The position numbers and the translations under genes are program-made. Source: Escherichia phage phiEC1. Taken from it: a stretch of 64,000 nucleotides of DNA. Every line of letters starts with the position of its first letter. The first letter of the stretch is position 1. This document shows positions 1 through 64,000 of the stretch, piece after piece. The notes beneath the pieces are model-generated. The model did not search any database, was not told the origin of the DNA, and saw only the letters and a program-made list of their open reading frames with translations. The stretch lies in the sequence record KY608965.1. One strand, given 5' to 3'.

Positions 1-3
1 AAT

Positions 4-639
4 ATGGCGACATACTACAGATTGTATATTACAACATTTGAAACATCCACTGGTATAAAGATTTATGGTGGTAAACACAAATCAGTTTACGAAGACCCTT
101 CAAAAGACCCTTATACTGGGTCTGGTACCTTTATACGAAGGGCCAAAAGAAAATACGGTCCGTCTTGTATAAAAGAAATTATATGGTCTAAGCCATTTGA
201 ATCTAAAGCTCTAATGGATGAAGCTGAAGAGTTACTGGTAGATGAATTATCCATTTTAGAAAATTGCGCAAATCTTGTTAAAGGTGGTGCAGGCGGAAGG
301 TCGTATATTAACCCAGAAGATAATCCATCTATAGGACAAAAACGTTCAGCCCAATCTAAAAAGAAAATGTCTGACGCCGCAAAATCAAGAAAATGGACTG
401 AAGAAGGGTTAAGAAAACGTAAAGAATCTACAGCAAGAATGTGGAAAGATTTCAAACATAGACATCCTGATTTTTCTGGTTCAAAAAATCCAGCAGCTCG
501 AAAAGTTAGTGTAAATGGTAAAATATTTAACACCTGCAAAGAATGTGGTGAAGAATTTAATATCACATCAAGCGCGGTTATAGGCCGATGCAAAAACAAC
601 AAACCTAAATGGGCAGGATGGAATTATGTCGACGTATAA
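4..639 (+). mobile_element. Free-standing GIY-YIG homing endonuclease gene (seg-like), immediately upstream of and overlapping gene 14
   Basis: N-terminal YYRLYITTFETSTGIKIYGGKH (GIY...YIG-type spacing) and ENCANLVKGGAGG (conserved Asn-GG region); basic C-terminal half with NUMOD3-like repeats; 3' end overlaps the gene 14 start by 14 nt. Confidence 0.7.
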
Positions 640-1390
640 TTCAAATTTATTTGCAAAGTTAGAAACCCGAGAAGGCTATTCTAAAACTAATGAAACCGAG
701 ATTTTAAACAAATACGTGAACTTCAACAAATACGAAAATAGTCAAACCCTAGCTGATGTGTTAGTAGCAGAAAGCATACAGATGCGCGGTATTGAGTGTT
801 TTTATGTTCCACGTGAATATGTTGCCGTGGACCTTATCTTTGGTGAGGACCTTAAAAATAAATTTACTAAAGCATGGAAATTTGCTGCATATCTGAACTC
901 TTTTGAAGGTTATGAAGGAGCGAAATCGTTCTTCAGCAACTTCGGAATGCAAGTTCAAGACGAAGTTACATTATCTATTAACCCAGGTCTTTTCAAACAC
1001 CAGGTCAACAATCAGGAGCCCAAGGAAGGTGATTTAATATACTTCCCAATGGACAACAGTTTGTTTGAGATTAACTGGGTTGAACCATATGACCCATTCT
1101 ATCAAGTAGGTAAAAATGCGATTCGTAAAATTACTGCAGGCAAGTTTATTTACTCTGGCGAAGAAATCAATCCGGTGCTTCAGAAAAACGAAGGTATCAA
1201 TATACCTGAATTTAGTGACTTGGAACTTAACCCTGTTAGAAATCTTGACGGTATCCATGACATTAATATCGATGAATATTCTGAAGTTGAGCAAATCAAT
1301 TCAGAGGCAAGTGAATACGTTGAGCCGTATGTAGTAGTTAACAACCGTGGTAGACAAAATTCACCATTTGACGATGGGTTTATGAATTAA
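626..1390 (+). CDS. 14: Neck protein gp14
   Basis: Near-identical to T4 gp14 as recalled (…LFAKLE…ESIQMRG.EC.YVPREYV…[30 protein letters not shown]…); synteny 14-15-16-17. Confidence 0.93.
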
Positions 1391-1439
1391 TAAATAGATA
1401 AGATAAAGCAAACACCGGTCGAAAGGCCGGTTAGGAGAA

Positions 1440-2264
1440 ATGATGTTTGGTTATTTTTACAACTCGTCGTTCAGGCGATATATCACAATGATGGGCGATT
1501 TGTTTTCAAATATCCAAGTTAACCGTCAATTGTCTACAGGCAATAAATTAATTAGAGTTCCTATTACGTATGCATCTAAAGAGCACTTTATGATGAAACT
1601 TAATAAATGGACCTCTATAAACTCACAAGAAGATGTGGCTAAAGTCGAAACTATTCTACCACGTATAAATCTCCAAATGGTAGATTTCGTTTATAACCCA
1701 ACGTTTAAAACGAATATATTGAATAACTCTCTTTTGAGTAAATCGACTAAGGATATTGTAGACCAATACAACCCATCACCAATTAAAATGATTTTTGAAC
1801 TGAGCATCTTTACTCGTTATGAAGATGATATGTTCCAAATCGTTGAGCAAATTATTCCATATTTTCAGCCGCATTTTAATACGACTATGATTGAGCAATA
1901 TGGGCAGGATATTCCATTTGAAAGGGATATTAAAGTCGTATGGATGGCAGCAGCAATGGATGAACAAATAGACGGTGATAATTTATCCCGTCGACGTTTA
2001 GAGTGGTCATTAACATTTGAAGTAAATGGATGGATGTATCCTCCGGTAGGCGCAGCTGAAGGCCTTATTAAAACGACTTATCTTGATTTTCATGCTAATG
2101 AACGAGACCTTCAAACAGCCGCCAGCGTTTTTGAATCAGTTGATACAGAAATTAAACCGAGAGACGTTGAAGCACAAGATTGGAATGGTGAAGTTGAACA
2201 AACTTATACTCATGATATTCCAATCCCGACTCCACCAACCCCTCCTGGTCCTAGAAAACAATAA
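1440..2264 (+). CDS. 15: Tail sheath stabiliser / tail completion protein gp15
   Basis: MFGYFYNSSFRRY… matches T4 gp15; true start may be the second ATG at 1443. Confidence 0.92.
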   Translation: MMFGYFYNSSFRRYITMMGDLFSNIQVNRQLSTGNKLIRVPITYASKEHFMMKLNKWTSINSQEDVAKVETILPRINLQMVDFVYNPTFKTNILNNSLLSKSTKDIVDQYNPSPIKMIFELSIFTRYEDDMFQIVEQIIPYFQPHFNTTMIEQYGQDIPFERDIKVVWMAAAMDEQIDGDNLSRRRLEWSLTFEVNGWMYPPVGAAEGLIKTTYLDFHANERDLQTAASVFESVDTEIKPRDVEAQDWNGEVEQTYTHDIPIPTPPTPPGPRKQ

Positions 2265-4587
<2,323 letters not shown>

Positions 4588-4617
4588 ATAAAATAAAGCA
4601 AATTAAGAGGAATTAAA

Positions 4618-6600
4618 ATGTCACTTCTCTCTCCGGGCGTTGAGCTCAAAGAAACTACCGTACAGAGTACTGTAGTTAATAACTCCACTGGTACTGCTGC
4701 CTTGGCTGGAAAATTCCAATGGGGACCTGCATTCCAGATTAAACAAATCACTGATGAAGTTGCATTGGTTGATATGTTTGGTACTCCTAATACGGATACA
4801 GCAGATTATTTCATGTCTGCTATGAACTTCCTTCAATATGGTAATGACCTTCGTGTTGTACGCGCAGTTGACCGTGATACTGCTAAGAACTCATCTCCTG
4901 TAGCAGGCAATATTGAATTCACAATCTCTGCTGCTGGTAGTAACTATGCAGTTGGTGATAAAATTATCGTTAAGTATTTGACCGAAACTGTTGAAGCAGA
5001 TGGTTATGTCACTTCAGTTGATGTCGATGGTAAAATTCTTAACATTTATATCCCAACCGGTAAAATTATTGCTCGTGCAAAAGAAATTAATGAATATCCG
5101 GCATTGGGTTCTAACTGGACCGCCGAAGTTGCCAGTTCTTCTTCTGGACTCTCTGGCGTTATTACAATTGGTTCTATCGTAACCGATTCGGGTATTCTGT
5201 TAACTGAAGTTGAAACTTCTGAAGAAGCTATTACTTCTCTAACTTTCCAAGAATCTATTAAAAAATATGGTGTCCCAGGCGTAGTTGCTCTTTATCCTGG
5301 TGAACTTGGCGACCAGCTCGAAATTGAAATCGTATCTAAAGCAGACTACGACAAAGGTGCTTCAGCCCAGTTAAAAATTTATCCTGATGGTGGTACTCGC
5401 GCATCTACTGCTAAAGCAATCTTTGGGTATGGCCCACAAACTGATGACCAATATGCAATTATCGTTCGTCGTAACGATGCTGTAGTCCAGAGTGTAGTTC
5501 TTTCTACTAAACGCGGTGAACGCGATATTTATGGTAGTAATATCTTTATTGATGATTTCTTTGCTAAAGGCGCAAGCAATTATATTTTCGCTACAGCACA
5601 AGGTTGGCCAAAAGGTTTCTCTGGCGTAATCAAACTTGGCGGTGGCTTATCATCTAATGAAACGGTTGACGCTGGCGATTTAATGGAAGCTTGGGATTTG
5701 TTTGCTGACCGCGAATCTGTTAATGCGCAGTTGTTTATTGCAGGTTCTTGTGCAGGTGAATCTTTAGAAGTTGCTTCTACAGTTCAGAAACATGTTGTAG
5801 CAATTGGTGATTCTCGCCAAGATTGCTTGGTTCTTTGCTCACCGCCACGTGCAACTATAGTCGGTATTCCTGTTAATCGTGCAGTTGATAATCTGGTTGA
5901 TTGGCGTACTGCGTCAGGAACTTACACTGATAATAACTTTAATGTAAGTTCTACTTATGCCGCTATTGACGGTAACTATAAATATCAATATGATAAATAT
6001 AATGATGTGAATCGTTGGGTTCCATTAGCTGCTGATATTGCTGGTCTTTGTGCTCGCACAGACAATATTTCTCAGCCTTGGATGTCTCCTGCCGGTTATA
6101 ACCGTGGACAAATTCTTAACGTTATTAAGCTTGCGATTGAAACTCGCCAAGCACAACGTGATCGTTTGTATCAGGAAGCTATTAACCCTGTTACTGGTAC
6201 CGGTGGTGATGGGTATGTTCTGTACGGTGATAAAACTGCCACTTCCGTTCCTTCACCATTTGACCGTATTAACGTTCGTCGTTTGTTCAATATGGTTAAA
6301 ACGAACATTGGTTCAGCATCTAAATATCGCCTGTTTGAATTGAACAACGCATTTACCCGTTCTTCTTTCCGTACAGAGACTTCTCAATATCTACAGGGTA
6401 TTAAAGCTCTCGGTGGTGTATATAACTTTAAAGTTGTTTGTGATACTACCAATAATACCCCAGCAGTTATCGACCGTAATGAATTTGTAGCTACTTTCTA
6501 CTTACAACCTGCCCGCTCGATAAATTATATTACGTTGAACTTTGTAGCAACAGCAACTGGTGCCGATTTCGACGAACTGATTGGTGCTGTAGGTGGTTAA
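4618..6600 (+). CDS. 18: Tail sheath protein gp18
   Basis: 660 aa, colinear with T4 gp18; SD aagagga 8 nt upstream. Confidence 0.95.
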   Translation: MSLLSPGVELKETTVQSTVVNNSTGTAALAGKFQWGPAFQIKQITDEVALVDMFGTPNTDTADYFMSAMNFLQYGNDLRVVRAVDRDTAKNSSPVAGNIEFTISAAGSNYAVGDKIIVKYLTETVEADGYVTSVDVDGKILNIYIPTGKIIARAKEINEYPALGSNWTAEVASSSSGLSGVITIGSIVTDSGILLTEVETSEEAITSLTFQESIKKYGVPGVVALYPGELGDQLEIEIVSKADYDKGASAQLKIYPDGGTRASTAKAIFGYGPQTDDQYAIIVRRNDAVVQSVVLSTKRGERDIYGSNIFIDDFFAKGASNYIFATAQGWPKGFSGVIKLGGGLSSNETVDAGDLMEAWDLFADRESVNAQLFIAGSCAGESLEVASTVQKHVVAIGDSRQDCLVLCSPPRATIVGIPVNRAVDNLVDWRTASGTYTDNNFNVSSTYAAIDGNYKYQYDKYNDVNRWVPLAADIAGLCARTDNISQPWMSPAGYNRGQILNVIKLAIETRQAQRDRLYQEAINPVTGTGGDGYVLYGDKTATSVPSPFDRINVRRLFNMVKTNIGSASKYRLFELNNAFTRSSFRTETSQYLQGIKALGGVYNFKVVCDTTNNTPAVIDRNEFVATFYLQPARSINYITLNFVATATGADFDELIGAVGG

Positions 6601-6712
6601 TAAGACGCCTGATGGGCTATTTCGGTAGCCCATATAAATATACTATATCGTTTAAAAATTAATTCTATGGGCGTCTGGTTAATCCTAAGCCCATATTACT
6701 ACAGAGGCTAAT

Positions 6713-7204
6713 ATGTTTGTAGATGACGTAACTCGCGCCTTCGAATCTGGTGATTTCGCTCGCCCTAACCTGTTCGAAGTAGAAATCTCTTATCTTGGGC
6801 AAAACTTTAGCTTCCAGTGTCGTGCTACGGCTCTTCCTGCTGCAATCGTTGAAAAGGTTCCTGTTTCTTATATGAACCGTAAAATTAACGTGGCCGGTGA
6901 TCGTACATTCGATGATTGGACTATTACAGTAATGAACGATGATGCTCATAGCATTCGTCAGAAATTTGTTGATTGGCAAGGTATTGCAGCAGGACAAGGT
7001 AATGAAATTACCGGTGGTAAACCTGCTGAATATAAAAAGACTGCTATCGTTCGTCAATTTGCTCGTGATGCTAAAACGGTCACTAAAGAAGTTGAAATTG
7101 TCGGCTTGTGGCCTACTAACGTTGGTGAAGTATCTCTTGATTGGGATTCGAATAACGAGATTGAAACGTTCGAAGTAACTCTTGCTCTTGATTGGTGGGA
7201 ATAA
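6713..7204 (+). CDS. 19: Tail tube protein gp19
   Basis: 163 aa, T4 gp19-like; TATAAATA late promoter upstream. Confidence 0.94.
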   Translation: MFVDDVTRAFESGDFARPNLFEVEISYLGQNFSFQCRATALPAAIVEKVPVSYMNRKINVAGDRTFDDWTITVMNDDAHSIRQKFVDWQGIAAGQGNEITGGKPAEYKKTAIVRQFARDAKTVTKEVEIVGLWPTNVGEVSLDWDSNNEIETFEVTLALDWWE

Positions 7205-7276
7205 TCCGGTTGGGGAGAAATCCCCAGCTTCCCGTGATGACGGAGAAGTCCATATAAATATAACTATAATTCCCAT

Positions 7277-8860
7277 TTGGAGAATACAATGAAATTTAAT
7301 ATCTTAAGTTTGTTTGCTCCATGGGCAAAAATGGACGAACGTGATTACAAAGACCAAGAAAAAGAAAATTTAGAATCTATCACCACACCAAAATTAGACG
7401 ATGGCGCTAAAGAATACGAAGTATCTGAAAATGAAGCACAGCAAACATATAATGCTATGTTTCAGAGAATGTTCGGTAGTCAAGAACCAGGGCTCAAATC
7501 AACCCGTGAATTAATCGATACGTATCGAAATTTGATGACGAACTATGAAGTGGATAACGCGGTCTCTGAAATAGTTTCTGATGCTATCGTATATGAAGAT
7601 GATACAGAAGTCGTTTCTATAAATTTAGACAACACAAAATTTAGTCCAAATATAAAATCAATGATGTTGGATGAATTTAACGAAGTGTTGAATCATTTAT
7701 CTTTCCAACGTAAAGGTTCAGACCATTTTAGGCGTTGGTATGTAGATTCTCGAATTTTCTTCCATAAAATTATTGACCCTAAACGCCCTAAAGAAGGTAT
7801 TAAAGAGCTTCGTCGTTTAGACCCACGCCAAGTTCAATATGTCCGTGAAGTTATTACAACCACTGAAGCCGGTGTTAAAATAGTCAAGGGTTATAAAGAA
7901 TATTTCATTTATGACACATCACACGAATCTTATGCTTGTGATGGTCGCATATATGAAGCTGGCACAAAAATAAAAATCCCTAAAGCCGCGATTGTTTATG
8001 CCCATTCTGGTTTAGTTGATTGTTGTGGTAAAAATATCATCGGTTATTTGCATCGGGCTATTAAGCCGGCGAACCAATTAAAACTTCTTGAAGATGCCGT
8101 CGTAATTTATCGTATTACTCGTGCTCCCGATCGTCGTGTATGGTACGTTGATACAGGTAATATGCCTTCAAGAAAAGCAGCAGAACATATGCAACATGTT
8201 ATGAATACGATGAAAAACCGTATTGCATATGATGCTACTACAGGCAAGATTAAAAACCAGCAGCATATTATGTCGATGACCGAAGATTATTGGTTACAAC
8301 GACGTGATGGTAAAGCAGTAACAGAAGTTGACACATTACCAGGTGCAGATAATACTGGAAATATGGAAGATGTACGTTGGTTCCGTAATGCGCTTTATAT
8401 GGCTTTACGTATTCCTATTACCCGTATTCCAAGTGACCAAGGTGGTATACAGTTTGATGCTGGTACTTCTATTACACGAGATGAATTATCATTTGGTAAA
8501 TTTATTCGTGAGCTGCAACATAAATTTGAAGAGATATTCCTAGACCCGCTTAAAACTAATTTAATTCTTAAAGGAATTATTACAGAAGATGAGTGGAATG
8601 ATGAAATAAATAATATTAAGATAAAATTTCATCGGGATAGTTATTTCTCGGAATTAAAGGATGCTGAGATTCTGGAGCGTCGAATTAATATGCTTCAGAT
8701 GGCCGAACCATTTATTGGTAAATATATTTCTCACAGAACAGCTATGAAAGATATTCTTCAGATGTCTGACGAGGAAATTGAACAAGAGGCTAAGCAAATT
8801 GAAGAAGAGTCGAAAGAGGCTCGTTTCCAAGACCCCGACCAAGAACAAGAGGATTTTTAA
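7277..8860 (+). CDS. 20: Portal protein gp20
   Basis: 527 aa colinear with T4 gp20; late promoter TATAAATA upstream. Confidence 0.95.
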
Positions 8861-9096
8861 TGGACGATTTAATTCAAGCTATTAAATCAAACGACCTCGT
8901 TGCTACTCGAAAGTTTTTTGAAAGTGCAATGGCAGAAAAAGCGGTTCGTTTGATTGAAGCGCGTAAAGCAGAAATCGCTTCTCAATTTTTGATTGAAGGC
9001 GAAGAACCTGAAGAAGAAAAGAAAGCTAAAGCTTCGGAAGACGACGCTGATGAAGGCGATGACGACGAAGACGAAGATGATGAGGACGATGAATAA
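8860..9096 (+). CDS. 67: Prohead core protein gp67 (acidic C-terminus)
   Basis: 78 aa with poly-Asp/Glu tail; position between 20 and 68 as in T4; TAATG overlap with gene 20. Confidence 0.85.
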
Positions 9097-9521
9097 TGTA
9101 TCTTATCCCTGAATCTTATGAATTGGTACTCGAAAATGTCGAAGCACTTATTCCTGAAGCACAGGGCCGAATCGATGCATTGTCTTCTGCTCTCGATATT
9201 GACGATATAAATACTATTATCGAGAACATGCTTGAAACTGAAACGGATTTAGCTGTTGCAATGGCTTCCATTATTAATGAAGAACAGTTAAATGAGTTTA
9301 TCGTTAAACATGTTTCTTCTCGTGGTGAAGTCACCCGCACTAAAGACCGTAAAACTCGTGAACGTAACGCGTTCCAAACCACTGGTCTTTCTAAAGCAAA
9401 ACGTAGACAAATCGCTCGTAAGGTCGTTAAAGCTAAAAAAGCTAACCCTTCAGGCCAAGTTAAAGGCTTGCGTAAGCGTAAAAAGGCTCTTAAACGTCGT
9501 AAAGCATTAGGATTAAGCTAA
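9096..9521 (+). CDS. 68: Prohead core protein gp68
   Basis: 141 aa, basic C-terminus; synteny 20-67-68-21. Confidence 0.85.
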
Positions 9522-10168
9522 TGAATAAACCCGAGTTACTTATTGAAACTTGGGGTCAACCCGGTGAGATTATTGATGGCGTTCCAATGTTGGAATCTCA
9601 TGATGGAAAAGATTCTGGCTTAAAACCAGGGCTTTATATAGAAGGTATTTTTCTTCAGGCAGAGGTTGTTAACCGAAATAAACGTTTATATCCTAAACGC
9701 GTTTTGGAAAAAGCAGTAAGTGACTATATTAAAGAACAAGTCGCAACCAAACAAGCCCTTGGAGAATTAAACCATCCACCTCGTGCAAATGTTGACCCTA
9801 TGCAAGCCGCTATCATTATTGAAGATATGTGGTGGAAAGGAAACGATGTATATGGACGTGCTAGAATTATTGAAGGCGACCATGGTCCCGGCGATAAATT
9901 AGCTGCTAATATACGAGCTGGTTGGATTCCGGGTGTTTCCTCTCGTGGTCTTGGTTCTTTAACCGACACCAATAAAGGGTACCGTATCGTGAACGAAGGA
10001 TTTAAATTAACCGTCGGCGTAGATGCCGTATGGGGACCTTCTGCTCCAGATGCTTGGGTTACTCCTAAACAAATATCAGAATCAGAATCAGAAAATTCGG
10101 TGGAAATCACCAAAAACAGTGCTGACGAAGCATTTAAAGCTCTCGCAGAGAGTTTAAAAGCATTATAA
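9521..10168 (+). CDS. 21: Prohead core protease gp21
   Basis: 215 aa colinear with T4 gp21. Confidence 0.92.
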   Translation: MNKPELLIETWGQPGEIIDGVPMLESHDGKDSGLKPGLYIEGIFLQAEVVNRNKRLYPKRVLEKAVSDYIKEQVATKQALGELNHPPRANVDPMQAAIIIEDMWWKGNDVYGRARIIEGDHGPGDKLAANIRAGWIPGVSSRGLGSLTDTNKGYRIVNEGFKLTVGVDAVWGPSAPDAWVTPKQISESESENSVEITKNSADEAFKALAESLKAL

Positions 10169-10201
10169 ATAATAATGTAATCTAAACCACAGGACACTAA
10201 A

Positions 10202-11014
10202 ATGATCAAAGAACAACTTTTGAAAGAAGCTCAGAACATCGAGACTTCAGTTGCTCTTAATAGTGTTTTCGAATCAGTAGAACTGTCTCCGGACGTTAAA
10301 GCTAATTTCAGCACTGTATTCGAAGCCACCGTTAAGCAGGAAGCAGTCAAACTGGCTGAATCTCATATCAAAGCCATCGCCGAAAAGGCTGAAGAAGAAG
10401 TTGAAAAGGCTAAAGAAGATGCTGAAGAGAAAGCTGATAAAAAATTGGCTGAACAAGCTTCTAAATTCCTGGACCATCTTGCAAAAGAATGGCTCGCAGA
10501 AAACCAAATCGCAGTTGATAAAGGCATTAAAGCTGATTTGTTCGAATCCATGCTTGGTGGTCTGAAAGAACTGTTTGTTGAACATAACGTTGTTGTTCCA
10601 GAAGAATCTGTAGATGTTGTAGCAGAAATGGAAGAAGAGCTGGCCGAACATAAAGAAGAAACCGCTCGTTTGTTCGAAGAAGTTACCAAACGTGATGCAT
10701 ATATCAATTACGTTCAGCGTGAAACCGCTATTAATGAAAGCGTAAAAGACCTGACTGAATCTCAGAAAGAAAAAGTTATTGGCCTGGTTGAAGGTATGGA
10801 TTATTCTGACGCATTTGGTACTAAGTTAACTGCTATTGTAGAAATGGTTAAAGGTTCTACTAAAGAAGAAGCCGATATTACCGAAAGTATAAATACAGTT
10901 GACAATGACGCTGCCGGTCTTAATTTTGTTGCCGAAGCAGTTGACACTACCACAACTCAGGTAGAACAGAATTCTAATGTAAGTTTATATGCGAAAGTCG
11001 CATCTCGTTTCTAA
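10202..11014 (+). CDS. 22: Prohead core scaffold protein gp22
   Basis: 270 aa, highly acidic/helical, directly upstream of the major capsid gene. Confidence 0.92.
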   Translation: MIKEQLLKEAQNIETSVALNSVFESVELSPDVKANFSTVFEATVKQEAVKLAESHIKAIAEKAEEEVEKAKEDAEEKADKKLAEQASKFLDHLAKEWLAENQIAVDKGIKADLFESMLGGLKELFVEHNVVVPEESVDVVAEMEEELAEHKEETARLFEEVTKRDAYINYVQRETAINESVKDLTESQKEKVIGLVEGMDYSDAFGTKLTAIVEMVKGSTKEEADITESINTVDNDAAGLNFVAEAVDTTTTQVEQNSNVSLYAKVASRF

Positions 11015-11031
11015 TTTAAAGGTTAACACAA

Positions 11032-12600
11032 ATGACTACTATCAAAACTAAAGCTCAGCTCGTAGACAAATGGAAAGAACTGCTGGAAGGTGAAGGCCTG
11101 CCGGAAATCGCTAATAGCAAGCAGGCTATTATCGCTAAAATCTTCGAAAACCAGGAAAAAGATTTCGAAGTATCCCCTGAATATAAAGACGAGAAAATCG
11201 CTCAGGCATTTGGTTCTTTCTTGACCGAAGCTGAAATTGGTGGTGACCACGGTTATAATGCTCAGAATATTGCAGCAGGTCAAACCTCTGGTGCAGTAAC
11301 CCAAATTGGGCCGGCAGTTATGGGTATGGTTCGTCGTGCTATTCCTAATCTGATCGCTTTTGATATTTGTGGTGTTCAGCCTATGAACAGCCCGACCGGT
11401 CAGGTATTTGCTCTCCGTGCAGTATATGGTAAAGACCCTATCGCTGCTGGCGCTAAAGAAGCTTTCCATCCGATGTATGCCCCAGACGCGATGTTCTCTG
11501 GTCAGGGTGCTGCTAAGAAATTCCCAGCTCTGGCTGCTGACACTACTACTGTTGTAGGTGATATCTATACTCACTTCTTCCAAGAAACTGGTACTGTATA
11601 TCTGCAAGCTTCTGCTATCGTAACACTTGATTCTGGTGCAACTGATGCAGCTAAATTAGATGCAGAAGTTAAGAAACAAATGGAAGCTGGTGCACTGGTA
11701 GAAATCGCTGAAGGTATGGCTACTTCTATCGCTGAACTCCAGGAAGGTTTCAACGGTTCTACCGATAACCCATGGAATGAAATGGGCTTCCGTATCGATA
11801 AACAAGTTATCGAAGCTAAATCTCGCCAGCTGAAAGCTGCTTACTCTATCGAATTAGCACAAGACCTCCGTGCAGTACACGGTATGGATGCTGATGCTGA
11901 ACTGAGCGGTATTCTGGCTACAGAAATTATGCTAGAAATCAACCGTGAAGTTGTTGATTGGATTAACTACTCTGCACAGGTTGGTAAATCTGGTATGACC
12001 CTGACTCCGGGTTCTAAAGCTGGCGTATTTGACTTCCAGGACCCGATTGATATCCGTGGTGCTCGTTGGGCCGGTGAAAGCTTTAAATCTCTGTTGTTCC
12101 AGATTGATAAAGAAGCAGTTGAAATTGCTCGTCAAACCGGCCGTGGTGAAGGTAACTTCATTATCGCTTCCCGTAACGTAGTTAACGTACTGGCTTCAGT
12201 TGATACTGGTATTTCTTACGCTGCACAGGGCCTGGCTTCTGGTTTTAATACCGACACTACTAAATCTGTGTTTGCCGGTGTACTTGGTGGTAAATACCGC
12301 GTATACATCGACCAGTATGCTAAACAGGATTACTTCACCGTTGGTTACAAAGGCGCTAACGAAATGGATGCAGGTATTTACTATGCTCCTTACGTTGCAC
12401 TTACCCCACTGCGTGGTTCCGATCCTAAGAACTTCCAGCCGGTAATGGGCTTTAAAACTCGTTACGGTATCGGTGTTAACCCGTTTGCTGAAAGTTCCCT
12501 GCAGGCTCCAGGTGCTCGCATCCAGTCCGGTATGCCGTCTATCCTGAACAGCCTTGGTAAGAACGCTTACTTCCGCCGTGTATATGTAAAAGGCATCTAA
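11032..12600 (+). CDS. 23: Major capsid protein gp23
   Basis: 522 aa, >90% identical to T4 gp23 as recalled (…LLEGEGLPEIANSKQAIIAKIFENQEKDF…GKNAYFRRVYVKGI). Confidence 0.98.
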   Translation: MTTIKTKAQLVDKWKELLEGEGLPEIANSKQAIIAKIFENQEKDFEVSPEYKDEKIAQAFGSFLTEAEIGGDHGYNAQNIAAGQTSGAVTQIGPAVMGMVRRAIPNLIAFDICGVQPMNSPTGQVFALRAVYGKDPIAAGAKEAFHPMYAPDAMFSGQGAAKKFPALAADTTTVVGDIYTHFFQETGTVYLQASAIVTLDSGATDAAKLDAEVKKQMEAGALVEIAEGMATSIAELQEGFNGSTDNPWNEMGFRIDKQVIEAKSRQLKAAYSIELAQDLRAVHGMDADAELSGILATEIMLEINREVVDWINYSAQVGKSGMTLTPGSKAGVFDFQDPIDIRGARWAGESFKSLLFQIDKEAVEIARQTGRGEGNFIIASRNVVNVLASVDTGISYAAQGLASGFNTDTTKSVFAGVLGGKYRVYIDQYAKQDYFTVGYKGANEMDAGIYYAPYVALTPLRGSDPKNFQPVMGFKTRYGIGVNPFAESSLQAPGARIQSGMPSILNSLGKNAYFRRVYVKGI

Positions 12601-12624
12601 TCTTAATTGATTAAATCTTATTTT

Positions 12625-12650
12625 GGGAGACTTCGGTCTCCCATTTTTGG
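12625..12650 (+). terminator. Rho-independent terminator after gene 23 (GGGAGACTTCGGTCTCCC + T-tract)
   Basis: Perfect 7-bp stem with TTCG loop followed by ATTTTTGGTTTT; an identical hairpin recurs after gene 35. Confidence 0.85.
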
Positions 12651-12652
12651 TT

Positions 12653-12922
12653 TTATTTCTGTGCAATTTCGATGTAAGTTTTCAAAATATTTTGCCAATT
12701 AGGCATACCTTCTTGGACATATGCCGGAGAACCGTCTTTGTTTTTGAATGATGCAAGTTTATCAGTGGCCCAATAACCTTTAGCTCGAGCTTCAGAATCA
12801 ACTTTCATCCATACTTTGTTGAAGGCATTACCATTAACTTTTGCACCATATTTTTCTACTAACTTAACTGCTTCAGCTTCCAGAACTTTTAAAGTATCTC
12901 GTAAGAAACGTGCTTTAGTCAT
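12653..12922 (-). CDS. Hypothetical 89-aa early protein, antisense to the late cluster, in the gene 23/24 interval
   Basis: ORF with GAGGAG SD 9-14 nt upstream of the ATG and its own early-type promoter; no recognisable domain. Confidence 0.6.
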   Translation of the reverse strand: MTKARFLRDTLKVLEAEAVKLVEKYGAKVNGNAFNKVWMKVDSEARAKGYWATDKLASFKNKDGSPAYVQEGMPNWQNILKTYIEIAQK

Positions 12923-12952
12923 TTTGTTTACTCCTCTGTAGTTGATAAGTCT

Positions 12953-12982
12953 ATAGTATCACATACCAAATACGTTGTAAAC
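12953..12982 (-). promoter_or_regulatory. Early (sigma70-type) promoter GTTTAC-N18-TACTAT for the 89-aa ORF
   Basis: Minus-strand GTTTACAACGTATTTGGTATGTGATACTAT, about 30 nt upstream of the ATG. Confidence 0.6.
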
Positions 12983-12988
12983 AATCTT

Positions 12989-12996
12989 TATAAATA
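12989..12996 (+). promoter_or_regulatory. Late promoter TATAAATA upstream of gene 24
   Basis: Exact TATAAATA 27 nt upstream of the gene 24 ATG. Confidence 0.7.
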
Positions 12997-13022
12997 ATCT
13001 ATATCACATAAGGAAAAATGCA

Positions 13023-14306
13023 ATGAGTAAAATCCAAAAATTATTGCGTGAATCTACAACGTCTACTAGCAACTCAATCGGTCGCCCAAATCTCGTTGCT
13101 TTGACTCGCGCTACGACTAAATTAATATATTCTGACATTGTGGCAACACAAAGAACTAATCAACCTGTTGCTGCTTTTTATGGTATTAAATATCTTAACC
13201 CAGACAACGAATTAACATTTAAAACTGGTGCTACTTATGCAGGCGAAGCTGGATATGTAGACCGAGAAAAAATTACTGAGCTCACAGAAGAATCAAAAGT
13301 CACACTAAATAAAGGTGATTTTTTCAAATATAATAATATCGTCTATAAAGTGTTAGAAGATACGCCGTTTGCAGATATTCAGGAAAGTGATCTAGAATTA
13401 GCTCTTCAGATTGCGGTCGTTCATTTAAAGGTACGGCTATTTTCAGATGCAGCGGTAACAAGCAAATTTGAAAGCTCTGGTAGCGAAATTTCTGATGCAA
13501 GATTCCAGATTAATAAATGGCAAACTTCAGTCAAATCTCGTAAACTTAAAACCGGCCTCACGGTTGAATTAGCGCAAGATTTAGAAGCGAATGGATTTGA
13601 TGCCCCTAACTTCTTAGAAGATTTGCTTGCTACTGAAATGGCTGATGAAATTAATAAAGATATTCTTCAGTCTTTAATTACTGTATCTAAACGTTATAAA
13701 GTTACTGGAATTACTGACACCGGATTTATTGACTTGAGTTATGCATCTGCTCCGGAAGCAGGTCGTTCGTTATATCGAATGGTGTGTGAAATGGTTTCGC
13801 ATATCCAAAAAGAGTCAACTTATACTGCAACGTTTTGCGTAGCTTCAGCTCGTGCAGCTGCTATTCTTGCTGCTTCTGGTTGGTTAAAACATAAGCCGGA
13901 AGATGATAAGTATCTTTCACAAAATGCTTATGGATTCTTGGCAAATGGATTACCTCTTTACTGCGATACCAACAGTCCGTTAGATTATGTTATTGTGGGT
14001 GTTGTAGAAAATATCGGCGAAAAAGAGATTGTAGGGTCCATCTTTTATGCTCCATACACTGAAGGAATGGATTTAGACGACCCGGAACATGTCGGTGCAT
14101 TTAAAGTTGTAGTTGATCCGGAAAGCTTACAACCGTCTATAGGTTTATTGGTTAGATATGCTTTATCAGCAAATCCTTACACAGTAGCAAAAGATGAAAA
14201 AGAAGCGAGAGTAATTGATGGCGGGGACATGGATAAAATGGCAGGACGTTCAGACTTGTCTGTTTTACTCGGTGTTAAATTGCCTAAAATTATTATAGAT
14301 GAATAA
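13023..14306 (+). CDS. 24: Capsid vertex protein gp24
   Basis: 427 aa, near-identical to T4 gp24 as recalled (…LLRESTT…SNSIGRPNLVALTRATTKLIYSDIVATQRTNQPVAAFYGIKYLNPDNE…). Confidence 0.97.
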   Translation: MSKIQKLLRESTTSTSNSIGRPNLVALTRATTKLIYSDIVATQRTNQPVAAFYGIKYLNPDNELTFKTGATYAGEAGYVDREKITELTEESKVTLNKGDFFKYNNIVYKVLEDTPFADIQESDLELALQIAVVHLKVRLFSDAAVTSKFESSGSEISDARFQINKWQTSVKSRKLKTGLTVELAQDLEANGFDAPNFLEDLLATEMADEINKDILQSLITVSKRYKVTGITDTGFIDLSYASAPEAGRSLYRMVCEMVSHIQKESTYTATFCVASARAAAILAASGWLKHKPEDDKYLSQNAYGFLANGLPLYCDTNSPLDYVIVGVVENIGEKEIVGSIFYAPYTEGMDLDDPEHVGAFKVVVDPESLQPSIGLLVRYALSANPYTVAKDEKEARVIDGGDMDKMAGRSDLSVLLGVKLPKIIIDE

Positions 14307-14310
14307 ACGA

Positions 14311-14336
14311 AAAAGGGACCGTAAGGTCCCTTTTTT
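14311..14336. terminator. Bidirectional rho-independent terminator between gene 24 (+) and rnlB (-)
   Basis: AAAA-GGGACCGTAAGGTCCC-TTTTTT: hairpin flanked by A-tract and T-tract. Confidence 0.85.
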
Positions 14337-14337
14337 G

Positions 14338-15336
14338 TTATGATACTAATTCAATCCATGCAGGACGCAGAACATCTTGCACCATTCTAATTAATTCTTT
14401 CTTAACAAGACTCGGGTCATTGGATGATGTTAATACAATACCTTCACGAGAAGTTTCTTCTAGAATATCTTTAACAGTCAATCCAGTCACTTTACCGAAA
14501 TCTTTTGGCGTTACAGTCCCAATCTTAGAAATCACATTGTTAACACGATTTAGTGTAACATAACAAGCTAGAACATCAAGCAAGTTTTTGTCAATTTCAG
14601 TTAATTGAACCTTAGTTTTAATAGGCTTATCAGACTTTTTCTTTTCACTGAATTTAGAGTTCTTGCACTTAATCGCTACACGAGTACCGTTTGGCAGCCA
14701 TTTAGGGAAACAAGGCTTCAGAACATAACCTTCTGCAGTATTATCACCAATAACATTAGCATCAAATACACAATTATTTGCTTCGACAAGGTCTTCCGAT
14801 GCCGTAGCGTTATAAGCGGCTAAGACGGAATCAAGGTCATTTGGAATCATGATAAGAGAATCAAATGTTCCACGTCCAAGCATTGGTGCCATTTTAAAGC
14901 CGAATTCATTACAGAAATCTTGCATTTCGTAATCGGTCAAATACGTATTATCACCACTTTCTGTATTGATAATGATATCGAACACATAAAAATCTTTTTC
15001 ACCGTAGTCAACACCTTTCTGGATTCCACCACCAGCGAATTCACCGAATACTTGATATGATACGGCTCGAGCTGTGTACATGACTTCTTGAACGGCTTTA
15101 ATAGCCTTATCATACTTCTTGAGTACGATTTCATAACCATAAAAATCTTCTGCTGGAAGAATAGGGCCTGTGCGCTTGGCGCATGTGACGTTGTCACGTT
15201 CAATTATTAACGAGAAGTTGGTCCCGTGGATTTTCTCACGTGCTACCCAAACACCAGTAGTCAAACCATTAGTGTAGAGTTTTTCAATAAACTTAGAGTT
15301 GTAGTGGTTTTCAAGACTGCTGTATTTCTTAAACAT
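14338..15336 (-). CDS. rnlB: RNA ligase 2
   Basis: 332 aa; adenylyltransferase motif EKIHGTNFS; colinear with T4 Rnl2. Confidence 0.93.
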
Positions 15337-15427
15337 AAATCACCATTATAAATAATAATATCAAAATAATTAGCAGAGACTCTATCTCCGACCCGATGTT
15401 TAATTTGAATGGATAGAACCTAGATTC

Positions 15428-15453
15428 ATTATACCATCAAAAAATGTAAAGCA
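15428..15453 (-). promoter_or_regulatory. MotA-box middle promoter (TGCTTTA-N13-TATAAT) upstream of rnlB
   Basis: Minus-strand ATGCTTTACATTTTTTGATGGTATAAT; classic T4 middle promoter geometry. Confidence 0.55.
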
Positions 15454-15455
15454 TA

Positions 15456-15707
15456 TTAGAACTTGATTTCTATCCAATGTCCATCACGTTGGTCGTGATT
15501 AATTTTGTACTGAAAGCCGTTATCACGAAGCCATTGACCGATTTGCTCGGTGATAGTTAAATCATTCTTTGACGGATAGTACGTGAATTGTGTCTGGCCT
15601 TTGTCAGCGGCTTTCTCTGCCATCACAGAGAAGTTAGTAATAAAATCACTCAACAAATTGGCCTTAGTGGCCAGAGCCCTTTCTCTTAATTCCTGTGCAA
15701 AACTCAT
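15456..15707 (-). CDS. Hypothetical protein (24.x-like)
   Basis: 83-aa ORF in the rnlB-hoc interval, translationally coupled to the upstream ORF. Confidence 0.6.
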   Translation of the reverse strand: MSFAQELRERALATKANLLSDFITNFSVMAEKAADKGQTQFTYYPSKNDLTITEQIGQWLRDNGFQYKINHDQRDGHWIEIKF

Positions 15708-15898
15708 TTCTTCACCTTTTTGTTAATCAAACGTTTACGGTATACAACTTTTTCTTTTGCTTTAAACTTTGACCGAGCTGTCTCGGCTTTAGTCCATAGT
15801 AATCCAACTTCTTTAGGTTGTAAACCAATTTTTTGAGCAATTTCTACGAATGAAAATCCCGCCTCATGTAATGTATAAACTTCAACTTCAGCTCTCAT
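15704..15898 (-). CDS. Hypothetical small basic protein with possible helix-turn-helix
   Basis: 64 aa; GFSFVEIAQKIGLQPKEVG resembles an HTH; lysine-rich C-terminus. Confidence 0.5.
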   Translation of the reverse strand: MRAEVEVYTLHEAGFSFVEIAQKIGLQPKEVGLLWTKAETARSKFKAKEKVVYRKRLINKKVKK

Positions 15899-15999
15899 AA
15901 TCGATCCCGTATTATTTGGTTTGTGCCATTATATACATCAATCTCAAGTTGTGTTTTGTATGCTTTAAAAACGAAGAAAGGGGCCGAAGCCCCTTACGA

Positions 16000-17130
16000 T
16001 TATGGATATGTATAGATGATACCAGTTTCTAAAGCAGTTTTATTGATGACGTATCCATTACGTGATTCTTGAACATCAACTTCCGGATAGTCTTTCATCA
16101 TCTTCTGAAGCGTATAACGATGCAGGTAGTATTTACTATCTAGATCGTCAATTTTCCAATCTTTACCTTCTTCAGTCATTTTTTGGATTTCATCCATAAC
16201 CCACCAACCGCACCAGATGTAAGCTGAAGTACGATGTGGAAGAGGATGAACATAAGGTAATTCACCTTCTGGTTCCGGAGCAACTTTATCAGTCACTTGA
16301 ACTTGACCTTCTGCTGTAATAGTTTTGCTATCATAGTCATCTGCAGTAACGATGGCAGTCACTTCAATAGTTTGACTTCCAACAGATGAAGTATCAACGG
16401 TATATACATTAGTTGACCCTTCTACAGGAGAAGAATCTTTCTTCCATGAATATTCAATTTGCGCTTCTTCTGGGGCATCAGTGACATTAACAGTAAATGT
16501 AGCTGAAGCATCTTGCTGAACGTTAATAGAAGGAGGAGTCAATGTAACCTGTGGATTCATTGTCTTCTTATTAACCGTTAATGATACTTCATTCGAAGTA
16601 ACTTCCTTTGCATCATAATCTGTCGCAGTTACTTGAGCTACACATTTAATTCTTTTTACTCCACTTGTAGTTGGAGTATAGCTAAATGTAGAGTTAGTTT
16701 CTCCACCAACCTGTGAATCATCTACATACCACTGATACGTAGCAGACGCTCCAGCCGGTTGAGAAGCTAAGGCAGCAGTAAATTGAACTGGGGTTCCAAT
16801 TACTCCAGCTGAAGGACTATTGGGAGTTACTGCCAACGTAGTTGTCTGAGTTTTATTTTTAACCGTGATAGTCGTAGTAATTTCTGCCGTTTCAGCGTCA
16901 GTATCAGGAATAGTATTTGTTGCAACAACTTTAATTGTTTTTGTTCCGGCAGGTCCTTTTAACACATAATCAAAAGTTTCTGCCGATCCTACTTGAGGAG
17001 CATCATCCACAGTCCAAGCATATGTAATAGTTCCACCTTCAGTTTCACCACTGGGAGTGGCAGTAAACTGCTTAGTCTCATCTATAACTCCAGTAGGTGT
17101 TTTAGGAGTTATATCAACTGTAAAAGCCAT
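16000..17130 (-). CDS. hoc: Highly immunogenic outer capsid protein Hoc (Ig-like domains)
   Basis: 376 aa, Thr/Val-rich Ig-like repeats, conserved C-terminal capsid-binding region (…YVHPLPHR…YIWCGWWVMDEIQKMTEEGKDWK…). Confidence 0.95.
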   Translation of the reverse strand: MAFTVDITPKTPTGVIDETKQFTATPSGETEGGTITYAWTVDDAPQVGSAETFDYVLKGPAGTKTIKVVATNTIPDTDAETAEITTTITVKNKTQTTTLAVTPNSPSAGVIGTPVQFTAALASQPAGASATYQWYVDDSQVGGETNSTFSYTPTTSGVKRIKCVAQVTATDYDAKEVTSNEVSLTVNKKTMNPQVTLTPPSINVQQDASATFTVNVTDAPEEAQIEYSWKKDSSPVEGSTNVYTVDTSSVGSQTIEVTAIVTADDYDSKTITAEGQVQVTDKVAPEPEGELPYVHPLPHRTSAYIWCGWWVMDEIQKMTEEGKDWKIDDLDSKYYLHRYTLQKMMKDYPEVDVQESRNGYVINKTALETGIIYTYP

Positions 17131-17139
17131 AAGTTATCC

Positions 17140-17808
17140 TTATTTTAATGTTACGAAAGAAGAATTACGAGTTTCACGAATTAGGACTGATCCATCGCGA
17201 TTAATATAATAAATTAAGCTAAATAATGTTTGGTGAGCAGAAGCATGCACAAAACTAGTTGGGCGGGATTTCCAATCAGGTGTTTCGGCTATCCATTGAT
17301 AAATCCACCAAGGAACAGTAACATACCCTGGGCCTTTGCCTAATTTAATAAGTGTAGGACTAAAATTTTCAGGCAGAACAAATTTTACTTCTTTATTTAC
17401 CTCTGACTCAGGCTCTTTTTCAGATTCAACAACCTGAGTAATTGCTTCTTCGAATATATCATGGTCGAATTCTTTTTCTTGTTCGACAACTTCTAATACT
17501 TCAACTTGTTCTGTTGGAGAATCAAACAACAGAATAGCTTCTTCTTTAACCTCTTCGTTGGTGAAATTAACACCGTCCACATCATCTGCGGCAGTAATTA
17601 AATCGGTGATAGATAATCCATCAGTTTCAGGTAACGGTTCATCAGCCAGTGCGTTAAGAGCTTCTTCAATATCAATAACAATATTATCGAATGATTTTGT
17701 TTTCTTAACACTAATGCCAAATTGTTCCGCATATTCAAACAGTTTAGCTTTGGCTTCCTTTTTATCGGAAAGAGCACGTAACTCTTCAATATAGTCTTTA
17801 TCGATCAT
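17140..17808 (-). CDS. inh: Inhibitor of prohead protease Inh
   Basis: 222 aa acidic protein between hoc and uvsW as in T4. Confidence 0.8.
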   Translation of the reverse strand: MIDKDYIEELRALSDKKEAKAKLFEYAEQFGISVKKTKSFDNIVIDIEEALNALADEPLPETDGLSITDLITAADDVDGVNFTNEEVKEEAILLFDSPTEQVEVLEVVEQEKEFDHDIFEEAITQVVESEKEPESEVNKEVKFVLPENFSPTLIKLGKGPGYVTVPWWIYQWIAETPDWKSRPTSFVHASAHQTLFSLIYYINRDGSVLIRETRNSSFVTLK

Positions 17809-17821
17809 AGTATTTCCTCAT

Positions 17822-17829
17822 TATAAATA
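17822..17829 (+). promoter_or_regulatory. Late promoter TATAAATA upstream of uvsW
   Basis: Exact TATAAATA about 30 nt upstream of the uvsW ATG. Confidence 0.6.
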
Positions 17830-17858
17830 TAACTATATTTATTACATGGTAATTTGAC

Positions 17859-19373
17859 ATGACTGACATTAAAGTACATTTTCATGATTTTAGTCACGTT
17901 CGCATTGAATGCGACGAAAGTACGTTTTACGAACTTCGTGACTTTTTTAGCTTTGAAGCTGACGGGTATAAATTTAACCCAAAATATCGCTATGGGCAAT
18001 GGGATGGTAGAATTAGACTTTTAGATTACAATCGTTTGTTACCATATGGACTTGTAGGTCAAATAAAAAAGTTCTGTAACAATATGAGTTATTCTGTATG
18101 GATTGACCCTAAAATCTTTGAGACTGAAGACCTTACCAGGGAAGATTTTGACGCATGGCTTTCTAAACAAGAAATTTATTCGGGCAACACCAAAATCGAA
18201 CCACATTGGTATCAAAAAGATGCAGTATATGAAGGACTAGTTAATCGTCGTCGAATTTTAAACCTTCCGACATCAGCAGGTAAATCACTAATCCAAGCAC
18301 TTTTAGCTCGGTATTATCTAGAGAACTATGAAGGTAAAATTCTCATTATCGTCCCTACAACAGCATTGACAACCCAGATGGCTAATGATTTTGTTGATTA
18401 TAGCTTGTTTAGTCATTCGATGATTAAGAAAATTGGCGGTGGTGCTGATAAAGCGGACAAATCTAAAAACGACGCTCCAATTATTGTTGGCACATGGCAA
18501 ACGGTAGTTAAGCAGCCTAAAGAATGGTTCTCTCAGTTCGGTATGATGATGAATGATGAATGCCACTTAGCAACAGGCAAAAGTATTTCTTCAATCATCT
18601 CAGGATTAAATAATTGCATGTTTAAATTCGGTTTATCTGGCTCATTAAGAGACGGAAAAGCCAATGTAATGCAGTACGTAGGTATGTTCGGCGAAATCTT
18701 CCGTCCTGTTAGCACGTCTAAATTAATGGAAGACGGACAGGTAACTGAGCTTAAGATTAATAGTATTTTCCTTCGTTATCCGGACGAATTCACGGTTAAA
18801 TTAAAAGGTAAAACATACCAAGAAGAAGTTAAAATTATTACCGGACTAAAACGTCGTACAAAGTGGATTGCTCAACTTTCGGTCAAATTGGCTAAGAAAG
18901 ACGAGAACGCCTTTGTAATGTTTAAACACGTTACACACGGTAAAGAAATATTTGAAGCTATTAAAGAGCTTGGATACGAAAAAGTTTATTACGTATCGGG
19001 TGAAGTTGATACTGAAACACGTAACGCGCTTAAAGTCATGGCAGAAAATGGTAAAGGCATTATTATTGTCGCATCATATGGAGTATTCTCTACTGGTATT
19101 TCAGTCAAGAATCTTCATCATGTTATTTTTGCCCATGGTGTTAAATCAAAAATTATCGTACTTCAAACCGTAGGTCGTGTGCTTCGTAAGCACGGTTCTA
19201 AAGCTGTTGCTACAGTTTGGGATCTCATCGATGACGCAGGTGTAAAACCTAAATCATTAAATACTAAAAAGAAGTATACTCATCTTAATTACTTGTTAAA
19301 ACACGGTATTGATCGTATCCAGCGTTACGCTGATGAGAAATTTAACTATGTAATGAAAACAATTAATTTATAA
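17859..19373 (+). CDS. uvsW: UvsW RNA-DNA/DNA-DNA helicase
   Basis: 504 aa; Walker A PTSAGKS, DEAD-like NDECH; colinear with T4 UvsW. Confidence 0.95.
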   Translation: MTDIKVHFHDFSHVRIECDESTFYELRDFFSFEADGYKFNPKYRYGQWDGRIRLLDYNRLLPYGLVGQIKKFCNNMSYSVWIDPKIFETEDLTREDFDAWLSKQEIYSGNTKIEPHWYQKDAVYEGLVNRRRILNLPTSAGKSLIQALLARYYLENYEGKILIIVPTTALTTQMANDFVDYSLFSHSMIKKIGGGADKADKSKNDAPIIVGTWQTVVKQPKEWFSQFGMMMNDECHLATGKSISSIISGLNNCMFKFGLSGSLRDGKANVMQYVGMFGEIFRPVSTSKLMEDGQVTELKINSIFLRYPDEFTVKLKGKTYQEEVKIITGLKRRTKWIAQLSVKLAKKDENAFVMFKHVTHGKEIFEAIKELGYEKVYYVSGEVDTETRNALKVMAENGKGIIIVASYGVFSTGISVKNLHHVIFAHGVKSKIIVLQTVGRVLRKHGSKAVATVWDLIDDAGVKPKSLNTKKKYTHLNYLLKHGIDRIQRYADEKFNYVMKTINL

Positions 19374-19398
19374 GGGCTTCGGCCCTTAGGAGATAAAA

Positions 19399-19632
19399 AT
19401 GGTACTTGAATTTAAACAATTTTTATACGAAGCATCTATTGACGAATTCATGGGTAAAATTGCTAGTTGTCATACCTTAGAAGGGCTTGAAGAATTGGAA
19501 GCTTATTATAAGAAACGTATAAAAGAAACGGAATTAAAAGATACAGATGATATTTCTGTCAGGGATGCCTTAGCAGGTAAGCGTGCCGAACTTGAAGGCG
19601 ACGATGATGAGGATGAGGAAGAAGACTTCTAA
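19399..19632 (+). CDS. uvsW.1: UvsW.1 small acidic protein
   Basis: 77 aa immediately downstream of uvsW; acidic DDDEDEEEDF tail. Confidence 0.85.
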   Translation: MVLEFKQFLYEASIDEFMGKIASCHTLEGLEELEAYYKKRIKETELKDTDDISVRDALAGKRAELEGDDDEDEEEDF

Positions 19633-19693
19633 TTAAAAAAAGGCCCGACCTTTTTGGAAGGGCCAAAAACCATAGGCAAAAAAGGTAACACTA

Positions 19694-19858
19694 TAGTAAA
19701 AGTTGGGTTTCGTTCAATTGCTCTTCTGAACTTTCTGAAACCGGCAATTGTTGTACATAATTATAACAAGGACCAGGATGTGCTGGACCTTTGTCTGTTT
19801 CAACAACCAATGCAGAATCGATTGGAGTTTTACAGACAACACAAATCTTATCTGACAT
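19694..19858 (-). CDS. Small Cys-containing protein (uvsY.-2-like), 54 aa; not in ORF track
   Basis: Hand-translated MSDKICVVCKTPIDSALVVETDKGPAHPGPCYNY…; AGGAGG SD about 6 nt upstream of ATG; C-x2-C…C motif. Confidence 0.5.
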
Positions 19859-19890
19859 GATTGCCTCCTAAGTTGAAATTACATATCTAT

Positions 19891-20115
19891 TTATACCATT
19901 CGCATGCACATATCGATACCCATATCTTTTGTATAAAAATACTCGTCGATGTACCCAGCAAACTTCCCTTTAATATAAAGGACGTCTTCGCCACAAGGAT
20001 GGTCTGCCAGGATACGAATATCCTGACGACGTAGATGATACTTTTCCATTAAGAATTTAATTTCAGTTTCAAATTCTTCATCATTATTAAAGGCATCTTC
20101 AATTGAATAACGCAT
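19891..20115 (-). CDS. Hypothetical protein (uvsY.-1-like)
   Basis: 74-aa ORF directly downstream of uvsY on the same strand, stop/start coupled. Confidence 0.65.
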   Translation of the reverse strand: MRYSIEDAFNNDEEFETEIKFLMEKYHLRRQDIRILADHPCGEDVLYIKGKFAGYIDEYFYTKDMGIDMCMRMV

Positions 20116-20528
20116 TATTGCCCCGCTTCAAATTCTCGCATATCTTGGATATGTTTAAGTGCAAAACTACGAGACTTAACTGCGTCAAGTGCACCACTAC
20201 AGAACTCAAGTAAAATTCCCCAGTATTGTAAAGTAGTCTCTATTTTAAGCACATCTTTATCTGCGGCCAGGACAGTTTTCATTTCAGATTTCTCATATCG
20301 GTCCATACTGAATTCATCACCATCACCTCGTCCCGAGTAGTAGTCTAATCTTGCTTTTAGAGCAGTTTTCTTCTGAGTCTCTATACGCAACATTTCTTTA
20401 CGAATAAATGAGTGCTTACGTAGCCATTTGCTGTATAACTTAACATTATTCGCCGTCTCATATTGCAACTTTGTCGTATCAATAGCTAAGTCTGCGTCTA
20501 ACTCTTCCTGTAAATCTTCCAGCTTCAT
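20115..20528 (-). CDS. uvsY: UvsY recombination mediator
   Basis: Colinear with T4 UvsY from MKLEDLQEEL…; track ORF extends 27 codons upstream, trimmed to the ATG that has an SD. Confidence 0.9.
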   Translation of the reverse strand: MKLEDLQEELDADLAIDTTKLQYETANNVKLYSKWLRKHSFIRKEMLRIETQKKTALKARLDYYSGRGDGDEFSMDRYEKSEMKTVLAADKDVLKIETTLQYWGILLEFCSGALDAVKSRSFALKHIQDMREFEAGQ

Positions 20529-20583
20529 AATGTTCTCTCTTTTAACTAATAATCTCCCGGCTGTATCGGAAGGACCTAAAACC

Positions 20584-20608
20584 ATTATACATAGGTTGCC
20601 TTGAAGCA
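20584..20608 (-). promoter_or_regulatory. MotA-box middle promoter (TGCTTCA-N12-TATAAT) upstream of uvsY
   Basis: Minus-strand AATGCTTCAAGGCAACCTATGTATAAT abutting the gene 25 stop. Confidence 0.55.
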
Positions 20609-21007
20609 TTACACTCTATTGCTTGATGCTAACTGAAGTTTGATTTGTTCGATATCATCAGGGTTATCTACGACCGAAAATCTAATCTCTACTATAACTG
20701 TATAGTCATCATATACTGGCATTACACTTACAGAAAGTTTGTCGATGCGCGGCTCATAGTTACGGACGGCTGCCTGGATATTACGCTCAATCGTATCAGC
20801 TGTAAGTGGTGTCATGTTCTCGAAAAGTTCATCAACCAAATCGCATCCAAATTCAGGGTCGAAGGGGCGTGAGCCTTTTCTAGTTGTCACTATACCAAGA
20901 AGACTATTTTTAATAGAACGAAGTCCTACAGAACGAGCAACGTCCTTGTTCCAATCCATACGCATTTCTGGGTCGATATCTGAATAAAGTTTATTGATAT
21001 TAGACAT
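20609..21007 (-). CDS. 25: Baseplate wedge protein gp25
   Basis: 132 aa, colinear with T4 gp25. Confidence 0.92.
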   Translation of the reverse strand: MSNINKLYSDIDPEMRMDWNKDVARSVGLRSIKNSLLGIVTTRKGSRPFDPEFGCDLVDELFENMTPLTADTIERNIQAAVRNYEPRIDKLSVSVMPVYDDYTVIVEIRFSVVDNPDDIEQIKLQLASSNRV

Positions 21008-21633
21008 TATAGTAACTCAAAGAATTCTTTGAGGCCTCGTATTGTGTGAACGTGTGACGCCCCACATTTGGGACATTTAATAGGCGTTGCCAGATAAATT
21101 GATGGCGATACCAAAAGATTTTTAATATTGATCATGTCATCTTCTGTTATAAGGCCGTAAAGGTCGTTTATTTCGGCTTCAGTTAAATCTTCAACAGGGA
21201 TGGACTCTCCATTGACAAAAACGGCCTCAATACATGAAGCAATCATTAATGCGATATTTTTATCGTCAAATAATTTAGGTTGGCGGAACTTAATTTTAAT
21301 ACCACTAAACGAATACCAGGGATCGGCCTGTTCATCCAATTGAGTATGCAATAAATTCATATAGACTTGAAATGAATGCCCACAGGAACAATTCCAGGTG
21401 TGTTCTTGATTCACTTCACCTAACGAATGTGCCCACAGATTTACCAACAATAGCTCGGCTTCTTGTTTAGTCAAGTTTTTAGCATTAGAGCAATTAGTGA
21501 TAATATTGTTCACTGCTGATTCAATAGTACCGGTAGCCCGCGCACCTATGAGTCCTAAATATTCTTTTAAAGTAAAGGCTCTACAATTCACTTCTTTATC
21601 GCCTAAACGTACGGTAAACGTATATTTGTACAT
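21007..21633 (-). CDS. 26: Baseplate hub protein gp26
   Basis: 208 aa, divergent from gene 51 as in T4. Confidence 0.85.
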   Translation of the reverse strand: MYKYTFTVRLGDKEVNCRAFTLKEYLGLIGARATGTIESAVNNIITNCSNAKNLTKQEAELLLVNLWAHSLGEVNQEHTWNCSCGHSFQVYMNLLHTQLDEQADPWYSFSGIKIKFRQPKLFDDKNIALMIASCIEAVFVNGESIPVEDLTEAEINDLYGLITEDDMINIKNLLVSPSIYLATPIKCPKCGASHVHTIRGLKEFFELL

Positions 21634-21651
21634 GTTAACTCCTTTATTGTT

Positions 21652-21663
21652 TATTTATAAATA
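21652..21663. promoter_or_regulatory. Overlapping divergent late promoters (TATAAATA on both strands) for genes 26 and 51
   Basis: tttatttataaataata: plus-strand TATAAATA and minus-strand TATAAATA share the palindromic core ATTTATAAAT. Confidence 0.6.
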
Positions 21664-21680
21664 ATAGAAAAGGAGTAATT

Positions 21681-22433
21681 ATGGCTAATATAATTCGTTG
21701 TAAATTACCGGATGGTGTTCATCGTTTCAAGCCGTTCACCGTGGCGGATTATAGAGACTTTTTACTAGTTAGAAATGACATCGAACATCGTTCACCACAA
21801 GAACAAAAAGAAATAATTGCCGATCTGATTGATGATTATTTTAATGAATACCCTAAAACATGGCAACCATTTATATTCTTGCAAGTTTTTGCAGGCTCTA
21901 TAGGCAAAACAAAAGTTCCCGTTATTTTCACTTGCCCTAAATGCTCTAAAGAAAAAACTGCACCATTTGAGATATATCAAAAAGAACTAGTCGAACCTGA
22001 ACTTGATGTTGCTGGTATAAAAATACGTTTTTCTTTCCCTGAAAAGTTTTATGACAACAAAGCATTAATGATAAGTGAAAACATAAAAGAAGTATATTAT
22101 AACGATGAATGGTACCCATGGAATGATTTGACTGAAGAGAACCAAATCCAAGTAATAGAAGCAATAGACATTGACTCACTCGAGAAGGTTATTGCTTCTA
22201 TGAACCCTATTAATTTGACCCTTAGATTAGGTTGTTGTGAACGTCATGTTAAAACATATACTGATATCTTAGAGGTTTTTAAATTGTTAGTTAACCCTGA
22301 TGAGATTTTTACATTCTATCAGATAAACCATTCACTAGTAAAGAGTCAATACACATTGGATTCTATTATGCAAATGATTCCTGTTGAACGTGGTATTGCT
22401 TTAACATTAGTAGAAAAGGACCATAAAAAATGA
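21681..22433 (+). CDS. 51: Baseplate hub assembly catalyst gp51
   Basis: 250 aa; position and Cys-x2-C motifs as in T4 gp51. Confidence 0.85.
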
Positions 22434-23605
22434 CAGTATTCCAACGTCCAGGATATCCTAACTTAAGCGTTAAATTATATCAAGATTATTCGGCTTGGCA
22501 AGAAAATAGATACGTTGAACTCGCAGCAACAATAACAACTTTAACCATGCGAGATTCGCTATATGGAAGAAATGAAGGGATTCTTCAATTTTATGACACT
22601 AAAAACATCCACACTAAAATGGATGGTAGACAGATAGTCCAAATCTCTGTTTCAAATTCAAACACACCTCTCCAAGTTAGAACTCGAATTTACGGATGTA
22701 GACATTATTCTGTGTCTGTGGACTCAAAAGGTGACAATATTATTGCAATTGAGCTTGGAACAATACATTCTATAGAGAACCTTAAATTTGGGCGGCCATT
22801 CTTCCCAGACGCAGGAGAATCTATACGTGAAATGTTAGGTGTCATATATAAAGACCGTACATTAATTACTCCGCCAATAAACACTATTAATGCTTATGTT
22901 CCTGATATTCCTTGGACAAGCACATTTGATGATTATTTGGCATATGTCAGAGAATTAGGACTTGCTACAGCGAGTGATAAGTTCGTATTCGTATGGCAAG
23001 ATATTTTAGGCGTAAACATGATTGACTACGATACTCTTATTGGTCAGGAAGGCATTAAGATGATTGTAGGCGAGCCAAATACCGTAGGTCAGTATATTCA
23101 AGAGCTTGAGTATCCATTAGTATGGGATTTCACCTGGATGACTAAAGCCAACCAATTTACAAGAGACCCTATTAAAAACGCCACAATATTCGCCCATTCA
23201 TTTTTAGATACATCTATTCCGGTTATTGTTACTGGCGATGGTGATAATGCTATTCTTGTGTCAAGATCCGGCGGATATTCCGAAATGACCTATCGTAATG
23301 GATTTGAAGAAGCAAGTCGTCTTCAGACAATGGCTCAATACGACGGTTATGCTAAATGCACTACTACAGGTAATTTTAACATAACGCCTGCTACTAAAAT
23401 TATATTTGTTGACCAAAAGAACCAATTCAAATCCGAATTTTACGTGGATGAAGTTATTCATGAGTTATCAAATAACAACTCACAAACTCATCTGTACATG
23501 TTTACCAACTCAATGGTGTTAGAACCTGTTAACCCAGTTAAGGTTAAAAATGAACTTAAATCTGATTCTACCTCTAAAGAAAATAATTCTACCACAGTCC
23601 AATAA
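22430..23605 (+). CDS. 27: Baseplate hub protein gp27
   Basis: 391 aa colinear with T4 gp27. Confidence 0.92.
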
Positions 23606-24083
23606 AAAGGTAATGATTCCCAAATTAGGGCTCAAACATTATAATCTTTTAAAGGACGTTAAAGGTCCTGATGAAAACATGAAAATCTTAGCTGATTCTA
23701 TTTGTAAAAATATGAGTCCTGCTGATTTTGATTTTGCATGTCTACATATATTGGAATTTAATAACAAACTTAAGTCTGAAGTTGAAAAAGACGGATTCAC
23801 ATATAAACTAGATGACGTCTATGTATGCCAACGAACAGAATTCCAATTCCAAGGCAATACTTTTTATTTTAGACCTCCAGGCAAATTTGAACAATTCGCT
23901 ACAATCAGTGAAATGCTATCAAATTGCTTAATAAAAGTTAATGACGAAGAGAAAGAAATTTCTTTCCTTGAGATGCCTGCTTTTGTAATCAAATGGGCAG
24001 AAGACCTTTCGACAACTATTGCTATTCCAGGCCCTAATGGTCCTATTAAGGGTATAGCAGAAATTATTGGATTGCTTGAATGA
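23550..24083 (+). CDS. 28: Baseplate hub distal subunit gp28
   Basis: 177 aa, overlaps gene 27 3' end as in T4. Confidence 0.85.
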
Positions 24084-25852
24084 AACCTGAAGAAATGAAA
24101 TCCATGCGTAGAAATAAGGTCATTGCCGATAATAAACCACAAAAAGTAGCTGCAACAGCAGCTACCGATTCATTAGAAGCATTGAATGATATTTCATCAA
24201 AACTAGACGATGTCCAAGCCGCGTCTGAACTCACATCGCAAAGTGTAGAAGATAAAGGCAATGGAATTATTGAATCAATTGGAGACTTAAAGAATTCGAC
24301 AGATAATACTGCTGAAGGCACAGAGCTTATCGCAGAAGTTATTGAAAAACAAACTGAAGTCACTAAAAGTATAAATGAAGTTTCTAGTGCAATAAGCTCT
24401 AAGTTAGACCGATTAGCTACATTATTAGAGCAAAAATTACAAACATCTACCGCTATTCAAAATACAGGAGGCACCTCTCTTGAAGTAATTGAGAACGCGA
24501 TACCTGTTAAAGTGGTTGAGAACGAAACTTCTGATGAGTTGTTTAAAGCATTACCTACACCTGAAAAGATTGATAATAAGCCAGACGAAGATTTCTTCCC
24601 AGCCCCGGTTCAAGAAAGTGCTAATTCTACTTCCGATTCTAAAGGTGGAATTAGCTTTAAATTGAGTGATAAAATTGCAATGCTCACCAAAACAGTTCAA
24701 GCCGGGTTTAATAAATCAATATCAATTTCAGACAGAATTGCTGGAATGCTTTTCAAATACACTATAACGGCTGCTATTGAAGCAGCAAAAATGGCCGCAC
24801 TTATTCTTGGTATTGTTATCGGTATTGATTTATTGATAGTCCATTTCAAATATTGGACAGACAAGTTCACTTCTGCCTGGGATTTATTTGATGAAAACTT
24901 TACTAAATTCTCTGACGAAGCTAAAGAGTGGGGTAAATTCTTAAGTGATATATTCACTTCTATTGACTCGATAAAACAATTGTGGGAAGCTGGAGACTGG
25001 GGTGGTTTAACCGTTGCTATTGTCAAAGGTGTAGGAACAGCATTAATGAACTTAGGTGAACTAATTCAATTAGGAATGGCTAAACTCTCCGCGTCTATAT
25101 TGCGTGCTATAGGTTTTGGTGATACCGCGGACGAAATAGAAGGACGTGCTTTAGAAGGATTCCAAGAAACTACTGGGAACAAATTAAAGAAAGAAGACCA
25201 AGAGAAAGTCGCTAAATATCAAATGAAGCGTGACGATGGGGAATTAGGAACCGTTTCTAAAGGTCTTGATATGCTACAACGCGGCAAAACATTCGTTACT
25301 AACTGGGTTCGTGGTAACGACAATAAAGAAGAGTTTAGTACAAGTGATGAGCGCGCTGCGGAATCAGCAAAATTAAAAGAGTTACCTGAAGAGGAACGTA
25401 AAGAGGCGTATATAAAAGCGAATGAAACTCGTGCTGCACTGGTTAGATTTGAGGATTATATCGATAAAATCGATATGACTAATCCGGAAAATGCTAAAAA
25501 CGTCGAGAAGTCTTATGCTGATTTAAGTAAACTTATTAAAGACCCTGAACTTAATAAAACTCCTGTTGTTAAAAAGGAAATAGATGCTAGATTTGAAAAG
25601 CTAAATAATAAAATGGCTGAAGCCAAAAAGGCTCAGACAACAGTTAAGCCTGAATCTTCGACTAAATCTCCGGAAGCAAAACAAGTTCAGTCAATAGAGA
25701 AAGGACGTGCTTCTGAATCTAAACAACAGCAACCGGTAGCGGCGATTAGTAACACAAATAATGTCGTCAAAAAGAATACCGTAGTCCAGAATATGACCCC
25801 TGTAACAAGTACAACGGCTCCTGGAATTTTCCATGCCACCGGTGTTAATTAA
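24080..25852 (+). CDS. 29: Baseplate hub / tail length determinant gp29
   Basis: 590 aa, helical tape-measure-like, colinear with T4 gp29. Confidence 0.92.
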   Translation: MKPEEMKSMRRNKVIADNKPQKVAATAATDSLEALNDISSKLDDVQAASELTSQSVEDKGNGIIESIGDLKNSTDNTAEGTELIAEVIEKQTEVTKSINEVSSAISSKLDRLATLLEQKLQTSTAIQNTGGTSLEVIENAIPVKVVENETSDELFKALPTPEKIDNKPDEDFFPAPVQESANSTSDSKGGISFKLSDKIAMLTKTVQAGFNKSISISDRIAGMLFKYTITAAIEAAKMAALILGIVIGIDLLIVHFKYWTDKFTSAWDLFDENFTKFSDEAKEWGKFLSDIFTSIDSIKQLWEAGDWGGLTVAIVKGVGTALMNLGELIQLGMAKLSASILRAIGFGDTADEIEGRALEGFQETTGNKLKKEDQEKVAKYQMKRDDGELGTVSKGLDMLQRGKTFVTNWVRGNDNKEEFSTSDERAAESAKLKELPEEERKEAYIKANETRAALVRFEDYIDKIDMTNPENAKNVEKSYADLSKLIKDPELNKTPVVKKEIDARFEKLNNKMAEAKKAQTTVKPESSTKSPEAKQVQSIEKGRASESKQQQPVAAISNTNNVVKKNTVVQNMTPVTSTTAPGIFHATGVN

Positions 25853-25860
25853 GGATTATT

Positions 25861-26970
25861 ATGATTAGTGTAAAAGAAATAGTAGTAGATGCAAAGGATT
25901 TAAATAAAGCAATCCCAGTCTCAGAAAGTGCTGGGCAAAGCACTAAAACCGAAACAACTACTAAAACTTATGTTGCTCAATTTCCTACAGGAAGAGCAGC
26001 CGGAAATGACTCCACAGGAGACTTCCAGGTAACAGACCTTTATAAGAATGGATTATTATTTACCGCGTACAATATGTCTGCACGTGATTCAGGATCCCTC
26101 AGGAATTTACGTCCGGCGTATGCCGGGACTTCATCTAATGGTATCATATCAGATTTAACTGATAATGTGAAAGATGCGGTGACTAAATTCTCAAATGGAT
26201 TGCTTCCTGCCGGAGCTAATAAGTCTACTATAAATAAAACTCCTGTTGCTAATATACTTTTGCCACGTTCCAAATCTGACGTTGATACAACTTCACATCG
26301 TTTTAATGATATCGGTGATAGCCTTATTACTAAAGGTGGAGGTACTGCTACAGGTGTTTTAAGTAACATTGCTTCTACTGCAGTTTTTGGTGCATTAGAT
26401 TCTATTACTCAAGGGCTTATGGCTGATAATAACGAGCAGATTTATACGACTTCTCGTAGTATGTATGGCGGTGCTGAGAACCGTACTAAAGTCTTTACAT
26501 GGGATTTAACTCCACGTTCGACTGAAGACCTTATGGCTATTATAAACATTTACCAGTATTTTAACTATTTCTCATATGGTGAGACCGGTAAATCACAGTA
26601 CGCCCAAGAGATTAAAAGTTATTTAGACGAATGGTACCGTTCAACGTTTATTGAGCCTATGACGCCAGATGATGCAGTAAAAAATAAGACATTGTTTGAA
26701 AAGATTACTGCGTCATTAACAAACGTATTAGTTGTAAGCAACCCTACAATTTGGATGGTTAAAAACTTTGGTTATACATCTAAATTTGACGGGTTAACTG
26801 ATGTATTTGGCCCGTGTCAAATACAAAGCGTACGTTTTGATAAAACTCCAAATGGACAATTTAATGGTCTCGCTGTTGCTCCTAACTTACCGTCAACATT
26901 TACGTTAGAGATAACAATGCGAGAAATTATTACATTAAACCGTTCTTCACTTTATGCGGGGACTTTCTAA
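25861..26970 (+). CDS. 48: Baseplate tail tube cap gp48
   Basis: 369 aa in 29-48-54 order. Confidence 0.9.
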   Translation: MISVKEIVVDAKDLNKAIPVSESAGQSTKTETTTKTYVAQFPTGRAAGNDSTGDFQVTDLYKNGLLFTAYNMSARDSGSLRNLRPAYAGTSSNGIISDLTDNVKDAVTKFSNGLLPAGANKSTINKTPVANILLPRSKSDVDTTSHRFNDIGDSLITKGGGTATGVLSNIASTAVFGALDSITQGLMADNNEQIYTTSRSMYGGAENRTKVFTWDLTPRSTEDLMAIINIYQYFNYFSYGETGKSQYAQEIKSYLDEWYRSTFIEPMTPDDAVKNKTLFEKITASLTNVLVVSNPTIWMVKNFGYTSKFDGLTDVFGPCQIQSVRFDKTPNGQFNGLAVAPNLPSTFTLEITMREIITLNRSSLYAGTF

Positions 26971-27932
26971 TGTACTCTTTAGAAGAATTTAATAACCAAG
27001 CTATAAATGCAGATTTCCAACGAAACAATATGTTTAGTTGTGTATTTGCTACTACGCCATCGACCAAATCATCTTCACTAATTTCGTCAATTGGTAGTTT
27101 TGCTTATAATAACTTAGGGTTGGATTCTGATTGGTTAGGATTGTCTCAAGGTGATATCAATCAGGGCGTAACAACCCTGATTACAGCAGGAACACAGAAA
27201 TTAATTCGAAAATCAGGTATAAGTAAATACCTGATTGGAGCAATGAGTCAACGTACGGTACAAAGCTTGTTAGGTGAGTTCACGGTAGGATCTTATCTGA
27301 TAGACTTCTTCAATATGGCATATAATAATACAGGTTTAATGATTTATTCTGTAAAAATGCCTGAGAACCGATTATCTTATGAAACGGATTTCAACTATAA
27401 CTCCCCGAACATCCGAATTACCGGCAGAGAAATGGACCCATTAGTAATAAGCTTTAGAATGGATTCCGAAGCATCTAACTTTAGAGCAATGCAAGACTGG
27501 GTAAACTCGGTCCAAGACCCTGTAACAGGTCTTCGCGCTTTACCACAAGACGTCGAAGCAGATATTCAGGTTAATTTACATGCACGAAATGGTTTACCAC
27601 ATACCGCTGTCATGTTCACTGGATGTATTCCTGTTAGTGTCTCTTCTCCTGAGTTAACGTATGATGGTGATAATCAGATAACAGTTTTTGATGTAACATT
27701 TGCTTATCGCGTTATGCAATCAGGTGCTGTAAATAGACAGGCTGCTTTAGAATGGTTGGAATCAGGACTTATTAGTAGTGTTTCAGGAATGTTTGGAAAT
27801 AATCAGAATGATTCTGGTCTAGGAAGTGCAGTATCAAGACTTTCTAGATTAGGTGGGACCGCTGGAGGTGTGTCTAATATAAACACATTGACAGGTGTGG
27901 TGAATTCTGCGTCAAGAGTTTTAGGACTATAA
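26970..27932 (+). CDS. 54: Baseplate tail tube initiator gp54
   Basis: 320 aa in 29-48-54 order. Confidence 0.9.
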   Translation: MYSLEEFNNQAINADFQRNNMFSCVFATTPSTKSSSLISSIGSFAYNNLGLDSDWLGLSQGDINQGVTTLITAGTQKLIRKSGISKYLIGAMSQRTVQSLLGEFTVGSYLIDFFNMAYNNTGLMIYSVKMPENRLSYETDFNYNSPNIRITGREMDPLVISFRMDSEASNFRAMQDWVNSVQDPVTGLRALPQDVEADIQVNLHARNGLPHTAVMFTGCIPVSVSSPELTYDGDNQITVFDVTFAYRVMQSGAVNRQAALEWLESGLISSVSGMFGNNQNDSGLGSAVSRLSRLGGTAGGVSNINTLTGVVNSASRVLGL

Positions 27933-27937
27933 GAAAA

Positions 27938-27960
27938 AGGGAGACAACGTCTCCCTTTAG
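27938..27960. terminator. Bidirectional terminator between gene 54 (+) and the alt.-1-like gene (-)
   Basis: AAAAA-GGGAGACAACGTCTCCC-TTT hairpin between convergent genes. Confidence 0.7.
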
Positions 27961-27964
27961 GGGT

Positions 27965-28258
27965 TTATTTACGGAATGAAAGGAATGCTGGTGCTCGGAA
28001 TGGAGTATCATCTTTAGAGTATTTAACTAATACGACCATTGGTACCTCTGTTTCTAAATGACCTGTCACTACACCGACAAAAATTTGATCAGTGTGCTCA
28101 GGGTCACGAAAGTTTTTAAGAGGTTCCATAGCAATATGGAATGCACCTGGGAATACTCGATTCAATTCGTCAATCACAGCTTCGTTAAAAACATCATCTG
28201 CCGGGATAACATCTTCAACTACTAGTTCTTGACCATTAAAGCGAAGCATAGATTTCAT
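27965..28258 (-). CDS. Hypothetical early protein (alt.-x-like), 97 aa
   Basis: Start trimmed to the ATG preceded by SD GAGGAAA; driven by an adjacent early promoter. Confidence 0.6.
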   Translation of the reverse strand: MKSMLRFNGQELVVEDVIPADDVFNEAVIDELNRVFPGAFHIAMEPLKNFRDPEHTDQIFVGVVTGHLETEVPMVVLVKYSKDDTPFRAPAFLSFRK

Positions 28259-28287
28259 AACGTTTTCCTCATGTTGTTGATGGGATG

Positions 28288-28317
28288 ATAGTATCACACA
28301 TCCATGTGTTTGTAAAC
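28288..28317 (-). promoter_or_regulatory. Early promoter GTTTAC-N18-TACTAT with inverted repeat ACACA/TGTGT in the spacer
   Basis: Minus-strand GTTTACAAACACATGGATGTGTGATACTAT immediately after the alt stop. Confidence 0.65.
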
Positions 28318-30404
28318 TATCCTTGGACAAATTTAAACGGAACTGATTCTAAATCCATTAAAGATGCTAACAATTTCAAACCTTTAGGTGCACTAGTTTT
28401 TTCTACAAATGAGGAGAACGATACCGGCTCATCTGATTCGATTTCACCCGTCATAGCAACCACCTCGCCTGTTTCCATGAGAACATCGCCATCATAAATG
28501 ACGGCTTCATCCAACTGGTCTGAGGACATGACTTCAGCTTGAATAAATTTAAGGTTGGATTCTAAACCTGCACCAGTATCAGATGACGCATCTGTAATTT
28601 TATTTATCTGCAAGAGAATGCCTCTAGGCAAAATAATTTCTTGCTCATTAGGGTGATTACTCAACTGTCCTGGATAAATCACGTTAACTTTATGGGCGCC
28701 ATCAATAGCCCATCCAACGTTAACACGGATTTGTTCTGGTGCATGCATAGCTGTTCTTACTTGACTAGGAGAAATAGTAACACCTTCGTCATTATTGTCA
28801 ATGTTAAGCTCTTTGCGAACTTCTTCAGGAGCAAGTCCAAGGGCAACGTTCTCTTTAAACCCGCCAAAAATAATAGGAGCTAGTGAAGTGGAAACATAGT
28901 TTCTGAAGTAGAATACCTTATTTTTAACCATTGCTTCATAAATAGGCATTCTGATAGACTGGGCTCTATACAACGTTAGTCCTTCAGGTAAACGGTCTCC
29001 ATTTAAAAACGCCGAATCAAGACCATCAATAGCGCGTTTAACTTCATCTTCATCTGCAACATCGTAAAAATCTGGTTTATAACGACCTAACAACATATTA
29101 TTGATATCGGTATACGCAGAAGAGGCATATTCACGAATAGCTCGTTTTTCAGCAACAGAGTATTGTTTAGGGTCCCGATTCATTGTTATATTAAAGGTGC
29201 CTCTAGCCGATTCTCGTGCATAAGTATACATCACATTAGACAAGAACGCTGATTTACGTTGTTTCCAAGTTCTTTCAGATACTTCAGCTAAAACATCGTC
29301 AGGCAGTTGGAAATTATCACGTCTAAAATCTTCAAACCATTCGTCTCTAATAGAGTCTGCAATTTCGTTTGCAGCTTCAACAAAAGCGGCTAATGCTTTA
29401 ACAGATGTTGTTTTTTCAGTTTTAATTTTCTTAGCAAACTTTTCTAAAGTTGGCTTAATAACACTGCCATAAGAAACTTCATCAGCAAATCTAAAGGATT
29501 CATCAATACGATTATAAATCTTATTTTCGATATCAGCAACTAAAGTGCCTTTTGCTGTGGACGATGCTTGGGCTAGTACGATTTCATATGCTTCAGGAAG
29601 TAATTCAGCTGTAGCTGGGCCACTAACTTCTTTAGCAGAATTTTCGTATTTCTGGAATAGCTCACCTTCTTGGCGGTCAGCTTCTAAAGATTGACTTGCT
29701 GCAATAGCGCGACGAGAAATTTTAGTACGAGCAATAACAGGCTTATCTTTACGTTTTTCTTCTACAGCAGCAATAGAACCAGCGATAGCCGTTTCTTTGG
29801 TGACCTTTTCGCCAGTCTTTTTACTCACATAAACTTCACCAACATCAGAATCTACTTTCGTGTACAACTCTGTGTTAATGTTAGGGATGCCTTTAATATC
29901 TTCAATGTTGGCATTTTTACGAACCATCATCACATAGGTGTGTTTACCTGTGAATTGATACATTGCAGACAATACTTTAAAACGACCACCAGTTTTAGTA
30001 GAAACTAAACGAGCAAGAAGAGTTTGAAGTTGTTGTCCACGTCCTTTCAATTTCTTAGTAGGGAATCGGAACAAAACTGCATCCATACGAAGAGCTTTAA
30101 CCTGTTCATACACTGTATTGAAAATGGTGTTGATTGCATCAATAGGAGCAGGACCAAGACCATTTTTCAATTCGGCGAGATTACCCTTTTCAGAAAGACT
30201 CATAATAACGACATGAGCGTATTTGTCACCAAGTTTAACTTGTTTTACAGCATCTCCTTCGGAAAGGTAAGAGAATAAACGAACTACGATGTTTGTATCG
30301 ATATCACCAATTTTCCAGACTTGTGGAACTTTAGCTTTAGGGTTCAAATTGACGACAGGAAGACTGCCTTCAGATTCAAACACTTCATTTAATTGTTCAG
30401 ACAT
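28317..30404 (-). CDS. alt: Alt-like ADP-ribosyltransferase (packaged, modifies host RNA polymerase)
   Basis: 695 aa; ART-type segment …YRAQS…FYFRNYVSTSLAP…; position between 54 and 30 as in T4. Confidence 0.85.
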   Translation of the reverse strand: MSEQLNEVFESEGSLPVVNLNPKAKVPQVWKIGDIDTNIVVRLFSYLSEGDAVKQVKLGDKYAHVVIMSLSEKGNLAELKNGLGPAPIDAINTIFNTVYEQVKALRMDAVLFRFPTKKLKGRGQQLQTLLARLVSTKTGGRFKVLSAMYQFTGKHTYVMMVRKNANIEDIKGIPNINTELYTKVDSDVGEVYVSKKTGEKVTKETAIAGSIAAVEEKRKDKPVIARTKISRRAIAASQSLEADRQEGELFQKYENSAKEVSGPATAELLPEAYEIVLAQASSTAKGTLVADIENKIYNRIDESFRFADEVSYGSVIKPTLEKFAKKIKTEKTTSVKALAAFVEAANEIADSIRDEWFEDFRRDNFQLPDDVLAEVSERTWKQRKSAFLSNVMYTYARESARGTFNITMNRDPKQYSVAEKRAIREYASSAYTDINNMLLGRYKPDFYDVADEDEVKRAIDGLDSAFLNGDRLPEGLTLYRAQSIRMPIYEAMVKNKVFYFRNYVSTSLAPIIFGGFKENVALGLAPEEVRKELNIDNNDEGVTISPSQVRTAMHAPEQIRVNVGWAIDGAHKVNVIYPGQLSNHPNEQEIILPRGILLQINKITDASSDTGAGLESNLKFIQAEVMSSDQLDEAVIYDGDVLMETGEVVAMTGEIESDEPVSFSSFVEKTSAPKGLKLLASLMDLESVPFKFVQG

Positions 30405-30459
30405 AGTGTTTTCCTTTTAGTAATAATTTATATTTATGCCAAAAAGAGCCCGAAGGCTC

Positions 30460-30648
30460 TTAATCCACAATCGGAAGCAAAGTACGATAAACTTCAAAAT
30501 TAGGGCCTTTTTCGTACTTATCAAAATTGTCCATAAAAATATTATAAGAATCGTTATTAGGAAAATCTAATATAATCTGAGAGCAAGAGGTGGAAACATC
30601 TCCACCATCCTTCTTAGCTACAATAACTGTTTCTAAATAAGCTTTCAT
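30460..30648 (-). CDS. Hypothetical protein, 62 aa, translationally coupled to ligase
   Basis: Track ORF uses a GTG start; internal ATG (MKAYLE…) overlaps the ligase stop as TAATG. Confidence 0.45.
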   Translation of the reverse strand: MKAYLETVIVAKKDGGDVSTSCSQIILDFPNNDSYNIFMDNFDKYEKGPNFEVYRTLLPIVD

Positions 30649-32141
30649 TATAAACCTGTCTGGGACCACGGTCCGAATACGTCTTCAAATGAATCCGCTT
30701 CTGTTTTATCAAAACGGAACCCTTTAATAATTGGAAGGAAAATACCTACAGTACCTTCACGGCCTTTAGAATGAACCCAACCATTACATTCGCAATCAGC
30801 AATACGTCCAATCAATTTACCTTCACGAGCTTCAGCCATTAATCGTTCACGGTCTAAATCATGACGCTCATCTAAAGGAATAAGAACCTTTACACCATCA
30901 ACTGTTTTATGAGTTGTATCTTTAAACCCTGAACCACAATCGGTTGTAATACGACGACAACGTGATACGAGTTCGACACCACCTAATTTGTTAGGGTCTT
31001 TAGAGTGTTCGTAGTATCCTACAACTTCTAAAGCGATATCAATAACTTCTTTAAATTTAATTAGGTTCTTAGAGCGTTTGTTTTCCCAATATGAATCACG
31101 GTTTTTAAGGATAATACCTTCAAGACCTTGGTCAACATATTTTTTATAAACCACTTTAGCTTCGTCAAGATTACGAACTAACTGATTTTCAATTGGCTCA
31201 ATTCGCTTAAAGCCTTCAGCCATATTTTCAAGAGCAGCAAAACGAACATCGTATTTCTGACCTTTAATTTTGCCATCAGAATAGACTTCATCTAAAGGAA
31301 CATAGTCCCAGGCTTGAAGAACCATACCTTCCGCTTCTTTAGGAGAAATAGTCCCTTGAAGAGATTTATTTGCTAAACCGTTTGAAGTGCTACGGTCTGC
31401 AACTTGTACTTCTTCAGATTCTTCATTATCACCAAATAAGAACGACAGGTCATTTCCTGAGCTCACAGCCTTTTTAATATCAAATGAATGATAAACCAAT
31501 TCACCGTCGATTAAAACCCCATTAGGGTGTTTTTCACGGGCTTCTTTAGTCATTTCCATTAGTTCATCTGCTAATAGGGTAAGACCATGGTATTCATTAC
31601 CAGCACGAGAAAAGAATTGAACACCGTCATCACGAACTTCAGCGAAACAACGAGCACCATCTGCTTTTAATTGAGCAAATGCAGGCCATTTAATATTTTT
31701 AGTAATCAATTTCTCGTCATATGCAGATGCTAACATCTGCGGTTGCAATTGAATAAGTCCAGGCCATACCTTATTCGCGATAGACACTGAAGCACCTACT
31801 TCAAGGTCTCGCATCATTACACGACGTAGTACTTCTACATCATCAGGTTTACCGTCAGCGATATAACCCATGAGCTCTTTAATTGCTGCATTACCAGTGA
31901 GCTTACGAGTGGCTAATGTGAACTCAATAAAATCCAACATGTCATCTAATTCAAGAAGGCCATACGCTTGAGACCTTTCACCTGGTCCTGGCCATTTCTT
32001 AATATAATACTGAATGCCACGTGCATACGTTAAACGATATACACGTTCAAGTAATTTGTTGTCCTTATTTTTCTTAAGGATTTCCTGTTTTGTTTTAGTA
32101 GAACCGATCGCAGCTATTTGGTTTAAAATATCTAAAATCAT
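30648..32141 (-). CDS. 30: ATP-dependent DNA ligase gp30
   Basis: 497 aa; adenylation motif KADGARC; colinear with T4 DNA ligase. Confidence 0.96.
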   Translation of the reverse strand: MILDILNQIAAIGSTKTKQEILKKNKDNKLLERVYRLTYARGIQYYIKKWPGPGERSQAYGLLELDDMLDFIEFTLATRKLTGNAAIKELMGYIADGKPDDVEVLRRVMMRDLEVGASVSIANKVWPGLIQLQPQMLASAYDEKLITKNIKWPAFAQLKADGARCFAEVRDDGVQFFSRAGNEYHGLTLLADELMEMTKEAREKHPNGVLIDGELVYHSFDIKKAVSSGNDLSFLFGDNEESEEVQVADRSTSNGLANKSLQGTISPKEAEGMVLQAWDYVPLDEVYSDGKIKGQKYDVRFAALENMAEGFKRIEPIENQLVRNLDEAKVVYKKYVDQGLEGIILKNRDSYWENKRSKNLIKFKEVIDIALEVVGYYEHSKDPNKLGGVELVSRCRRITTDCGSGFKDTTHKTVDGVKVLIPLDERHDLDRERLMAEAREGKLIGRIADCECNGWVHSKGREGTVGIFLPIIKGFRFDKTEADSFEDVFGPWSQTGL

Positions 32142-32407
32142 TTGATATCCTCGATTTTGGTTACGGTTCTATTATAAGCCACTTCATCTAGAAGCGATTT
32201 CAGCGTTTTCTGATAAGTGGTAATCCATTTACCGAGTCCTTCAACATAATATTCTGAAATGTAGATGAACCCTTGTTCAACACACTCTTTAAATATTTCT
32301 GCGTCTTTTACTGAACGAAACACCGGCCAGTCTCGAAAGAACATGTTAACATGACCGTAGTCACGTGTGGTGTTTTTGCCATCTGTAATATCATGAACTA
32401 CAAACAT
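32138..32407 (-). CDS. Hypothetical protein (30.1-like)
   Basis: 89-aa ORF overlapping ligase start by 4 nt. Confidence 0.65.
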   Translation of the reverse strand: MFVVHDITDGKNTTRDYGHVNMFFRDWPVFRSVKDAEIFKECVEQGFIYISEYYVEGLGKWITTYQKTLKSLLDEVAYNRTVTKIEDIK

Positions 32408-32416
32408 AATTAGCCC

Positions 32417-33232
32417 TTAACAATTTATAGACCAAGTCCATTTGGACGAATCTAAAGGAAAGTTTTGAATCGTCCACCATGGCTGCATATCGGTTGGTCC
32501 TGGAGTTCGCCAAGTATACGGATTCGACGGAGCGCCAATTTGATTAGGCCATGCACCTGGGCTTGTTGCACCTGATTCTTTAAGCAAATCCGCCAATCGT
32601 TTTAAAAGGTCTTCACGATCTGAATCTGAATTATGCTCAGGTGGAATCAAACGAGATTCAATATCATCCCACGTGTGTACACGTTGTGCAGTGCGAGGAA
32701 TATCATCACGTTCACCACGAGCCAACCAATAAATCGGTACATTAAGAATTTCTGCCGCATGGTCACAATGATGAGCTAAATCGTCAACGTAACAAATTAC
32801 GTTATATTTTGTTTTAGCTAGTTCGAATAATTGTTCCTTTGAAGAATCATGACCACACATCATTACTTCAGAGAAAGCGCCTGGGAACAAAGCATTCAAA
32901 TTAAATTGTCTATTCAATCGAGCATCAATTGAATCACCTAGCGCCGTCACGGCTACAAAATTATAGTCTTCTTTTAGTTTATTGATAACTCGAAGAGCAT
33001 CAGAATAAGGCGCTAAGTAACGAATAAAATCAGAGCTATTATATTTTTCTATTAATTGTTTACCAAGGTTATCGTCGGTATTGAACAGTTTACCAGGAGA
33101 AATAAATTTTTCGTCCTGAATCATTTTTAAAATATGTTCTAATGGAAGATTATATTTTTGGGCAAAATAAGGAAGTCCAGATTGCCAACTTAAACATACA
33201 CCATCAATATCAGTCAAAATAGTAGGCTTCAT
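32417..33232 (-). CDS. HAD-superfamily hydrolase-like protein (30.2-like)
   Basis: N-terminal ILTDIDGV (HAD motif I DxDG[TV]); 271 aa. Confidence 0.6.
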   Translation of the reverse strand: MKPTILTDIDGVCLSWQSGLPYFAQKYNLPLEHILKMIQDEKFISPGKLFNTDDNLGKQLIEKYNSSDFIRYLAPYSDALRVINKLKEDYNFVAVTALGDSIDARLNRQFNLNALFPGAFSEVMMCGHDSSKEQLFELAKTKYNVICYVDDLAHHCDHAAEILNVPIYWLARGERDDIPRTAQRVHTWDDIESRLIPPEHNSDSDREDLLKRLADLLKESGATSPGAWPNQIGAPSNPYTWRTPGPTDMQPWWTIQNFPLDSSKWTWSINC

Positions 33233-33696
33233 AAAGAGTCTCTTAATAGGTTTAACACATCAACAAATTCAGTTTCGGTTAGTATTGTATCATCTTTTGT
33301 TAGGTGGCTAGCCATGCTGTGCTTCAAAATTTTTCCTTTAGAGGCTTGTAAGGCATCACGAAATCCCTTATTTTGGATCGCTGCTTCAAAATATGCATTT
33401 GTGTATAATTCTTTCCACGCTTCAGAGTATCTTGAAAATGGAACTCCCAACCAGAAGAGGGTCCCACGGTCCTGAGCTCTTGCATAAGACCTTCCAGCTT
33501 GTTGGGCGGCAAGCCCGGATAGTCCAAATATACGTCTTTGTTGTTCAACATTTTTCACCTTACATCCTTGGAGAAACCCTTCAAGACCTCCGAATTGAAT
33601 ACCGTCCATAACAAAAGGCCATTGAGCAAAGTTACTTAATGCACATGACGGCCACTTAAAATTACTTCTTATTTCTAATTCAGACATCTTTAACAC
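33229..33696 (-). CDS. NADAR (YbiA/DUF1768)-like domain protein (30.3-like)
   Basis: ALSNFAQWPFVMDGIQFGGLEGFLQGCK matches the NADAR signature (F/L)SNF..WP…DG…E..(F/L)Q..K seen in E. coli YbiA as recalled. Confidence 0.6.
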   Translation of the reverse strand: MLKMSELEIRSNFKWPSCALSNFAQWPFVMDGIQFGGLEGFLQGCKVKNVEQQRRIFGLSGLAAQQAGRSYARAQDRGTLFWLGVPFSRYSEAWKELYTNAYFEAAIQNKGFRDALQASKGKILKHSMASHLTKDDTILTETEFVDVLNLLRDSL

Positions 33697-33895
33697 TTAT
33701 AATTTCAACATCAGCCCAATGACCATAACCAGGTATACGATCTTCGATAGATAAATTTCCGTCATTTTTAGGTAGTTTAATCGATGTGATATACGGTTCT
33801 AAATGGTCTTCTGTATGCGGAGAAACATCTGTCACACGATAAGTAACTTCAACCATTTCCGTACCAAACAATTTCTGGATTAGTTTATTCAACAT
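33680..33895 (-). CDS. Hypothetical protein
   Basis: 71-aa ORF in the 30.x variable region, coupled to neighbours. Confidence 0.5.
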   Translation of the reverse strand: MLNKLIQKLFGTEMVEVTYRVTDVSPHTEDHLEPYITSIKLPKNDGNLSIEDRIPGYGHWADVEIISVKDV

Positions 33896-34082
33896 GTTTC
33901 AACCCTTTAATAGGAGATAACTCTTTACCCATACGTATGTCAGAAGTCCAATCAACCCATTGAACAGCATACGCTTCATTGATAATTCCAGCGGCGGTTT
34001 TAAATTCAGGGAGAACTTTAAAAATCACCCCAGGAATTCCAACACCTTTTAATTGGACTGTTTGTGCTATTAAAAATTTCAT
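33885..34082 (-). CDS. Hypothetical protein
   Basis: 65-aa ORF preceded by an early-type promoter (GTTTAC…TATAAT) about 34090-34125. Confidence 0.5.
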   Translation of the reverse strand: MKFLIAQTVQLKGVGIPGVIFKVLPEFKTAAGIINEAYAVQWVDWTSDIRMGKELSPIKGLKHVE

Positions 34083-34136
34083 ATTTTTCCACTTAGTAAA
34101 GAAATCATTATACTCTAATCCGTCCTTGGATGTAAA

Positions 34137-34751
34137 CTACTTAACGAAATTAATTTCTACCGGATGAACAACAGGTTGAGCAGTGATATATTGAGTAATT
34201 GCTTTCATGACTAGAGCTTCAGAACCAGGATTTTTCTCAACGAATTCACGTGCTTGGTTATGAGCTTCAAGTTCACTTAGTAAACCACTTCGTTGGCATC
34301 CACGGTCTTGAGTACCCTGTTCAGATAAAAAGACGACGATGTATTTTTCATCGTCATAAGATTTAGACGGTTGAGCAAATGTTCCTTTACTTCCGAAAGG
34401 AGAGTTATGACGCCACATCACGCCGTGAGGAGTTTCAACCTTCGTATATTCGTGCGGGCCATTTTTCTTAATTTCTTGATGTGGAACTTCATGGACCTTA
34501 GGGTTAGGACATTCAATAAAATGCTCGTCTAAATCGGTCGAGAATATTAAAGTAAAACAATTACTGAATTTACCAACACCTGCCTGATAAATTTTACCTT
34601 CAGAAGTTCTAATTTCACAAACTGAGCCGGCATCAGTAACTTCTAAAACTTCAAAAGGCTCGATAAGGTCATATGAGAACATGTTTTTAAGGCGTGGAGT
34701 AATATCCCCATTTTTAAAATTCATTTTATAAAAAGTATTAACTTTAAACAT
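34137..34751 (-). CDS. Hypothetical protein, 204 aa
   Basis: ORF with SD GAGGAAA; preceded by GGGAGCTTCGGCTCCC hairpin; no recognised domain. Confidence 0.6.
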   Translation of the reverse strand: MFKVNTFYKMNFKNGDITPRLKNMFSYDLIEPFEVLEVTDAGSVCEIRTSEGKIYQAGVGKFSNCFTLIFSTDLDEHFIECPNPKVHEVPHQEIKKNGPHEYTKVETPHGVMWRHNSPFGSKGTFAQPSKSYDDEKYIVVFLSEQGTQDRGCQRSGLLSELEAHNQAREFVEKNPGSEALVMKAITQYITAQPVVHPVEINFVK

Positions 34752-34786
34752 AATTTCCTCAGTGGGAGCCGAAGCTCCCAGTTAAA

Positions 34787-35152
34787 TTAGATATCGAATT
34801 CATTAAGAACTACATCAAAGATTGCTTCCAGGTGTTCAGGTTTAGCTCGGTTGCTCAGGATGTGACGAATCCAAGTTTTAACCAGAAGCTTACGATTAAC
34901 ACCGTTCCAGCAAGGATGAGTACCTAAATCACGCTGACGGAAATCGTCATCTAATGCAATTTTGAAGTTGGAACCTTCCATCGTGATTGAAACCGTGATG
35001 CCATTTTCAAATCGCATATAAACGTAATTAGGAGTCATGCACTGTTCGATTTCACATACTGAACCATTTTTATGTTTCCATAAGCAAATAACTTCAGAAG
35101 AACCAGCGATACCGTTAGAAACATATTTACGTTCGAAGTTGATGTAGTTCAT
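34787..35152 (-). CDS. Hypothetical protein, about 121 aa
   Basis: Start set at MNYINF… (SD GGAGAA 6 nt upstream); track ORF extends 21 codons further. Confidence 0.55.
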   Translation of the reverse strand: MNYINFERKYVSNGIAGSSEVICLWKHKNGSVCEIEQCMTPNYVYMRFENGITVSITMEGSNFKIALDDDFRQRDLGTHPCWNGVNRKLLVKTWIRHILSNRAKPEHLEAIFDVVLNEFDI

Positions 35153-35182
35153 TTTATTCTCCAGATGTTTAAGTTGTTTGTT

Positions 35183-35222
35183 GGTACAGGTATATAATAA
35201 CATAACCTGTACCAAAGTAAAC
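35183..35222 (-). promoter_or_regulatory. Early promoter cassette: GTTTAC-N17-TATTAT with 9-bp inverted repeat GGTACAGGT/ACCTGTACC straddling the -10
   Basis: Minus-strand AAACAGTTTACTTTGGTACAGGTTATGTTATTATATACCTGTACC directly after the upstream stop codon. Confidence 0.6.
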
Positions 35223-35226
35223 TGTT

Positions 35227-35595
35227 TTATGCAACTTTAATCCAATTGTCTAAATTTAAAACACCTTTGGCTTTCATTTTTTCGATCAGGTTATCTGCTG
35301 TAATGCGTCCATTTTGATACCATGTAACATCTTCAGAGTAACCAGTTTCTTCGTCAACATATGTTTCTGAACGAATTTTACCTGTAATAATAGTTTTTAA
35401 TTCGTATGTGTCACCTGTGAAAAAGTTTGCTAACACAATTTTCCAAGAGAAATCATCAGAAGGACCTTCAGGGGTCATACAACCTACGAACTCAAATTGC
35501 TCTTTGTATAACATCCACTGGAATTCTTTAATTTCGATAGCTTTATAACCGTCGTGGTCTTTACATTTGATGTATGAGTTCAGATTGATTTTCAT
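35227..35595 (-). CDS. Hypothetical protein, 122 aa
   Basis: ORF downstream of an early promoter (GTTTAC-N17-TACTAT at about 35637-35665). Confidence 0.6.
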   Translation of the reverse strand: MKINLNSYIKCKDHDGYKAIEIKEFQWMLYKEQFEFVGCMTPEGPSDDFSWKIVLANFFTGDTYELKTIITGKIRSETYVDEETGYSEDVTWYQNGRITADNLIEKMKAKGVLNLDNWIKVA

Positions 35596-35699
35596 TTTAT
35601 TCTCCGGTTGTTTTATTGATTAGGTGGTACAAGTCTATAGTAACACATCCTACAGGAGAGTAAACATCTTTTTTAAACTTTTTCTGCCCTAAACGCACA

Positions 35700-35722
35700 A
35701 AAGGGAGACCGAAGTCTCCCTA
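35700..35722 (-). terminator. Rho-independent terminator (GGGAGACTTCGGTCTCCC + TTTTGTG) after the 59-aa ORF
   Basis: Same hairpin family as after genes 23, 35 and 32. Confidence 0.7.
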
Positions 35723-35725
35723 AAA

Positions 35726-35905
35726 TTATGCAACAACCTTTCCAAAACGAGAAGCATCATCTCGAAGAACTGCACGTGCTCTGCGCATGATCTTCTCAAC
35801 TGTTTGATTAATACGAGAGTTCGACCCACGCTTGTATCCAGCGCGTTTAGAGGTACCATCAACTTTCTTTTCAACTGCTTTCTTTGCTTTAGCTTGTTTT
35901 GCCAT
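35726..35905 (-). CDS. Small basic protein, 59 aa (not in ORF track; alternative frame to the track ORF 35689..35874)
   Basis: Hand-translated MAKQAKAKKAVEKKVDGTSKRAGYKRGSNSRINQTVEKIMRRARAVLRDDASRFGKVVA; ATG start with AAAGAGAA SD, terminator hairpin directly downstream. Confidence 0.5.
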   Translation of the reverse strand: MAKQAKAKKAVEKKVDGTSKRAGYKRGSNSRINQTVEKIMRRARAVLRDDASRFGKVVA

Positions 35906-36068
35906 TATAAATTCTCTTTAAATGAAAATGCAGGACTTATTGACATTGCCTGCGCAAGCCCTCAAGGGGAACATAGGTTTTGGGTATTTAACGACAGGAT
36001 AACCATAAACCCGTCATCATACCTACCATGACTTACACAGCTAACCTTTTGCTGACGCATGATAGCAA

Positions 36069-36317
36069 TTATTTCAAAGTAATAACAAAATGACGAACTG
36101 CTTTGCGTGCTGCAGAAGCCAGAGGCTTAGCATATTTCAATTCATCTTTAGCTTCCAGTTCAGAAGCCAAAGTAGCCTGAGCAGGATTCAGATGTTTGAA
36201 ATATCGCAGGATTTCCAGTGCTTCGGCTTCAACATCAATTGAAGCGCCGTAGTTTTCGTGACCGTTATTCCATGCGTTGCGTTGCAGTTCAAGAGCGTGT
36301 TGTAATTGTTTAATCAT
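36069..36317 (-). CDS. rIII: rIII lysis inhibition accessory protein
   Basis: 82 aa, near-identical to T4 rIII as recalled (MIKQLQHALELQRNAWNNGHENYGASIDVEAEALEILRYFKHLNPAQ…). Confidence 0.93.
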   Translation of the reverse strand: MIKQLQHALELQRNAWNNGHENYGASIDVEAEALEILRYFKHLNPAQATLASELEAKDELKYAKPLASAARKAVRHFVITLK

Positions 36318-36441
36318 TTTAAATTCTCAATTCGAGATAATATTTAGTAGCCACGTTCGTCTGAATTTCACCTTCTTTCGACAAGTCTCTCAGTTGTAGG
36401 CTACCGCTTAGAAGAGTGTTCTCTTCATATAGTTATTTATA

Positions 36442-36774
36442 TCACTTATAAAGACACGGAATAGCTTTATAGTGGCATGTTACGAATTTCTGTTTAATTT
36501 CTTTAGGTTGTTTAAGTCCCAAAGCCACAAATGGATGTGGAACATTTCGAATTTGTCCAACTGGTAGTGGAGTCAAATCACCAACTTCAACAAAACCTTC
36601 AGGAACATCAGGACCTACAGAATGAACTACACATAGTTCAGGAACTTCACCTTGAACACGTTTACCAATCACAAGTCCTGATTCGGTAACTTCTTCATCA
36701 CCTGCTTGAGCGGGTTCAGAAACCAGAATGACATATTCACCAACAGCACGAATTGGGAGTTGTACTTCAGACAT
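36442..36774 (-). CDS. 31: Co-chaperonin gp31 (GroES analogue for capsid folding)
   Basis: 110 aa, near-identical to T4 gp31 as recalled (…[54 protein letters not shown]…). Confidence 0.95.
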
Positions 36775-36804
36775 CTTATTTCCTTGTTGTTTGACGATAG
36801 ATTA

Positions 36805-36830
36805 ATAATACCATACTATTCGTAAAGCAT
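36805..36830 (-). promoter_or_regulatory. MotA-box middle promoter (TGCTTTA-N12-TATTAT) upstream of gene 31
   Basis: Minus-strand ATGCTTTACGAATAGTATGGTATTATTAAT. Confidence 0.55.
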
Positions 36831-36831
36831 A

Positions 36832-37140
36832 TTACATAAGAAGCAAACGTTCGACCGGAGTACCATCAACCGAAATTACTTTATCAAGGCGGAAAGAACG
36901 CCACTGACCTAACTTGGTATCGAATGCTCGAACTGATTCACGAGGTTCATAACGAACTTCTGTTGCTGGATTGTTATTGACATATTTGACTTCAAGTTCA
37001 TCGCGCGAAGCAAACATAGTGCGTACATCACCGTTAGCCTTTTCAAATACAACACAATGAACGCCTACAGACAGAATAGTTTTAATACGTTCACGAAGAA
37101 CCATAGTTTCTTGTTCAGTTAAAATCATATTATTCACCAC
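36832..37140 (-). CDS. Hypothetical protein (31.1-like)
   Basis: 102-aa ORF between cd and 31, overlapping cd stop. Confidence 0.6.
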   Translation of the reverse strand: MVNNMILTEQETMVLRERIKTILSVGVHCVVFEKANGDVRTMFASRDELEVKYVNNNPATEVRYEPRESVRAFDTKLGQWRSFRLDKVISVDGTPVERLLLM

Positions 37141-37711
37141 AAAAGTTTCGGATTTGTTCCCAATTCAGAGAACGAAGATTATTACGAGAGTACTGAATTA
37201 CTTCAATACCAGCTTGTTTTAGAATATCTGCCCAATTTTCAGGAGATCGGTCGTATAATTCTGCGTATACAACCTTTTTAATACCTGACTGCGTAATAGC
37301 TTTAGTGCAATCAGGACACGGAGAAAGCGTAGTATATAACGTAGCACCTTCAATAGAATTACCTTTACGAGCGGCAAACAAAATTGCATTCAATTCTGCA
37401 TGGATTTCATTATTAGCAGACCATGCACTATGAGCAGCTCGATGTTCTTTGGCTAAAACAAAATTATCTACCCGTCCAAATGCTGTAGTGCCTTCTTTAT
37501 GTCCAGCAACGATGACTGGGATTGGTTTATTCTTCAACCAACCATTTTCAGATGCATGTTCGCAACAGTTAACGCCACCTGCAGGTGAACCGTTATATCC
37601 AGTAGAGATAATGCGTCCATCTTTTTCAATGACGGCACCAACTTTCCATGAACAACATTTTGATTCTTGAGAAATCAGATATGCAATCTGAAGGTATGTG
37701 CTAGCTTTCAT
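37130..37711 (-). CDS. cd: dCMP deaminase
   Basis: 193 aa; zinc-binding HAE…PCPDC motifs; colinear with T4 Cd. Confidence 0.95.
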   Translation of the reverse strand: MKASTYLQIAYLISQESKCCSWKVGAVIEKDGRIISTGYNGSPAGGVNCCEHASENGWLKNKPIPVIVAGHKEGTTAFGRVDNFVLAKEHRAAHSAWSANNEIHAELNAILFAARKGNSIEGATLYTTLSPCPDCTKAITQSGIKKVVYAELYDRSPENWADILKQAGIEVIQYSRNNLRSLNWEQIRNFCGE

Positions 37712-38703
37712 TATTGAACCTTATTAATATAAGTTAACAGCTCTTTAGTTTGTTCCCAACTGATGCACGCATCGGTAACGGAAACGCCATAGGACATATT
37801 ATCAGAAATTTTTTGATTTCCTTCATGTAGGAACGATTCTATCATAATTCCTTTGACCAAATCATTAGCTGCTAAATTTTTACCAATACCAATTTGATTG
37901 CTATAATGCCCATCAGCGTTTGCATGGCTACAGTCAACCATTACATAATGATTCAGACCTACTGCCCTTGCTTTGTTAGAAGCTTCTTGAATATCAGAAG
38001 AATGATAGTTCGGGCCGTTGGTCCCGCCACGCAATACGATATGCGTATTCTGATTACCTTCAGCTTCAACAATGCCTACAGTACCATCGACGTCCATACC
38101 CATATACCGATGAGGCCAGGCGGCACTATACATCGCGTCTGTAGCTACTTTAATAGAACCATTGGTTGCGTTCTTGAAGCCTACGCACATCGGTAGACCT
38201 GAAGCAATTTCACGATGTGTCTGACTTTCAGTCGTACGGGCGCCAATAGCAACCCATGAGAAAATACCAGAAAGATACTTAATCGTGAATGGGTCTAATA
38301 CTTCAGTTGCTAATGGAAGTCCCATACGTAGAAGTTTACGACACAATGTTCGTGCAACTATAAGACCGTGGTTCATATCAAAACTTCCGTCAAGATATGG
38401 ATCATTTACAAGACCTTTCCAACCTACGGTAGTTCGAGGCTTTTCAAAATAAACGCGCATCACTAACAGAACATTAGGAAGACGAGTTTGAAGTTCAGCC
38501 AGACGTTTGCCGTATTCAACAGCAGCAATAGGGTCATGAATTGAACAAGGACCTACAACAATAAGTTTGCGTGGGTCTTCACCGTTCATAATCGAATTAA
38601 CTTGTTCGCGATGAGAAGCCACTTGTGATGCGTAAGCTTCCGACAAAGGAATAATCTCAGCCAGTTCTTTTGGAGAAATAAGTTTTCCGACGACAGGTAA
38701 CAT
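37711..38703 (-). CDS. 3-deoxy-D-arabino-heptulosonate-7-phosphate (DAHP) synthase, class I (AroG/F/H-like)
   Basis: 330 aa; LIVVGPCSIHDP, VMRVYFEKPRTTVGWKGL, IGARTTESQTHRE, GFKN, IVLRGG, SHAN, GVSVTDACISWE match E. coli AroG-type DAHP synthase blocks as recalled. Confidence 0.85.
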   Translation of the reverse strand: MLPVVGKLISPKELAEIIPLSEAYASQVASHREQVNSIMNGEDPRKLIVVGPCSIHDPIAAVEYGKRLAELQTRLPNVLLVMRVYFEKPRTTVGWKGLVNDPYLDGSFDMNHGLIVARTLCRKLLRMGLPLATEVLDPFTIKYLSGIFSWVAIGARTTESQTHREIASGLPMCVGFKNATNGSIKVATDAMYSAAWPHRYMGMDVDGTVGIVEAEGNQNTHIVLRGGTNGPNYHSSDIQEASNKARAVGLNHYVMVDCSHANADGHYSNQIGIGKNLAANDLVKGIMIESFLHEGNQKISDNMSYGVSVTDACISWEQTKELLTYINKVQ

Positions 38704-38823
38704 AACAATCCTTAGGAGATATAAACAGATTCTGATTCAACAATACCTTTAACCGGATTAGACAGGCTAAGTTGGTAGTGCTCAGATTTATGACCATTCT
38801 CGATAGTAATGAGATAGCTCTCA

Positions 38824-39060
38824 TTATAGTGTTCCATATACTCGAGTTGCTTCAACAAGACCATCACTGCCTAATTTAAGGCTAGTAATCTGGTCACCAT
38901 CTTTAGGATTAACGATTATGAGAAAAGAACGTGGAGATTCTTGAATAACTCGTAATGTTGCATCCTGGAAACGTTCAGACACTTTATTGATGAGTGCTTG
39001 AGCAAATTCTTTTACTTTAATCTGAAATTCGTGTACTGTAATTGGGGTTTCACTTAGCAT
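38824..39060 (-). CDS. Hypothetical early protein (cd.x-like)
   Basis: 78-aa ORF with SD GAGGAAA and upstream early promoter (GTTTAC…TACTAT at about 39090-39119). Confidence 0.55.
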   Translation of the reverse strand: MLSETPITVHEFQIKVKEFAQALINKVSERFQDATLRVIQESPRSFLIIVNPKDGDQITSLKLGSDGLVEATRVYGTL

Positions 39061-39121
39061 TTCGATTTCCTCATTGTGTTGGTAGAGTTATAGTATCACA
39101 ACTCCACCATGTTGTAAACCA

Positions 39122-39397
39122 TTAAATTGCTTTGCATTCAATTTTTTGTGTACCGAAATTGATATCACATTGGATAACTAAATCGCCGTCAAGATCAAAT
39201 ACCACTATGACGTGTGCAGACCCAGGGAGAAGAGTAATAGCAATAGAATCTACTTGGTCTGGGAGTAAAGCATTGAGTACATGAGTTAGTTGAGCATGAA
39301 CTCTGAGTTCGGCTGCATTATCAAGCACTTCAAACATATTATTAGCAATAATCTGACTGAAGACTACCTTTACAATTTCAGAATAAGTTGGGAACAT
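39122..39397 (-). CDS. Hypothetical early protein (cd.x-like)
   Basis: 91-aa ORF in same-strand array. Confidence 0.5.
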   Translation of the reverse strand: MFPTYSEIVKVVFSQIIANNMFEVLDNAAELRVHAQLTHVLNALLPDQVDSIAITLLPGSAHVIVVFDLDGDLVIQCDINFGTQKIECKAI

Positions 39398-39404
39398 AAT
39401 TACC

Positions 39405-39629
39405 TCAGTGCACAGTATTTACTTTAACTCGAACAACAAATCGCTCGGTTGGTTCACCTACAGGAACAAACTCTACATGATATTCGCCTTTGTATCGAGT
39501 ATTCAGGTCATTACGAATTCCTGCGAGTTTGTTGATTAATGTAGGACTCATATTAAGTCCCACTAGTTTACGAAGCATTTTGTATGCTTCATCTTCGATT
39601 TCATGATGTTTATCGTACATAGTTTTCAT
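39405..39629 (-). CDS. Hypothetical early protein (cd.x-like)
   Basis: 74-aa ORF in same-strand array. Confidence 0.5.
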   Translation of the reverse strand: MKTMYDKHHEIEDEAYKMLRKLVGLNMSPTLINKLAGIRNDLNTRYKGEYHVEFVPVGEPTERFVVRVKVNTVH

Positions 39630-39800
39630 TTAACCATTCAATTGCCTGGTCGACGTTATCAAATATGCCACCGTCCAAACGTTCTTCATGCTCATAGTTC
39701 AGCACATCAATACCGAACTGTCCATTTACTAAAGGCCAGGCAACAAACAAATATTCTTTATGCCGTTCAATGGCCTCAATCACTTCATATAATCGTTTCA

Positions 39801-39801
<1 letters not shown>
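39610..39801 (-). CDS. Hypothetical early protein (cd.x-like)
   Basis: 63-aa ORF directly downstream of pseT. Confidence 0.5.
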
Positions 39802-40887
<1,086 letters not shown>

Positions 40888-40888
<1 letters not shown>

Positions 40889-41187
40889 TATTTTATTCCT
40901 AAGAAAATTTCAAGAATACGAATGTTATGCTCGCGCCGGTCTTTATTAATTTCAGCAACGTTTTTATTAATTGACGTACTTCTAACGTTTGAAGAAATAA
41001 ATTTAATCATATGACTTTTGAGTTGTTGCAAATCCAACCCTTTTTCTTTAGCAGCTTTACGAAGAGCTTTACCTGCTTCATCTAGTGCCTTTGCTGCATC
41101 TTTGTCATAATTGCCAAGTGACATTCCACGGCAGATATCAATATACTCATCAGACCGTTTGATGTAATTCTCTAGTAATGTTTTCAT
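40888..41187 (-). CDS. Hypothetical protein
   Basis: 99-aa ORF downstream of an early promoter cassette. Confidence 0.55.
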
Positions 41188-41209
41188 TTAGATTTCCTCA
41201 ATTATCCAT

Positions 41210-41245
41210 AGGAGCATTATACTCTGCTCCTGAGAGTTTGTAAAC
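41210..41245 (-). promoter_or_regulatory. Early promoter cassette GTTTAC-N18-TATAAT with 7-bp inverted repeat AGGAGCA/TGCTCCT straddling the -10
   Basis: Minus-strand GTTTACAAACTCTCAGGAGCAGAGTATAATGCTCCT. Confidence 0.6.
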
Positions 41246-41469
41246 TATTTTACTAAAGATTCAATATACTCGTGAAGAGCTTTAGTCGCTACTGCCCACT
41301 TATTCTGATATTCATTTTTCAGATTAGCACGAGACTGAACTAACAAGCGGTCATTAGTCGGAGGCAAAGATTCTAATCGTTGAATCTGGCGCCCATAAAT
41401 CATAGCCGCCATTTCAGATTCATAGATAAGCCCTTTAATGTATTCATGCTGTTCTTTAGTCATTGGCAT
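41245..41469 (-). CDS. Hypothetical protein (pseT.1-like)
   Basis: 74-aa ORF downstream of the spanin pair. Confidence 0.55.
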   Translation of the reverse strand: MPMTKEQHEYIKGLIYESEMAAMIYGRQIQRLESLPPTNDRLLVQSRANLKNEYQNKWAVATKALHEYIESLVK

Positions 41470-41750
41470 TTTTCCTCTTTTAAACCACTACGATAATAAC
41501 ATATCATAGTTTTCTGGTCATGTACATATCTTTTTACATCGTTTAACCAGATACGAAATTCTTGAGAGTCTTCAAATGGCATTCCAACCCATGGATTACC
41601 ATCAATAACCTTTACTTGCCATTTCTGGTTATATTCAACAATAGATTCAGGCCATGGCGGATGTAAAGTTTCTTTAGGGCTTAAGGGCACATCCTGGGCA
41701 CATCCAGCCAAAATGCCAATAGATAATACAACTGCGGTTAATTTAATCAT
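41460..41750 (-). CDS. o-spanin-like outer-membrane lipoprotein (pseT.2 position)
   Basis: Signal peptide with lipobox LAGC (MIKLTAVVLSIGILAGCAQ…), several Cys; follows i-spanin-like gene. Confidence 0.7.
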   Translation of the reverse strand: MIKLTAVVLSIGILAGCAQDVPLSPKETLHPPWPESIVEYNQKWQVKVIDGNPWVGMPFEDSQEFRIWLNDVKRYVHDQKTMICYYRSGLKEEKCQ

Positions 41751-42103
41751 TCTGAGAGCTTCCTGAGGTCTTCTGCAAAGGAATCGAAGGACCTGTTGAT
41801 TTGTTTTTCGACCAATCCTGGCTTACTTGCCACCACGTTCTTCTTCTTCGAATCCTGACGGAGCTTTTCATTTTCAGCCTTAAGTTGGTCAACTAAAACA
41901 CGGTTCTTATAAGTCATTTCTTCGATTGACTGATATTGAACTTTGAAGTCGTCTAATACTTTAGCATTGTTTTTAGCAGCCTCTTTAACAGAAGCTAATT
42001 CAGTATTCAACGAATCAACTTTGTTGTTTAAGACAACTATTGTTACAGTAGAAACTAGAGCAAAAGCTGCTACTATAACATAAATCGGATTTACTTTAAG
42101 CAT
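41747..42103 (-). CDS. i-spanin-like inner-membrane protein (pseT.3 position)
   Basis: N-terminal TM helix (PIYVIVAAFALVSTVTIVVL) followed by coiled-coil periplasmic domain; 4-nt overlap with the lipoprotein gene. Confidence 0.7.
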   Translation of the reverse strand: MLKVNPIYVIVAAFALVSTVTIVVLNNKVDSLNTELASVKEAAKNNAKVLDDFKVQYQSIEEMTYKNRVLVDQLKAENEKLRQDSKKKNVVASKPGLVEKQINRSFDSFAEDLRKLSE

Positions 42104-42591
42104 GTTTGAATAATCTCAATGATTTCGTCTCGGGATAATCCATTGATAAGAACTGTTTTAGGCCCATCAGTTTGGATTTTGTAGGTCTCAAACATTACAC
42201 ACAACTCTTCTGCTGTATGATATGGACTTGAGATTCCGAGGCGGTTGAATTTGTCGGTAAGAGGGTCGCAAATGATGTAGAATTTTATACCTGCGATATG
42301 TACATTTGGTTGACTAATATTAATGAACACATTAGCGTCATATTTAGTTAAATTGTTTTGAAGAAATTCTACCATAGCATTAACTGCTTCCGGCATTGCT
42401 TCACGTTTCTCTTCAGCGTATCGGGTGGAATATTCCTTTTGCTTTAACTTCTTTTTAGCATTTTTCGCTAGAGTAGTACGAAGGTCTGTAAGATAACCAA
42501 CTGCACGGCCTTTCTTAAAGACCCGGATTCCATCTGTAGAATCACCAAATGCTGCCACAACCATATCGTTAGTAATCAATTGCATATTCAT
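42091..42591 (-). CDS. Hypothetical early protein at the position of T4 alc (identity not verified)
   Basis: Start set at MNMQLITND… (SD GAGGAG upstream, early promoter cassette 42621-42650); track ORF extends 14 codons. Confidence 0.5.
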   Translation of the reverse strand: MNMQLITNDMVVAAFGDSTDGIRVFKKGRAVGYLTDLRTTLAKNAKKKLKQKEYSTRYAEEKREAMPEAVNAMVEFLQNNLTKYDANVFINISQPNVHIAGIKFYIICDPLTDKFNRLGISSPYHTAEELCVMFETYKIQTDGPKTVLINGLSRDEIIEIIQTCLK

Positions 42592-42620
42592 AATTTTCTC
42601 CTCGTGTTGTTGATAAACCC

Positions 42621-42650
42621 ATAGTATCACCATCCTTGGTGTTTGTAAAC
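42621..42650 (-). promoter_or_regulatory. Early promoter GTTTAC-N18-TACTAT with inverted repeat CACCA/TGGTG in the spacer
   Basis: Minus-strand GTTTACAAACACCAAGGATGGTGATACTAT. Confidence 0.65.
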
Positions 42651-42652
42651 CG

Positions 42653-43786
<1,134 letters not shown>

Positions 43787-43803
43787 TCAGTTAGTTTTTT
43801 TAA

Positions 43804-43833
43804 ATTGTACCACAATCCTTGTGGTATGTAAAC
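43804..43833 (-). promoter_or_regulatory. Early promoter GTTTAC-N18-TACAAT with inverted repeat CCACAA/TTGTGG in the spacer, upstream of rnlA
   Basis: Minus-strand GTTTACATACCACAAGGATTGTGGTACAAT. Confidence 0.65.
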
Positions 43834-44243
43834 TACTTTTTCTTATGTTGGATATTCCAAGGCGGGTTGAACTTTTTGATAAAAAGTGGTTCTTCAAGGT
43901 CCATTGTTGCGATGGTCATTGAACCAAGTTCGTTAGTGACTGAAAGGTCAAAACATTGGCGGGCCCAGAATTCAACCTTTTTGCCTTGCATTAAGGCATC
44001 CAAAATCATAAGTGATTTTCTTGAATCTGAAGTCTGGTCTTTTCGATTTATGGCTGTTCGATAATAGTTAATGCGTTTCTTTAAATTCTTGGTTTTACCA
44101 ATATACACAAGTTCGTCATCTATAGCAATAGCATATATGACGTTTTTCTTATTAGGGACATCAACGGTTTTAATTGTTGCATCTTCTAATAGCTCCAATT
44201 CTATATATTTAATAAAGGAATATTCGGCGGCAATATCTTTCAT
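43833..44243 (-). CDS. denA: Endonuclease II (GIY-YIG family, host DNA degradation)
   Basis: 136 aa, near-identical to T4 EndoII as recalled (…YSFIKY.ELEL…NKKNVIYAIAIDDELVYIGKTKNL.KRINYYRTAINRKD…). Confidence 0.93.
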   Translation of the reverse strand: MKDIAAEYSFIKYIELELLEDATIKTVDVPNKKNVIYAIAIDDELVYIGKTKNLKKRINYYRTAINRKDQTSDSRKSLMILDALMQGKKVEFWARQCFDLSVTNELGSMTIATMDLEEPLFIKKFNPPWNIQHKKK

Positions 44244-44269
44244 AATAAAGTGGGACCGAAGTCCCGTCC

Positions 44270-45448
44270 TTAGAAATATTTTTTGTATGAATTGATTACA
44301 TTTTGGTCTACATCATTATCAATTTGTGCGACAAGATAAGAACTGATTTCAACTTCCTGAGGAGCTGCTTGAACTAAATCAGAGTTCAGATATTCACGAA
44401 TCCAAGGATACGGATGCTTGGTCGGAGCATCAGTGATTGGGCATGGCAAACCGCACTGTTTCATACGAGACACAGTCAAGTAATCAACAAAAGCACACAT
44501 ACTCTGCGTATTGATACCTGGACATGTACCATCTTTAAAGAGGTGTGCAGCCCATTCCTTCTCTTGACTATTTACTTCCATAAAGATATCTACTGCTTCT
44601 TGCTCACACTCTTTAGCAATTTGAACCCATTCATCCCCATCAACACCAAGTTGGAGCTGTCGAATAATGTACTGAGTGCCTTTAAGGTGGAGTTGTTCGT
44701 CACGAGCGATGAACTTCATAATCTTTGCATTACCTTCCATAATTTCCATGTTCTTATGGAAGTTGAAAGTACATGCAAAAGATACATAAAAACGAATAGC
44801 TTCTAAGGCGTTAATAACGTGTAAGCAGAGATAAAGAGACTTCATTAATGCACGTTTACATTCTTCCACATGCATAAGACTATTTGAATATGCATCCAAA
44901 TCATATTCATTTTCGGAAAAACATTTAAAAATTTCTTTAGCATTTTCCCATTCACGTGTTTTAACTAGAACATCATCATAATATTTGCCGATTGATTCCG
45001 CACGTTTCATAATTGCTTCATCTAATACAATCTCATCAAATACCTTCGATGGATCAGTATAAAGATTTCGCATGATATGAGTATATGAACGAGAGTGAAT
45101 GGTTTCACTGAATGTCCATGTAGCAACCCATGTATCTAATGAAGGGTCGGAAAGCAATGCCATAAGTACCGCAGATGGTGCCCTGCCTTGGATAGAATCC
45201 AATAATGATTGATACTTAAGGTTGTTCGTAAAGATGTTCTGTTGGAACTGTGGAAGCTTATTGAACTGCGCAGAGTCCAACATCAAGTTTACCTCTTCAG
45301 GGCGCCAAAAAAACGACAATTGCTTTTCAATAAGCTCTTCAAAAACTTTATGGCGTTGAATATCGTAACGCGCAAGGCCAAGACCAGAACCAAAGAACAT
45401 TGGTTCATTCAAAACATCAACTTTTTGGGTATTAAAAACTGTACTCAT
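44270..45448 (-). CDS. nrdB: Ribonucleotide reductase small subunit (uninterrupted)
   Basis: 392-aa contiguous ORF with di-iron/tyrosyl-radical R2 features; no intron-sized interruption. Confidence 0.95.
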   Translation of the reverse strand: MSTVFNTQKVDVLNEPMFFGSGLGLARYDIQRHKVFEELIEKQLSFFWRPEEVNLMLDSAQFNKLPQFQQNIFTNNLKYQSLLDSIQGRAPSAVLMALLSDPSLDTWVATWTFSETIHSRSYTHIMRNLYTDPSKVFDEIVLDEAIMKRAESIGKYYDDVLVKTREWENAKEIFKCFSENEYDLDAYSNSLMHVEECKRALMKSLYLCLHVINALEAIRFYVSFACTFNFHKNMEIMEGNAKIMKFIARDEQLHLKGTQYIIRQLQLGVDGDEWVQIAKECEQEAVDIFMEVNSQEKEWAAHLFKDGTCPGINTQSMCAFVDYLTVSRMKQCGLPCPITDAPTKHPYPWIREYLNSDLVQAAPQEVEISSYLVAQIDNDVDQNVINSYKKYF

Positions 45449-45464
45449 TATATTCTCTCAATAG

Positions 45465-45482
45465 TGACTCATCCATGAGTCA
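45465..45482. promoter_or_regulatory. Palindrome TGACTCAT-cc-ATGAGTCA about 17 nt upstream of the nrdB start
   Basis: 8-bp perfect inverted arms with 2-nt centre in the nrdA-nrdB intergenic spacer. Confidence 0.4.
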
Positions 45483-45498
45483 ATTATAAACAAAATTC

Positions 45499-47754
45499 TT
45501 AAAGCTTACAAGCGGAGCAATCTTCAGCTTTAGGCGTTTCTAACTCATAGTCATCTGTACCAGAACCATCTCGAGTGTTATGATAGTAAAGGTTCTTACC
45601 ACCAAAGTACCAGAAGTAAAGCAAGTCATCAAGCATTACAGACATTGGCACTTTGCCTTTCTCAAAGACTGAAGGGTCGTAGTATGTATTAGCAGAAGCA
45701 GATTGGCACACCCATTTTAACATGATAACAACTTGTGTCAGATAAGGCTTATTACCTTTCTTAGCGAGTTTCCACGCATAGTCATAAAGACCCATGTTGT
45801 GTTCAATATTAGGAACTACTTGACGGAAATTACCTTCTTTAGATTCTTTAATACTTACTGGGCCACGAGGTGGTTCAATACCATTTGTGCTATTTGAGAC
45901 CTGGCTGCTTGATTCGCATGGCATGAGAGCACTGAGTGTACTGTTACGAATCCCGTGTTCTTTAAGTTCGGCTCGTAGTTCTTCCCAATCACATACATAG
46001 TTTGGGGCTGCGATTTGGTCAATCTTTTTATTGTACCAGTCGATAGGTAATTCGCCTCGAGACCATTTAGTGTCTGAATAATACTCGCAACGTCCTTTTT
46101 CTTTGGCAAGTTTGATTGACGCTTTGATAAGGCCATATTGTAATCTCTCAAACAATTCATGAGTCAAATCGTTAGCATCTTCGTATGAAGCAAAGTTAGA
46201 AGCCAACCAGGCTGCATAGTTAGTAACACCAACACCTAGGTTTCGACGCTTTTTAGCTTTTAAAGCTTCTGGAACCGGATAGTCTTGATAGTCTAACAAG
46301 TTATCAAGTGCACGTACTTGCACTTCAGCAAGTTCATTAATTTTATCTTGGTCTTGCCAATCAAATTTATCAAGAACAAAAGCAGAAAGAGTGCAAAGTC
46401 CAATTTCAGCATCAGGACTATTAACATCATTAGTTGGAATAGCTATTTCACAACATAGATTGCTCTGACGAATAGGAGCTTTTTCACGAATAAACGGGGT
46501 GTAGTTATTCGTGTTATCAACAAACTGTGGATAAATTCGAGCAGTGCCAGAACGTTCAGTCATGAACAATTCAAAGAGTTCTAGTGCTTTGATTCTTTTC
46601 TTTCTGATTGTTGGGTCTTTTTCAGCTTTCTCATAAAGCTCACGGAATTTATCTTGATCTTCAAAGAACGAGTAGTATAGTTCGCCTGACATTTCGTGAG
46701 GGCTAAATAAAGTAATATAATCATTTTTACCAAGGCGTTCCATCATAAGGTCATTAATCTGAATTCCGTAGTCCATATGTCTAATACGGTTTTCATCCAC
46801 GCCTTTGTTATTTTTCAGAACCAACAGGTTCTCTACTTCTAAGTGCCACATCGGATAATACGCTGTAGCAGCACCACCACGAATACCACCTTGAGAACAA
46901 GATTTTACTGCAGTTTGGAAATGTTTCCAGAATGGAATAACACCAGTATGTCGAACTTCACCCATACCAATCTTAGAACCTTCTGCACGAAGCATACCAA
47001 CGTTGATACCGATACCAGCTCGTTTAGAAATATATTCAATAATTGATGCTGAAGTTTTGTTAATAGATTTTAACGAATCACCGGCTTCAATAACTACACA
47101 ACTAGAGAACTGGCGGGTTGGAGTACGAGCACCTGCCATAATTGGGGTTGGCAATGAAACTTGATGAGTAGAAACGGCATCATAAAAACGAATAATATGT
47201 TTCAAACGGTCATGAGTTTCGTCTTGATGTAAGGCCATGCCAATAGCCATGATAGCAAACTGTGGAGTTTCATAAATCTTCCCAGTTGTTTTATCTTTAA
47301 CTAGATATTTTTCTTTAAGCTGCATAGCACCAGCATAAGTCAGGTCAAAGTCTCGTTCATGTTTAATCTGTGAATCGAGATAAATGATTTCTTCTGCTGA
47401 ATATTGAGACAACAGCTCAGGGTCATATTTGCCTTCATTAACACAATAAGAAATATGGTCGATAAAAGCAGGTGGTTCAAACTGCCCATACACATCTTTA
47501 CGAAGTGCAAACATTAATCCTTTAGCGGCAACATATTGATAGTCAGGTTCTTCGACAGAAATCAAGTTAGCTGCAACTTTAATACAAATCTTCTGGATAT
47601 CTTTGGTGCTCATCCCATCAACCAGATGAGTCTTAATTTCTTCATACAATTCGTATGGGTCGATTTGTGTTCCTTCACACTGCCAAGTTAAGACTTGAAT
47701 AATTTTCTGTGCATCAAAATTTTGGGATACACCACTGCTCTTAGTTACTTGCAT
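45499..47754 (-). CDS. nrdA: Ribonucleotide reductase large subunit
   Basis: 751 aa class Ia R1, colinear with T4 NrdA. Confidence 0.96.
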   Translation of the reverse strand: MQVTKSSGVSQNFDAQKIIQVLTWQCEGTQIDPYELYEEIKTHLVDGMSTKDIQKICIKVAANLISVEEPDYQYVAAKGLMFALRKDVYGQFEPPAFIDHISYCVNEGKYDPELLSQYSAEEIIYLDSQIKHERDFDLTYAGAMQLKEKYLVKDKTTGKIYETPQFAIMAIGMALHQDETHDRLKHIIRFYDAVSTHQVSLPTPIMAGARTPTRQFSSCVVIEAGDSLKSINKTSASIIEYISKRAGIGINVGMLRAEGSKIGMGEVRHTGVIPFWKHFQTAVKSCSQGGIRGGAATAYYPMWHLEVENLLVLKNNKGVDENRIRHMDYGIQINDLMMERLGKNDYITLFSPHEMSGELYYSFFEDQDKFRELYEKAEKDPTIRKKRIKALELFELFMTERSGTARIYPQFVDNTNNYTPFIREKAPIRQSNLCCEIAIPTNDVNSPDAEIGLCTLSAFVLDKFDWQDQDKINELAEVQVRALDNLLDYQDYPVPEALKAKKRRNLGVGVTNYAAWLASNFASYEDANDLTHELFERLQYGLIKASIKLAKEKGRCEYYSDTKWSRGELPIDWYNKKIDQIAAPNYVCDWEELRAELKEHGIRNSTLSALMPCESSSQVSNSTNGIEPPRGPVSIKESKEGNFRQVVPNIEHNMGLYDYAWKLAKKGNKPYLTQVVIMLKWVCQSASANTYYDPSVFEKGKVPMSVMLDDLLYFWYFGGKNLYYHNTRDGSGTDDYELETPKAEDCSACKL

Positions 47755-47841
47755 ATATTCCTCAGTATAGGTTGATAGACATTACTCCAAACGGGATAGT
47801 ATTTATCCCGTTAATTTATTATACACTTTTAAACTGAAGCG

Positions 47842-48096
47842 TTAATTATCCTCAGCAATAATTTCTTCATATTCTTTAGGAGTCAAGACTGTAATATCGA
47901 AATAAACCAGAGGCTCTTTTTCCATACCGAATCCACCACAGAATTCACGATATTCATAAATTCGTTCATGTGAATGGCAAATGAATCGTTCACCTTTAAC
48001 TGTGATTTCACTATTCGGTGAAGGGATATCCAGTTCACTTGGATTTTTCATTTCAAAAATTGTGGTGCCATATGAATTAATAAAACGTAAAATCAT
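47842..48096 (-). CDS. Hypothetical protein (nrdA.1-like)
   Basis: Start trimmed to MILRFINSYG…, 1 nt after the td stop (TAAAATG). Confidence 0.55.
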   Translation of the reverse strand: MILRFINSYGTTIFEMKNPSELDIPSPNSEITVKGERFICHSHERIYEYREFCGGFGMEKEPLVYFDITVLTPKEYEEIIAEDN

Positions 48097-48097
48097 T

Positions 48098-48958
48098 TTA
48101 TACCGCCATTTTAGCTTTGATAGCTGGATGTGATTCGTAATTTTTAAGAATGAAATCACTCGGATTCATATGCTCTGTTACCCAATGAAGCTGTAATGTC
48201 GTGCTCCAATCAGAGAATCCTTCAGGCCAATCAATTTTAAGTTCACACAGTTCTTTAGGCTCACGACGAAGAACTTCTTTGCATTGTTCTACATGATTGC
48301 TGTAGATATGCGTGTTGCCGCCTGAGAACACTAAATCACCTGGGATAAGATTACACATCTTCGCTACGATATGAGTCAAGGCAGCGTATGAGGCAATATT
48401 AAACGGTAGTCCTAAGAATACATCTACTGAACGTTGATACCATTGCAGGTCAAGATGACCATTACGTACGTTGAACTGATAAAACATATGACATGGAGGA
48501 AGAGCCATTTGGTCGATTTCAGCCGGGTTCCATGCAGAAACAATTTGACGTCTGTCATTAGGAAGAGCTTTAATACGATCGATAGTTTTAACCAATTGGT
48601 CCACACCACCGAAATCACGCCATTGTTTACCATATATAGGACCAAGTTCACCACTATGATAACCAAGGTCTTTTGCCTGATTTTCGTAATTATCGTCCCA
48701 AATAGTTTTACCTTCAATAAGGCTACCATGAGTACGAAGACGTAAATCATTAACGTTGGTAGAACCAGATATAAACCAAAGTAATTCAGCGATACAAGCT
48801 TTCCATGCCAGTTTCTTAGTTGTTACTGCAGGAAATCCTTTAGTCAGGTCCCAACGCAATTTAGTCCCGAAAAGAGCAATAGTGCCTGTACCTGTACGGT
48901 CGTCTGTTTCATAGCCATTTTCTAGGATATCATTAATCAGGTATTGGTATTGTTTCAT
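48098..48958 (-). CDS. td: Thymidylate synthase (uninterrupted)
   Basis: 286 aa contiguous; active-site region …ALPPCHMFYQFNV…; overlaps frd stop. Confidence 0.96.
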   Translation of the reverse strand: MKQYQYLINDILENGYETDDRTGTGTIALFGTKLRWDLTKGFPAVTTKKLAWKACIAELLWFISGSTNVNDLRLRTHGSLIEGKTIWDDNYENQAKDLGYHSGELGPIYGKQWRDFGGVDQLVKTIDRIKALPNDRRQIVSAWNPAEIDQMALPPCHMFYQFNVRNGHLDLQWYQRSVDVFLGLPFNIASYAALTHIVAKMCNLIPGDLVFSGGNTHIYSNHVEQCKEVLRREPKELCELKIDWPEGFSDWSTTLQLHWVTEHMNPSDFILKNYESHPAIKAKMAV

Positions 48959-49542
48959 TTATACACACTCTCAGTAATTTCGGTGAGTTCATCGATTCTG
49001 TAGTAATGAGATTCTACCATAGAACGTTGAAGCATAATATCTTGGACGAAATCTTTATCAAGTTGAACATCGGAATTAACACGACATTTCTTAATGATTT
49101 TAGTCATCACGATTTCATCGGCATAAGGCAGTGCTTGTTTTAATAAAGCAGGACCGCCAATAACCGAGACATCAACATGTTCAGTAGAAAGTTTAAACGG
49201 TACGTCAGTTGCAGGGCTAAACAGGTTAATTTCGCCACCGGTTACCAAGGTAATAAATTCAGATTGGGTGATATAGAACCGTGCAAGTTCGTCGCTTTTA
49301 GTCCTAGGCAGTTTTCTAGACATATCGGTGACAACTACATGAGTACGATCTGGGAGTAGACGAGGTAATGATGCAAAAGTCTTAGCACCCATAACCATTA
49401 CAGTGTTTTTAGTGCGAGCAACAAAGTTACTCATATCTTGTTTGATATGCTTCCATGGAAGTCCATCACCTAATCCAAAAGCATATTCCAGTTTATCATC
49501 AACTGTTTTAGATGGTGCGCATGCGAATACTAATTTAAGCAT
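48955..49542 (-). CDS. frd: Dihydrofolate reductase
   Basis: 195 aa, colinear with T4 Frd. Confidence 0.93.
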   Translation of the reverse strand: MLKLVFACAPSKTVDDKLEYAFGLGDGLPWKHIKQDMSNFVARTKNTVMVMGAKTFASLPRLLPDRTHVVVTDMSRKLPRTKSDELARFYITQSEFITLVTGGEINLFSPATDVPFKLSTEHVDVSVIGGPALLKQALPYADEIVMTKIIKKCRVNSDVQLDKDFVQDIMLQRSMVESHYYRIDELTEITESVYK

Positions 49543-49544
49543 TT

Positions 49545-49793
49545 TTATTTCCTCAGATTTTTCTTAACAACTTTCCAATCAGCTTTAAACGATTCAACAT
49601 CAGAGTGGCAAATCCAGAATCCTGCGCTTTCGCCGTCTTCATAAAGTGGACATCCATCACATTCTTCATTCCAGCCCATTTCACGTAAAGCTGCTTCAGC
49701 TTGTTCAAGGAGTTCAGCATCTTTATCAAGGATGTTGAAGTACCATTTGCCTTTAACTTCAGAATCGTTAATGCTTTGGCGTTGTAATTTCAT
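49545..49793 (-). CDS. Hypothetical protein (frd.1-like), Cys-containing
   Basis: 82-aa ORF immediately upstream of frd, with early promoter cassette upstream. Confidence 0.6.
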   Translation of the reverse strand: MKLQRQSINDSEVKGKWYFNILDKDAELLEQAEAALREMGWNEECDGCPLYEDGESAGFWICHSDVESFKADWKVVKKNLRK

Positions 49794-49822
49794 TTTATTC
49801 TCCGTTGCTTCATTTGTTTTGA

Positions 49823-49859
49823 CAGGGTAATAGTATCACACCATTACCCTGTTGTATAC
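49823..49859 (-). promoter_or_regulatory. Early promoter cassette (GTATAC-N18-TACTAT) with 9-bp inverted repeat CAGGGTAAT/ATTACCCTG straddling the -10
   Basis: Minus-strand GTATACAACAGGGTAATGGTGTGATACTATTACCCTG. Confidence 0.55.
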
Positions 49860-50221
49860 TATTTTATTCCAAAAATTTCTTTAATTTCTGCAATCACATC
49901 TCGAGCATTTTCCGTAGTCACTTCAAAGATGAGTGATTGTTTAGAAATAGACTCTGGAGATACCTCGATGAAGTGTTTAAACTCATCATCATAAAGCTCA
50001 AAATATGAACCTGGCTTACCATCAAAACCGAATTCAGTACCGTCTCGCATAGTTACACGGGTTACACATTTATCATCATCATAATCTGTGTTCATGTCTT
50101 TTACAACAAAACTAGGACCATGAAGCTCAATCAAAGCCAGCATATCGGCGTTTTGTGGGCATTCATTGGCGAAGATAGCTTTACATTCTGGATTGATGAT
50201 ATAAGTTTTTCCAATTTTCAT
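49859..50221 (-). CDS. Hypothetical protein, paralogue A of a tandem pair (frd.2/frd.3 position)
   Basis: 120 aa; shares M.IGK.YIINP.(F/C)K..FANEC……ML.LIE.HGPSFVV…RVTM.DGTE… with the neighbouring ORF. Confidence 0.65.
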   Translation of the reverse strand: MKIGKTYIINPECKAIFANECPQNADMLALIELHGPSFVVKDMNTDYDDDKCVTRVTMRDGTEFGFDGKPGSYFELYDDEFKHFIEVSPESISKQSLIFEVTTENARDVIAEIKEIFGIK

Positions 50222-50244
50222 TTTGATTTCCTCTCATTTGTTTT

Positions 50245-50283
50245 GATAGGATTACTATAACATAGTCCTATCTTTTTGTATAC
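50245..50283 (-). promoter_or_regulatory. Early promoter cassette (GTATAC-N18-TATAGT) with 7-bp inverted repeat GATAGGA/TCCTATC around the -10
   Basis: Minus-strand GTATACAAAAAGATAGGACTATGTTATAGTAATCCTATC. Confidence 0.55.
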
Positions 50284-50669
50284 TACTTTTTAAAAGTTTT
50301 TTGCAAAAGTTTGATGATTTCGTCGACGTTGGTTTCATCTACGATACAATGGATTTTTGTTACACCTAAAGTTATACCTTCGTTAGTAGATTGAGGCTTT
50401 TCTAAAGTTACCTCAGTAAAGTATTTGAATTCTTCAGAGTAAATCTCAAAATACGTCTCAAGTGGGCCACCAGCCATGTATTCAGTGCCGTCTTCCATAG
50501 TTACACGTACCACACAGTCACCAGCACAATCATCACTTTCCATTTCATCTACAACAAAACTAGGTCCGTGCTTCTCTATTAAATTTAGCATCATTACATT
50601 GCAACGGCACTCGTTAGCAAAGTCATCTTTAAATAAAGGGTTAATGATATAAGATTTTCCGATTTCCAT
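50283..50669 (-). CDS. Hypothetical protein, paralogue B of a tandem pair
   Basis: 128 aa; see paralogue A. Confidence 0.65.
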   Translation of the reverse strand: MEIGKSYIINPLFKDDFANECRCNVMMLNLIEKHGPSFVVDEMESDDCAGDCVVRVTMEDGTEYMAGGPLETYFEIYSEEFKYFTEVTLEKPQSTNEGITLGVTKIHCIVDETNVDEIIKLLQKTFKK

Positions 50670-50698
50670 TTTGATTTCCTCATGTTGTTGATAGGTCT

Positions 50699-50727
50699 AT
50701 ACTAACACATTCAGGGAAGAAGTAAAC
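50699..50727 (-). promoter_or_regulatory. Early promoter GTTTAC-N17-TAGTAT upstream of paralogue B
   Basis: Minus-strand GTTTACTTCTTCCCTGAATGTGTTAGTAT, downstream of the gene 32 terminator. Confidence 0.55.
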
Positions 50728-50750
50728 AACTTTTTCAGCAATTTACAGAT

Positions 50751-50776
50751 ACTCAAAAGGGAGACCGAAGTCTCCC
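50751..50776 (-). terminator. Rho-independent terminator after gene 32 (GGGAGACTTCGGTCTCCC + TTTTGAG)
   Basis: Same hairpin as after genes 23 and 35, here in minus orientation. Confidence 0.75.
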
Positions 50777-50782
50777 GATTTA

Positions 50783-51685
50783 TTATAGACCAGCTAACAG
50801 GTCATCGAGGTCGCCATCATCAGAGGATGAGGTAGAGCTCATGAAGTCATCTTCAGTTTTTGCAGAACTAAAGGCTTCCATGTCTTTATCAAAATCGTCA
50901 AGGTCAGAAGCAACTTTATCTGCAACAGAAGCTGCTGCGGCTGCTGCACCACCAAGAGCGGCAGTACCAAGAACCTTAGCGAAAGATTCATTTAATTTTT
51001 CAAAGGACTTGAACTGGTCTTTAGCCGTCAAAGTAGTAAGGTCTACCATCTGGTCATATAGTTCTTTCTGGAATGCTTCGTCATTAATACGAGGAATTTC
51101 AGATTGACCCAAGAATTTAGATTCGTCGTAGTTGCTAAAACCAGAAACCTGCTTAGCTTTCAGAACGAAGTTGGCACCTTCAAACGGACAAGTAACATCA
51201 ACCGGAGTTTCACCCATTTCGGTATCAACTGCAATCATTGCATTGATTTTGTCCCAAATCTTTTTACCGAAACGATATTTAAATACTTTACCTTCGTTAT
51301 CTGGAGCTTGAGGGTCTTTAACAACCAGAATATTAGCCCAATAAGAAGTTTTACGTTTCAGTTGAGAATATTCAGTTTTGTTGGTATTGTACAGGTCATT
51401 TTTACTAATGTACTGACATACAGGACAAGAGTCGTAATCACCATGTGTAGAAGAGCAATTTTCAATATACCATTTACCATTTTTCTTGAAACCGTGGTTA
51501 ACAAGAATTGCAAATGGTAGTGCGTCATCAGTTTTTGCTGGCAGGAAACGAATTACCGCTTGACCATTACCTGATGCATCTAGCTTCAGCTTCCATTCGC
51601 CTTTATCTTCTGAAGAGAAACCTTTGTTACCGTTCAGTTTAGCCATTTGAGCAGCGAGGTCAGCAGTAGATTTACGTTTAAACAT
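50783..51685 (-). CDS. 32: Single-stranded DNA-binding protein gp32
   Basis: 300 aa, near-identical to T4 gp32 as recalled ([35 protein letters not shown]…); acidic C-terminus. Confidence 0.97.
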
Positions 51686-51801
51686 TATATTTACCTTTAT
51701 TTAGATTATTTAATTTATTTACAGTTGGTTGCTACGACACTTATACCTCGTAGCTGGTATGATTTATTTATAAAGTAATTTTAACACACAAGAAATAAAG
51801 C
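51686..51801 (-). promoter_or_regulatory. Gene 32 leader: hairpin plus long A/U-rich unstructured 5' UTR (autoregulatory translational operator-like), with TATAAATA-type element
   Basis: Minus-strand …CTACGAGGTATAAGTGTCGTAG CAACCAACTG TAAATAAATTAAATAATCTAAATAAAGGTAAATATA-ATG. Confidence 0.5.
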
Positions 51802-52455
51802 TTAATACTTACATGATTTGATTGTTTCTATGAACAATTTCTTAGCAGCATTTCCATCGATTTGAAGTATTTTTCGATATGCCTTTAATTTGGTAGAATA
51901 ATTTTGCCAGACTAAATTGTCAGTAAGTTCGTCATGCTTATCTATAATATTCAAGAATGAATCCAACAACAAGAAGGTTTCAAATGAAATTATATTGCTT
52001 TGTAGCAATTTGAATATGTAGCTCGACTGAACGTTGTTATTATAATCAAATATCTCTTGAAGCGCACTAACTTCAACTTTCTTACTGAAATAGTAGATGT
52101 TACGTACGTCTTCGGCAAATGTCTCTTTAGCTTGTTTGAGACGTCCAATATATTCCCTATAGAAAACTAATGCATCAGCGTCTGATATCTCACCAATCCA
52201 TGCGTCTTGGTTAGCAACTAAGTTGCTTATGAATATCAAGGTGAGTTCCTTCAATTTATATTTCTCTGCTAGTTTTTCAAAGAAATATTTATCTCGGCGT
52301 TTTTGATACGCATTATCCGAAACACGCATGCACCAGTTATATTTGATTACGTCATACCGACCACCAAAATGGTTTTTGCACATCAAGTATAGTTTATATA
52401 CCGATTTTCCATTAATATAACGTTCTCCATCAGGAGGCATGCGTATTTTAATCAT
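51802..52455 (-). CDS. 59: gp59 helicase-loading protein
   Basis: 217 aa, colinear with T4 gp59. Confidence 0.92.
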   Translation of the reverse strand: MIKIRMPPDGERYINGKSVYKLYLMCKNHFGGRYDVIKYNWCMRVSDNAYQKRRDKYFFEKLAEKYKLKELTLIFISNLVANQDAWIGEISDADALVFYREYIGRLKQAKETFAEDVRNIYYFSKKVEVSALQEIFDYNNNVQSSYIFKLLQSNIISFETFLLLDSFLNIIDKHDELTDNLVWQNYSTKLKAYRKILQIDGNAAKKLFIETIKSCKY

Positions 52456-53131
52456 ATTTCCATCCGGACCATTTTGAAGATTTAAGTCTATATGTAACTA
52501 AAGACGCAGAAATATTAAAAACATTTGAAACTTCTTTACACGAGGCGTATTTTATACCATCAATAATTATAGGTTTTTGTTTTTTAATAGTTCTTTCTTT
52601 AGAATGCGACTTTGAATTTGCTATTCTAAGAGCTTCTTTGGTTGAATCAGGCATCGGCTTATTCGTTTTTCGCCCTTTTCGGACTTTACTCAAGGCCAAT
52701 TTGTGAGCTTCAGATAGTTTCTTACCCTTATTAGGTGACGGTATTTTTCTTTCTAGTCTTGTTTTAGATACTTTAGCCTTAGTCTCTTCAGATCTAGGTT
52801 TACCTAATTTAGAAAGTGAAATAGACCTTTTAGCTTCATCACTTTGTTTTTTACCAGGACCACCTTTACCACCGGGAACTAAGTTATAAGTATCATCTCG
52901 CAAAACAAAATCTTCGTTAACCAATTCTGCTTCTTTTTTATAGGCGTCCTTGTCATTATCATATTCATAAAGAATTTCGGTATAAAAATTTTTTAGTCCA
53001 TATTTAGCTTTGGCCGCTAATATAGCGCGGCCTGATCCAATATACCAATCTTTCTCTTTATGTTTTTTGTGTACGCCTATATAAATTTTACCATTTATTT
53101 TATTGGTAGTTTTATACACAACGTATTTCAT
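52448..53131 (-). mobile_element. Free-standing GIY-YIG homing endonuclease gene (seg-like) inserted between genes 33 and 59
   Basis: MKYVVYKTTNKINGKIYIGVHKK… (GIY-x10-YIG), YNLVPGGKGG, C-terminal Lys/Ser-rich NUMOD-like repeats; overlaps gene 59 start (8 nt) and gene 33 stop (4 nt). Confidence 0.85.
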
Positions 53132-53466
53132 AATAAGAAATCTAACGTATTAGTTTTTTCACCACGAGCAACTGATGGGCGAAGCATGTTTTCGTCAATT
53201 GCTTCGCTTGTAATTTTTTCAACAATTCCTGTAGGAATAAATTTAGCAAATTGTGTTTCTGGAATAGAATTTTCTTCTAAGAAAGCAGTTGTTGCTTCTA
53301 AATAAGACATACCAAATTGTTCAACCATAGATTCGATAATGAATCCGTTTTCTTGACGGTCAAGCAATTTAGCGATATCATCTTTATCGTGTTTTACTGC
53401 TAATTCTTGTTCAGATAAACCGGCCTCATCAACCGGTTTAATATCACTTAGTGAAAACTGTGTCAT
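53128..53466 (-). CDS. 33: Late transcription accessory protein gp33
   Basis: 112 aa, colinear with T4 gp33. Confidence 0.92.
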   Translation of the reverse strand: MTQFSLSDIKPVDEAGLSEQELAVKHDKDDIAKLLDRQENGFIIESMVEQFGMSYLEATTAFLEENSIPETQFAKFIPTGIVEKITSEAIDENMLRPSVARGEKTNTLDFLL

Positions 53467-53713
53467 AAAGCTCGACTACCTCTTCGTTTTCAGCTTCAAA
53501 TTGGTCACGAGCATCTTTATGATAAAGAGCTAACAAACGATTAAACATTTTTCCATCGACACCAAGCTCTTCTTTAGCACGAGTACGAATGTCTTTAATC
53601 AGTTCATTATAACCAGAAATTTTAAGTTTGTTATCGGAAGCTTCCTTGACTAGTTTAGCCAGTTCTTCACCATGCACATCTTGATTAAATTCAACTGCTT
53701 CTTTCTTAGTCAT
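53444..53713 (-). CDS. dsbA: Double-stranded DNA-binding protein DsbA
   Basis: Start set at MTKKEAVEF… (SD GAGGTAA upstream; 89 aa); track ORF begins 6 codons earlier inside rnh. Confidence 0.85.
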   Translation of the reverse strand: MTKKEAVEFNQDVHGEELAKLVKEASDNKLKISGYNELIKDIRTRAKEELGVDGKMFNRLLALYHKDARDQFEAENEEVVELYDTVFTK

Positions 53714-53720
53714 GTTTACC

Positions 53721-54638
53721 TCAGAATTCATTAATTACACTTGTTAATTTAGAAAGTCCAGATTTTACAAAGTATGAATAAATCTTGCCTTTAGGTTGTT
53801 GTTTATATGAGTTATAATACTCTATAATGGTTGAAGCAATATTATCAGGGATATAATCAAAATCAATGAGAACCAAATTTTCTTGATACCGTTTATATTC
53901 TTCTGCACTTAATAATACTTCAGCTTGAGAACGGTCATTAGCAATTGCTTCAATAATTGATGTTTTCATGCTTGGAGTTCGTTCACCTTCAACTCTGGTA
54001 AACCAGAAGTCACCACGAACTCGAACAGATGCAACACCATCCTTACGGTCGCCTTTAAGAATTTTAGTCATGCAATCAATTTCAGCAGAACCGTTCTTAA
54101 TTTTAACCCATTTTTTCTGTGGTGGCGACCACTGTTTAACGTTAGGATATTTGTGTAATTGTGTAAAGTCACCATCTGATGCAACAATACATACCTTATG
54201 ACCGGCTAATGACAAATATTTAGTTAATACACCGATATGGTCATCCGCTTCATACTTGTCAATATCCATTACAACGTATGGCATGTATTTCTTAATCTCA
54301 TCAACAACTTGATGGAGTGCAGTAAAATATCCTTCCCAATCCCACTTTGAAGCTTCACGATCGGTTTTGCGATTTTTCTTGTAATAGTAAGCAAAGTCAC
54401 GTCGCCAATAACCTGAAGTAGCATTATCCATACACAATACAAATTTTGTATAGCCTTGCTTACGGAACATCACTACGTTTTTACGAATTGAATTCAAGAT
54501 TACATGGCGAACCATCGGAACAGTAATTTTATCACCATCTTCAAAGTTGTTTAATGCGGCTGCCAACGCAATGTTACTAAAGTCGGCAAGTGCAATACCT
54601 TCTTTGTAATCTTCATCCAACATCATTTCTAAATCCAT
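53721..54638 (-). CDS. rnh: RNase H (5'-3' exonuclease / flap endonuclease)
   Basis: 305 aa, colinear with T4 RNase H (MDLEMMLDEDYKEGI…). Confidence 0.95.
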   Translation of the reverse strand: MDLEMMLDEDYKEGIALADFSNIALAAALNNFEDGDKITVPMVRHVILNSIRKNVVMFRKQGYTKFVLCMDNATSGYWRRDFAYYYKKNRKTDREASKWDWEGYFTALHQVVDEIKKYMPYVVMDIDKYEADDHIGVLTKYLSLAGHKVCIVASDGDFTQLHKYPNVKQWSPPQKKWVKIKNGSAEIDCMTKILKGDRKDGVASVRVRGDFWFTRVEGERTPSMKTSIIEAIANDRSQAEVLLSAEEYKRYQENLVLIDFDYIPDNIASTIIEYYNSYKQQPKGKIYSYFVKSGLSKLTSVINEF

Positions 54639-54668
54639 ATGAACCTCTTGTTCAGTTAGTCAACTTGT

Positions 54669-54700
54669 CTATAGTAACACACTCATTTGAAAGCGTAAAC
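54669..54700 (-). promoter_or_regulatory. Early promoter GTTTAC-N18-TACTAT upstream of rnh
   Basis: Minus-strand GTTTACGCTTTCAAATGAGTGTGTTACTAT in the rnh/gene 34 divergent spacer. Confidence 0.6.
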
Positions 54701-54703
54701 TGG

Positions 54704-54711
54704 TATAAATA
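54704..54711 (+). promoter_or_regulatory. Late promoter TATAAATA upstream of gene 34
   Basis: Exact TATAAATA about 30 nt upstream of the gene 34 ATG. Confidence 0.65.
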
Positions 54712-54741
54712 AGTATTATTGAAACAATAAAGGAAAAACGA

Positions 54742-57700
54742 ATGGCCGACATCAAACGTAAGTTCAGAGCCGAAGACGGTCTGGACGCCGGTGGCGACAA
54801 GATTGTTAACGTAGCATTAGCCGACCGTACAGTAGGTACTGATGGCGTAAACGTTGACTTCCTGGTACAAGAAAACACCGTTCAAGTATATGATTCTACG
54901 CGTGGATACAACAAAGGATTTGTTGTTCTTTATGACAACCGTTTATATCAAGCAATAAATGATATCGTGTCTCCTTCCGGGGCATTTAACCTTTTACAAT
55001 GGCGTGCAGTTCGTACTGATGCACAATGGATAACTGTCGCTTCTGGGACTTATCAACTTTCTTCAGGTGAATCGATTTCGGTTAACACTGGGGCCGGCAA
55101 TGATATGGTTTTTACATTGCCAAATACTCCAGTTGATGGTGATACTGTTGTTTTGGCTGATATTGGTGGACGAACCGGGACAGTTAAAGTACAGATTAAC
55201 GCGTCTGTACAGAGTATTTTAAACTTTAGAGGTGAACAAGTTCGTACGGTTTTAATGACGCGCCCACGTTCACAACTATTGTTTGTGTTTAGTAATCGTT
55301 TGTGGCAGATGTATATTACCGATTATGGTAAAGAATCAATCACTGTTACACCTGCGACACCATATCAAGCACAAGCAAATGATTTTATCGTTCGTCGTTT
55401 TACTAGTGCAGCACCAATCAACATTACACTTCCACGTAATGCTAACAATGGTGATATAATCAGCCTAGTCGATTTAGATAGATTAAACCCACTGTATCAT
55501 ACAATTGTTAAAACATTTGATGATACAACGTCTATTGGTGAAGTCGGGACCCATATTGCTGAAGGCAGAAATGACTCTGACGCGTTTTTTGTTTTTGATG
55601 CTGCAAATAGTTTATGGCGTATATGGGAAGGCGACCAGAAATCGCGTCTTCGTATTATCCGTGCGGATTCAAATATTCGTCCAAATGAAGAAGTTCTTAT
55701 CTTTGGCACAAATAACGCTACAACCGGAACTATTAATCTTACGCTGCCTACCGGAATTTTGAGTGGTGACACTGTTAAAATTTCAATGAACTACATGCGT
55801 AAAGGTCAAACAGTAAAAATTAAAGCTGCCGAAGGTGATACAATTGCTTCCACTGTTGCATTGCTTCAGTTCCCTAAACGTTCTGAATATCCACCTGATG
55901 CTCAATGGGTCTCTGTTACTGAACTAGAATTCAATGGCACTACTTCATATGTTCCTGTATTAGAATTAGCGTATATCGAAGACACCGTTGCTGGTACACG
56001 TTATTGGGTTGTTCAACAAAACGTCCCAACCGTAGAACGTGTCGATGCTGGAACTGATGCTACACGAGCTCGTTTAGGTGTTATTGCTCTTGCTACTCAA
56101 GCGCAAGCAAATGTTGATTTAGAGAATACTCCAGCTAAAGAAGTGGCTATTACTCCTGAAACGTTGGCAAATCGTACAGCAACTGAAGCTCGACGTGGTA
56201 TCGCTAAAATTGCTACAACAGCACAAGTTAACCAGAATTCCACAGCAGCATTTGTGGACGATACTATTGTTACGCCTAAAAAATTAAATGAGCGTACAGC
56301 AACTGAAACTCGTCGTGGTCTTGCTGAAATTGCTACTCAGGTTGAAACCGATGCTGGTCTTGATGACACAACGATTATTACACCTAAGAAATTACAGGCA
56401 CGTCAGGGTTCTGAAACACTGTCTGGTATAGTTAAATATGTATCAACTACTTCTGCTACTCCTGCTGAAACTCGTGGGGCTGCAGGCACTAACGTTTATA
56501 ATAAAACCGTAAATAATTTAACTATTTCTCCTAAAGCCCTTGACCAATATAAAGCAACTTATGCTCAACAAGGTGCAGTAATTTTAGCTGTTGATAGTGA
56601 AGTAATTGCTGGTCAATCACAAGCAGGTTATTCTCACGCTGTAGTAACTCCTGAAACACTACATAAGAAAACTTCTACTGATGGACGTATTGGTTTAATT
56701 GAAATTGCTACGCAAGCAGAAACTAATGCTGGGACTGATTATACACGTGCAGTAACGCCTAAGACGTTAAATGATAGGAAAGCTACGGAAGGATTATCCG
56801 GCATAGCCGAACTTGCTACGCAAGTTGAATTTGATACTGGAACTGATGATACTCGTATCTCGACTCCACTGAAAATTAAAACTCATTTTGATTCTTCTGA
56901 CCGTACCAGTGTTAATTCTGATTCCGGACTTATTGAAGAAGGAACCTTGTGGAACCATTATACTCTTGATATTTCTAAAGCAAATGAAACACAACGTGGT
57001 ACACTTCGCGTAGCGACCCAGGCAGAATCTAATGCAGGAACTTTAGATGATGTTCTTATTACTCCTAAAAAGCTTTTAGGGACTAAGTCCACTGAAACGT
57101 CTGAAGGCGTAATTAAGGTTGCTACTCAGGCTGAAACTGTAACAGGAACTTCTGCTAATACTGCTGTATCTCCTAAGAATTTAAAATGGATTGTCCAGAA
57201 TGAACCAACATGGGCTGCTACTACAGCAATTCGCGGATTCGTTAAAACTTCATCTGGTTCTATTACATTTGTTGGTAATGATACAGTTGGTTCAACACAA
57301 CCTTTAGAATCGTATGAAAAAAATAGCTATGCTATATCTCCATATGAATTAAACCGTGTACTTGCTAACTATTTGCCATTGAAAGCTAAAGCTGCTGATG
57401 CAAATTTATTAGATGGCCTAGATTCATCTCAGTTCATTCGTAGGGACATTGCGCAGACGGTTAATGGTTCACTAACCTTAACCCAACAAACGAATCTGAG
57501 TGCCCCTCTTGTATCATCTAGTACTGCTACGTTTGGTGGTTCAGTTTCGGCAAATAGTACATTAACTATTTCTAATACTGGAACAGCTACTCGACTGATT
57601 TTTGAAAAAGGACCTCAAACTGGAACTAACCCAGCACAGACGATGACTATCAGAGTTTGGGGAAATGAATTTGGTGATGGTTCAGATACAACACGTTCTA

Positions 57701-58617
57701 CTGTATTTGAAGTTGGTGATGAAACGTCTAATCATTTTTATTCTCAACGTAATAAAGATGGGAATATAGCGTTTAGCATTAATGGTACTGTAATGCCAAT
57801 AAACATTAATGCTTCCGGTTTGATGAATGTTAATGGCGTTGCAACATTTGGTCGTTCAGTCACAGCCAATGGTGAATTCATTAGCAAGTCTGCAAATGCT
57901 TTCAGAGCAATTAGCGGTGATTACGGATTCTTTATTCGTAATGATGCTGCTAATACCTATTTTATGCTTACTGCATCCGGTGATCAGACCGGTGGATTTA
58001 ATGGATTACGTCCTTTGGCTATTAATAATGCATCTGGCCAAGTAACGATTGGTGAAGGCTTAATCATTGCCAAAGGTGCTACTATAAATTCAGGTGGTTT
58101 AACTGTTAACTCGAGAATTCGTTCTCAGGGTACTAAAGCATCTGATTTATATACCCGCGCGCCAACATCTGATACCGTAGGATTCTGGTCAATCGATATT
58201 AACGATTCAGCCACTTATAACCAGTTCCCGGGTTATTTTAAAATGGTTGAAAAAACTAATGAAGTGACTGGGCTTCCATACTTAGAACGTGGCGAAGAAG
58301 TTAAATCTCCTGGTACATTGACTCAGTTTGGTAATACACTTGATTCGCTTTACCAAGATTGGATTACTTATCCAACAACTCCAGAGGCACGTACAACCCG
58401 TTGGACACGTACATGGCAGAAAACTAAAAATTCTTGGTCAAGTTTTGTTCAGGTATTTGATGGTGGAAACCCTCCTCAACCTTCTGATATTGGTGCTTTA
58501 CCTTCTGATAATGCAACAATCGGAAACTTGACAATAAGGGATTTCTTAAGGATTGGTAATGTCCGCATTATTCCAGACCCTGTGAATAAATCTGTTAAAT
58601 TTGAGTGGATTGAATAA
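54742..58617 (+). CDS. 34: Long tail fibre proximal subunit gp34
   Basis: 1291 aa; internal repeats of the type TPE/KKL..R(T/K)ATE..RG(I/L)AEIATQ.E…G; N-terminus MA(D/E)IKR.F…. Confidence 0.95.
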   Translation: MADIKRKFRAEDGLDAGGDKIVNVALADRTVGTDGVNVDFLVQENTVQVYDSTRGYNKGFVVLYDNRLYQAINDIVSPSGAFNLLQWRAVRTDAQWITVASGTYQLSSGESISVNTGAGNDMVFTLPNTPVDGDTVVLADIGGRTGTVKVQINASVQSILNFRGEQVRTVLMTRPRSQLLFVFSNRLWQMYITDYGKESITVTPATPYQAQANDFIVRRFTSAAPINITLPRNANNGDIISLVDLDRLNPLYHTIVKTFDDTTSIGEVGTHIAEGRNDSDAFFVFDAANSLWRIWEGDQKSRLRIIRADSNIRPNEEVLIFGTNNATTGTINLTLPTGILSGDTVKISMNYMRKGQTVKIKAAEGDTIASTVALLQFPKRSEYPPDAQWVSVTELEFNGTTSYVPVLELAYIEDTVAGTRYWVVQQNVPTVERVDAGTDATRARLGVIALATQAQANVDLENTPAKEVAITPETLANRTATEARRGIAKIATTAQVNQNSTAAFVDDTIVTPKKLNERTATETRRGLAEIATQVETDAGLDDTTIITPKKLQARQGSETLSGIVKYVSTTSATPAETRGAAGTNVYNKTVNNLTISPKALDQYKATYAQQGAVILAVDSEVIAGQSQAGYSHAVVTPETLHKKTSTDGRIGLIEIATQAETNAGTDYTRAVTPKTLNDRKATEGLSGIAELATQVEFDTGTDDTRISTPLKIKTHFDSSDRTSVNSDSGLIEEGTLWNHYTLDISKANETQRGTLRVATQAESNAGTLDDVLITPKKLLGTKSTETSEGVIKVATQAETVTGTSANTAVSPKNLKWIVQNEPTWAATTAIRGFVKTSSGSITFVGNDTVGSTQPLESYEKNSYAISPYELNRVLANYLPLKAKAADANLLDGLDSSQFIRRDIAQTVNGSLTLTQQTNLSAPLVSSSTATFGGSVSANSTLTISNTGTATRLIFEKGPQTGTNPAQTMTIRVWGNEFGDGSDTTRSTVFEVGDETSNHFYSQRNKDGNIAFSINGTVMPININASGLMNVNGVATFGRSVTANGEFISKSANAFRAISGDYGFFIRNDAANTYFMLTASGDQTGGFNGLRPLAINNASGQVTIGEGLIIAKGATINSGGLTVNSRIRSQGTKASDLYTRAPTSDTVGFWSIDINDSATYNQFPGYFKMVEKTNEVTGLPYLERGEEVKSPGTLTQFGNTLDSLYQDWITYPTTPEARTTRWTRTWQKTKNSWSSFVQVFDGGNPPQPSDIGALPSDNATIGNLTIRDFLRIGNVRIIPDPVNKSVKFEWIE

Positions 58618-58625
58618 GAGGTATT

Positions 58626-59753
58626 ATGGAAAAATTTATGGCTAAGTTTGGACAAGGATACGTCCAAACGCCATTTTTATCGGAAAGCAATTCAGTACGA
58701 TTTAAATTAAGCATAGCGGGCTCTTGTCCGCTATCAACATCTCCTGCTTATATTAAGTTCCAGGATAATCCACTTGGGTCCCAGGTTTTTTCCGTTGGAT
58801 TAAACGTTCGTGTAATAAATCCTACAACAGGTGCAGTAGTTGAATCTAAGTCATATAATTTCTCTACTGAAAACGACGCAACGTCAAGTGCATTTGTTAC
58901 TTTCATGGACACATATGCTTCAAATTTTATATTTGCTCTTGTTACTAACGCTAAAACAAACTTTCCACCAGAAGTTCTTGCATGGTTTACTAAAGCTGGG
59001 AGTTCTGCTATTCCATTAGCTCAACAAGTTTTAAATATAGTGGACATTTCTTATTCTGCATTTTATATTTCTGGTAAGAATGCTATAGCGCTAGAACATA
59101 TTAAGTATAGTAATAAGAAAACTTCAACCGACTATAGTACACCACTTGATGTTGTGTACGACACGATCGATGATATTGGTGCTACAGGCTTCCCTAGACG
59201 TACGTACGAATCGACAGACACATTTTTATCTGCTGTTGGAGGTACTAATAATGAAATTAAAAGGATGCCTACAACATCCATTATTACGCCTCTCGCTGGG
59301 TATAAATTGAAGCCTGGAGATTTCCTTTATATGAAATTCCAACTAATGGCCGATGCTGATTTGTTAGCACAAGGGACGACACGACTTTCTATTCGTTTCT
59401 TTAAATCTCCTTCTACTTCACCTATTTCATTTAAAGATATAAACTTTGATGGGAGCGCAGGTGAATGGAAGATATATGAAGACTACATAGAAATTCCTGC
59501 TGGTGCTGACGGGTTCACGATTTATTGTTATCGTACAGCTCCAGTCGGCCAAGGTGGATTAAGAAACGTTATATTCACTGAAGTATCATGTAATGGAAGC
59601 GTTTCAAAACCGGCCGAGTTTGGTATAAATGGTATTCGTGTAAATTATGTTTCAGAATCTTTAAGTGCCCCAGACATAATGACACTACCTACTCAATCTT
59701 CAACTGATACTGGTAAGGTATTTGGACAAGAATTTAAAGAAGCATCAGAATAA
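58626..59753 (+). CDS. 35: Long tail fibre hinge protein gp35
   Basis: 375 aa between genes 34 and 36. Confidence 0.85.
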   Translation: MEKFMAKFGQGYVQTPFLSESNSVRFKLSIAGSCPLSTSPAYIKFQDNPLGSQVFSVGLNVRVINPTTGAVVESKSYNFSTENDATSSAFVTFMDTYASNFIFALVTNAKTNFPPEVLAWFTKAGSSAIPLAQQVLNIVDISYSAFYISGKNAIALEHIKYSNKKTSTDYSTPLDVVYDTIDDIGATGFPRRTYESTDTFLSAVGGTNNEIKRMPTTSIITPLAGYKLKPGDFLYMKFQLMADADLLAQGTTRLSIRFFKSPSTSPISFKDINFDGSAGEWKIYEDYIEIPAGADGFTIYCYRTAPVGQGGLRNVIFTEVSCNGSVSKPAEFGINGIRVNYVSESLSAPDIMTLPTQSSTDTGKVFGQEFKEASE

Positions 59754-59758
59754 ATTTA

Positions 59759-59783
59759 GGGAGACTTCGGTCTCCCATTTTTG
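59759..59783 (+). terminator. Rho-independent terminator after gene 35 (GGGAGACTTCGGTCTCCC + ATTTTTG)
   Basis: Hairpin identical to the gene 23 terminator. Confidence 0.8.
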
Positions 59784-59791
59784 TATAAATA
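59784..59791 (+). promoter_or_regulatory. Late promoter TATAAATA upstream of gene 36
   Basis: Exact TATAAATA about 25 nt upstream of the gene 36 ATG, immediately after the terminator. Confidence 0.7.
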
Positions 59792-59815
59792 TGGTATACA
59801 TATAAGGAGACAACT

Positions 59816-60481
59816 ATGGCCGATTTAAAAGCTGGTAGTACAACTGGCGGTGCTGTTATATGGCATCAAGGTAATTTCCCTTTAATGCCAGCAGGTGATG
59901 ACGTCCTGTATAAAACGTTTAAACTCTATTCAGAATATAATAAACCACAAGCGGCTGATAACGATTTCGTTTCTAAAGCTAATGGTGGTACGTATGCATC
60001 AAAGGTAACATTTAACGGCGGCGTTCAAGTCCCGTATGCTGTAAACAACACAAACCCGTGCGGTATTTATCCAGGTAACGGTGATAATGCTACTTTTGCT
60101 GTAGCAAATATCGATATTGTTTCATGGAATGGTATTGGTTTTAAATCATCGCAAGGTTCAGCAGCCCGAACTGTTGTAATTAATGCACGTAATGGTGATA
60201 TTAATACAAAAGGTGTTGTGTCTGCGGCAGGTCAAGTAAGAAGTGATGCAGCTGCTCCTATAGCAGCGAATGACCTTACTAGAAAGGACTATGTTGATGG
60301 ACGAATAAATATTGTTACGGATAACGCAAATTCCCGTGTATTGCGTAAAGGCGATACCATGACTGGTACTTTAACAGCACCAAACTTTTTCTCACAGAAT
60401 CCGGCGTCTGAGGCTAATCATGTTCCTCGTTTCGACCAGATTGTAATTAAAGATTCTGTTCAAGATTTCGGCTATTATTAA
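59816..60481 (+). CDS. 36: Long tail fibre distal connector gp36
   Basis: 221 aa; [23 protein letters not shown]… colinear with T4 gp36. Confidence 0.92.
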
Positions 60482-60489
60482 GAGGACTT

Positions 60490-63400
60490 ATGGCTACATT
60501 AAAACAGATACAATTTAAAAGAAGCAAAGTGGCAGGAGTTAATCCTACTGCAGCACAATTAGCCGAAGGCGAATTAGCGATAAACTTAAAAGACCGAACT
60601 CTTTTTACTAAAGATGACCTCGGTAATATTATTAGCCTGGGCTTTGCTAAGGGTGGGCAAGTTGACGGCAACGTTACTATTAACGGTCTTTTGAGATTAA
60701 ATGGCGATTATGTACAAACAGGTGGAATGACTGTAAACGGACCAATTGGTTCTACTGATGGCGTAACTGCAAAAGTTTTCAGATCTACACAGGGTTCGTT
60801 TTATACAAGAGCAACAAACGATACTGCAAATGCCCATTTATGGTTTGAAAATGCCGATGGCACTGAACGAGGCGTTATATATGCTCGTCCTCAAACTACA
60901 ACTGATGGTGAAATACGCCTTAGGGTTAGACAAAGAACAGGAAGCACTACTAATAGTGAATTCTATTTCCGTTCTATAAATGGAGGCGAATTTCAGGCTA
61001 ACCGTATTTTAGCATCAGATTCGTTAGTAACTAAACGCATTGCAGTTGATACAGTTATTCACGGTGGCAAAGCCTTTGGTGTATATGATACGGATTCATT
61101 AGTTAACTATGTATACCCAGGCACCGGTGAAACGAATGGTGTAAACTATCTTCGTAGAGTTCGTGCCAAATCCGGTGGCACTATGTGGCATGAGCTTTGT
61201 ACTGCTCAATTAGGCCAAGCTGATGAAATGTCTTGGTGGACAGGTAATACTCCACAGTCAAAACAGTATGGTATTCGTAATGATGGTCGAATGGCTGGCC
61301 GTAATAGCCTTGCATTAGGTACATTCACTACAGATTTCCCGTCTAGCGATTATGGTAACGTCGGTGTAATGGGCGATAAGTATCTTGTTCTCGGTGACAC
61401 TGTAACAGGTCTGAAATATATTAAACAAGGAGTTTATGATTTAGTTGGCGGTGGTTATTCTGTTGCTTCTATTACTCCTGACAGTTTCCGTAGTACTCGT
61501 AAAGCGTTATTTGGACGTTCAGAAGACCAAGGCACTACATGGATTATGCCTGGTACTAATGCTGCATTTTTATCAGTCCAAACTCAAGCGGATGTGAATA
61601 ACGCAGGGGACGGTCAGACGCATATTGGCTATAACTCTGGTGGAAAAATGTCGCACTATTTCCGCGGTAAAGGCCAAATGAATATTAATACCCAAGAAGG
61701 TATGGAAATTAACCCCGGTGTTCTTAAACTAGTAACAGGCGCTAATAATGTAAGGTTTTATGCTGATGGCGGTATTACATCTGTTAAGCAGCTTTCAATA
61801 TATAACGGCGTATATTTAGCAGCTAATAACTCAACAGCAGGTTTGACTTTTTCAGCAACTACCACGATTGATGGCACCAAACAAATCCTTTGGGAAGGCG
61901 GCACTCGAGCAGGCCAGAATAAGAGTTATGTAACTGTTAAAGCATGGGGTAATGCCTTTAACGCATCTGGCGATCATTCCCGTGAAACAGTTTTTGAAGT
62001 ATCAGATGGACAAGGTTACCATTTTTATTCTCAACGAGTTGCTCCTGGTGCAGGTTCTACTGTCGGACCTATTCAATTCCGAGTTAATGGCGGTTTATTA
62101 ACTTCAGGTAGTATTGTTGCTTCTGGTTCTATTACAACTGAATCTTCTTTGAGTGTTAATAATGGCATGACAGTAAATGGCCAGGCTAAGTTTGGCGGAA
62201 CTGCAGATGCGTTAAGAATTTGGAATGCTGAATATGGTGCTATTTTCCGTCGTTCAGAGGCGGCATTGCATATTATCCCGACTCCTAAAGATGCTGGAGA
62301 ATCAGGTGGAATAAGCAATCTCCGTCCATTAAGTATTAGTCTTAATAATGGTATGGTACAAATGCGCCATTCTGTCACGTTAGGCGATGATGGCGCTGGC
62401 GGTAATATGATTACTGTGGACAATGATAACAAACTTGTTGTTGTTACTAGTCATAGTCGTATTTCTCCTAATTACCGTATGCAGGTAGGACAAGCAGCTT
62501 ATATTGATGCTGAATGTACTGACACCGTTCGCCCGGCTGGTGCAGGGTCTTTTGCTTCACAAAATAATGAAAACGTTCGTGCTCCGTTCTATATGAATAT
62601 TAATCGCACAGATACAAGTACTTACGTTCCTATTTTAAAACAACGTTATGTTCAAGGAAATAGCTGTTATTCTTTAGGTACTTTAATAAATGGCGGTAAC
62701 TTCAGAGTTCATTATCATGAAGGTGGAGACGGAAGTTCAACAGGCGCAACTATAAAAGATTTAGGCTGGGAATTTACACGTTCTGGTGATTTTATATCTC
62801 CTAAGCGCATTTCTGCTGGGGGTTCAGTTTATTTAGGTACAGACGGTAACATTACTGGTGGTTCTGGTAATTTTGCTAACTTGAATACCACAATAAATAA
62901 CCTTAAGATAGATATTGTGTCGAGTTATCCAATTGGTGCTCCGATTCCTTGGCCTACTGATACACCTCCTGAAGGTTATGCCATCATGGAAGGTCAAACA
63001 TTTGATGTCGACTTATATCCTAAGTTAGCTGCAGTGTATCCTTCCGGCTCTCTGCCTGATATGCGCGGTCAGACGATTAAAGGTAAACCATCCGGACGTG
63101 CAGTATTAAGTACAGAAGCAGATGGTGTTAAGTCACATAGCCATAGTGCAAGTGCATCAAGCACAGATTTGGGTACTAAGACCACTTCTAGTTTTGATTA
63201 CGGAAGCAAAACGACTTCAAGCTTTGATTATGGTACTAAGACCAGTAATACCACTGGTAACCATAACCATACAGTGAGTGGTAATACTAGTTCCGCTGGT
63301 GCGCACCAACACGCGCGTTCAGGTCCTCAGGTACAAGGCGGCATACCCACTAGCGTATTCTATGATGGATACAATAGTGCGGGTCCAAACGGCAACGCTA

Positions 63401-63681
63401 AATTCACTGCAACCGTGAGCGGTGCTACTGCATCGTCGAATATGGCCAAAACTTCTTCAGACGGTGCCCACACCCATAGTTGGTCAGGAACTACTAGCGC
63501 TACGGGTAACCATGCTCATACTGTGGGTATTGGTGCTCATACCCATTCGGTAGGTATTGGTGCTCATTCTCATACTGTTGCAATTGGTTCCCATGGTCAT
63601 ACAATAACTGTAAATGCCACAGGAAATACAGAAAACACAGTTAAAAACGTTGCTTTTAACTATATCGTTCGTTTAGCATAA
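60490..63681 (+). CDS. 37: Long tail fibre distal subunit gp37 (receptor-binding, His-box needle)
   Basis: 1063 aa; conserved N-terminus [13 protein letters not shown]…; C-terminal HxH repeats ([33 protein letters not shown]). Confidence 0.95.
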
Positions 63682-63705
63682 GGAGAAGGGACTTCGGTCC
63701 CTTTT
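63682..63705 (+). other. GC hairpin (GGGACTTCGGTCCC + TTTTT) between genes 37 and 38
   Basis: Perfect 5-bp stem with TTCG loop, T-tract, about 6 nt before the gene 38 ATG. Confidence 0.6.
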
Positions 63706-63710
63706 TATAA

Positions 63711-64000
63711 TATGAAACTCTATCACTATTATTTTGACACTAAAGAATTTTACAAAGAAGAAAATTATAAACCATTAAAAGGCGTAGGATTTCCGGCTCA
63801 TTCGACACCAAAAAAACCTTTAGACCCTAAAGAAGGCTATGCTGTTATATTTGACGAACGCGAGCAAGAATGGGTATATGTTGAAGACCATCGCGGAAAA
63901 ACAGTATGGACATATGATAAGCAAAAAATTGTTATTGACACTCCAGGTGCTCTTCAAAATGTTACTACAGAAGAACCTGGTGAATTTGACATTTGGACAG
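63711..64000 (+). CDS. 38: Tail fibre assembly chaperone gp38 (T4-type), 5' partial; runs off window end
   Basis: Hand-translated MKLYHYYFDTKEFYKEENYKPLKGVGFPAHSTPKKPLDPKEGYAVIFDEREQEW… matches the T4 gp38 N-terminus as recalled. Confidence 0.8.

Follow-up and report, generated by a model that had tools for sequence, protein, structure and literature searches.

A DAHP synthase with a remodelled allosteric site encoded between pseT and cd in Escherichia phage phiEC1

In AroG, Q151/Q152 and S180/S181 touch the main chain of the bound inhibitor and D155 stabilises the site (PMC9529685). P150L, S180F and F209A/S are published feedback-resistant variants of this enzyme, and in the aroG-fbr alleles, which also comprise D146N and Q151 variants, laboratory changes abolish or weaken inhibition by Phe/Tyr (PMC9529685). 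A feedback-insensitive DAHP synthase (DAHPS) is also known from a natural system: PhzC (PaeDAH7PS-PA1901, type IIB), encoded in the phenazine cluster and devoid of allosteric elements, serves a dedicated pathway (PMC6435475). DAHPS genes of phages have received passing mention at the level of annotation, for Klebsiella phage KLB31 (PMC11845039) and for phiC120 (PMC8022965), and no functional study of a phage DAHPS was found in our full-text literature searches. The laboratory reference phages T4 and RB69 lack the gene, which is probably why its role has gone untested. The gene itself is already known, being deposited and named in more than 200 phage genomes, and the gene call therefore adds nothing; what the present analysis contributes is the apparent remodelling of the regulatory site.

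Genomic setting and expression

The window analysed here is a stretch of 64,000 nucleotides of Escherichia phage phiEC1 (record KY608965.1), and the features of its pseT–cd region are listed in Table 1. The initial annotation had placed a DAHPS in the cd/pseT neighbourhood of a T-even phage. The neighbourhood was as described, and nrdAB, td and frd also lie near the gene; the backbone of the window is that of an RB69-like Mosigvirus and not of T4. As the initial annotation stated, T4 has no DAHPS gene: a 112-aa cd.1 lies there between cd.2 and cd. All motifs quoted from the ORF (LIVVGPCSIHDP, VMRVYFEKPRTTVGWKGL, IGARTTESQTHRE, GFKN and SHAN) were found in its translation. The ORF starts with ATG and cannot be extended N-terminally, because this is the first ATG/GTG/TTG codon past the upstream in-frame stop; a ribosome-binding site is annotated at the equivalent place in the record of phage Mizar. 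At the other end, the TAA stop shares one base with the ATG of cd (TAATG), making the two genes stop/start coupled, as had been proposed.

Table 1. Features of the DAHPS locus and its surroundings in the window
Feature	Coordinates	Strand	Remarks
cd, dCMP deaminase	37130..37711	(-)	Translationally coupled downstream neighbour of DAHPS
Downstream junction AATAATGAAAGCTAGCACAT	37696..37715	(-)	DAHPS stop overlapping cd start
Class I-alpha DAHP synthase CDS, 330 aa	37711..38703	(-)	Profile, fold and residue evidence
AAGGA ribosome-binding site	38709..38713	(-)	5 nt before DAHPS ATG
41-aa ORF	38712..38837	(-)	ATG at 38837; within the 1,113-bp segment
Upstream insertion junction TATAATGAGAGCTATCTCAT	38809..38828	(-)	Imperfect copy (17/20) of cd start region
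cd.2 homologue (DUF7320, phrog_1504)	38824..39060	(-)	First gene of putative early transcription unit
Sigma-70/T4-early-type promoter-like site	39090..39118	(-)	TTTACA-17-TACTAT with upstream TG
pseT, polynucleotide kinase/phosphatase	39801..40700	(-)	Upstream boundary of conserved slot

The promoter-like site aligns with the T4 early promoter Pe133295, which lies between cd.3 and cd.2. The late-promoter motif TATAAATA was found neither inside nor upstream of the unit, the nearest occurrence being at 36434-36441, downstream of gene 31, and a scan for intrinsic terminators gave none on the DAHPS strand. These signals suggest that DAHPS is probably transcribed early, together with cd, from the promoter upstream of cd.2.

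A segment of 1,113 bp in the window is absent from RB69 and mar005P1, and the two junction repeat copies are likewise 1,113 bp apart. The 41-aa ORF within this segment matched phrog_15876 (E=4e-32); a second, weak match was to the C-terminal half of Cd.2 family proteins (phrog_1504 positions 41-76 of 77, E=1.6e-5). Compared with individual Cd.2 proteins, it gave E=0.003 for that of Serratia phage X20, and similarity to that of Klebsiella phage EI was not supported. Weak as the match to Cd.2 is, the ORF is probably what remains of a second cd.2 allele that arrived with the cassette. An origin of the 41-51-aa upstream ORF as a remnant of T4 cd.1 was discarded, no similarity having been found.

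Family, fold and active site

The proposed assignment to the AroF/AroG/AroH-type class I enzymes agreed with Pfam, NCBIfam and PHROG matches. The search against PF00793 (DAHP_synth_1) that the initial annotation had recommended gave E=5.2e-75 and 252.3 bits (cutoff 25.5); this was the only Pfam match, and the type II DAH7PS profile (PF01474) was not matched. Among the NCBIfam models, TIGR00034 (aroFGH) was passed with 427.7 bits (cutoff 173.2) and NF009395 with 455.1 bits (cutoff 343), the isozyme-specific models for AroG (NF006723, 363.2 bits, cutoff 568) and AroH (NF009396, 386 bits, cutoff 463) were not passed, and no AroF-specific model was among the hits. Residues 1-330 aligned with profile positions 8-337 of the 341 in PHROG 5045 (E=3.2e-182), a phospho-2-dehydro-3-deoxyheptonate aldolase family in the category 'moron, auxiliary metabolic gene and host takeover', and the earlier description of the gene as an auxiliary metabolic gene thus holds. 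The best solved relative was E. coli AroF (6AGM, E=5e-105), with identities of 51.4% to AroF (6AGM/6AGL), 47.4% to AroG and 44.1% to AroH. The AF2 model (pLDDT 89.4, pTM 0.90) was matched by Foldseek to solved DAH7PS structures (4HSO, 1KFL, 5CKS and 1HFB), those of Neisseria and E. coli among them, with TM scores of 0.92-0.95. It contained a (beta/alpha)8 barrel with the I-alpha decorations, including helix 22-39 and hairpin strands 198-203 and 209-214, the N-terminal extension being ~9 residues shorter than in cellular enzymes; the beta6a/beta6b hairpin of E. coli AroF is kept. By family and fold, the ORF is a genuine class I-alpha DAHP synthase.

The metal ligands C53, H260, E289 and D311 (AroG Cys61/His268/Glu302/Asp326), whose inspection had also been recommended, are intact and showed no variation in any of the 25 phage-clade or 98 cellular sequences. 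The PEP residues R83, K88, G154-A155-R156, K177 and R225 (AroG R92, K97, G163-A164-R165, K186 and R234) and the erythrose-4-phosphate motif K88-P89-R90-T91 were likewise conserved in all 25 phage-clade sequences, and all of these elements are the same in E. coli AroF. The KPRT motif is specific to DAHPS. The phage enzyme is accordingly predicted to be catalytically competent, converting PEP and erythrose-4-phosphate to DAHP and Pi. The initial annotation had considered that the protein could act as a decoy; this is not supported, the catalytic residues being invariant throughout the phage clade. It is likewise extremely improbable that the protein is a pseudoenzyme devoid of catalysis, or a KDO8P synthase whose substrates are lipopolysaccharide precursors. 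PF00793 includes KDO8P synthases too, and lipopolysaccharide is loosely mentioned for the phiC120 homologue in the genome paper (PMC8022965), but the metal, PEP and erythrose-4-phosphate residues are all invariant, KPRT included, the score against the DAHPS equivalog TIGR00034 far exceeds its cutoff, identity to AroF is 51%, and no KDO8PS model was among the NCBIfam hits.

Phage clade and remodelled allosteric site

A DAHPS homologue is encoded in 212 phage records, and proteins 100% identical to that of the window are deposited in many Mosigvirus records under the names DAHPS, AroF or AroG. Among deposited Straboviridae, no fewer than five genera share the pseT-DAHPS-cd slot (Mosigvirus, Winklervirus, Bragavirus, Marfavirus and Kagamiyamavirus), which also occurs in two uncultured T4-like contigs. 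Deposited homologues in PHROG 5045 include those of Escherichia phages ATK47, APCEc01, LF82-41, Mizar and EcS1, Shigella phage Shf125875, Serratia phage X20, Klebsiella phage EI and Proteus phage PM2. They share both the slot and the remodelled pocket described below, and the copy in the window, 98-100% identical to Mosigvirus copies and 58-77% to those of other genera, is one of them, with no essential difference. In the survey of presence and absence that had been suggested, the gene was kept in 139 of the 142 records at least 95% identical over the region, T4 and RB69 being without it. The phage sequences were monophyletic in 200/200 neighbour-joining (NJ) bootstraps. Their GC3 tracks the composition of each carrier phage, and that of the DAHPS studied here is 0.30, vs. 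0.50-0.57 for E. coli aroF/G/H. A recent origin in the host was rejected in view of this phage-like GC3, the monophyly and a maximum identity of 52-55% to cellular proteins; the phage DAHPS form an old, phage-specific clade. DAHPS hits labelled 'Acinetobacter phage MD-2021a' were not accepted as phage genes, given their canonical pocket and their location beside cobS and cobT.

Inspection of the feedback-inhibitor site, also proposed at the outset, proved to be the informative check, the residues being systematically replaced in the phage clade. When 25 phage-clade sequences were compared with 98 cellular ones in an unbiased scan of all columns, six columns alone discriminated the two groups, and all six fall in segments forming the allosteric site. 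In AroG numbering the changes are P150I, Q151K, D155G, S180P, F209Y and T223A, at phage positions I141, K142, G146, P171, Y200 and A214. I141, K142, P171 and Y200 were fixed in 24-25 of the 25 phage-clade members, with the canonical residues present in 91-98 of the 98 cellular sequences; Q151 (98/98) and S180 (97/98), practically invariant in the related cellular enzymes, were both replaced in every phage sequence. The N-terminus was affected as well. Only 48-52 residues precede the catalytic Cys in the phage clade vs. 58-95 in the cellular sequences, the phage DAHPS lacks the first ~9 residues of E. coli AroF, and equivalents of AroG D6/D7 (AroF N7/N8) were absent in 25/25 phage-clade sequences. 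From the AroG-Phe structure 1KFL, we take Asp6/Asp7 to contribute to the allosteric site from the partner subunit. A deletion of five residues (AroF 290-294) further marked 21/25 phage and 0/98 cellular sequences.

Compared with the aroG-fbr alleles (PMC9529685), the phage enzyme is naturally substituted at 150, 151, 180 and 209, but the incoming residues are Ile, Lys, Pro and Tyr, where the laboratory alleles have Leu, Ala, Phe and Ala/Ser, and several changes are combined with an N-terminal truncation. D146 and the AroF-type P148 are retained, although mutations there likewise give resistance, and the Tyr-type Gly at AroG position 211, a feature of AroF, is also present. Conservation at the pocket positions exceeded that in the remainder of the sequence (mean entropy 0.14 vs. 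0.99, permutation P=1e-4). The substituted residues are thus not drifting, a pattern as compatible with a structural role or a new ligand as with a simple loss of regulation.

Remodelling of this pocket is not unique to phages. In an exhaustive representative search, 62 of 150 divergent type I-alpha representatives departed from the canonical residues at no fewer than three of these six sites, S180P among the recurring changes, and the pocket of Cobetia paralogues was also altered. Since non-canonical pockets are common in divergent cellular lineages, a remodelled pocket is by itself no phage-specific evidence.

Predicted regulation and role in infection

With the allosteric site rebuilt and the N-terminal residues missing, the phage enzyme is probably insensitive to feedback by aromatic amino acids, to judge from mutational data on other isozymes. 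In support, a second and separate phage lineage, the Aeromonas phage HJ05 clade, carries A150, H/S151, P180 and V209, whereas 105-110 of the 117 cellular sequences nearest to it have the canonical residues. The reading that we favour, at somewhat better than even confidence as a whole, is that of a catalytically competent, early-made and feedback-insensitive DAHPS sustaining shikimate flux. The active site is unaltered, the site through which Tyr, Phe or Trp switch off the isozymes of the host is rebuilt, and residues of the N-terminus that complete this site in the neighbouring subunit are missing. Transcribed probably early and jointly with cd, under the conserved early promoter that precedes cd.2, the enzyme would maintain carbon flux into the shikimate pathway once the phage has halted host gene expression. 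It may thereby supply Tyr/Phe/Trp and/or chorismate-derived cofactors to a phage proteome richer in aromatic residues than that of the host, to the presumed physiological benefit of the phage. PhzC offers the same concept of an extra DAHPS without aromatic allostery that supplies chorismate to a dedicated demand outside normal homeostasis (PMC6435475). The likeness is one of function and not of family: PhzC is a bacterial type II enzyme (PF01474) tied to a biosynthetic gene cluster and, unlike the phage DAHPS, lost its allostery through omitted helices and a new quaternary structure. Besides the retained D146, AroF-type P148 and hairpin, the conservation of the substituted pocket and the non-canonical pockets of other lineages, two further points count against the favoured reading. 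T4 and RB69 do well without the gene, and the argument from aromatic demand rests on small samples with a modest 1.25-fold difference, F+Y+W making up 9.4% (Tyr 3.9%) in the ORFs of the window vs. 7.6% (Tyr 2.6%) in a sample of 42 E. coli genes.

It is fairly unlikely, though the foremost rival, that allostery was re-tuned and that the rebuilt pocket (Ile141, Lys142, Gly146, Pro171, Tyr200 and Ala214) now accommodates another effector. This could be an anionic metabolite drawn by the new lysine, such as prephenate or chorismate, or a phage-relevant nucleotide, and shikimate entry would then be tied to a signal relevant to the phage. Within the clade, where identity between members is no more than 55-77%, the six positions hardly vary, the hairpin is kept together with most residues of the hydrophobic lining (L170, V212 and I166), and the Gln to Lys change gains charge rather than losing bulk. 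Yet the conservation could stem from a dimer-interface role of the same segments, neither sequence nor neighbourhood points to a candidate ligand, and the joint loss of three polar main-chain anchors (Q151, S180 and the N-terminal D6/D7) resembles abolished binding. A further proposal is that the protein is an ordinary Tyr-sensitive, AroF-like isozyme adding gene dosage, its substitutions being neutral clade markers. The closest characterised relative is indeed the Tyr-sensitive AroF, the Tyr-type Gly is present and the phage clade lies beside an AroF-containing group in the NJ tree; we nevertheless consider this unlikely, given that cellular residues as constant as Q151 and S180 are replaced in all phage sequences, that the N-terminal segment is gone and that in AroG P150L and S180F each abolish inhibition singly (PMC9529685). 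The purpose of the enzyme might also lie in the consumption of erythrose-4-phosphate and PEP rather than in aromatic products. Such a sink would exert a pull on the non-oxidative pentose-phosphate branch and thereby help to provide the pentoses needed to make nucleotides. Freed from regulation, the enzyme would do well in this capacity, and the conserved position beside cd and near nrdAB, td and frd would suit such a task. This idea is purely inferential and seems very unlikely to us: DAHP would build up or be processed by host enzymes anyway, and the pseT-cd slot is a known variable region, elsewhere holding unrelated small ORFs and homing endonucleases, so the position may be a historical accident.

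The remodelled site yields a concrete hypothesis, that of a natural feedback-resistant DAHPS, and such an enzyme could serve metabolic engineering. Mosigvirus phages are frequent in therapy and biocontrol collections, and a gene reprogramming host aromatic metabolism bears on phage performance under nutrient limitation. More speculatively, the pocket may be purpose-built, either fixed permanently in the active form through its own Lys/Pro/Tyr/Ile side chains or answering a non-aromatic effector, with aromatic or chorismate supply limiting T-even replication, a proposal that we regard as possible but doubtful. If it held, the gene would reveal such a limitation in natural hosts, the limiting need being Tyr/Phe, given a proteome rich in aromatic residues, or else pABA/folate or Trp, given demands peculiar to T-even phages. 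Under the same supposition, the parallel changes in the unrelated lineage of Aeromonas phage HJ05 would mean that phages have resorted to deregulated entry into the shikimate pathway more than once.

Enzyme identity and occurrence among phages

The DAHP synthase (DAHPS) ORF was recovered with the position, strand, and length of the initial annotation, and all five of the motifs quoted there were found in the translation. The proposed family was borne out by matches to Pfam DAHP_synth_1 (E=5e-75) and to the NCBIfam DAHPS equivalog TIGR00034 (427.7 bits vs. a cutoff of 173.2); the subfamily model NF009395 gave 455 bits (cutoff 343), while the protein scored below both the AroG- and AroH-specific models. 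The best solved relative was Tyr-sensitive Escherichia coli AroF (6AGM, E=5e-105), and identities to E. coli AroF, AroG, and AroH were 51.4, 47.4, and 44.1%, respectively. An AlphaFold2 model (pLDDT 89.4, pTM 0.90) matched solved type I-alpha DAH7PS structures with TM 0.92–0.95 and retained the beta6a/beta6b hairpin. The metal ligands (C53, H260, E289, and D311), PEP-binding residues, and KPRT erythrose-4-phosphate motif were complete and unchanged in all 25 related phage sequences (the phage clade), so a pseudoenzyme or decoy, the latter raised in the initial annotation, and a KDO8P synthase were rejected. The protein is predicted with high confidence to be an active enzyme. Its ATG, 5 nt after the ribosome-binding site AAGGA, is the first possible start codon past the upstream stop, and the short N-terminus is therefore real rather than a calling artefact. 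At the other end, the last base of the TAA is the first base of the ATG of cd (dCMP deaminase; TAATG), and the two genes are thus translationally coupled, as proposed.

Phage DAHPS genes are already known and widely annotated. Many deposited homologues carry the names DAHPS, AroF, or AroG, PHROG 5045 ('phospho-2-dehydro-3-deoxyheptonate aldolase'; category 'moron, auxiliary metabolic gene and host takeover') matches the window protein end to end (E=3e-182), and two genome papers contain brief references to one (PMC11845039, PMC8022965). A full-text literature search found no functional study of a phage DAHPS. By tblastn, homologues were present in 212 of 50,697 phage records, 139 of them at ≥95% identity and several 100% identical; T4, RB69, and mar005P1 lack the gene. 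Overall, the initial observation was confirmed and its interpretation supported; the new element is a hypothesis, specific and cheap to test, that feedback control has been lost or changed.

Genomic slot, age, and predicted expression

The window comes from a Mosigvirus (RB69-like) genome and includes the gene order pseT (polynucleotide kinase/phosphatase), cd.4-like, unnamed ORF, cd.3, cd.2, 41-aa ORF, DAHPS, cd, 31.1, and 31; a counterpart of T4 gene 31.2, which in T4 separates 31.1 from cd, is missing, and no tRNA genes were found in the window. T4 indeed lacks DAHPS, a 112-aa cd.1 occupying its cd.2–cd slot instead, and in RB69 and the marine isolate mar005P1 cd.2 is fused directly to cd. 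The pseT–DAHPS–cd slot is shared by Winklervirus X20, Bragavirus PM2, Marfavirus EI, and Kagamiyamavirus EcS1; in X20, a cd.1 homologue separates DAHPS from cd. Two uncultured T4-like contigs, which hold the most divergent clade members, also have this slot. In some genera, SegB-like and MobE-like homing endonuclease genes directly adjoin DAHPS and could spread the cassette between co-infecting T4-like phages. Many deposited relatives name the gp31.1 homologue (WYL_2/Sm-like SH3 barrel) 'tail fiber(s) protein', probably a propagated misannotation, since a weaker match, phrog_10657, bears that label.

Phage-clade sequences (319–343 aa) are 55–100% identical to the window protein and were recovered as a group in 200/200 neighbor-joining bootstraps, adjoining a group that contains enterobacterial AroF; the nearest cellular proteins reach only 52–55% identity. 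The GC3 of DAHPS (0.30) resembles that of adjoining phage genes, not that of E. coli aroF/G/H (0.50–0.57), and tracks each phage's own composition, genus by genus, and the gene is kept in 139 of the 142 records that match the window at ≥95% identity across the pseT–gene 31 region. A recent pick-up from a host was rejected on these grounds, and by these sequence measures DAHPS is an old, maintained phage gene.

A clean insertion of 1,113 bp sets the window apart from mar005P1, and an imperfect direct repeat of 20 nt, in which the start region of cd is duplicated (TATAATGAGAGCTATCTCAT and AATAATGAAAGCTAGCACAT), marks both ends of the insertion. The 41-aa ORF shows weak similarity to the C-terminal half of Cd.2 (phrog_1504 positions 41–76 of 77, E=1.6e-5; Serratia phage X20 Cd.2, BLASTP E=0.003; no match to Klebsiella phage EI Cd.2), which weakly suggests import from another T4-like phage with a cd.2–DAHPS arrangement. 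Repeat and ORF look like a recombination scar of such an import, or the repeats could instead have served as substrate for the loss of this segment in RB69 and mar005P1.

Base by base, the early-type promoter-like site aligns with the T4 stretch that bears the annotation of early promoter Pe133295, no late-promoter motif (TATAAATA) was found within or upstream of the DAHPS transcription unit, and a scan found no terminator on the DAHPS strand; DAHPS is therefore probably transcribed in the early or middle phase, together with cd. The whole window holds 18 copies of TATAAATA vs. 7.1 expected (0 of 100 shuffles reached 18), mostly on the + strand in structural-gene blocks, as expected of a T4-like phage.

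Features of the window and of related loci (L, loci in their own coordinates; P, single proteins)
Feature	Location	Strand	Remark
DAHPS CDS	37711..38703	-	330 aa, ATG start
41-aa ORF, phrog_15876	38712-38837	-	upstream end of cassette
Insertion junctions (repeat copies)	38809-38828 and 37696-37715	-	
Early-type promoter-like site	39118..39090	-	TTTACA-17-TACTAT, upstream TG; 5' of cd.2
TATAAATA nearest to DAHPS unit	36434-36441		downstream of gene 31
gp31.1 homologue	36832-37140	-	
Homing endonuclease genes	L009:981-1575, 3510-4048		Klebsiella phage EI
Homing endonuclease gene	L008:1106-1822		Proteus phage PM2
HJ05 DAHPS	L010:2899-4062 (OQ594355); also P0121-P0123		79-kb phage; unrelated lineage
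Faecal-contig DAHPS	L011:4782-5771 (MT837410)		

The feedback-inhibitor site and a proposed role

The phage clade was aligned with 98 related cellular sequences, among them the K-12 translations of E. coli AroG, AroF, and AroH, and a column was regarded as discriminating when fixed in at least 24 of the 25 phage sequences and occupied by one different residue in at least 90% of the cellular sequences. Of the 330 columns, only six qualified, all in segments building the Phe/Tyr site: I141, K142, G146, P171, Y200, and A214 of the window protein (pattern IKGPYA), corresponding to AroG P150, Q151, D155, S180, F209, and T223, respectively. Inspection of the inhibitor-site residues, as initially proposed, thus revealed six replacements with an unchanged active site. 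In AroG, P150L confers complete feedback resistance, S180F and F209A/S are also feedback-resistant, Q151/Q152 and S180/S181 touch the bound inhibitor's main chain, and a D155 salt bridge steadies the site (PMC9529685). Counterparts of AroG D6/D7 (AroF N7/N8) are missing from all 25 phage proteins, which have 48–52 residues before the catalytic Cys vs. 58–95 in the cellular set. In the AroG–Phe structure (1KFL), D6/D7 of the partner subunit's N-terminus bind the inhibitor's amino group. Because of the six replacements and the missing N-terminal residues, all polar anchors for an amino-acid inhibitor are, as judged from the alignment, gone, with the active site untouched.

The enzyme is thus probably insensitive to feedback by Tyr, Phe, and Trp. 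The replaced residues are not in decay: within the phage clade, pocket positions are much better conserved than the rest of the protein (entropy 0.14 vs. 0.99, P=1e-4). This accords with a role in structure or at the interface, with a pocket that fills itself, or with a new effector; the last would fit an allosteric site that has been re-tuned, a reading we consider unlikely but worth weighing. An ordinary Tyr-sensitive isozyme is improbable, a sink for erythrose-4-phosphate and PEP more doubtful still, and a decoy or KDO8P synthase hardly credible in view of the unchanged catalytic residues. We lean slightly toward an active, feedback-insensitive DAHPS that is made early to sustain shikimate carbon entry: carbon would still enter the pathway while the host would be unable to adjust its own aro genes, and a higher Tyr/Phe demand might be met during infection. 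This downstream benefit is the weakest step; aromatic residues account for 9.4% of window ORFs (Tyr 3.9%) vs. 7.6% (Tyr 2.6%) in a sample of 42 E. coli genes, which hints at such a demand. Alternative sinks would be chorismate-derived folate or tryptophan, both of which have classical T-even connections. Conceptually, the nearest precedent is PhzC; this unregulated DAH7PS supplies phenazine synthesis (PMC6435475), although it belongs to a different DAH7PS subclass.

Altered pockets in other lineages

An exhaustive search covered 1.84 billion cluster representatives, and the best 150 type I-alpha sequences were scored. Only 56 of these had the fully canonical six-residue pattern, at least three positions differed in 62, with S180P recurring, and IKGPYA occurred in none of the 150. 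Divergent type I-alpha lineages commonly have non-canonical pockets, so the phage remodelling is one variant in a family whose pocket often varies. Two top-scoring representatives, P0241 (799 aa) and P0243 (730 aa), contain two DAHPS-like stretches per polypeptide (tandem fusion).

Aeromonas phage HJ05 and three relatives from metagenomes form a second phage lineage, ~38% identical to the window protein, with a non-canonical pocket of A150, H/S151, P180, and V209 with complete catalytic residues; 105–110 of its 117 nearest cellular relatives are canonical, and the lineage may represent convergent deregulation. A locus labelled 'Acinetobacter phage MD-2021a' (L012; CAKLQH020000056), with a fully canonical pocket and aroF beside cobS, cobT, and ribazole phosphatase, is almost certainly mislabelled bacterial chromosomal DNA. 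An unverified, putatively viral 6.9-kb contig from human faeces ('Bacteriophage sp.') encodes a DAHPS whose N-terminus is short and whose pocket is heavily altered (Y146, W150, G151, and D180). DAHPS paralogues of Cobetia spp. (386 aa; P0126, P0130, P0133, and P0134) combine a long N-terminal extension with an altered pocket (Q146, A150, A151, G180, and H209), and may form a cellular subfamily that is unregulated or differently regulated.

Follow-up and report, generated by a model that had tools for sequence, protein, structure and literature searches.

On the sequence evidence, the T4 Frd.2 family is represented twice in the interval between gene 32 and frd of Escherichia phage phiEC1 (KY608965.1), ORF128 being the canonical frd.2 and ORF120 a representative of a rarer, older branch. 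Judged by comparison with related phages, the pair represents old, recombining lineages of this known family and not a fresh duplication. The stretch of 64,000 nucleotides that was analysed, referred to as the window, comes from a coliphage that is T4-like and falls into the RB69 group (Mosigvirus). Between positions 49500 and 50800 it shows 100% identity to Escherichia phage Mizar and ~98% to LH01 and to the LF82-n phages. The genes concerned are all encoded on the minus strand, namely td (48098-48958), frd (48955-49542), a frd.1 homologue of 82 aa (49545-49793; DUF5417, Pfam PF17438, E = 7.7e-34), ORF120 (49859-50221; 120 aa), ORF128 (50283-50669; 128 aa), gene 32 (50783-51685) and gene 59 (51802-52455). 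The first-pass annotation had located and sized both ORFs correctly, and the interval that it named for the pair is right as well, but the frd.1 homologue separates ORF120 from frd. Gene-order comparison of T4-like phages marks the gene 32-frd interval as a small variable region.

A further gene of the window, at 52448-53131 on the minus strand between genes 59 and 33, encodes a seg-like homing endonuclease of 227 aa and runs 8 nt into the start of gene 59. In its product, an I-TevI DNA-binding domain (1e-11) and, weakly, GIY-YIG were recognized. The gene is absent from Mizar at the same position, despite the identity around frd.2, and present in Phage 55, OLB35 and SHSML-52-1, which indicates that the genome is a mosaic.

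Membership in the Frd.2 family is documented for both proteins by Pfam FRD2 (PF03197), which yields whole-protein scores of 76.9 bits (E = 2e-21) for ORF120 and 114.6 bits (E = 3.5e-33) for ORF128, both above the gathering threshold of 29 bits, and covers either protein essentially end to end. Matches to phrog_622 were likewise obtained with ORF128 (4e-38) and ORF120 (3.7e-25), and both ORFs display the full-length two-module architecture of ~112-138 aa. In Mizar, the counterpart of ORF128 is named as the orthologue of T4 frd.2 (Y14D), and that of ORF120 is nameless. An alignment of 49 sequences identified M1, Y7, P11, F17, N24, G35, F38, V40, E80, F81 and F84 as invariant positions on the N-terminal side of the family and V101, N105, I110 and F117 as those of the C-terminal module, all four of which are kept by ORF120. 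Searching a large protein collection with the single ORF120 sequence returned only 5 matches; the profile search gave 59, which were used for the alignments. Among 1.84 billion representatives, a profile search found 33 clusters, most of them 112-138 aa in length and matched mostly end to end. By tblastn, homologues were detected in 886 phage records, all from T4-like phages of Enterobacterales, with two FRD2 places in ~10% of the records (970 places in 886 records). Orthologues of ORF120 with at least 90% identity are present in 21 of about 570-890 FRD2-bearing phage records. An HMM search of all six-frame ORFs of the window revealed no third paralogue (nothing with E < 0.3), and no entry of the PDB proved to be related in sequence.

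The paralogy and the conserved N-terminal core proposed earlier are borne out by BLASTP, which aligns residues 1-90 without gaps at 52/90 identities (58%; E = 3e-33), a significant similarity not attributable to chance. Comparison of orthologues yielded an omega of 0.11 in both cases (ORF120 with its ATK47 orthologue and ORF128 with frd.2 of fPS-90), which signifies strong purifying selection. Between the N-domains of ORF120 and ORF128, omega is 0.25 and dS 1.31. As the latter value is near saturation, the split between the two genes is ancient rather than the outcome of a recent duplication. Both genes appear functional and are plausibly early accessory genes of the small variable region. A pseudogene or non-coding reading of the ORFs was ruled out by the omega of 0.11, the intact ribosome-binding sites and the family matches.

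The C-termini had been reported to diverge, and the significant BLASTP match indeed does not extend into the last 30-38 residues; nevertheless, these parts are still homologous, as evident from the shared V101, N105, I110 and F117 and the end-to-end FRD2 match. The C-terminal module, comprising a short strand, an invariant Asn and then a helix, is alignable across the FRD2 family (49 sequences). Two classes of this module can be told apart, a scheme that holds for the coliphage T-even genera only, as the C-module forms a continuum in the family as a whole. ORF128 combines a clade-B N-domain (HGPSFVV) with a class-1 module (GVTKIHCIVDETNVDEIIKLLQKTFKK), whereas ORF120 joins a clade-B N-domain via a short linker to a class-2 module (SLIFEVTTENARDVIAEIKEIFGIK). 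Class 1, with the consensus GVTKIHCIVDExNVDEIIxLLxKTFKK, is found in T4, fPS-90, RB69, ORF128 and one of the two copies in each of the loci L007-L010, and its modules are 78-100% identical. Class 2 unites ORF120, the homologues P0003 and P0029 and the other copy in L007-L010; its modules share 42-72% identity among themselves, as compared to 16-36% with class 1. For ORF120, the module is 42-44% identical to those of the second copies in L007-L010 and 16% identical to class 1. Every two-copy phage examined carries one copy of each class.

The conservation of class 1 acts on the protein and not on the DNA, because dS reaches 2.26 at an omega of 0.10 when residues 91-128 of ORF128 are compared with T4. 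Moreover, the N-domains of class-1 carriers share only about 30% identity between the T4-type and RB69-type clades while their C-modules stay 78-100% identical, which argues that N- and C-domains have been shuffled. Natural chimeras exist in P0004 and P0005, in which an ORF120-like N-domain (about 70% identity) is fused to a class-1 C-module. The difference between the C-termini of the pair is better explained by two long-standing C-terminal classes plus domain shuffling than by free drift.

ORF120 is flanked by two related promoter cassettes, both on the minus strand. Cassette 1 (50222-50285), recognized by promoter scan, inverted repeat and folding, extends from the ORF128 stop to the ORF120 start. 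Its TAG stop is followed by a -35-like TATACA (50282-50277), N17 and TGn plus the -10 hexamer TATAGT (50259-50254), with hairpin arms at 50245-50254 and 50263-50272, and then by CCTATCAAAACAAATGA and the RBS GAGG; the predicted fold has a dG of -10.4, with z = -2.6 in a 77-nt and z = -4.7 in a 43-nt context. Cassette 2 (49794-49861), recognized by inverted repeat and folding, reaches from the ORF120 stop to the start of frd.1, which it serves. Here, TAG, TATACA (49858-49853), N17 and TGn plus TACTAT (49835-49830) are accompanied by hairpin arms at 49822-49834 and 49840-49852 that are 92% complementary, followed by CCTGTCAAAACAAATGA and the RBS GGAG (dG -19.1, z = -4.8 and -6.9); this cassette is nearly identical to the one located 3' of frd.2 in T4. 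The two cassettes are copies of one unit, both having the 5' arm of the hairpin in the spacer, the 3' arm over the -10 end and start region, and CCTRTCAAAACAAATGA followed by RBS and ATG. As this 17-mer occurs only at the two cassettes in the 64-kb window, ORF120 together with one cassette can be considered a 424-bp module with a direct repeat at either end.

The first-pass annotation had assigned an inverted-repeat promoter to each gene of the pair. This is correct for ORF120, whose predicted promoter is sigma70/T4-early-like (TATACA-N17-TATAGT with TGn and the repeat of cassette 1), but not for ORF128; the second inverted-repeat cassette does exist, but it precedes frd.1. ORF128 is instead preceded by an early-type promoter-like site (TTTACT-N16-TGt-TAGTAT; 50699-50726, minus strand), in which no embedded hairpin or inverted repeat was detected (fold z +0.6 to +0.75). 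The site is conserved in ATK47 and RB69, and its counterpart in fPS-90 is annotated as 'predicted early promoter'. A terminator scan further located the intrinsic terminator hairpin of gene 32 (GGGAGACTTCGGTCTCCC followed by TTTT; 50759-50776, minus strand), whose counterpart is annotated as terminator in ATK47 and fPS-90.

A homologous cassette lies 3' of the frd.2 stop in T4, RB69, ATK47, fPS-90 and the loci L009, L010 and L012. The stems differ in sequence among these relatives, and all hairpins are strong (dG -10 to -19 kcal/mol; z = -3.7 to -7.6 relative to shuffles); they adopt at least two registers relative to the -10 hexamer, and fold z-scores were therefore calculated per sequence rather than for a single consensus structure. 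Since no U-run follows on the coding strand, the hairpins of cassettes 1 and 2 are unlikely to be intrinsic terminators. They would form only in read-through RNA or in DNA, because RNA initiated from the promoter of the cassette would not include the 5' arm. Reading the hairpin at 50245-50272 as a terminator for the plus strand was discarded, as RB69, ATK47, T4 and fPS-90 do not conserve the T-run and no plus-strand gene ends there.

Several observations extend beyond the two cassettes. Minus-strand promoters of the window starting from 39118, 35221 and 41244 likewise match the T4 early type and contain a strong hairpin across spacer and -10 (dG -12 to -18 kcal/mol, z = -3.4 to -6.4); with these three additional cases, the embedded-hairpin promoter appears to be a recurrent class in this genome that is not specific for frd.2. 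At the 3' ends of ORF128 (50283-50310) and ORF120 (49859-49885), the last codons are rich in A and T, and the -35 hexamer follows immediately upon the TAG stop (TAG|TATACA; TAG|TTTACA in T4), so that the coding 3' end may double as the UP-element region of the next promoter. In T4, an unannotated hydrophobic ORF of 22 codons, MFAPYIMAAVMLVCLYLLIKAC, with a GGAG ribosome-binding site (L002 1516-1584, minus strand, corresponding to NC_000866 146015-146083) is situated between frd.1 and the frd.2 promoter-hairpin cassette, which lies directly 5' of it; the window has no equivalent.

Gene orders were compared across the named phages and 8 loci retrieved by an IMG/VR scan. The window, Mizar and L006 share the order 32 - frd.2 - ORF120 - frd.1 - frd. 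A single family member is present in T4 (32 - frd.3 - frd.2 - frd.1 - frd), RB69 (32 - ORF245c - frd.2 - frd.1 - frd) and fPS-90 (32 - frd.3 - frd.2 - frd.1 - g236c - frd). The paralogues are reversed in ATK47 (32 - ORF120-like - frd.2 - frd.1 - 83 aa - frd); L007 and L008 read 32 - class 2 - class 1 - ... - frd.3 - frd.1, and L009 and L010 read 32 - class 1 - frd.3 - class 2 - frd.1. In L006, a 99%-identical ORF120 resides beside a different frd.2 allele (77.5% aa identity). The Mosigviruses LF82-41 and mobillu, each with a single copy, match the window at 96% identity from gene 32 up to and including the cassette behind ORF128; homology then stops exactly at the ATG of ORF120, and the sequences remain different up to where frd starts. 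The ORF120-like gene of ATK47 begins with 33 nt that are identical to the frd.2 head, from which ORF120 of the window differs at 5 positions, and this identity suggests that a crossover took place within the conserved head.

The comparison also brought to light some annotation gaps. The RefSeq entry of ATK47 (NC_055708) lacks annotations for the ORF120-like gene (L004 1501-1863) and the frd.1 homologue (L004 2345-2587), and in mobillu the frd.1 homologue (L016 346-594) is annotated, apparently in error, as 'putative portal vertex of the head'. A second variable slot is apparent between frd.1 and frd, where relatives carry different small ORFs of 63-112 aa (LF82-41, L015 336-775; FP43, L017 334-672; ATK47, L004 2597-2848; fPS-90, L005 2196-2441) and the window has none.

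These data bear on how the pair arose. The model put forward in the first-pass annotation, in which frd.2 was recently duplicated in tandem and the C-terminus of one copy diverged in place under relaxed or adaptive selection, accounts for two adjacent genes of the same orientation with the observed N-terminal identity, and the direct cassette repeats flanking ORF120 are what unequal crossing-over would leave behind; nonetheless, it must be regarded as quite improbable. Not only is dS between the copies close to saturation, but the nearest relatives of ORF128 are single-copy frd.2 genes with 92-96% nucleotide identity. ORF128 is 96% identical to the single frd.2 of the Mosigviruses LF82-41 and mobillu and shares 92% of its amino acids and 91.7% of its nucleotides with the single frd.2 of the Tequatrovirus fPS-90, as compared to 77% amino acid identity with RB69 and only about 82% nucleotide identity with frd.2 of RB69 and ATK47. 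ORF120, in turn, forms its own clade with P0003, P0004/5 and P0029, shares its C-terminal class with the second copies of L007-L010, and turns up in the opposite order in ATK47 and next to another frd.2 allele in L006, none of which agrees with a duplication in place.

With respect to the proteins themselves, AlphaFold2 models built from the 49-sequence alignment reached a pLDDT of 89.1 for ORF120 and 85.3 for ORF128. Both models contain a strand at residues 6-9, helices at 11-20 and 22-34, strands at 37-45, 51-58 and 63-65, a helix at 78-83 and a strand at 84-87, followed by a low-confidence linker and a C-terminal helix. According to these predictions, the N-domain (about residues 1-88) is an SH3/FeoA-like beta-barrel with a two-helix insert, to which a strand-helix C-module is appended. 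A FeoA/DtxR-type metal site was rejected, as no Cys or His is invariant in the FRD2 alignment. Both proteins are strongly acidic, with a pI of 4.4-4.55 and net charges of -10 and -13, and the family has just one basic residue that is nearly invariant, features that make direct binding of RNA less likely than binding of protein.

What these proteins do can be framed in several ways. Kim et al. (2025; PMC12152347) group Frd.2 with GoF and MotB.1 as 'LSm-like fold', name FeoA-type SH3 domains as nearest structural neighbours and propose a role of these proteins as LSm/Hfq-like RNA binders that influence how stable phage or host mRNAs are or how well they are translated. The modelled N-domain, a small bent antiparallel barrel, would be compatible with this hypothesis, as would the similarity of ORF120 to GoF of VR7 in Foldseek (E = 7.7e-5), the weak match to the goF family PHROG 13003, seen with ORF128 only (E = 0.004), and the reported stabilization of a gene 41 5'UTR reporter RNA by GoF(D25Y) (PMC12152347). 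Given the acidity of the proteins and the absence of Hfq/Sm proteins from the best structural matches of the models, we nevertheless judge RNA binding rather unlikely. Another reading is that the two proteins are anti-defence or host-takeover inhibitors of different specificities and that the pair is kept because each member neutralizes a different host factor. Early-type genes in a variable region, small acidic products such as many phage inhibitors, a quickly diverging N-domain beside a conserved, docking-like C-module, and differences in copy number and allele content between closely related phages would all suit such a function, and so would the dispensability of T4 frd.2 in laboratory strains, where amber mutants plate normally (PMC12152347). 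Still, it is an unlikely one: searches of PADLOC, which holds defence systems, and of NCBIfam gave no match, and no homology to a characterized anti-defence protein came to light; in the literature searched, no phenotype on hosts with defence systems turned up; and the near-universal presence of frd.2 in T-even-type phages (the 886 records above) better suits a housekeeping accessory role than a counter-defence specific to certain strains.

We favour, with modest confidence, an old Frd.2-family pair whose ORF120 cassette module has been reshuffled by recombination and whose proteins act by binding. The family would comprise small, very acidic, early-expressed and non-enzymatic two-module proteins confined to T4-like phages of enterobacteria, with ORF120 stemming from an old sister lineage that has a different C-terminal class. 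Homologous recombination may have moved, swapped and recombined ORF120-type modules among T-even phages, its substrates being the cassettes and the conserved heads at the 5' ends of the paralogues, in line with the published model for promoter-early stem-loops (PeSLs), and the same process could have generated the chimeras between N- and C-domains. ORF120 and ORF128 would then function via binding rather than catalysis: the nearly invariant C-module may dock onto, or dimerize through, a conserved partner, and the fast-evolving barrel may confer target specificity, so that two copies in one phage could address different partners. An extension of this idea, which we put forward as speculative and on balance doubtful, views Frd.2 proteins as modular adaptors, in which two classes of C-terminal strand-helix anchor, the nearly invariant class 1 and the one exemplified by ORF120, would contact two different conserved partners and the fast-evolving SH3-like barrel would pick the target. 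If true, T-even phages would create new anchor/barrel combinations via recombination between tandem paralogues and between promoter-hairpin cassettes, and the presence of two copies would amount to two working channels for host takeover or counter-defence rather than to redundancy.

The findings concern a gene that is among the most widely conserved T4-type early genes. In the CRISPRi-ART screen of T4, frd.2 was the only gene of unknown function called 'Fit', a marginal call based on four guides whose signs disagree (score 0.83, p = 0.027). Some phages keep two old Frd.2 versions under purifying selection that differ mainly in their C-module; this module evolves independently of the barrel, and the proteins are too acidic to resemble classical RNA binders. 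The locus provides a clean natural example of cassette-bounded gene modules that are moved within a T-even genome. The family itself was known (2025); new are the member of a rarer subfamily, the class-1/class-2 pattern of C-modules with shuffling, and the cassette variant with embedded hairpin. Existing knowledge of the type of system is left unchanged by these results.

Compared with T4 Frd.2 (Y14D_BPT4; PF03197; PHROG 622), both ORFs have the same size, match over the full length and occupy the same position between gene 32 and frd, and the C-terminal module of ORF128 is nearly identical (89% in a 27-residue core). However, the N-domains of both are only 33-34% identical to T4, ORF120 differs by its short linker and its divergent C-terminal class, and T4 carries one copy of frd.2 plus frd.3, whereas the phage of the window has two copies and no frd.3. 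With the GoF/MotB.1/Frd.2 family, as depicted in PMC12152347, the AlphaFold2 models share the bent antiparallel five-stranded N-terminal beta-barrel, the flexible linker and a separate, variable C-terminal domain, and also the structural neighbours, FeoA first and then other SH3-like domains. The sequence links to GoF and MotB.1 are marginal: hhalign gave E = 3e-4 at a probability of 39% over the N-domain for T4 MotB.1, and no alignment for T4 GoF. The accessible part of that article contains no account of tandem Frd.2 paralogues, C-terminal classes or domain shuffling. To the SH3-like domains of FeoA/DtxR and the Tudor-like RNA-polymerase-binding domains of CarD, UvrD, PcrA and Mfd, the models are similar at low scores and 6-17% identity, and no common motifs were found; as far as the models tell, this is a resemblance of fold only and no evidence of membership or of binding to RNA polymerase.

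The architecture of the locus, as read from the DNA, fits recombination at PeSL-like cassettes. PeSLs of T4-type phages flank variable ORFs and recombine between the -10 hexamer and the ATG; ORFs can be excised by them in the form of mini-circles (Arbiol 2010, PMC2839356; Comeau 2014, PMC4122927). Likewise, the cassettes described here are short conserved intergenic units with a candidate early promoter, stem-loop, RBS and ATG, located on either side of a variable ORF, and the breakpoints seen on comparing related genomes lie between -10 and ATG, as illustrated by ORF120 with its flanking cassettes, the end of the LF82-41/mobillu homology at the ATG and the different order in ATK47. In contrast to PeSLs, the stem-loop of both cassettes flanking ORF120 is embedded in the promoter, with neither a terminator stem-loop just upstream of the promoter nor a U-run on the coding strand, and the candidate -35 hexamer, TATACA rather than TTTACW, deviates at one position from the T4/PST consensus TTTACW-N17-TAYWAT. 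The classical PeSL arrangement of a terminator hairpin followed by a promoter is encountered at this locus only upstream of ORF128, where the gene 32 terminator precedes the promoter-like site.

Follow-up and report, generated by a model that had tools for sequence, protein, structure and literature searches.

Between genes 33 and 59 of an RB69-like phage of the genus Mosigvirus lies an open reading frame (ORF) that overlaps both of its neighbors, which raises the question of what this gene is, how it came to occupy the junction, and whether it is still mobile. The window that we analyzed is a 64,000-nucleotide stretch of Escherichia phage phiEC1 (KY608965.1), and an earlier note, made from the letters of the DNA, had described the ORF at 52448-53131 on the minus strand as a second GIY-YIG homing endonuclease inserted between these genes. 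The ORF list contains this frame exactly as described (227 amino acids plus a stop codon), and both of the overlaps attributed to it can be read directly from the DNA: the TGA of gene 33 and the ATG of the ORF share the ATGA at 53128-53131 (TTATTATGAAATAC), an overlap of 4 nt, and the gene 59 ATG at 52455 lies upstream of the TAA of the ORF at 52448-52450 (GGAAATATGATTAAAATA), an overlap of 8 nt. The TAA falls within codons 2 and 3 of gene 59, and the 8-nt overlap reads ATGATTAA. The gene is also rightly called the second of its kind, as another I-TevI-like ORF, 30% identical, occupies positions 31..627 of the window (plus strand). The junction is made up of the following features:

51802..52455, minus strand: gene 59, helicase loader, downstream neighbor (Pfam T4_Gp59_N, E of 1e-49; T4_Gp59_C, E of 1e-44)
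52448..52455, minus strand: 3′ junction, ATGATTAA, where the end of the insert regenerates the gene 59 start
52448..53131, minus strand: homing endonuclease ORF, I-TevI/Seg-like GIY-YIG (TIGR01453, PHROG 314, hhalign to I-TevI)
52452..53127, minus strand: 676-bp insert relative to the empty 33/59 site (alignment with endonuclease-free Mosigvirus FP43)
53128..53131, minus strand: 5′ junction ATGA, gene 33 stop and endonuclease start (sequence, empty-site alignment)
53128..53466, minus strand: gene 33, late-transcription coactivator, upstream neighbor (Pfam Trans_coact, E of 3.5e-26)

Scored by itself against the Pfam nuclease-domain models, the protein stays below the cutoff (SegE_GIY-YIG, 22.5 versus 25 bits; GIY-YIG [PF01541], E of 0.39), but its GIY-YIG identity is confirmed by TIGR01453, PHROG 314, the I-TevI profile, and Foldseek. 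The NCBIfam model TIGR01453, “group I intron endonuclease,” matches residues 4-226 of 227 with 74.2 bits (cutoff, 56.05), PHROG 314, “homing endonuclease,” matches with an E of 2e-55, and profile-profile comparison by hhalign with residues 1-243 of T4 I-TevI gave a probability of 97.8% and an E of 8e-13 at ~30% identity overall. When an AlphaFold model of the protein (pLDDT, 83.7) was submitted to Foldseek, the top matches were 1i3j and 1mk0, each with a probability of 1.00. The domains are arranged as follows:

52856..53131, minus strand: N-terminal GIY-YIG nuclease domain, residues 1-92 (Foldseek to the I-TevI catalytic domain, 1mk0)
52604..52855, minus strand: linker with four NUMOD3-like helical repeats, residues 93-176 (AlphaFold model and homolog alignment)
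52454..52585, minus strand: C-terminal I-TevI-type helix-turn-helix DNA-binding domain, residues 183-226 (PF20987, 1i3j)

Within the nuclease domain, which is modeled with a pLDDT of 87-95 and matches 1mk0 with a target-normalized TM-score of 0.65, residues Y6, Y17, G19, E67, and N83 do not vary among 30 homologs, the first three of them in the motifs VVY6 and IY17IG19, and E67 and N83 are spaced by 16 residues, compared with 15 for E75 and N90 of I-TevI. Around the canonical arginine (I-TevI R27) the alignment with I-TevI is gapped; R35 varies among R, K, A, and S, and the nearby basic residue K43 is invariant. The linker contains four helices of the form [ST]-[DE]-x-x-K-x-x-[ILV]-[SA] between residues 97 and 173 (model helices 98-108, 115-128, 141-153, and 162-173). 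Pfam NUMOD3 (PF07460) scores 16.1 bits there against a cutoff of 20.4 (E of 0.011, two stretches) and is matched by many of the homologs, and in the alignment the last ~32 linker residues are missing from shorter variants of other genera. The C-terminal domain is matched by PF20987 (I-TevI_DNA-bd; E of 1e-11, 45 bits versus a cutoff of 27), and phmmer, besides the fold comparison, matches it to the I-TevI DNA-binding domain in PDB entry 1i3j (E of 4e-4). Enzymes of the I-TevI type make site-specific double-strand cuts with 2-nt 3′ overhangs. Judging by its sequence and modeled structure, we concluded that the 227-residue protein is a free-standing I-TevI/Seg-type homing endonuclease with a GIY-YIG domain, a NUMOD3-like linker, and a helix-turn-helix, and nuclease activity is predicted for it. 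Our literature search found no paper on an endonuclease at the 33/59 junction.

Many GenBank and RefSeq records already annotate the gene as “homing endonuclease” or “Seg-like,” and two, WFbE185 and 348Ecol098PP, label it “group I intron endonuclease.” That it is encoded within an intron, as the latter label implies, would agree with the name of the best NCBIfam model, but the genes that the ORF overlaps on either side are complete, and the corresponding empty site joins gene 33 to gene 59, not one exon to another. An Rfam search of positions 51700-53800 (E ≤ 1) returned no group I intron or other family, apart from one chance miRNA match. We rejected an intron-encoded endonuclease, to which we assign almost no probability, because there is no intron RNA and because the empty site joins two genes; the name reflects only homology to I-TevI.

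How the gene came to lie at this junction can be read from phages that lack it. It is carried by 28 GenBank phages, and ~150 close relatives have a precise empty site with 96 to 99% identity in the flanks, as would fit a mobile insertion. In these empty sites, genes 33 and 59 overlap by ATGA, as they do in T4 and RB69, such that the same four nucleotides that combine the gene 33 stop with the endonuclease start in the window combine the gene 33 stop with the gene 59 start. For a population sample of Mosigvirus, genomes with the gene (11 of the 28 positives) and 10 genomes without it were fetched by record, and all 10 of the latter aligned in two pieces, at query positions 1-673 and 1345-2301; the IMG/VR scan gave a single Mosigvirus locus. 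Aligning the 33-59 interval across relatives, the check that had been proposed for this locus, thus yielded precise empty sites, the ATGA overlap, and an insert of 676 bp, the boundaries of which slide within a 5-nt direct repeat, TATGA. A single ICTV species, Mosigvirus shsm521, includes phages in the filled state and phages in the empty state.

None of the 11 Mosigvirus copies compared is disrupted, and their pN/pS is 0.135. Synonymous diversity within Mosigvirus is 0.08 for the endonuclease gene, similar to that of the flanks (0.04 to 0.14), and the flanks of carriers bear no signature of a recent sweep in the form of reduced diversity (gp59 pS, 0.139 in carriers and 0.137 in all genomes). 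In each of the two Mosigvirus flank haplogroups, some genomes have the gene and others lack it, and the variants of the gene follow the haplogroups. The gene is dispensable, since a twelfth copy, that of AV116, has a frameshift at nt 307 and its translation ends ~350 nt before gene 59. The AV116 phage was isolated and propagated despite this frameshifted copy.

Given that the gene is present or missing in close relatives and has already been annotated publicly, we regard it as real but not surprising, an ordinary selfish homing endonuclease gene. Free-standing endonuclease genes of the GIY-YIG and HNH types are known to abound in T4-like phages and differ even between the closest relatives. 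RB69, the type phage of Mosigvirus, has been described as being without such genes (PMC2993671), and the gene in the window means that RB69-like phages do carry them.

We found no T4 late promoter (TATAAATA) in the ORF or just upstream of it and no terminator-like site specific to the insert, and sigma-70-like matches (14, versus 10.0 ± 3.7 in shuffled sequences) were not above expectation; the gene 32 late promoter TATAAATA, at 51765-51772, lies outside the insert. The endonuclease gene also has no Shine-Dalgarno sequence of its own. Without promoter, terminator, or Shine-Dalgarno sequence, the gene is probably expressed by way of translational coupling. Inside the endonuclease ORF lie both the start of gene 59 and the only purine-rich stretch upstream of it (GGATGGAAAT), and the RNA around this start is unstructured in the filled site (z, +0.7). 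An RNA structure sequestering a ribosome-binding site or start was considered and rejected: the last part of gene 33 forms a hairpin with the ATGA region in both the filled and the empty states, which is no better than those of shuffled sequences (z, −1.0 and −0.8). The description of the gene as fully integrated into the operon was correct, though the arrangement is not unusual, because overlaps and the lack of a promoter are normal for free-standing endonuclease genes of T4, as documented for its promoter-less Seg and Mob cassettes that overlap their neighbors (PMC2988022).

The same features would suit a gene that has become an inactive or domesticated passenger, one with no nuclease action that is kept for the translation-initiation context of gene 59 (from gene 33 through the ORF to gene 59), its precise loss being rare and its imprecise loss lethal. 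The endonuclease gene lacks its own translation-initiation region, both GGATGGAAAT and the start of gene 59 are embedded in it, its canonical arginine is not placed with confidence, and host expression signals embedded in endonuclease genes favor their retention, according to a review (PMC2988022). We nevertheless consider such a passenger unlikely. The low pN/pS holds over the whole protein, and Y6, Y17, E67, and N83 remain invariant in 30 diverged homologs, which implies selection on the protein and not merely on an open frame; moreover, in AV116 translation stops well short of gene 59, and yet this phage could be isolated and propagated.

The junction is occupied in other T4-like groups as well. 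Homologs with 47 to 57% identity lie at the same position, between gp33 and gp59, in Dhakavirus (IME540, AnYang, and LQ5), in Serratia phages (CHI14, CBH8, and LC53), in Kosakonia phage Kc304, in Enterobacter phage KMB20, and in metagenome contigs. Their upstream overlap is always 4 nt and their downstream overlap is usually 8 nt, and ATGATTAA is an 8-nt direct repeat present at both junctions in four of five related lineages examined (L003, L044, L047, and L049). The same lineage, the same junction, and the same overlap design are thus found in at least four T4-like groups. We concluded that the 33/59 endonuclease lineage is site specific and old, that it occurs in several T4-like genera, and that nearly identical genomes differ in whether they have it. 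A lineage confined to one junction across genera, with phages that have the gene and phages that do not, offers natural “before and after” pairs.

Such a distribution might also have arisen from a single early entry at 33/59 in a T4-like ancestor, followed by vertical inheritance and no homing today, with the empty sites being deletions through the TATGA or ATGATTAA repeats or the products of recombination with empty relatives. Between genera, the endonucleases (47 to 57% identity) have diverged to the same order as gp33 (54 to 61%), the junction design is conserved and short direct repeats flank the insert, filled and empty genomes occur in both Mosigvirus flank haplogroups with variants that follow them, and both the decaying copy in AV116 and the low frequency among PG7-like phages, where the gene is present in 1 of 33, would fit. 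However, the empty ATGA is the state in T4, in RB69, and in most genera sampled, the coding sequence is under purifying selection, and loss does not speak against homing, since the standard life cycle of a homing endonuclease includes both. Strictly vertical descent appears to us very improbable, less likely still than a passenger, and a mosaic among the PG7-like phages bears on both.

In this mosaic, two independent assemblies that carry the gene (L047 and L048) and three endonuclease-free genomes (L009-L011) are 99 to 100% identical over more than 1 kb to either side, except at nt 24-84 of gene 59. This interval holds 20 of the 24 gene 59 differences within such a pair of PG7-like phages with and without the gene (binomial P of 2e-17). 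Across codons 13-28, the filled and empty states of PG7/CC31-like phages differ at all wobble positions. From nt 37 to nt 84, gene 59 of L047 is 92% identical to that of L044, another endonuclease-bearing lineage, and the first 420 nt of the endonuclease genes of L044 and L047 are 95 to 100% identical. L047 thus combines a PG7-like backbone with an L044-like 5′ part of the endonuclease gene and an L044-like gene 59 tract, and this requires lateral transfer. Movement of the gene together with a short adjacent tract argues against a domesticated passenger as well as against vertical inheritance since a single ancient entry.

Whereas lateral transfer with co-conversion is seen in the PG7-like same-site lineage, Mosigvirus displays only linkage of alleles, at nt 60-92 of gene 59. 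T60, A82, C84, and GG91-92 are common to all 11 endonuclease-positive copies; of the 10 genomes without the gene, 7 have another base at nt 60 and 5 depart from these alleles at nt 82/84/91-92 (Fisher P of 0.001 and 0.012, respectively, values that ignore phylogenetic non-independence and come from 11 of 28 positives). Because exactly the gene-linked alleles are present in 3 of the 10 endonuclease-free genomes, there is no fixed difference between the two classes. AV111, which lacks the gene, has the same patch sequence as the window, and FP43 and RB69 have the Q28/N32 allele of gp59. Diversity within Mosigvirus at nt 24-100 is 2.2 to 2.4 times that of the rest of gene 59. Across genera, the 33/59 junction is not a peak of DNA conservation (junction windows, 0.57 to 0.79; maximum, 0.90 at gene 59 nt 230-280), and gp59 residues 28 and 32 (N and G in the window) do not track the gene, the association being found only within Mosigvirus. 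The clustering of gene-linked differences leads us to predict a zone of cleavage and co-conversion in the first part of gene 59:

52364..52432, minus strand: predicted recognition/cleavage and co-conversion patch, gene 59 nt 24-92 (from clustered gene-linked differences)

This is a concrete prediction of a cleavage or resistance site, one that could serve engineered marker exclusion or Mosigvirus genome editing. It is conceivable, though we lean against it, that the endonuclease gene travels as one unit with the first ~90 nt of gene 59, which would be a cleavage-resistant target allele, and that endonuclease-free phages escape by recoding the patch. If that were so, the sequence at this junction would give a direct view of an arms race between endonuclease and target, of the swapping of DNA-binding modules, and of translational coupling to an essential replication gene.

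We think it probable that a free-standing I-TevI/Seg-type gene, expressed through coupling to its neighbors, homes at 33/59 and belongs to an old same-site lineage. The proposed mechanism would start from a 676-bp cassette that has no promoter and sits precisely at the ATGA joining the end of gene 33 to the start of gene 59; the cassette would capture the original gene 59 start codon and restore gene 59 with a new ATGA at its 3′ end, and the endonuclease would thereby be transcribed with dsbA, 33, and 59. Its translation would most likely be coupled to that of gene 33 by termination and reinitiation, and translation of gene 59 would be coupled in turn to that of the endonuclease, possibly aided by the weak GGA-rich stretch. 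When a phage with the gene and an endonuclease-free relative infect the same cell, the enzyme would be expected, from the behavior of the T4 Seg proteins, to make a double-strand break near the 33/59 junction, roughly within the first 90 nt of gene 59. Repair of the break by recombination with the genome that carries the endonuclease would then copy the gene along with the short gene 59 tract between junction and break, so that the gene would spread and the local markers of the rival would be excluded.

Among the named T4 systems, I-TevI of the td intron (catalytic domain, 1mk0/1ln0; DNA-binding domain, 1i3j) resembles the window protein in its GIY-YIG domain, its extended linker, and its C-terminal helix-turn-helix, including the C-terminal motif ...LVTYR.KS.KW..W.Y common to both. 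However, I-TevI lies inside a group I intron whereas the window gene is free-standing between two genes, and the linker of I-TevI has a zinc finger whereas that of the window protein has NUMOD3-like helices and no Cys cluster. The window gene also differs in having neither a late promoter of its own nor the design that sequesters the ribosome-binding site.

T4 SegG, which cleaves gene 32, is an element of the same kind in a neighboring position of the same replication gene cluster, and intronless homing, marker exclusion, and co-conversion would be expected of the window gene by analogy with it. SegG (gene 32.1) is a free-standing GIY-YIG endonuclease gene between 59 and 32, a cassette that lacks a promoter of its own and forms part of a polycistronic unit (PMC2988022), and it contains promoters of gene 32 (PMC2988022), whereas in the window the gene 32 late promoter is outside the insert. 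Orthology with SegG was rejected, as BLASTP gave an E of 4.1 with nothing beyond a GIY-YIG fragment and the locus is 33/59, on the other side of gene 59, and not 59/32. The earlier note had placed the gene between 59 and 33, at a site different from that of segG, and had suggested an independent invasion. The placement is correct: in T4, genes 33 and 59 are directly adjacent with a 4-nt overlap, so that the site is empty there, and we found no significant similarity to SegG. The finding that the note had named as a refutation, a homologous protein at this place in T4, is thus contradicted. As segG is at 59/32 and unrelated in sequence, a separate invasion is also correct, but it was not a one-off event, since the same lineage is at 33/59 in at least four T4-like groups.

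Of the named T-even paralogs, SegD and the homologs at its position (23/24) are the nearest in sequence, with 35 to 38% identity over ~98 to 100% of the length and the same domain order; SegD, however, lies among capsid genes, and neither an activity nor a target has been demonstrated for it (PMC2988022, Table 1). The depositors of Shf125875 named the gene at the identical locus “SegH; similar to RB3 segH.” SegH is also a Seg-type GIY-YIG endonuclease, but SegH of RB3/U5 replaces mobC, according to a title cited in PMC2988022, and so has another locus than the window gene. mobE of T4, at nrdA/nrdB, belongs to the HNH nuclease family and so differs in both nuclease family and locus, but its start overlaps the upstream stop (UAAUGA) by the same logic as the ATGA described here, and that overlap has been suggested to give translational coupling that limits endonuclease synthesis (PMC2988022).

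The minus-strand open reading frame (ORF) between gene 33 and gene 59 is a real feature and a homing endonuclease gene, as the earlier note had, essentially correctly, interpreted it. The ORF and its neighbours are as follows.

52448-53131, minus strand: 33|59 endonuclease ORF, 227 aa, first residues MKYVVYKTTNKINGKIYIGVHKK
Upstream neighbour: gp33, late-transcription coactivator (Pfam, E = 3.5e-26)
Downstream neighbour: gp59, helicase loader (Pfam, E = 1e-49 and 1e-44)
Farther upstream than gp33: dsbA (Pfam)
Farther downstream than gp59: gp32 (Pfam)

The coordinates and the overlaps of 4 nt with gene 33 and 8 nt with gene 59 that had been claimed for this ORF were borne out by the sequence. 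Read on the minus strand, the upstream ORF ends in ...TTA TTA TGA and the endonuclease ATG lies inside this end as ATGA (4-nt overlap, 53128-53131); at the downstream junction the endonuclease ends in ...TGG AAA TAT GAT TAA and the next ORF starts ATG ATT AAA ATA CGC (8-nt overlap, 52448-52455).

Taken singly, the endonuclease gave a weak nuclease-domain match to Pfam SegE_GIY-YIG (22.5 bits against a cutoff of 25) and an E value of 0.39 with Pfam GIY-YIG; its I-TevI DNA-binding domain was clear (Pfam, E = 1e-11). Residues 4-226 matched NCBIfam TIGR01453 ("group I intron endonuclease," an I-TevI-like family) at 74.2 bits against a cutoff of 56, PHROG 314 ("homing endonuclease") was matched with an E value of 2e-55, and a 30-homolog profile aligned with residues 1-243 of T4 I-TevI (97.8% probability, E = 8e-13). 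The best two PDB matches of an AlphaFold model (mean pLDDT 83.7) were 1i3j and 1mk0, the DNA-binding and catalytic domains of I-TevI (probability 1.00 each). These stronger family, profile and fold matches establish the GIY-YIG identity originally proposed. Residues Y6, Y17, G19, E67 and N83 do not vary among the 30 aligned sequences and occupy the GIY, YIG, Glu and Asn positions known from the superfamily; no equivalent of I-TevI R27 could be placed confidently in the endonuclease. As for the proposed NUMOD repeats, four helices in the inter-domain region carry a recurring NUMOD3-like pattern, [ST]-[DE]-x-x-K-x-x-[ILV]-[SA]; the Pfam NUMOD3 match was sub-threshold (E = 0.011). Among free-standing homing endonuclease genes, this one is a standard example of the I-TevI/Seg type. 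Its codon 175 (52607-52609) carries a private linker substitution, Ser175, where 10 of 10 other Mosigvirus copies examined have Pro175.

Mosigvirus (RB69-like) phages are 96 to 99% identical to the 33-59 region, the closest being Escherichia phage 55 (98.9%). The endonuclease ORF is present in 28 records, which cover the whole query and mostly label it "homing endonuclease" or "putative Seg-like homing DNA endonuclease," but it is absent from ~150 further records, as shown by a two-piece match to 71% of the query. Both states occur within one species (SHSML-52-1 with the gene, FP43 without it). Alignment with FP43 places the indel at 52452-53127; it is precisely 676 bp long and has the 5-nt repeat TATGA at its borders. 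At the empty site in FP43, the stop of gene 33 and the start of gene 59 share an ATGA, an arrangement also present in RB69 and T4. The insert therefore starts at the codon that formerly began gene 59 and supplies, at its 3' end, a new ATGA for gene 59; the endonuclease stop codon falls in gene 59 codons 2-3. In RB69 RefSeq NC_004928 (4074-4601 of the RB69 locus) and phage Mizar (403-987 of its locus), the annotated gene 59 is truncated at its 5' end, leaving an apparent gap of 66 to 122 nt after gene 33, but alignment showed that the full-length, ATGA-overlapping start is present there too.

Dozens of public Mosigvirus genomes already have the gene annotated on the basis of homology; our literature search found no experimental characterization of the 33|59 endonuclease. 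RB69 was stated in 2010 to lack such endonuclease genes (PMC2993671), but RB69-like phages are not exempt from them.

The earlier note had placed T4 segG in the 32/59 region and had suggested a separate invasion. In T4, segG does lie between genes 59 and 32, and its target is in gene 32 (PMC2988022), whereas the endonuclease studied here occupies the 33|59 position. SegG showed no significant similarity to it (E = 4.1), so the separate-invasion reading stands. Nor is the same protein found at the T4 33/59 junction, where the two genes directly adjoin with a 4-nt overlap.

After the 28 Mosigvirus copies, the next-best tblastn matches were in the Dhakavirus phages AnYang, IME540 and LQ5 (56% identity), followed by Serratia phages CHI14, CBH8 and LC53 and Kosakonia phage Kc304 (50-52%) and Enterobacter phage KMB20 (47%), all annotated beside the gp33 gene. 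Four metagenome homologs (P0004, P0006, P0010 and P0012) each lie between the Trans_coact (gp33) and gp59 genes, with an upstream overlap of 4 nt and a downstream overlap of usually 8 nt, and IME540 and the IMG/VR copy of CHI14 have the same layout. ATGATTAA occurs at both junctions in four of five lineages (L003, IME540; L044, another endonuclease-positive lineage; L047, PG7-like; and L049, a metagenome contig), in which the endonuclease starts MIK, the first codons of gp59; the phiEC1 protein starts MKY, one codon shorter. The LC53/CHI14 copy has the same start but a 26-nt overlap, because its endonuclease stop has been shifted by an altered gene 59 start region. Homologs in the 35 to 38% identity tier occupy the SegD position near genes 23/24, and at most of the T4-like loci sampled the ATGA junction is empty. 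The 33|59 endonuclease belongs to a site-specific lineage spanning several T4-like genera. IME540 (L003 3845-4462) and the related metagenome contig (L049 3846-4511) also have a further ORF (205 or 221 aa), without a Pfam match, between genes 59 and 32, the position held by segG in T4, so that gene 59 there has accessory ORFs on both sides.

Two independent assemblies of endonuclease-positive PG7-like phages (L047 and L048) are 99 to 100% identical to endonuclease-free loci of PG7/CC31-like Enterobacter phages (L009-L011) for >1 kb on each side, except at gene 59 nt 24-84 (3116-3176 versus 2524-2584), which holds 20 of the 24 gene 59 differences (binomial P = 2e-17) and in which every wobble position of codons 13-28 differs. 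The endonuclease-free tract has G/C-ending codons, unusual-looking for these phages by eye. Within the L047/L048 tract, nt 37-84 are 92% identical to L044, and the first 420 nt of the endonuclease gene are 95 to 100% identical between L044 and L047, whereas on the gene 33 side L047 matches L009 at 100% but L044 at only 78%. Such a footprint would be expected if the endonuclease had been acquired laterally along with a short tract co-converted on one side; only 1 of ~33 PG7-like GenBank records carries the gene. The endonuclease gene is itself a mosaic (L047 2501-3100 versus L044 2501-3196), its 3' part (linker end and DNA-binding domain) being 17 to 48% identical with a deletion of ~32 aa, and this divergence beside 5' identity suggests a swap of the DNA-binding module.

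In Mosigvirus, diversity at gene 59 nt 24-100 is 2.2 to 2.4 times that in the rest of the gene. All 11 gene-carrying genomes have T60, A82, C84 and GG91-92, coding N28 and G32, whereas nt 60 differs in 7 of the 10 endonuclease-free genomes and nt 82/84/91-92 in 5 of them, the latter 5 having Q28 and N32 as in T4 (Fisher P = 0.001 and 0.012, respectively, uncorrected for relatedness). The association is one-way only, since 3 of the 10 endonuclease-free genomes also have the linked alleles. We predict a target patch in the 5' end of gene 59, with a recognition or cleavage site within roughly the first 90 nt (52364-52432), at which gene-carrying genomes would hold a resistant allele. Neither cross-genus conservation nor the states of gp59 residues 28 and 32 in other genera added support for this patch. 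The prediction is testable and is the main point of note beyond a well-known kind of endonuclease.

The 11 Mosigvirus copies compared are all full length and differ by at most 40 nt and 12 aa, and the mean pN/pS of 0.135 (0.04-0.05 for gp33 and gp59) indicates that the protein is under purifying selection. A twelfth copy (AV116, OR352946; L051 801-1485) has a +1 insertion at nt 307 (GGT-CTA to GGTCCTA), and the frameshift after residue 102 cuts the protein off past the nuclease domain; in the record, the sole annotation here is a 3' "hypothetical protein." This copy is either a decaying gene or a sequencing error. Its truncation is in keeping with the decay that genes of this kind usually pass through, and a truncated copy implies that the gene is dispensable.

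Neither the ORF nor the stretch immediately before it contains a T4 late-promoter consensus (TATAAATA); a terminator-like site and enrichment of sigma-70-like matches are likewise missing, and the ATG is not preceded by a Shine-Dalgarno sequence. The simplest reading is translation via coupling at the ATGA, much as a review proposes translational coupling for T4 mobE (PMC2988022). The last gene 33 codons (53128-53167, minus strand) are predicted to pair with the ATGA start region in filled and empty (L001) sites, but this hairpin (-11 to -14 kcal/mol) was no better than shuffled controls (z about -1). The overlaps and expression features are typical rather than exceptional. The nearest same-strand consensus is an exact match at 51765-51772 (minus strand), between genes 59 and 32 and ahead of the latter; the whole window has 18 such sites against 7.1 expected.

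A second I-TevI-like ORF (31-627, plus strand; 199 aa), beginning close to the window edge, is 30% identical to the 33|59 endonuclease, with below-threshold Pfam matches to I-TevI_DNA-bd (E = 9e-5) and NUMOD3 (E = 0.006), and is presumably the "first" GIY-YIG endonuclease of the earlier note.

Follow-up and report, generated by a model that had tools for sequence, protein, structure and literature searches.

The fibre tip of closest known structure to the one considered here is that of phage T4 gp37, seen in PDB 2XGF, which comprises gp37 residues 785-1026 (Bartual et al. 2010; Islam et al. 2019, PMC6957217). There a collar is followed by an HxH-bearing needle hairpin, whose two equal arms of 50 residues span residues 882-931 and 960-1009 (PMC9603124). 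The T4 tip holds seven Fe, H929 and H931 are essential (PMC6957217), and residues 932-959 bind LPS and OmpC (PMC9603124, PMC6957217). The Stf protein of Ur-lambda shares a C-terminal module of about 215 residues, characteristic of the T4/lambda RBP family (Magaziner & Salmond 2022, PMC9659904), a family to which phiD1 and O157 typing phage 3 are also explicitly assigned (PMC9659904). In the LTF and STF tips of Felixounavirus Bas63, collar, needle and head resemble those of T4, and the number of di-His motifs varies (PMC12609058); Felixounavirus tips are distant, at approximately 45-50% identity over part of the tip, and Bas63 has 6-7 motifs. Among T4-type tips generally the di-His count varies, and it has been proposed that longer needles carry more of these motifs (PMC12609058).

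We analysed a window of 64,000 nucleotides from Escherichia phage phiEC1 (KY608965.1); all features described below lie on its plus strand. The C-terminal part of its gp37 is very probably the receptor-binding tip (D10-D11) of a T4-type gp37, its stem one module longer and its head larger than in T4, with the repeats serving as scaffold and the head as the specificity determinant.

Gene 37 and its T4-type tip

Gene 37, for the distal subunit of the long tail fibre, occupies positions 60490-63681 (1063 codons plus stop), and aligned end to end with T4 gp37 its product shows 75% identity. At the DNA level the whole gene is closest to that of Mosigvirus SA79RD (96.7%). Compared with PDB sequences by phmmer, the tip matches 2xgf_A (E 5e-89, query residues 56-333 covered). 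A Collar domain (knob, D10; aa 816-863, positions 62935-63078) precedes the needle, aligns to 2XGF, and is recognized by Pfam model PF07484 with 42.9 bits (cut-off 24; E 4.7e-11). The Phage_fiber repeat model PF03335, built on a 14-residue repeat, finds six stretches in the tip and scores 21.8 bits (cut-off 20); its score for T4 is 40.7 bits. A scan of gp37 and gp38 against NCBIfam gave no family match. Immediately downstream lies gene 38, encoding a T4-type tail-fibre assembly chaperone; the window ends within it, and the first 96 residues, encoded at 63712-64000, are 71% identical to T4 gp38 (E 2e-52). The identification as gp37, in agreement with the preliminary description of this DNA, and the assignment to the T4 type are made because of the 2XGF match, the 75% identity, the collar and fibre-repeat domains, and the gp38 chaperone, which T4 likewise has downstream. 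A distal fibre of the T2/T6 type, in which a gp37 without needle and head is capped by a gp38 adhesin bearing glycine-rich motifs, was considered and rejected, given the T4-type chaperone gene and a gp37 with full needle and head. Between the two genes, at 63683-63706, is a hairpin with a 10-bp stem and UUCG loop, followed by a U-run (-14.3 kcal/mol, z -4.06); a terminator scan of 63400-64000 called none, though this hairpin and U-run are present.

At 1063 residues, the protein is 37 longer than T4 gp37 (1026 residues). Upstream of the tip, insertions and deletions relative to T4 cancel (-11, -1, +11, +1), and the net excess falls entirely in the tip, where an ascending arm accounts for 10 residues, the head for 18, and a descending arm for 9. 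The preliminary description had placed the extra length in the receptor-recognition module, and the alignment agrees; the tip is not identical to that of T4, which leaves that reading standing. Over the last 193 residues the two proteins are only 54% identical, although a C-terminal string of ten residues followed by (I/V)AFNYIVRLA is common to both.

The tip is nonetheless an ordinary, already sequenced variant, contrary to the novelty that the preliminary description implied. Its last 193 residues are 100% identical to those of GenBank phage p000v (Mosigvirus, MK047717), with 98.4% identity over the last 702 nt, and tips of the same length occur in more than 100 phage records. The architecture class is common. 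Stem class (42,1,1,3), to which the window and p000v belong, accounts for 29 of the 178 unique tips parsed below, and the same tip class is found in JS09, HX01, phiD1, mogra, AV110 and others; O157 typing phage 3, like phiD1, carries the window's tip type. Lambda Stf, 61% identical over the last 193 residues, is nearer to the window than T4 is, but differs in its N-terminal fibre, its phage context (siphovirus prophages), and its heads.

Paired repeats on the two arms of the needle

By alignment to T4 and 2XGF, the ascending stem arm comprises aa 882-941 (63133-63312), 60 residues against 50 in T4, with HxH motifs at aa 883, 925 and 939. It carries three 10-residue units with a 30-nt period (63166-63255), one full unit more than T4, which has a 10-residue gap here; the first two units agree at 8 of 10 residues. 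This 30-residue repeat lies within the last 193 residues of gp37, and the 26-residue direct repeat quoted in the preliminary description is indeed present, at aa 895-920. The descending arm, aa 988-1046 (63451-63627), has 59 residues against 50 in T4, matches PF03335, and bears HxH motifs at aa 994, 1008, 1017, 1026 and 1035. Its His-box array consists of four 9-residue (27-nt) units, HAHTVGIGA, HTHSVGIGA, HSHTVAIGS and HGHTITVNA (63511-63618), again one unit more than T4, where the alignment shows a 9-residue gap. The chain then returns into the collar through aa 1047-1063 (63628-63678), the region of a 20-letter string that is nearly invariant in the family. With the T4 limits mapped onto the window, HxH motifs thus stand on both of two arms of nearly equal length (60 and 59 residues), around the head insertion. 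The multiple HxH motifs reported earlier near the C-terminus are confirmed, every quoted one being present. The last 193 residues hold eight, three ascending and five descending, against seven in T4, and all 16 His residues of this stretch belong to HxH pairs. In 100,000 composition shuffles of the same stretch, the maximum was seven HxH, reached twice.

From about 570 phage records and about 2,400 database proteins matching the tip, 178 unique homologous tips were parsed. An explicit spacing parser was used; a largest-gap heuristic mis-split tips without 14-residue units. The count of 10-residue ascending units predicts the count of 9-residue descending His boxes: when the spacing between the first and second HxH is 22+10n residues, the number of 9-residue His-box spacings is n+1. 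This rule holds in 176 of the 178 tips, across four values of n (0-3) and HxH counts from 5 to 10, and the window tip obeys it. Units of 14 residues, where they occur, are as numerous on one arm as on the other throughout the 178 tips. Both a shorter and a longer stem are found under eight of the head clusters, and both arm counts always shift together. Judged by these counts, the ascending repeat and the His-box array of the window belong together as the two sides of a single added needle module, and the stem is thus one rung longer.

Homology with the T4 crystal structure suggests how such a tip would be built. Three chains would run outward from the collar in extended form, making up the ascending arm, wind around one another in a small head, and return as the descending arm to give a six-stranded needle, with one axial metal ion at each HxH level held octahedrally by six His residues from three chains. 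Relative to T4, the extra module would add a His-free spacer of 10 residues to the outgoing arm and a 9-residue His box, GIGAHSHTV, to the returning one, for arms of 60 and 59 residues (50 and 50 in T4) and a head of 46 (28 in T4). An eighth axial metal site, against seven in T4, is predicted to follow from the extra rung, and gp38 would serve as the folding chaperone of the tip. The homotrimeric geometry, the metal occupancy and the greater needle length are what we infer from this homology. An AlphaFold2 monomer model of the 278-residue tip (71-sequence alignment) reached a mean pLDDT of 52.3 and a pTM of 0.21, too low to be of use for a fold that is an intertwined trimer.

The head and its recombination junction

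The head, or tip subdomain, comprises aa 942-987 (63313-63450). At 46 residues it is 18 longer than the 28-residue T4 head, to which its sequence is essentially unrelated, and it is the presumed receptor-contact surface. A recombination junction lies upstream at aa ~781-796 (62832-62877), just before a conserved 14-residue motif and the collar. Upstream of the junction, examined from 62600, there are no mismatches to SA79RD, and mismatches to p000v are dense; downstream, the sequence is p000v-like. Mismatches to SA79RD are dense at 63327-63459, whereas p000v shows none at 63073-63392 and only three inside the head. Upstream, p000v differs from the window: its gp37 has 1032 residues and DNA identity is 23-69% over much of 60,600-62,800, where the window's shaft is of the SA79RD type. 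The pattern of mismatches identifies gene 37 as a mosaic, in which recombination has brought a foreign head to an SA79RD-like fibre.

The preliminary description had named the repeat-bearing, His-rich tip as the likely host-range determinant. The tip module stands in that role, but the repeat and the His array appear to be stem scaffold, and the variable part is the head; the 46 residues at aa 942-987 are most likely the host-range determinant and presumably bear the specificity. The receptor is probably OmpC, as judged indirectly from other phages and not from this head sequence. In a large screen, 17 of 17 OmpC-specific Straboviridae carry T4-type Gp37 D10-D11, and Mosigviruses AV110, AV112 and AV113, with tips 94.7% and 90.6% identical to the window's at the nucleotide level, are predicted OmpC users.

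DNA repeats and alternative explanations

At the DNA level, the repeats are more divergent than had been described. The three units encoding the FDYG repeat (63166-63195, 63196-63225 and 63226-63255) are identical at 21/30, 21/30 and 17/30 nt in pairwise comparison (57-70%), and Tandem Repeats Finder does not report them even at a minimum score of 30. The near-perfect tandem repeat of about 27 nt claimed for 63170-63240 is therefore rejected. The true 27-nt array is formed by the GIGAHxHxV His boxes, called at 63511-63602 (period 27, 3.4 copies, 75% matches); its units are identical at 14-22 of 27 nt over all pairs and at 15-22 of 27 (56-81%) when adjacent. The longest exact repeats measure 15 nt (63526/63553, 27 nt apart) and 13 nt (63172/63232, 60 nt apart). 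Among the 60 best-matching phage tips (87.7-98.4% nt identity), no copy-number change is seen in either array, and the sole length variant is F31, with a 5-residue (15-nt) tandem duplication in the head, outside both arrays.

These data bear on the earlier suggestion of a slipped-strand variation site, by which unit copy number would shift through slipped-strand mispairing or short-homology recombination and yield host-range variants. Exact repeats of 13 and 15 nt do exist, copy number does vary among tip classes over evolutionary time (n = 0-3), and F31 has acquired a duplication, albeit in its head. T4 is also said, in the title of a 1996 paper by Tetart et al., to have expanded its host range by duplicating a small adhesin domain. 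A contingency locus, however, is expected to consist of near-identical tandem DNA units, and neither array does; with divergent units, short exact repeats and invariant arrays in the 60 closest tips, the suggestion is not borne out. A copy change in a single array would break the n / n+1 pairing kept in 176 of 178 tips and leave an unbalanced hairpin. We consider such a locus highly improbable. Cassette inheritance has somewhat more in its favor, although we still think it unlikely. Matched arms would then be a by-product of head exchange in which the recipient keeps both flanks, and not a structural need; co-inheritance of this kind, through double crossovers, could account for part of the pairing. 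Heads do move between stems, as the eight head clusters on two stem classes and the recombinant window tip itself attest, and mismatched arms can exist, since one natural tip, that of L003, combines two FDYG units with only as many His boxes as T4; the pairing is thus not absolute. Single crossovers in the head or in the 14-residue units should, on the other hand, often unmatch the arms, and only 1 of 178 tips is unmatched. The rule also spans four values of n and extends to the 14-residue units, and it is exactly what the 2XGF hairpin, with its equal 50-residue arms, predicts.

The stem repeats could, alternatively, bind receptor themselves, for example by lateral contacts to LPS sugars along the needle, so that an extra module would alter specificity directly. 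The T4 tip has been described as contacting LPS and OmpC at several sites lengthwise (PMC9603124), and in a thin stem the FDYG units, rich in Ser and Thr, would lie exposed at the surface. Nevertheless, the mapped T4 receptor-binding mutations all fall within residues 932-959, except for structural Gly and His positions, and stem units are highly conserved under unrelated heads, the 67 head clusters being carried by just a few stem classes; the reverse would be expected of an element that sets specificity. Direct binding by the stem seems quite improbable to us. We favor instead a scaffold role for the stem repeats, as paired halves of one needle module that would not contact the receptor, the head being the part that is hypervariable and recombined.

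For the phage, these assignments mean that a T4-type adhesin borne on gp37 is used, and not a T2-type gp38 adhesin. For the family, we offer as a tentative and still doubtful generalization that the modules of T4/lambda-type needles always come in pairs, one on the outward and one on the return arm (a 10-residue spacer with a 9-residue His box, a 14-residue unit with another of 14), so that needle length and metal number would be discretely tunable. Needle length may be selected to match receptor depth under LPS or O-antigen, with the window at the plus-one-rung setting. In the accessible literature the pairing rule itself may not yet be formulated explicitly, although the idea that motif number follows needle length is (PMC12609058). 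In chimeric tips of the T4/lambda type, the numbers of ascending 10-residue units and descending His boxes should be kept matched. The window's tip itself matters little; the arm-pairing rule is the one generally useful by-product.

Identity and anatomy of the gp37 tip

The ORF at 60490..63681 (+ strand) encodes gp37, the distal subunit of the long tail fibre, as a protein of 1063 aa that can be aligned over its full length with T4 gp37 (NC_000866, 1026 aa), the identity being 75%. The one structure of this type that has been solved, PDB 2XGF (T4 gp37 785-1026), matches the C-terminal 278 aa with an E-value of 5e-89. Pfam places a Collar domain (PF07484) at aa 816-863 and finds the 14-aa Phage_fiber repeat (PF03335) in the tip, where it scores 21.8 bits (cut-off 20). 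Gene 38 begins at 63712 and runs past the end of the window; over 96 aa it is 71% identical to the T4 gp38 assembly chaperone. The fibre is therefore of T4 type, with its adhesin on gp37, and a T2-type fibre is rejected on the same resemblance. A hairpin with a 10-bp stem, a UUCG tetraloop, and a U-run (dG -14.3 kcal/mol, z -4.06) occupies 63683-63706, after the stop codon of g37 and before the start of g38. It resembles an intrinsic terminator or an element affecting RNA stability, and was not reported by a consensus terminator scan.

Published limits for T4 assign residues 811-881 and 1010-1026 to the knob, 882-931 and 960-1009 to the stem, and 932-959 to the tip (PMC9603124). Mapped onto the window gp37, they give an ascending arm of 60 aa (882-941; 50 in T4), a head of 46 aa (942-987; 28 in T4), a descending arm of 59 aa (988-1046; 50 in T4), and a return to the collar of 17 aa (1047-1063), as in T4. 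The T4 needle holds seven Fe ions along its length, and H929/H931 are essential (PMC6957217). An AF2 monomer model of the window tip failed (pLDDT 52.3, pTM 0.21), so the geometry of the trimer and the number of metals are taken from homology.

Repeats and length compared with T4 gp37

The peptides quoted in the preliminary description are all present in the tip, and its eight HxH motifs (di-His motifs) lie at aa 883, 925, 939, 994, 1008, 1017, 1026, and 1035. All 16 His residues of the last 193 aa sit in HxH pairs. Eight motifs were reached in none of 100,000 composition shuffles, the highest count being seven, seen twice. At the DNA level, a near-perfect tandem repeat of ~27 nt had been placed at the site of the FDYG units, the 10-aa repeats of the ascending arm. 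However, the period there is 30 nt (63166-63195, 63196-63225, and 63226-63255), pairs of units share 21/30, 21/30, and 17/30 nt, and Tandem Repeats Finder does not call the repeat. The 27-nt array that this program does report lies elsewhere, at 63511-63602 (3.4 copies, 75% matches), and corresponds to the 9-aa GIGAHxHxV His boxes of the descending arm.

The protein is indeed longer than T4 gp37, with the excess in the tip. Three insertions in the tip add up to the net gain of 37 aa: 10 aa, an additional unit of a 10-residue type; 18 aa that fall between HxH-3 and HxH-4; and 9 aa, an additional GIGAHSHTV unit. Indels upstream of the tip cancel (-11, -1, +11, +1). In the shaft, an 11-aa segment of T4 (FAGDVYAKGII) is missing at aa ~532 and a different 11-aa insertion occurs ~100 aa downstream, at aa ~625-635 (region ~62080-62400), so that shaft length is conserved despite the indels.

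Paired repeat counts on the two stem arms

We parsed 178 unique homologous tips, taken from part of the ~2,400 database matches and from fetched phage loci. In this set HxH-1 and HxH-2 on the ascending arm are spaced by 22+10n aa, with n counting the FDYG units, and the 9-aa His-box spacings number n+1. The n+1 rule is followed by 1/1 tips with n=0, 95/95 with n=1, 75/76 with n=2, and 5/5 with n=3; one more tip parsed oddly, as (69,0,0,1). The count of 14-aa units is the same on both arms in 178/178 tips. Eight head-sequence clusters are each found on two stem classes of different length, and in all eight, the window's own cluster included, both arm counts shift together. Of the 178 tips, 29 belong to the window's stem class, (42,1,1,3), and 63 to that of T4.

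HxH totals in the sample range from 5 to 10. Among the database/IMG/VR homologues, P0044 has two 14-aa units per arm and 10 HxH, in L012 three FDYG-type units go with four His-box spacings, and P0235 has no full FDYG unit and a single 9-aa spacing. Five E. coli prophage proteins with the tip module (P0040, P0045, P0047, P0048, and P0051) carry the source names "tape measure protein" or "terminase large subunit family", with matching Pfam domains, and are probably mis-joined or fused gene calls.

Because the counts on both arms co-vary, the tandem repeat in the peptide and the enlarged set of His boxes are the out and return halves of one extra stem rung. From sequence positions, with residue counts starting at the collar on either arm, we infer that the His-free ascending stretch from HxH-1 to HxH-2 would face the run of 9-aa descending His boxes, and that the 14-aa units of the two arms would interleave. 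The extra rung is predicted to lengthen the arms by about one fifth in residues and to add an eighth metal site on the axis. That the di-His number varies has been published already, as has a proposed link of this number to needle length (PMC12609058).

The pairing rule might owe part of its strength to both stem flanks being inherited together when heads are swapped, but single crossovers should then yield many unmatched tips, and these are nearly absent. The sole rule-breaker, the metagenomic L003 (IMGVR_UViG_3300030021_000020), combines two FDYG units with the T4 number of His boxes. It may have arisen by a single crossover, represent a mismatch that is tolerated, or be an artefact of assembly. 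Slipped-strand variation, for which the repeats had been proposed as a site, is not supported. Exact direct repeats within 63100-63681 reach at most 15 nt (63526/63553) and 13 nt (63172/63232). FDYG units 1 and 2 are identical at 8/10 residues but only 21/30 nt, which points to an old duplication kept by protein-level selection. Query-spanning alignments of the closest 60 phage tips (87.7-98.4% nt identity) contain no indels except in Escherichia phage vB_Eco_F31 (OP870147), where an extra 15 nt encode a 5-aa QGGVP-QGGVP tandem duplication in the head; small duplications therefore occur there and not in the stem arrays. Slippage in only one of the arrays would unbalance the hairpin, and unmatched arms are near-absent in nature (1/178). 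By the comparative data, the locus does not look like a contingency repeat, even if the tip classes surely originated in rare short-homology events over evolutionary time. Duplications in this region can reportedly expand T4 host range, to judge by a 1996 title of Tetart et al.

Exchange of the tip and receptor recognition

The genome backbone is Mosigvirus-like, with ~97% identity to Mizar, LH01, and SA79RD over 30000-54000. In a sliding comparison of gp37 with two Mosigvirus relatives, SA79RD and p000v, the window differs from SA79RD by a handful of mismatches from the gene start (99-100% identity per 200-nt window), with none from 62,600 to ~62,830-62,877. A junction falls at 62832-62877 (aa ~781-796), just ahead of a conserved 14-residue motif and the collar. 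From the collar on, the window follows p000v, with 0 mismatches over 63073-63392, and SA79RD diverges densely at 63327-63459, the head. The last 193 aa of p000v gp37 are 100% identical to those of the window's gp37, while the shafts are very different. By this comparison gp37 is a recombinant, SA79RD-like upstream and p000v-like from the collar. This is a case of the well-known swapping of a C-terminal module of ~215-280 aa within the T4/lambda receptor-binding-protein family (PMC9659904), and Ur-lambda Stf is closer to the window tip (61%) than T4 is (54%).

Receptor-binding mutations of T4 map to the head, residues 932-959 (PMC9603124; PMC6957217). The Mosigviruses AV110/112/113, whose tips are 94.7% and 90.6% identical to the window's in nucleotides, are predicted to use OmpC, possibly with LPS (PMC10844046), and in a large screen 17/17 OmpC-specific Straboviridae had T4-type Gp37 D10-D11 with variable tips (bioRxiv 10.64898/2026.04.02.716166). 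On this indirect evidence, OmpC is the most likely candidate for the primary receptor of this phage. The sequence of the tip is in public databases already, and tips of its architecture class are common. The proposed role of the tip in host range holds insofar as gp37 recognises the host through this end, but the part given to the repeats was misassigned: the stem repeats are scaffold, not specificity elements.
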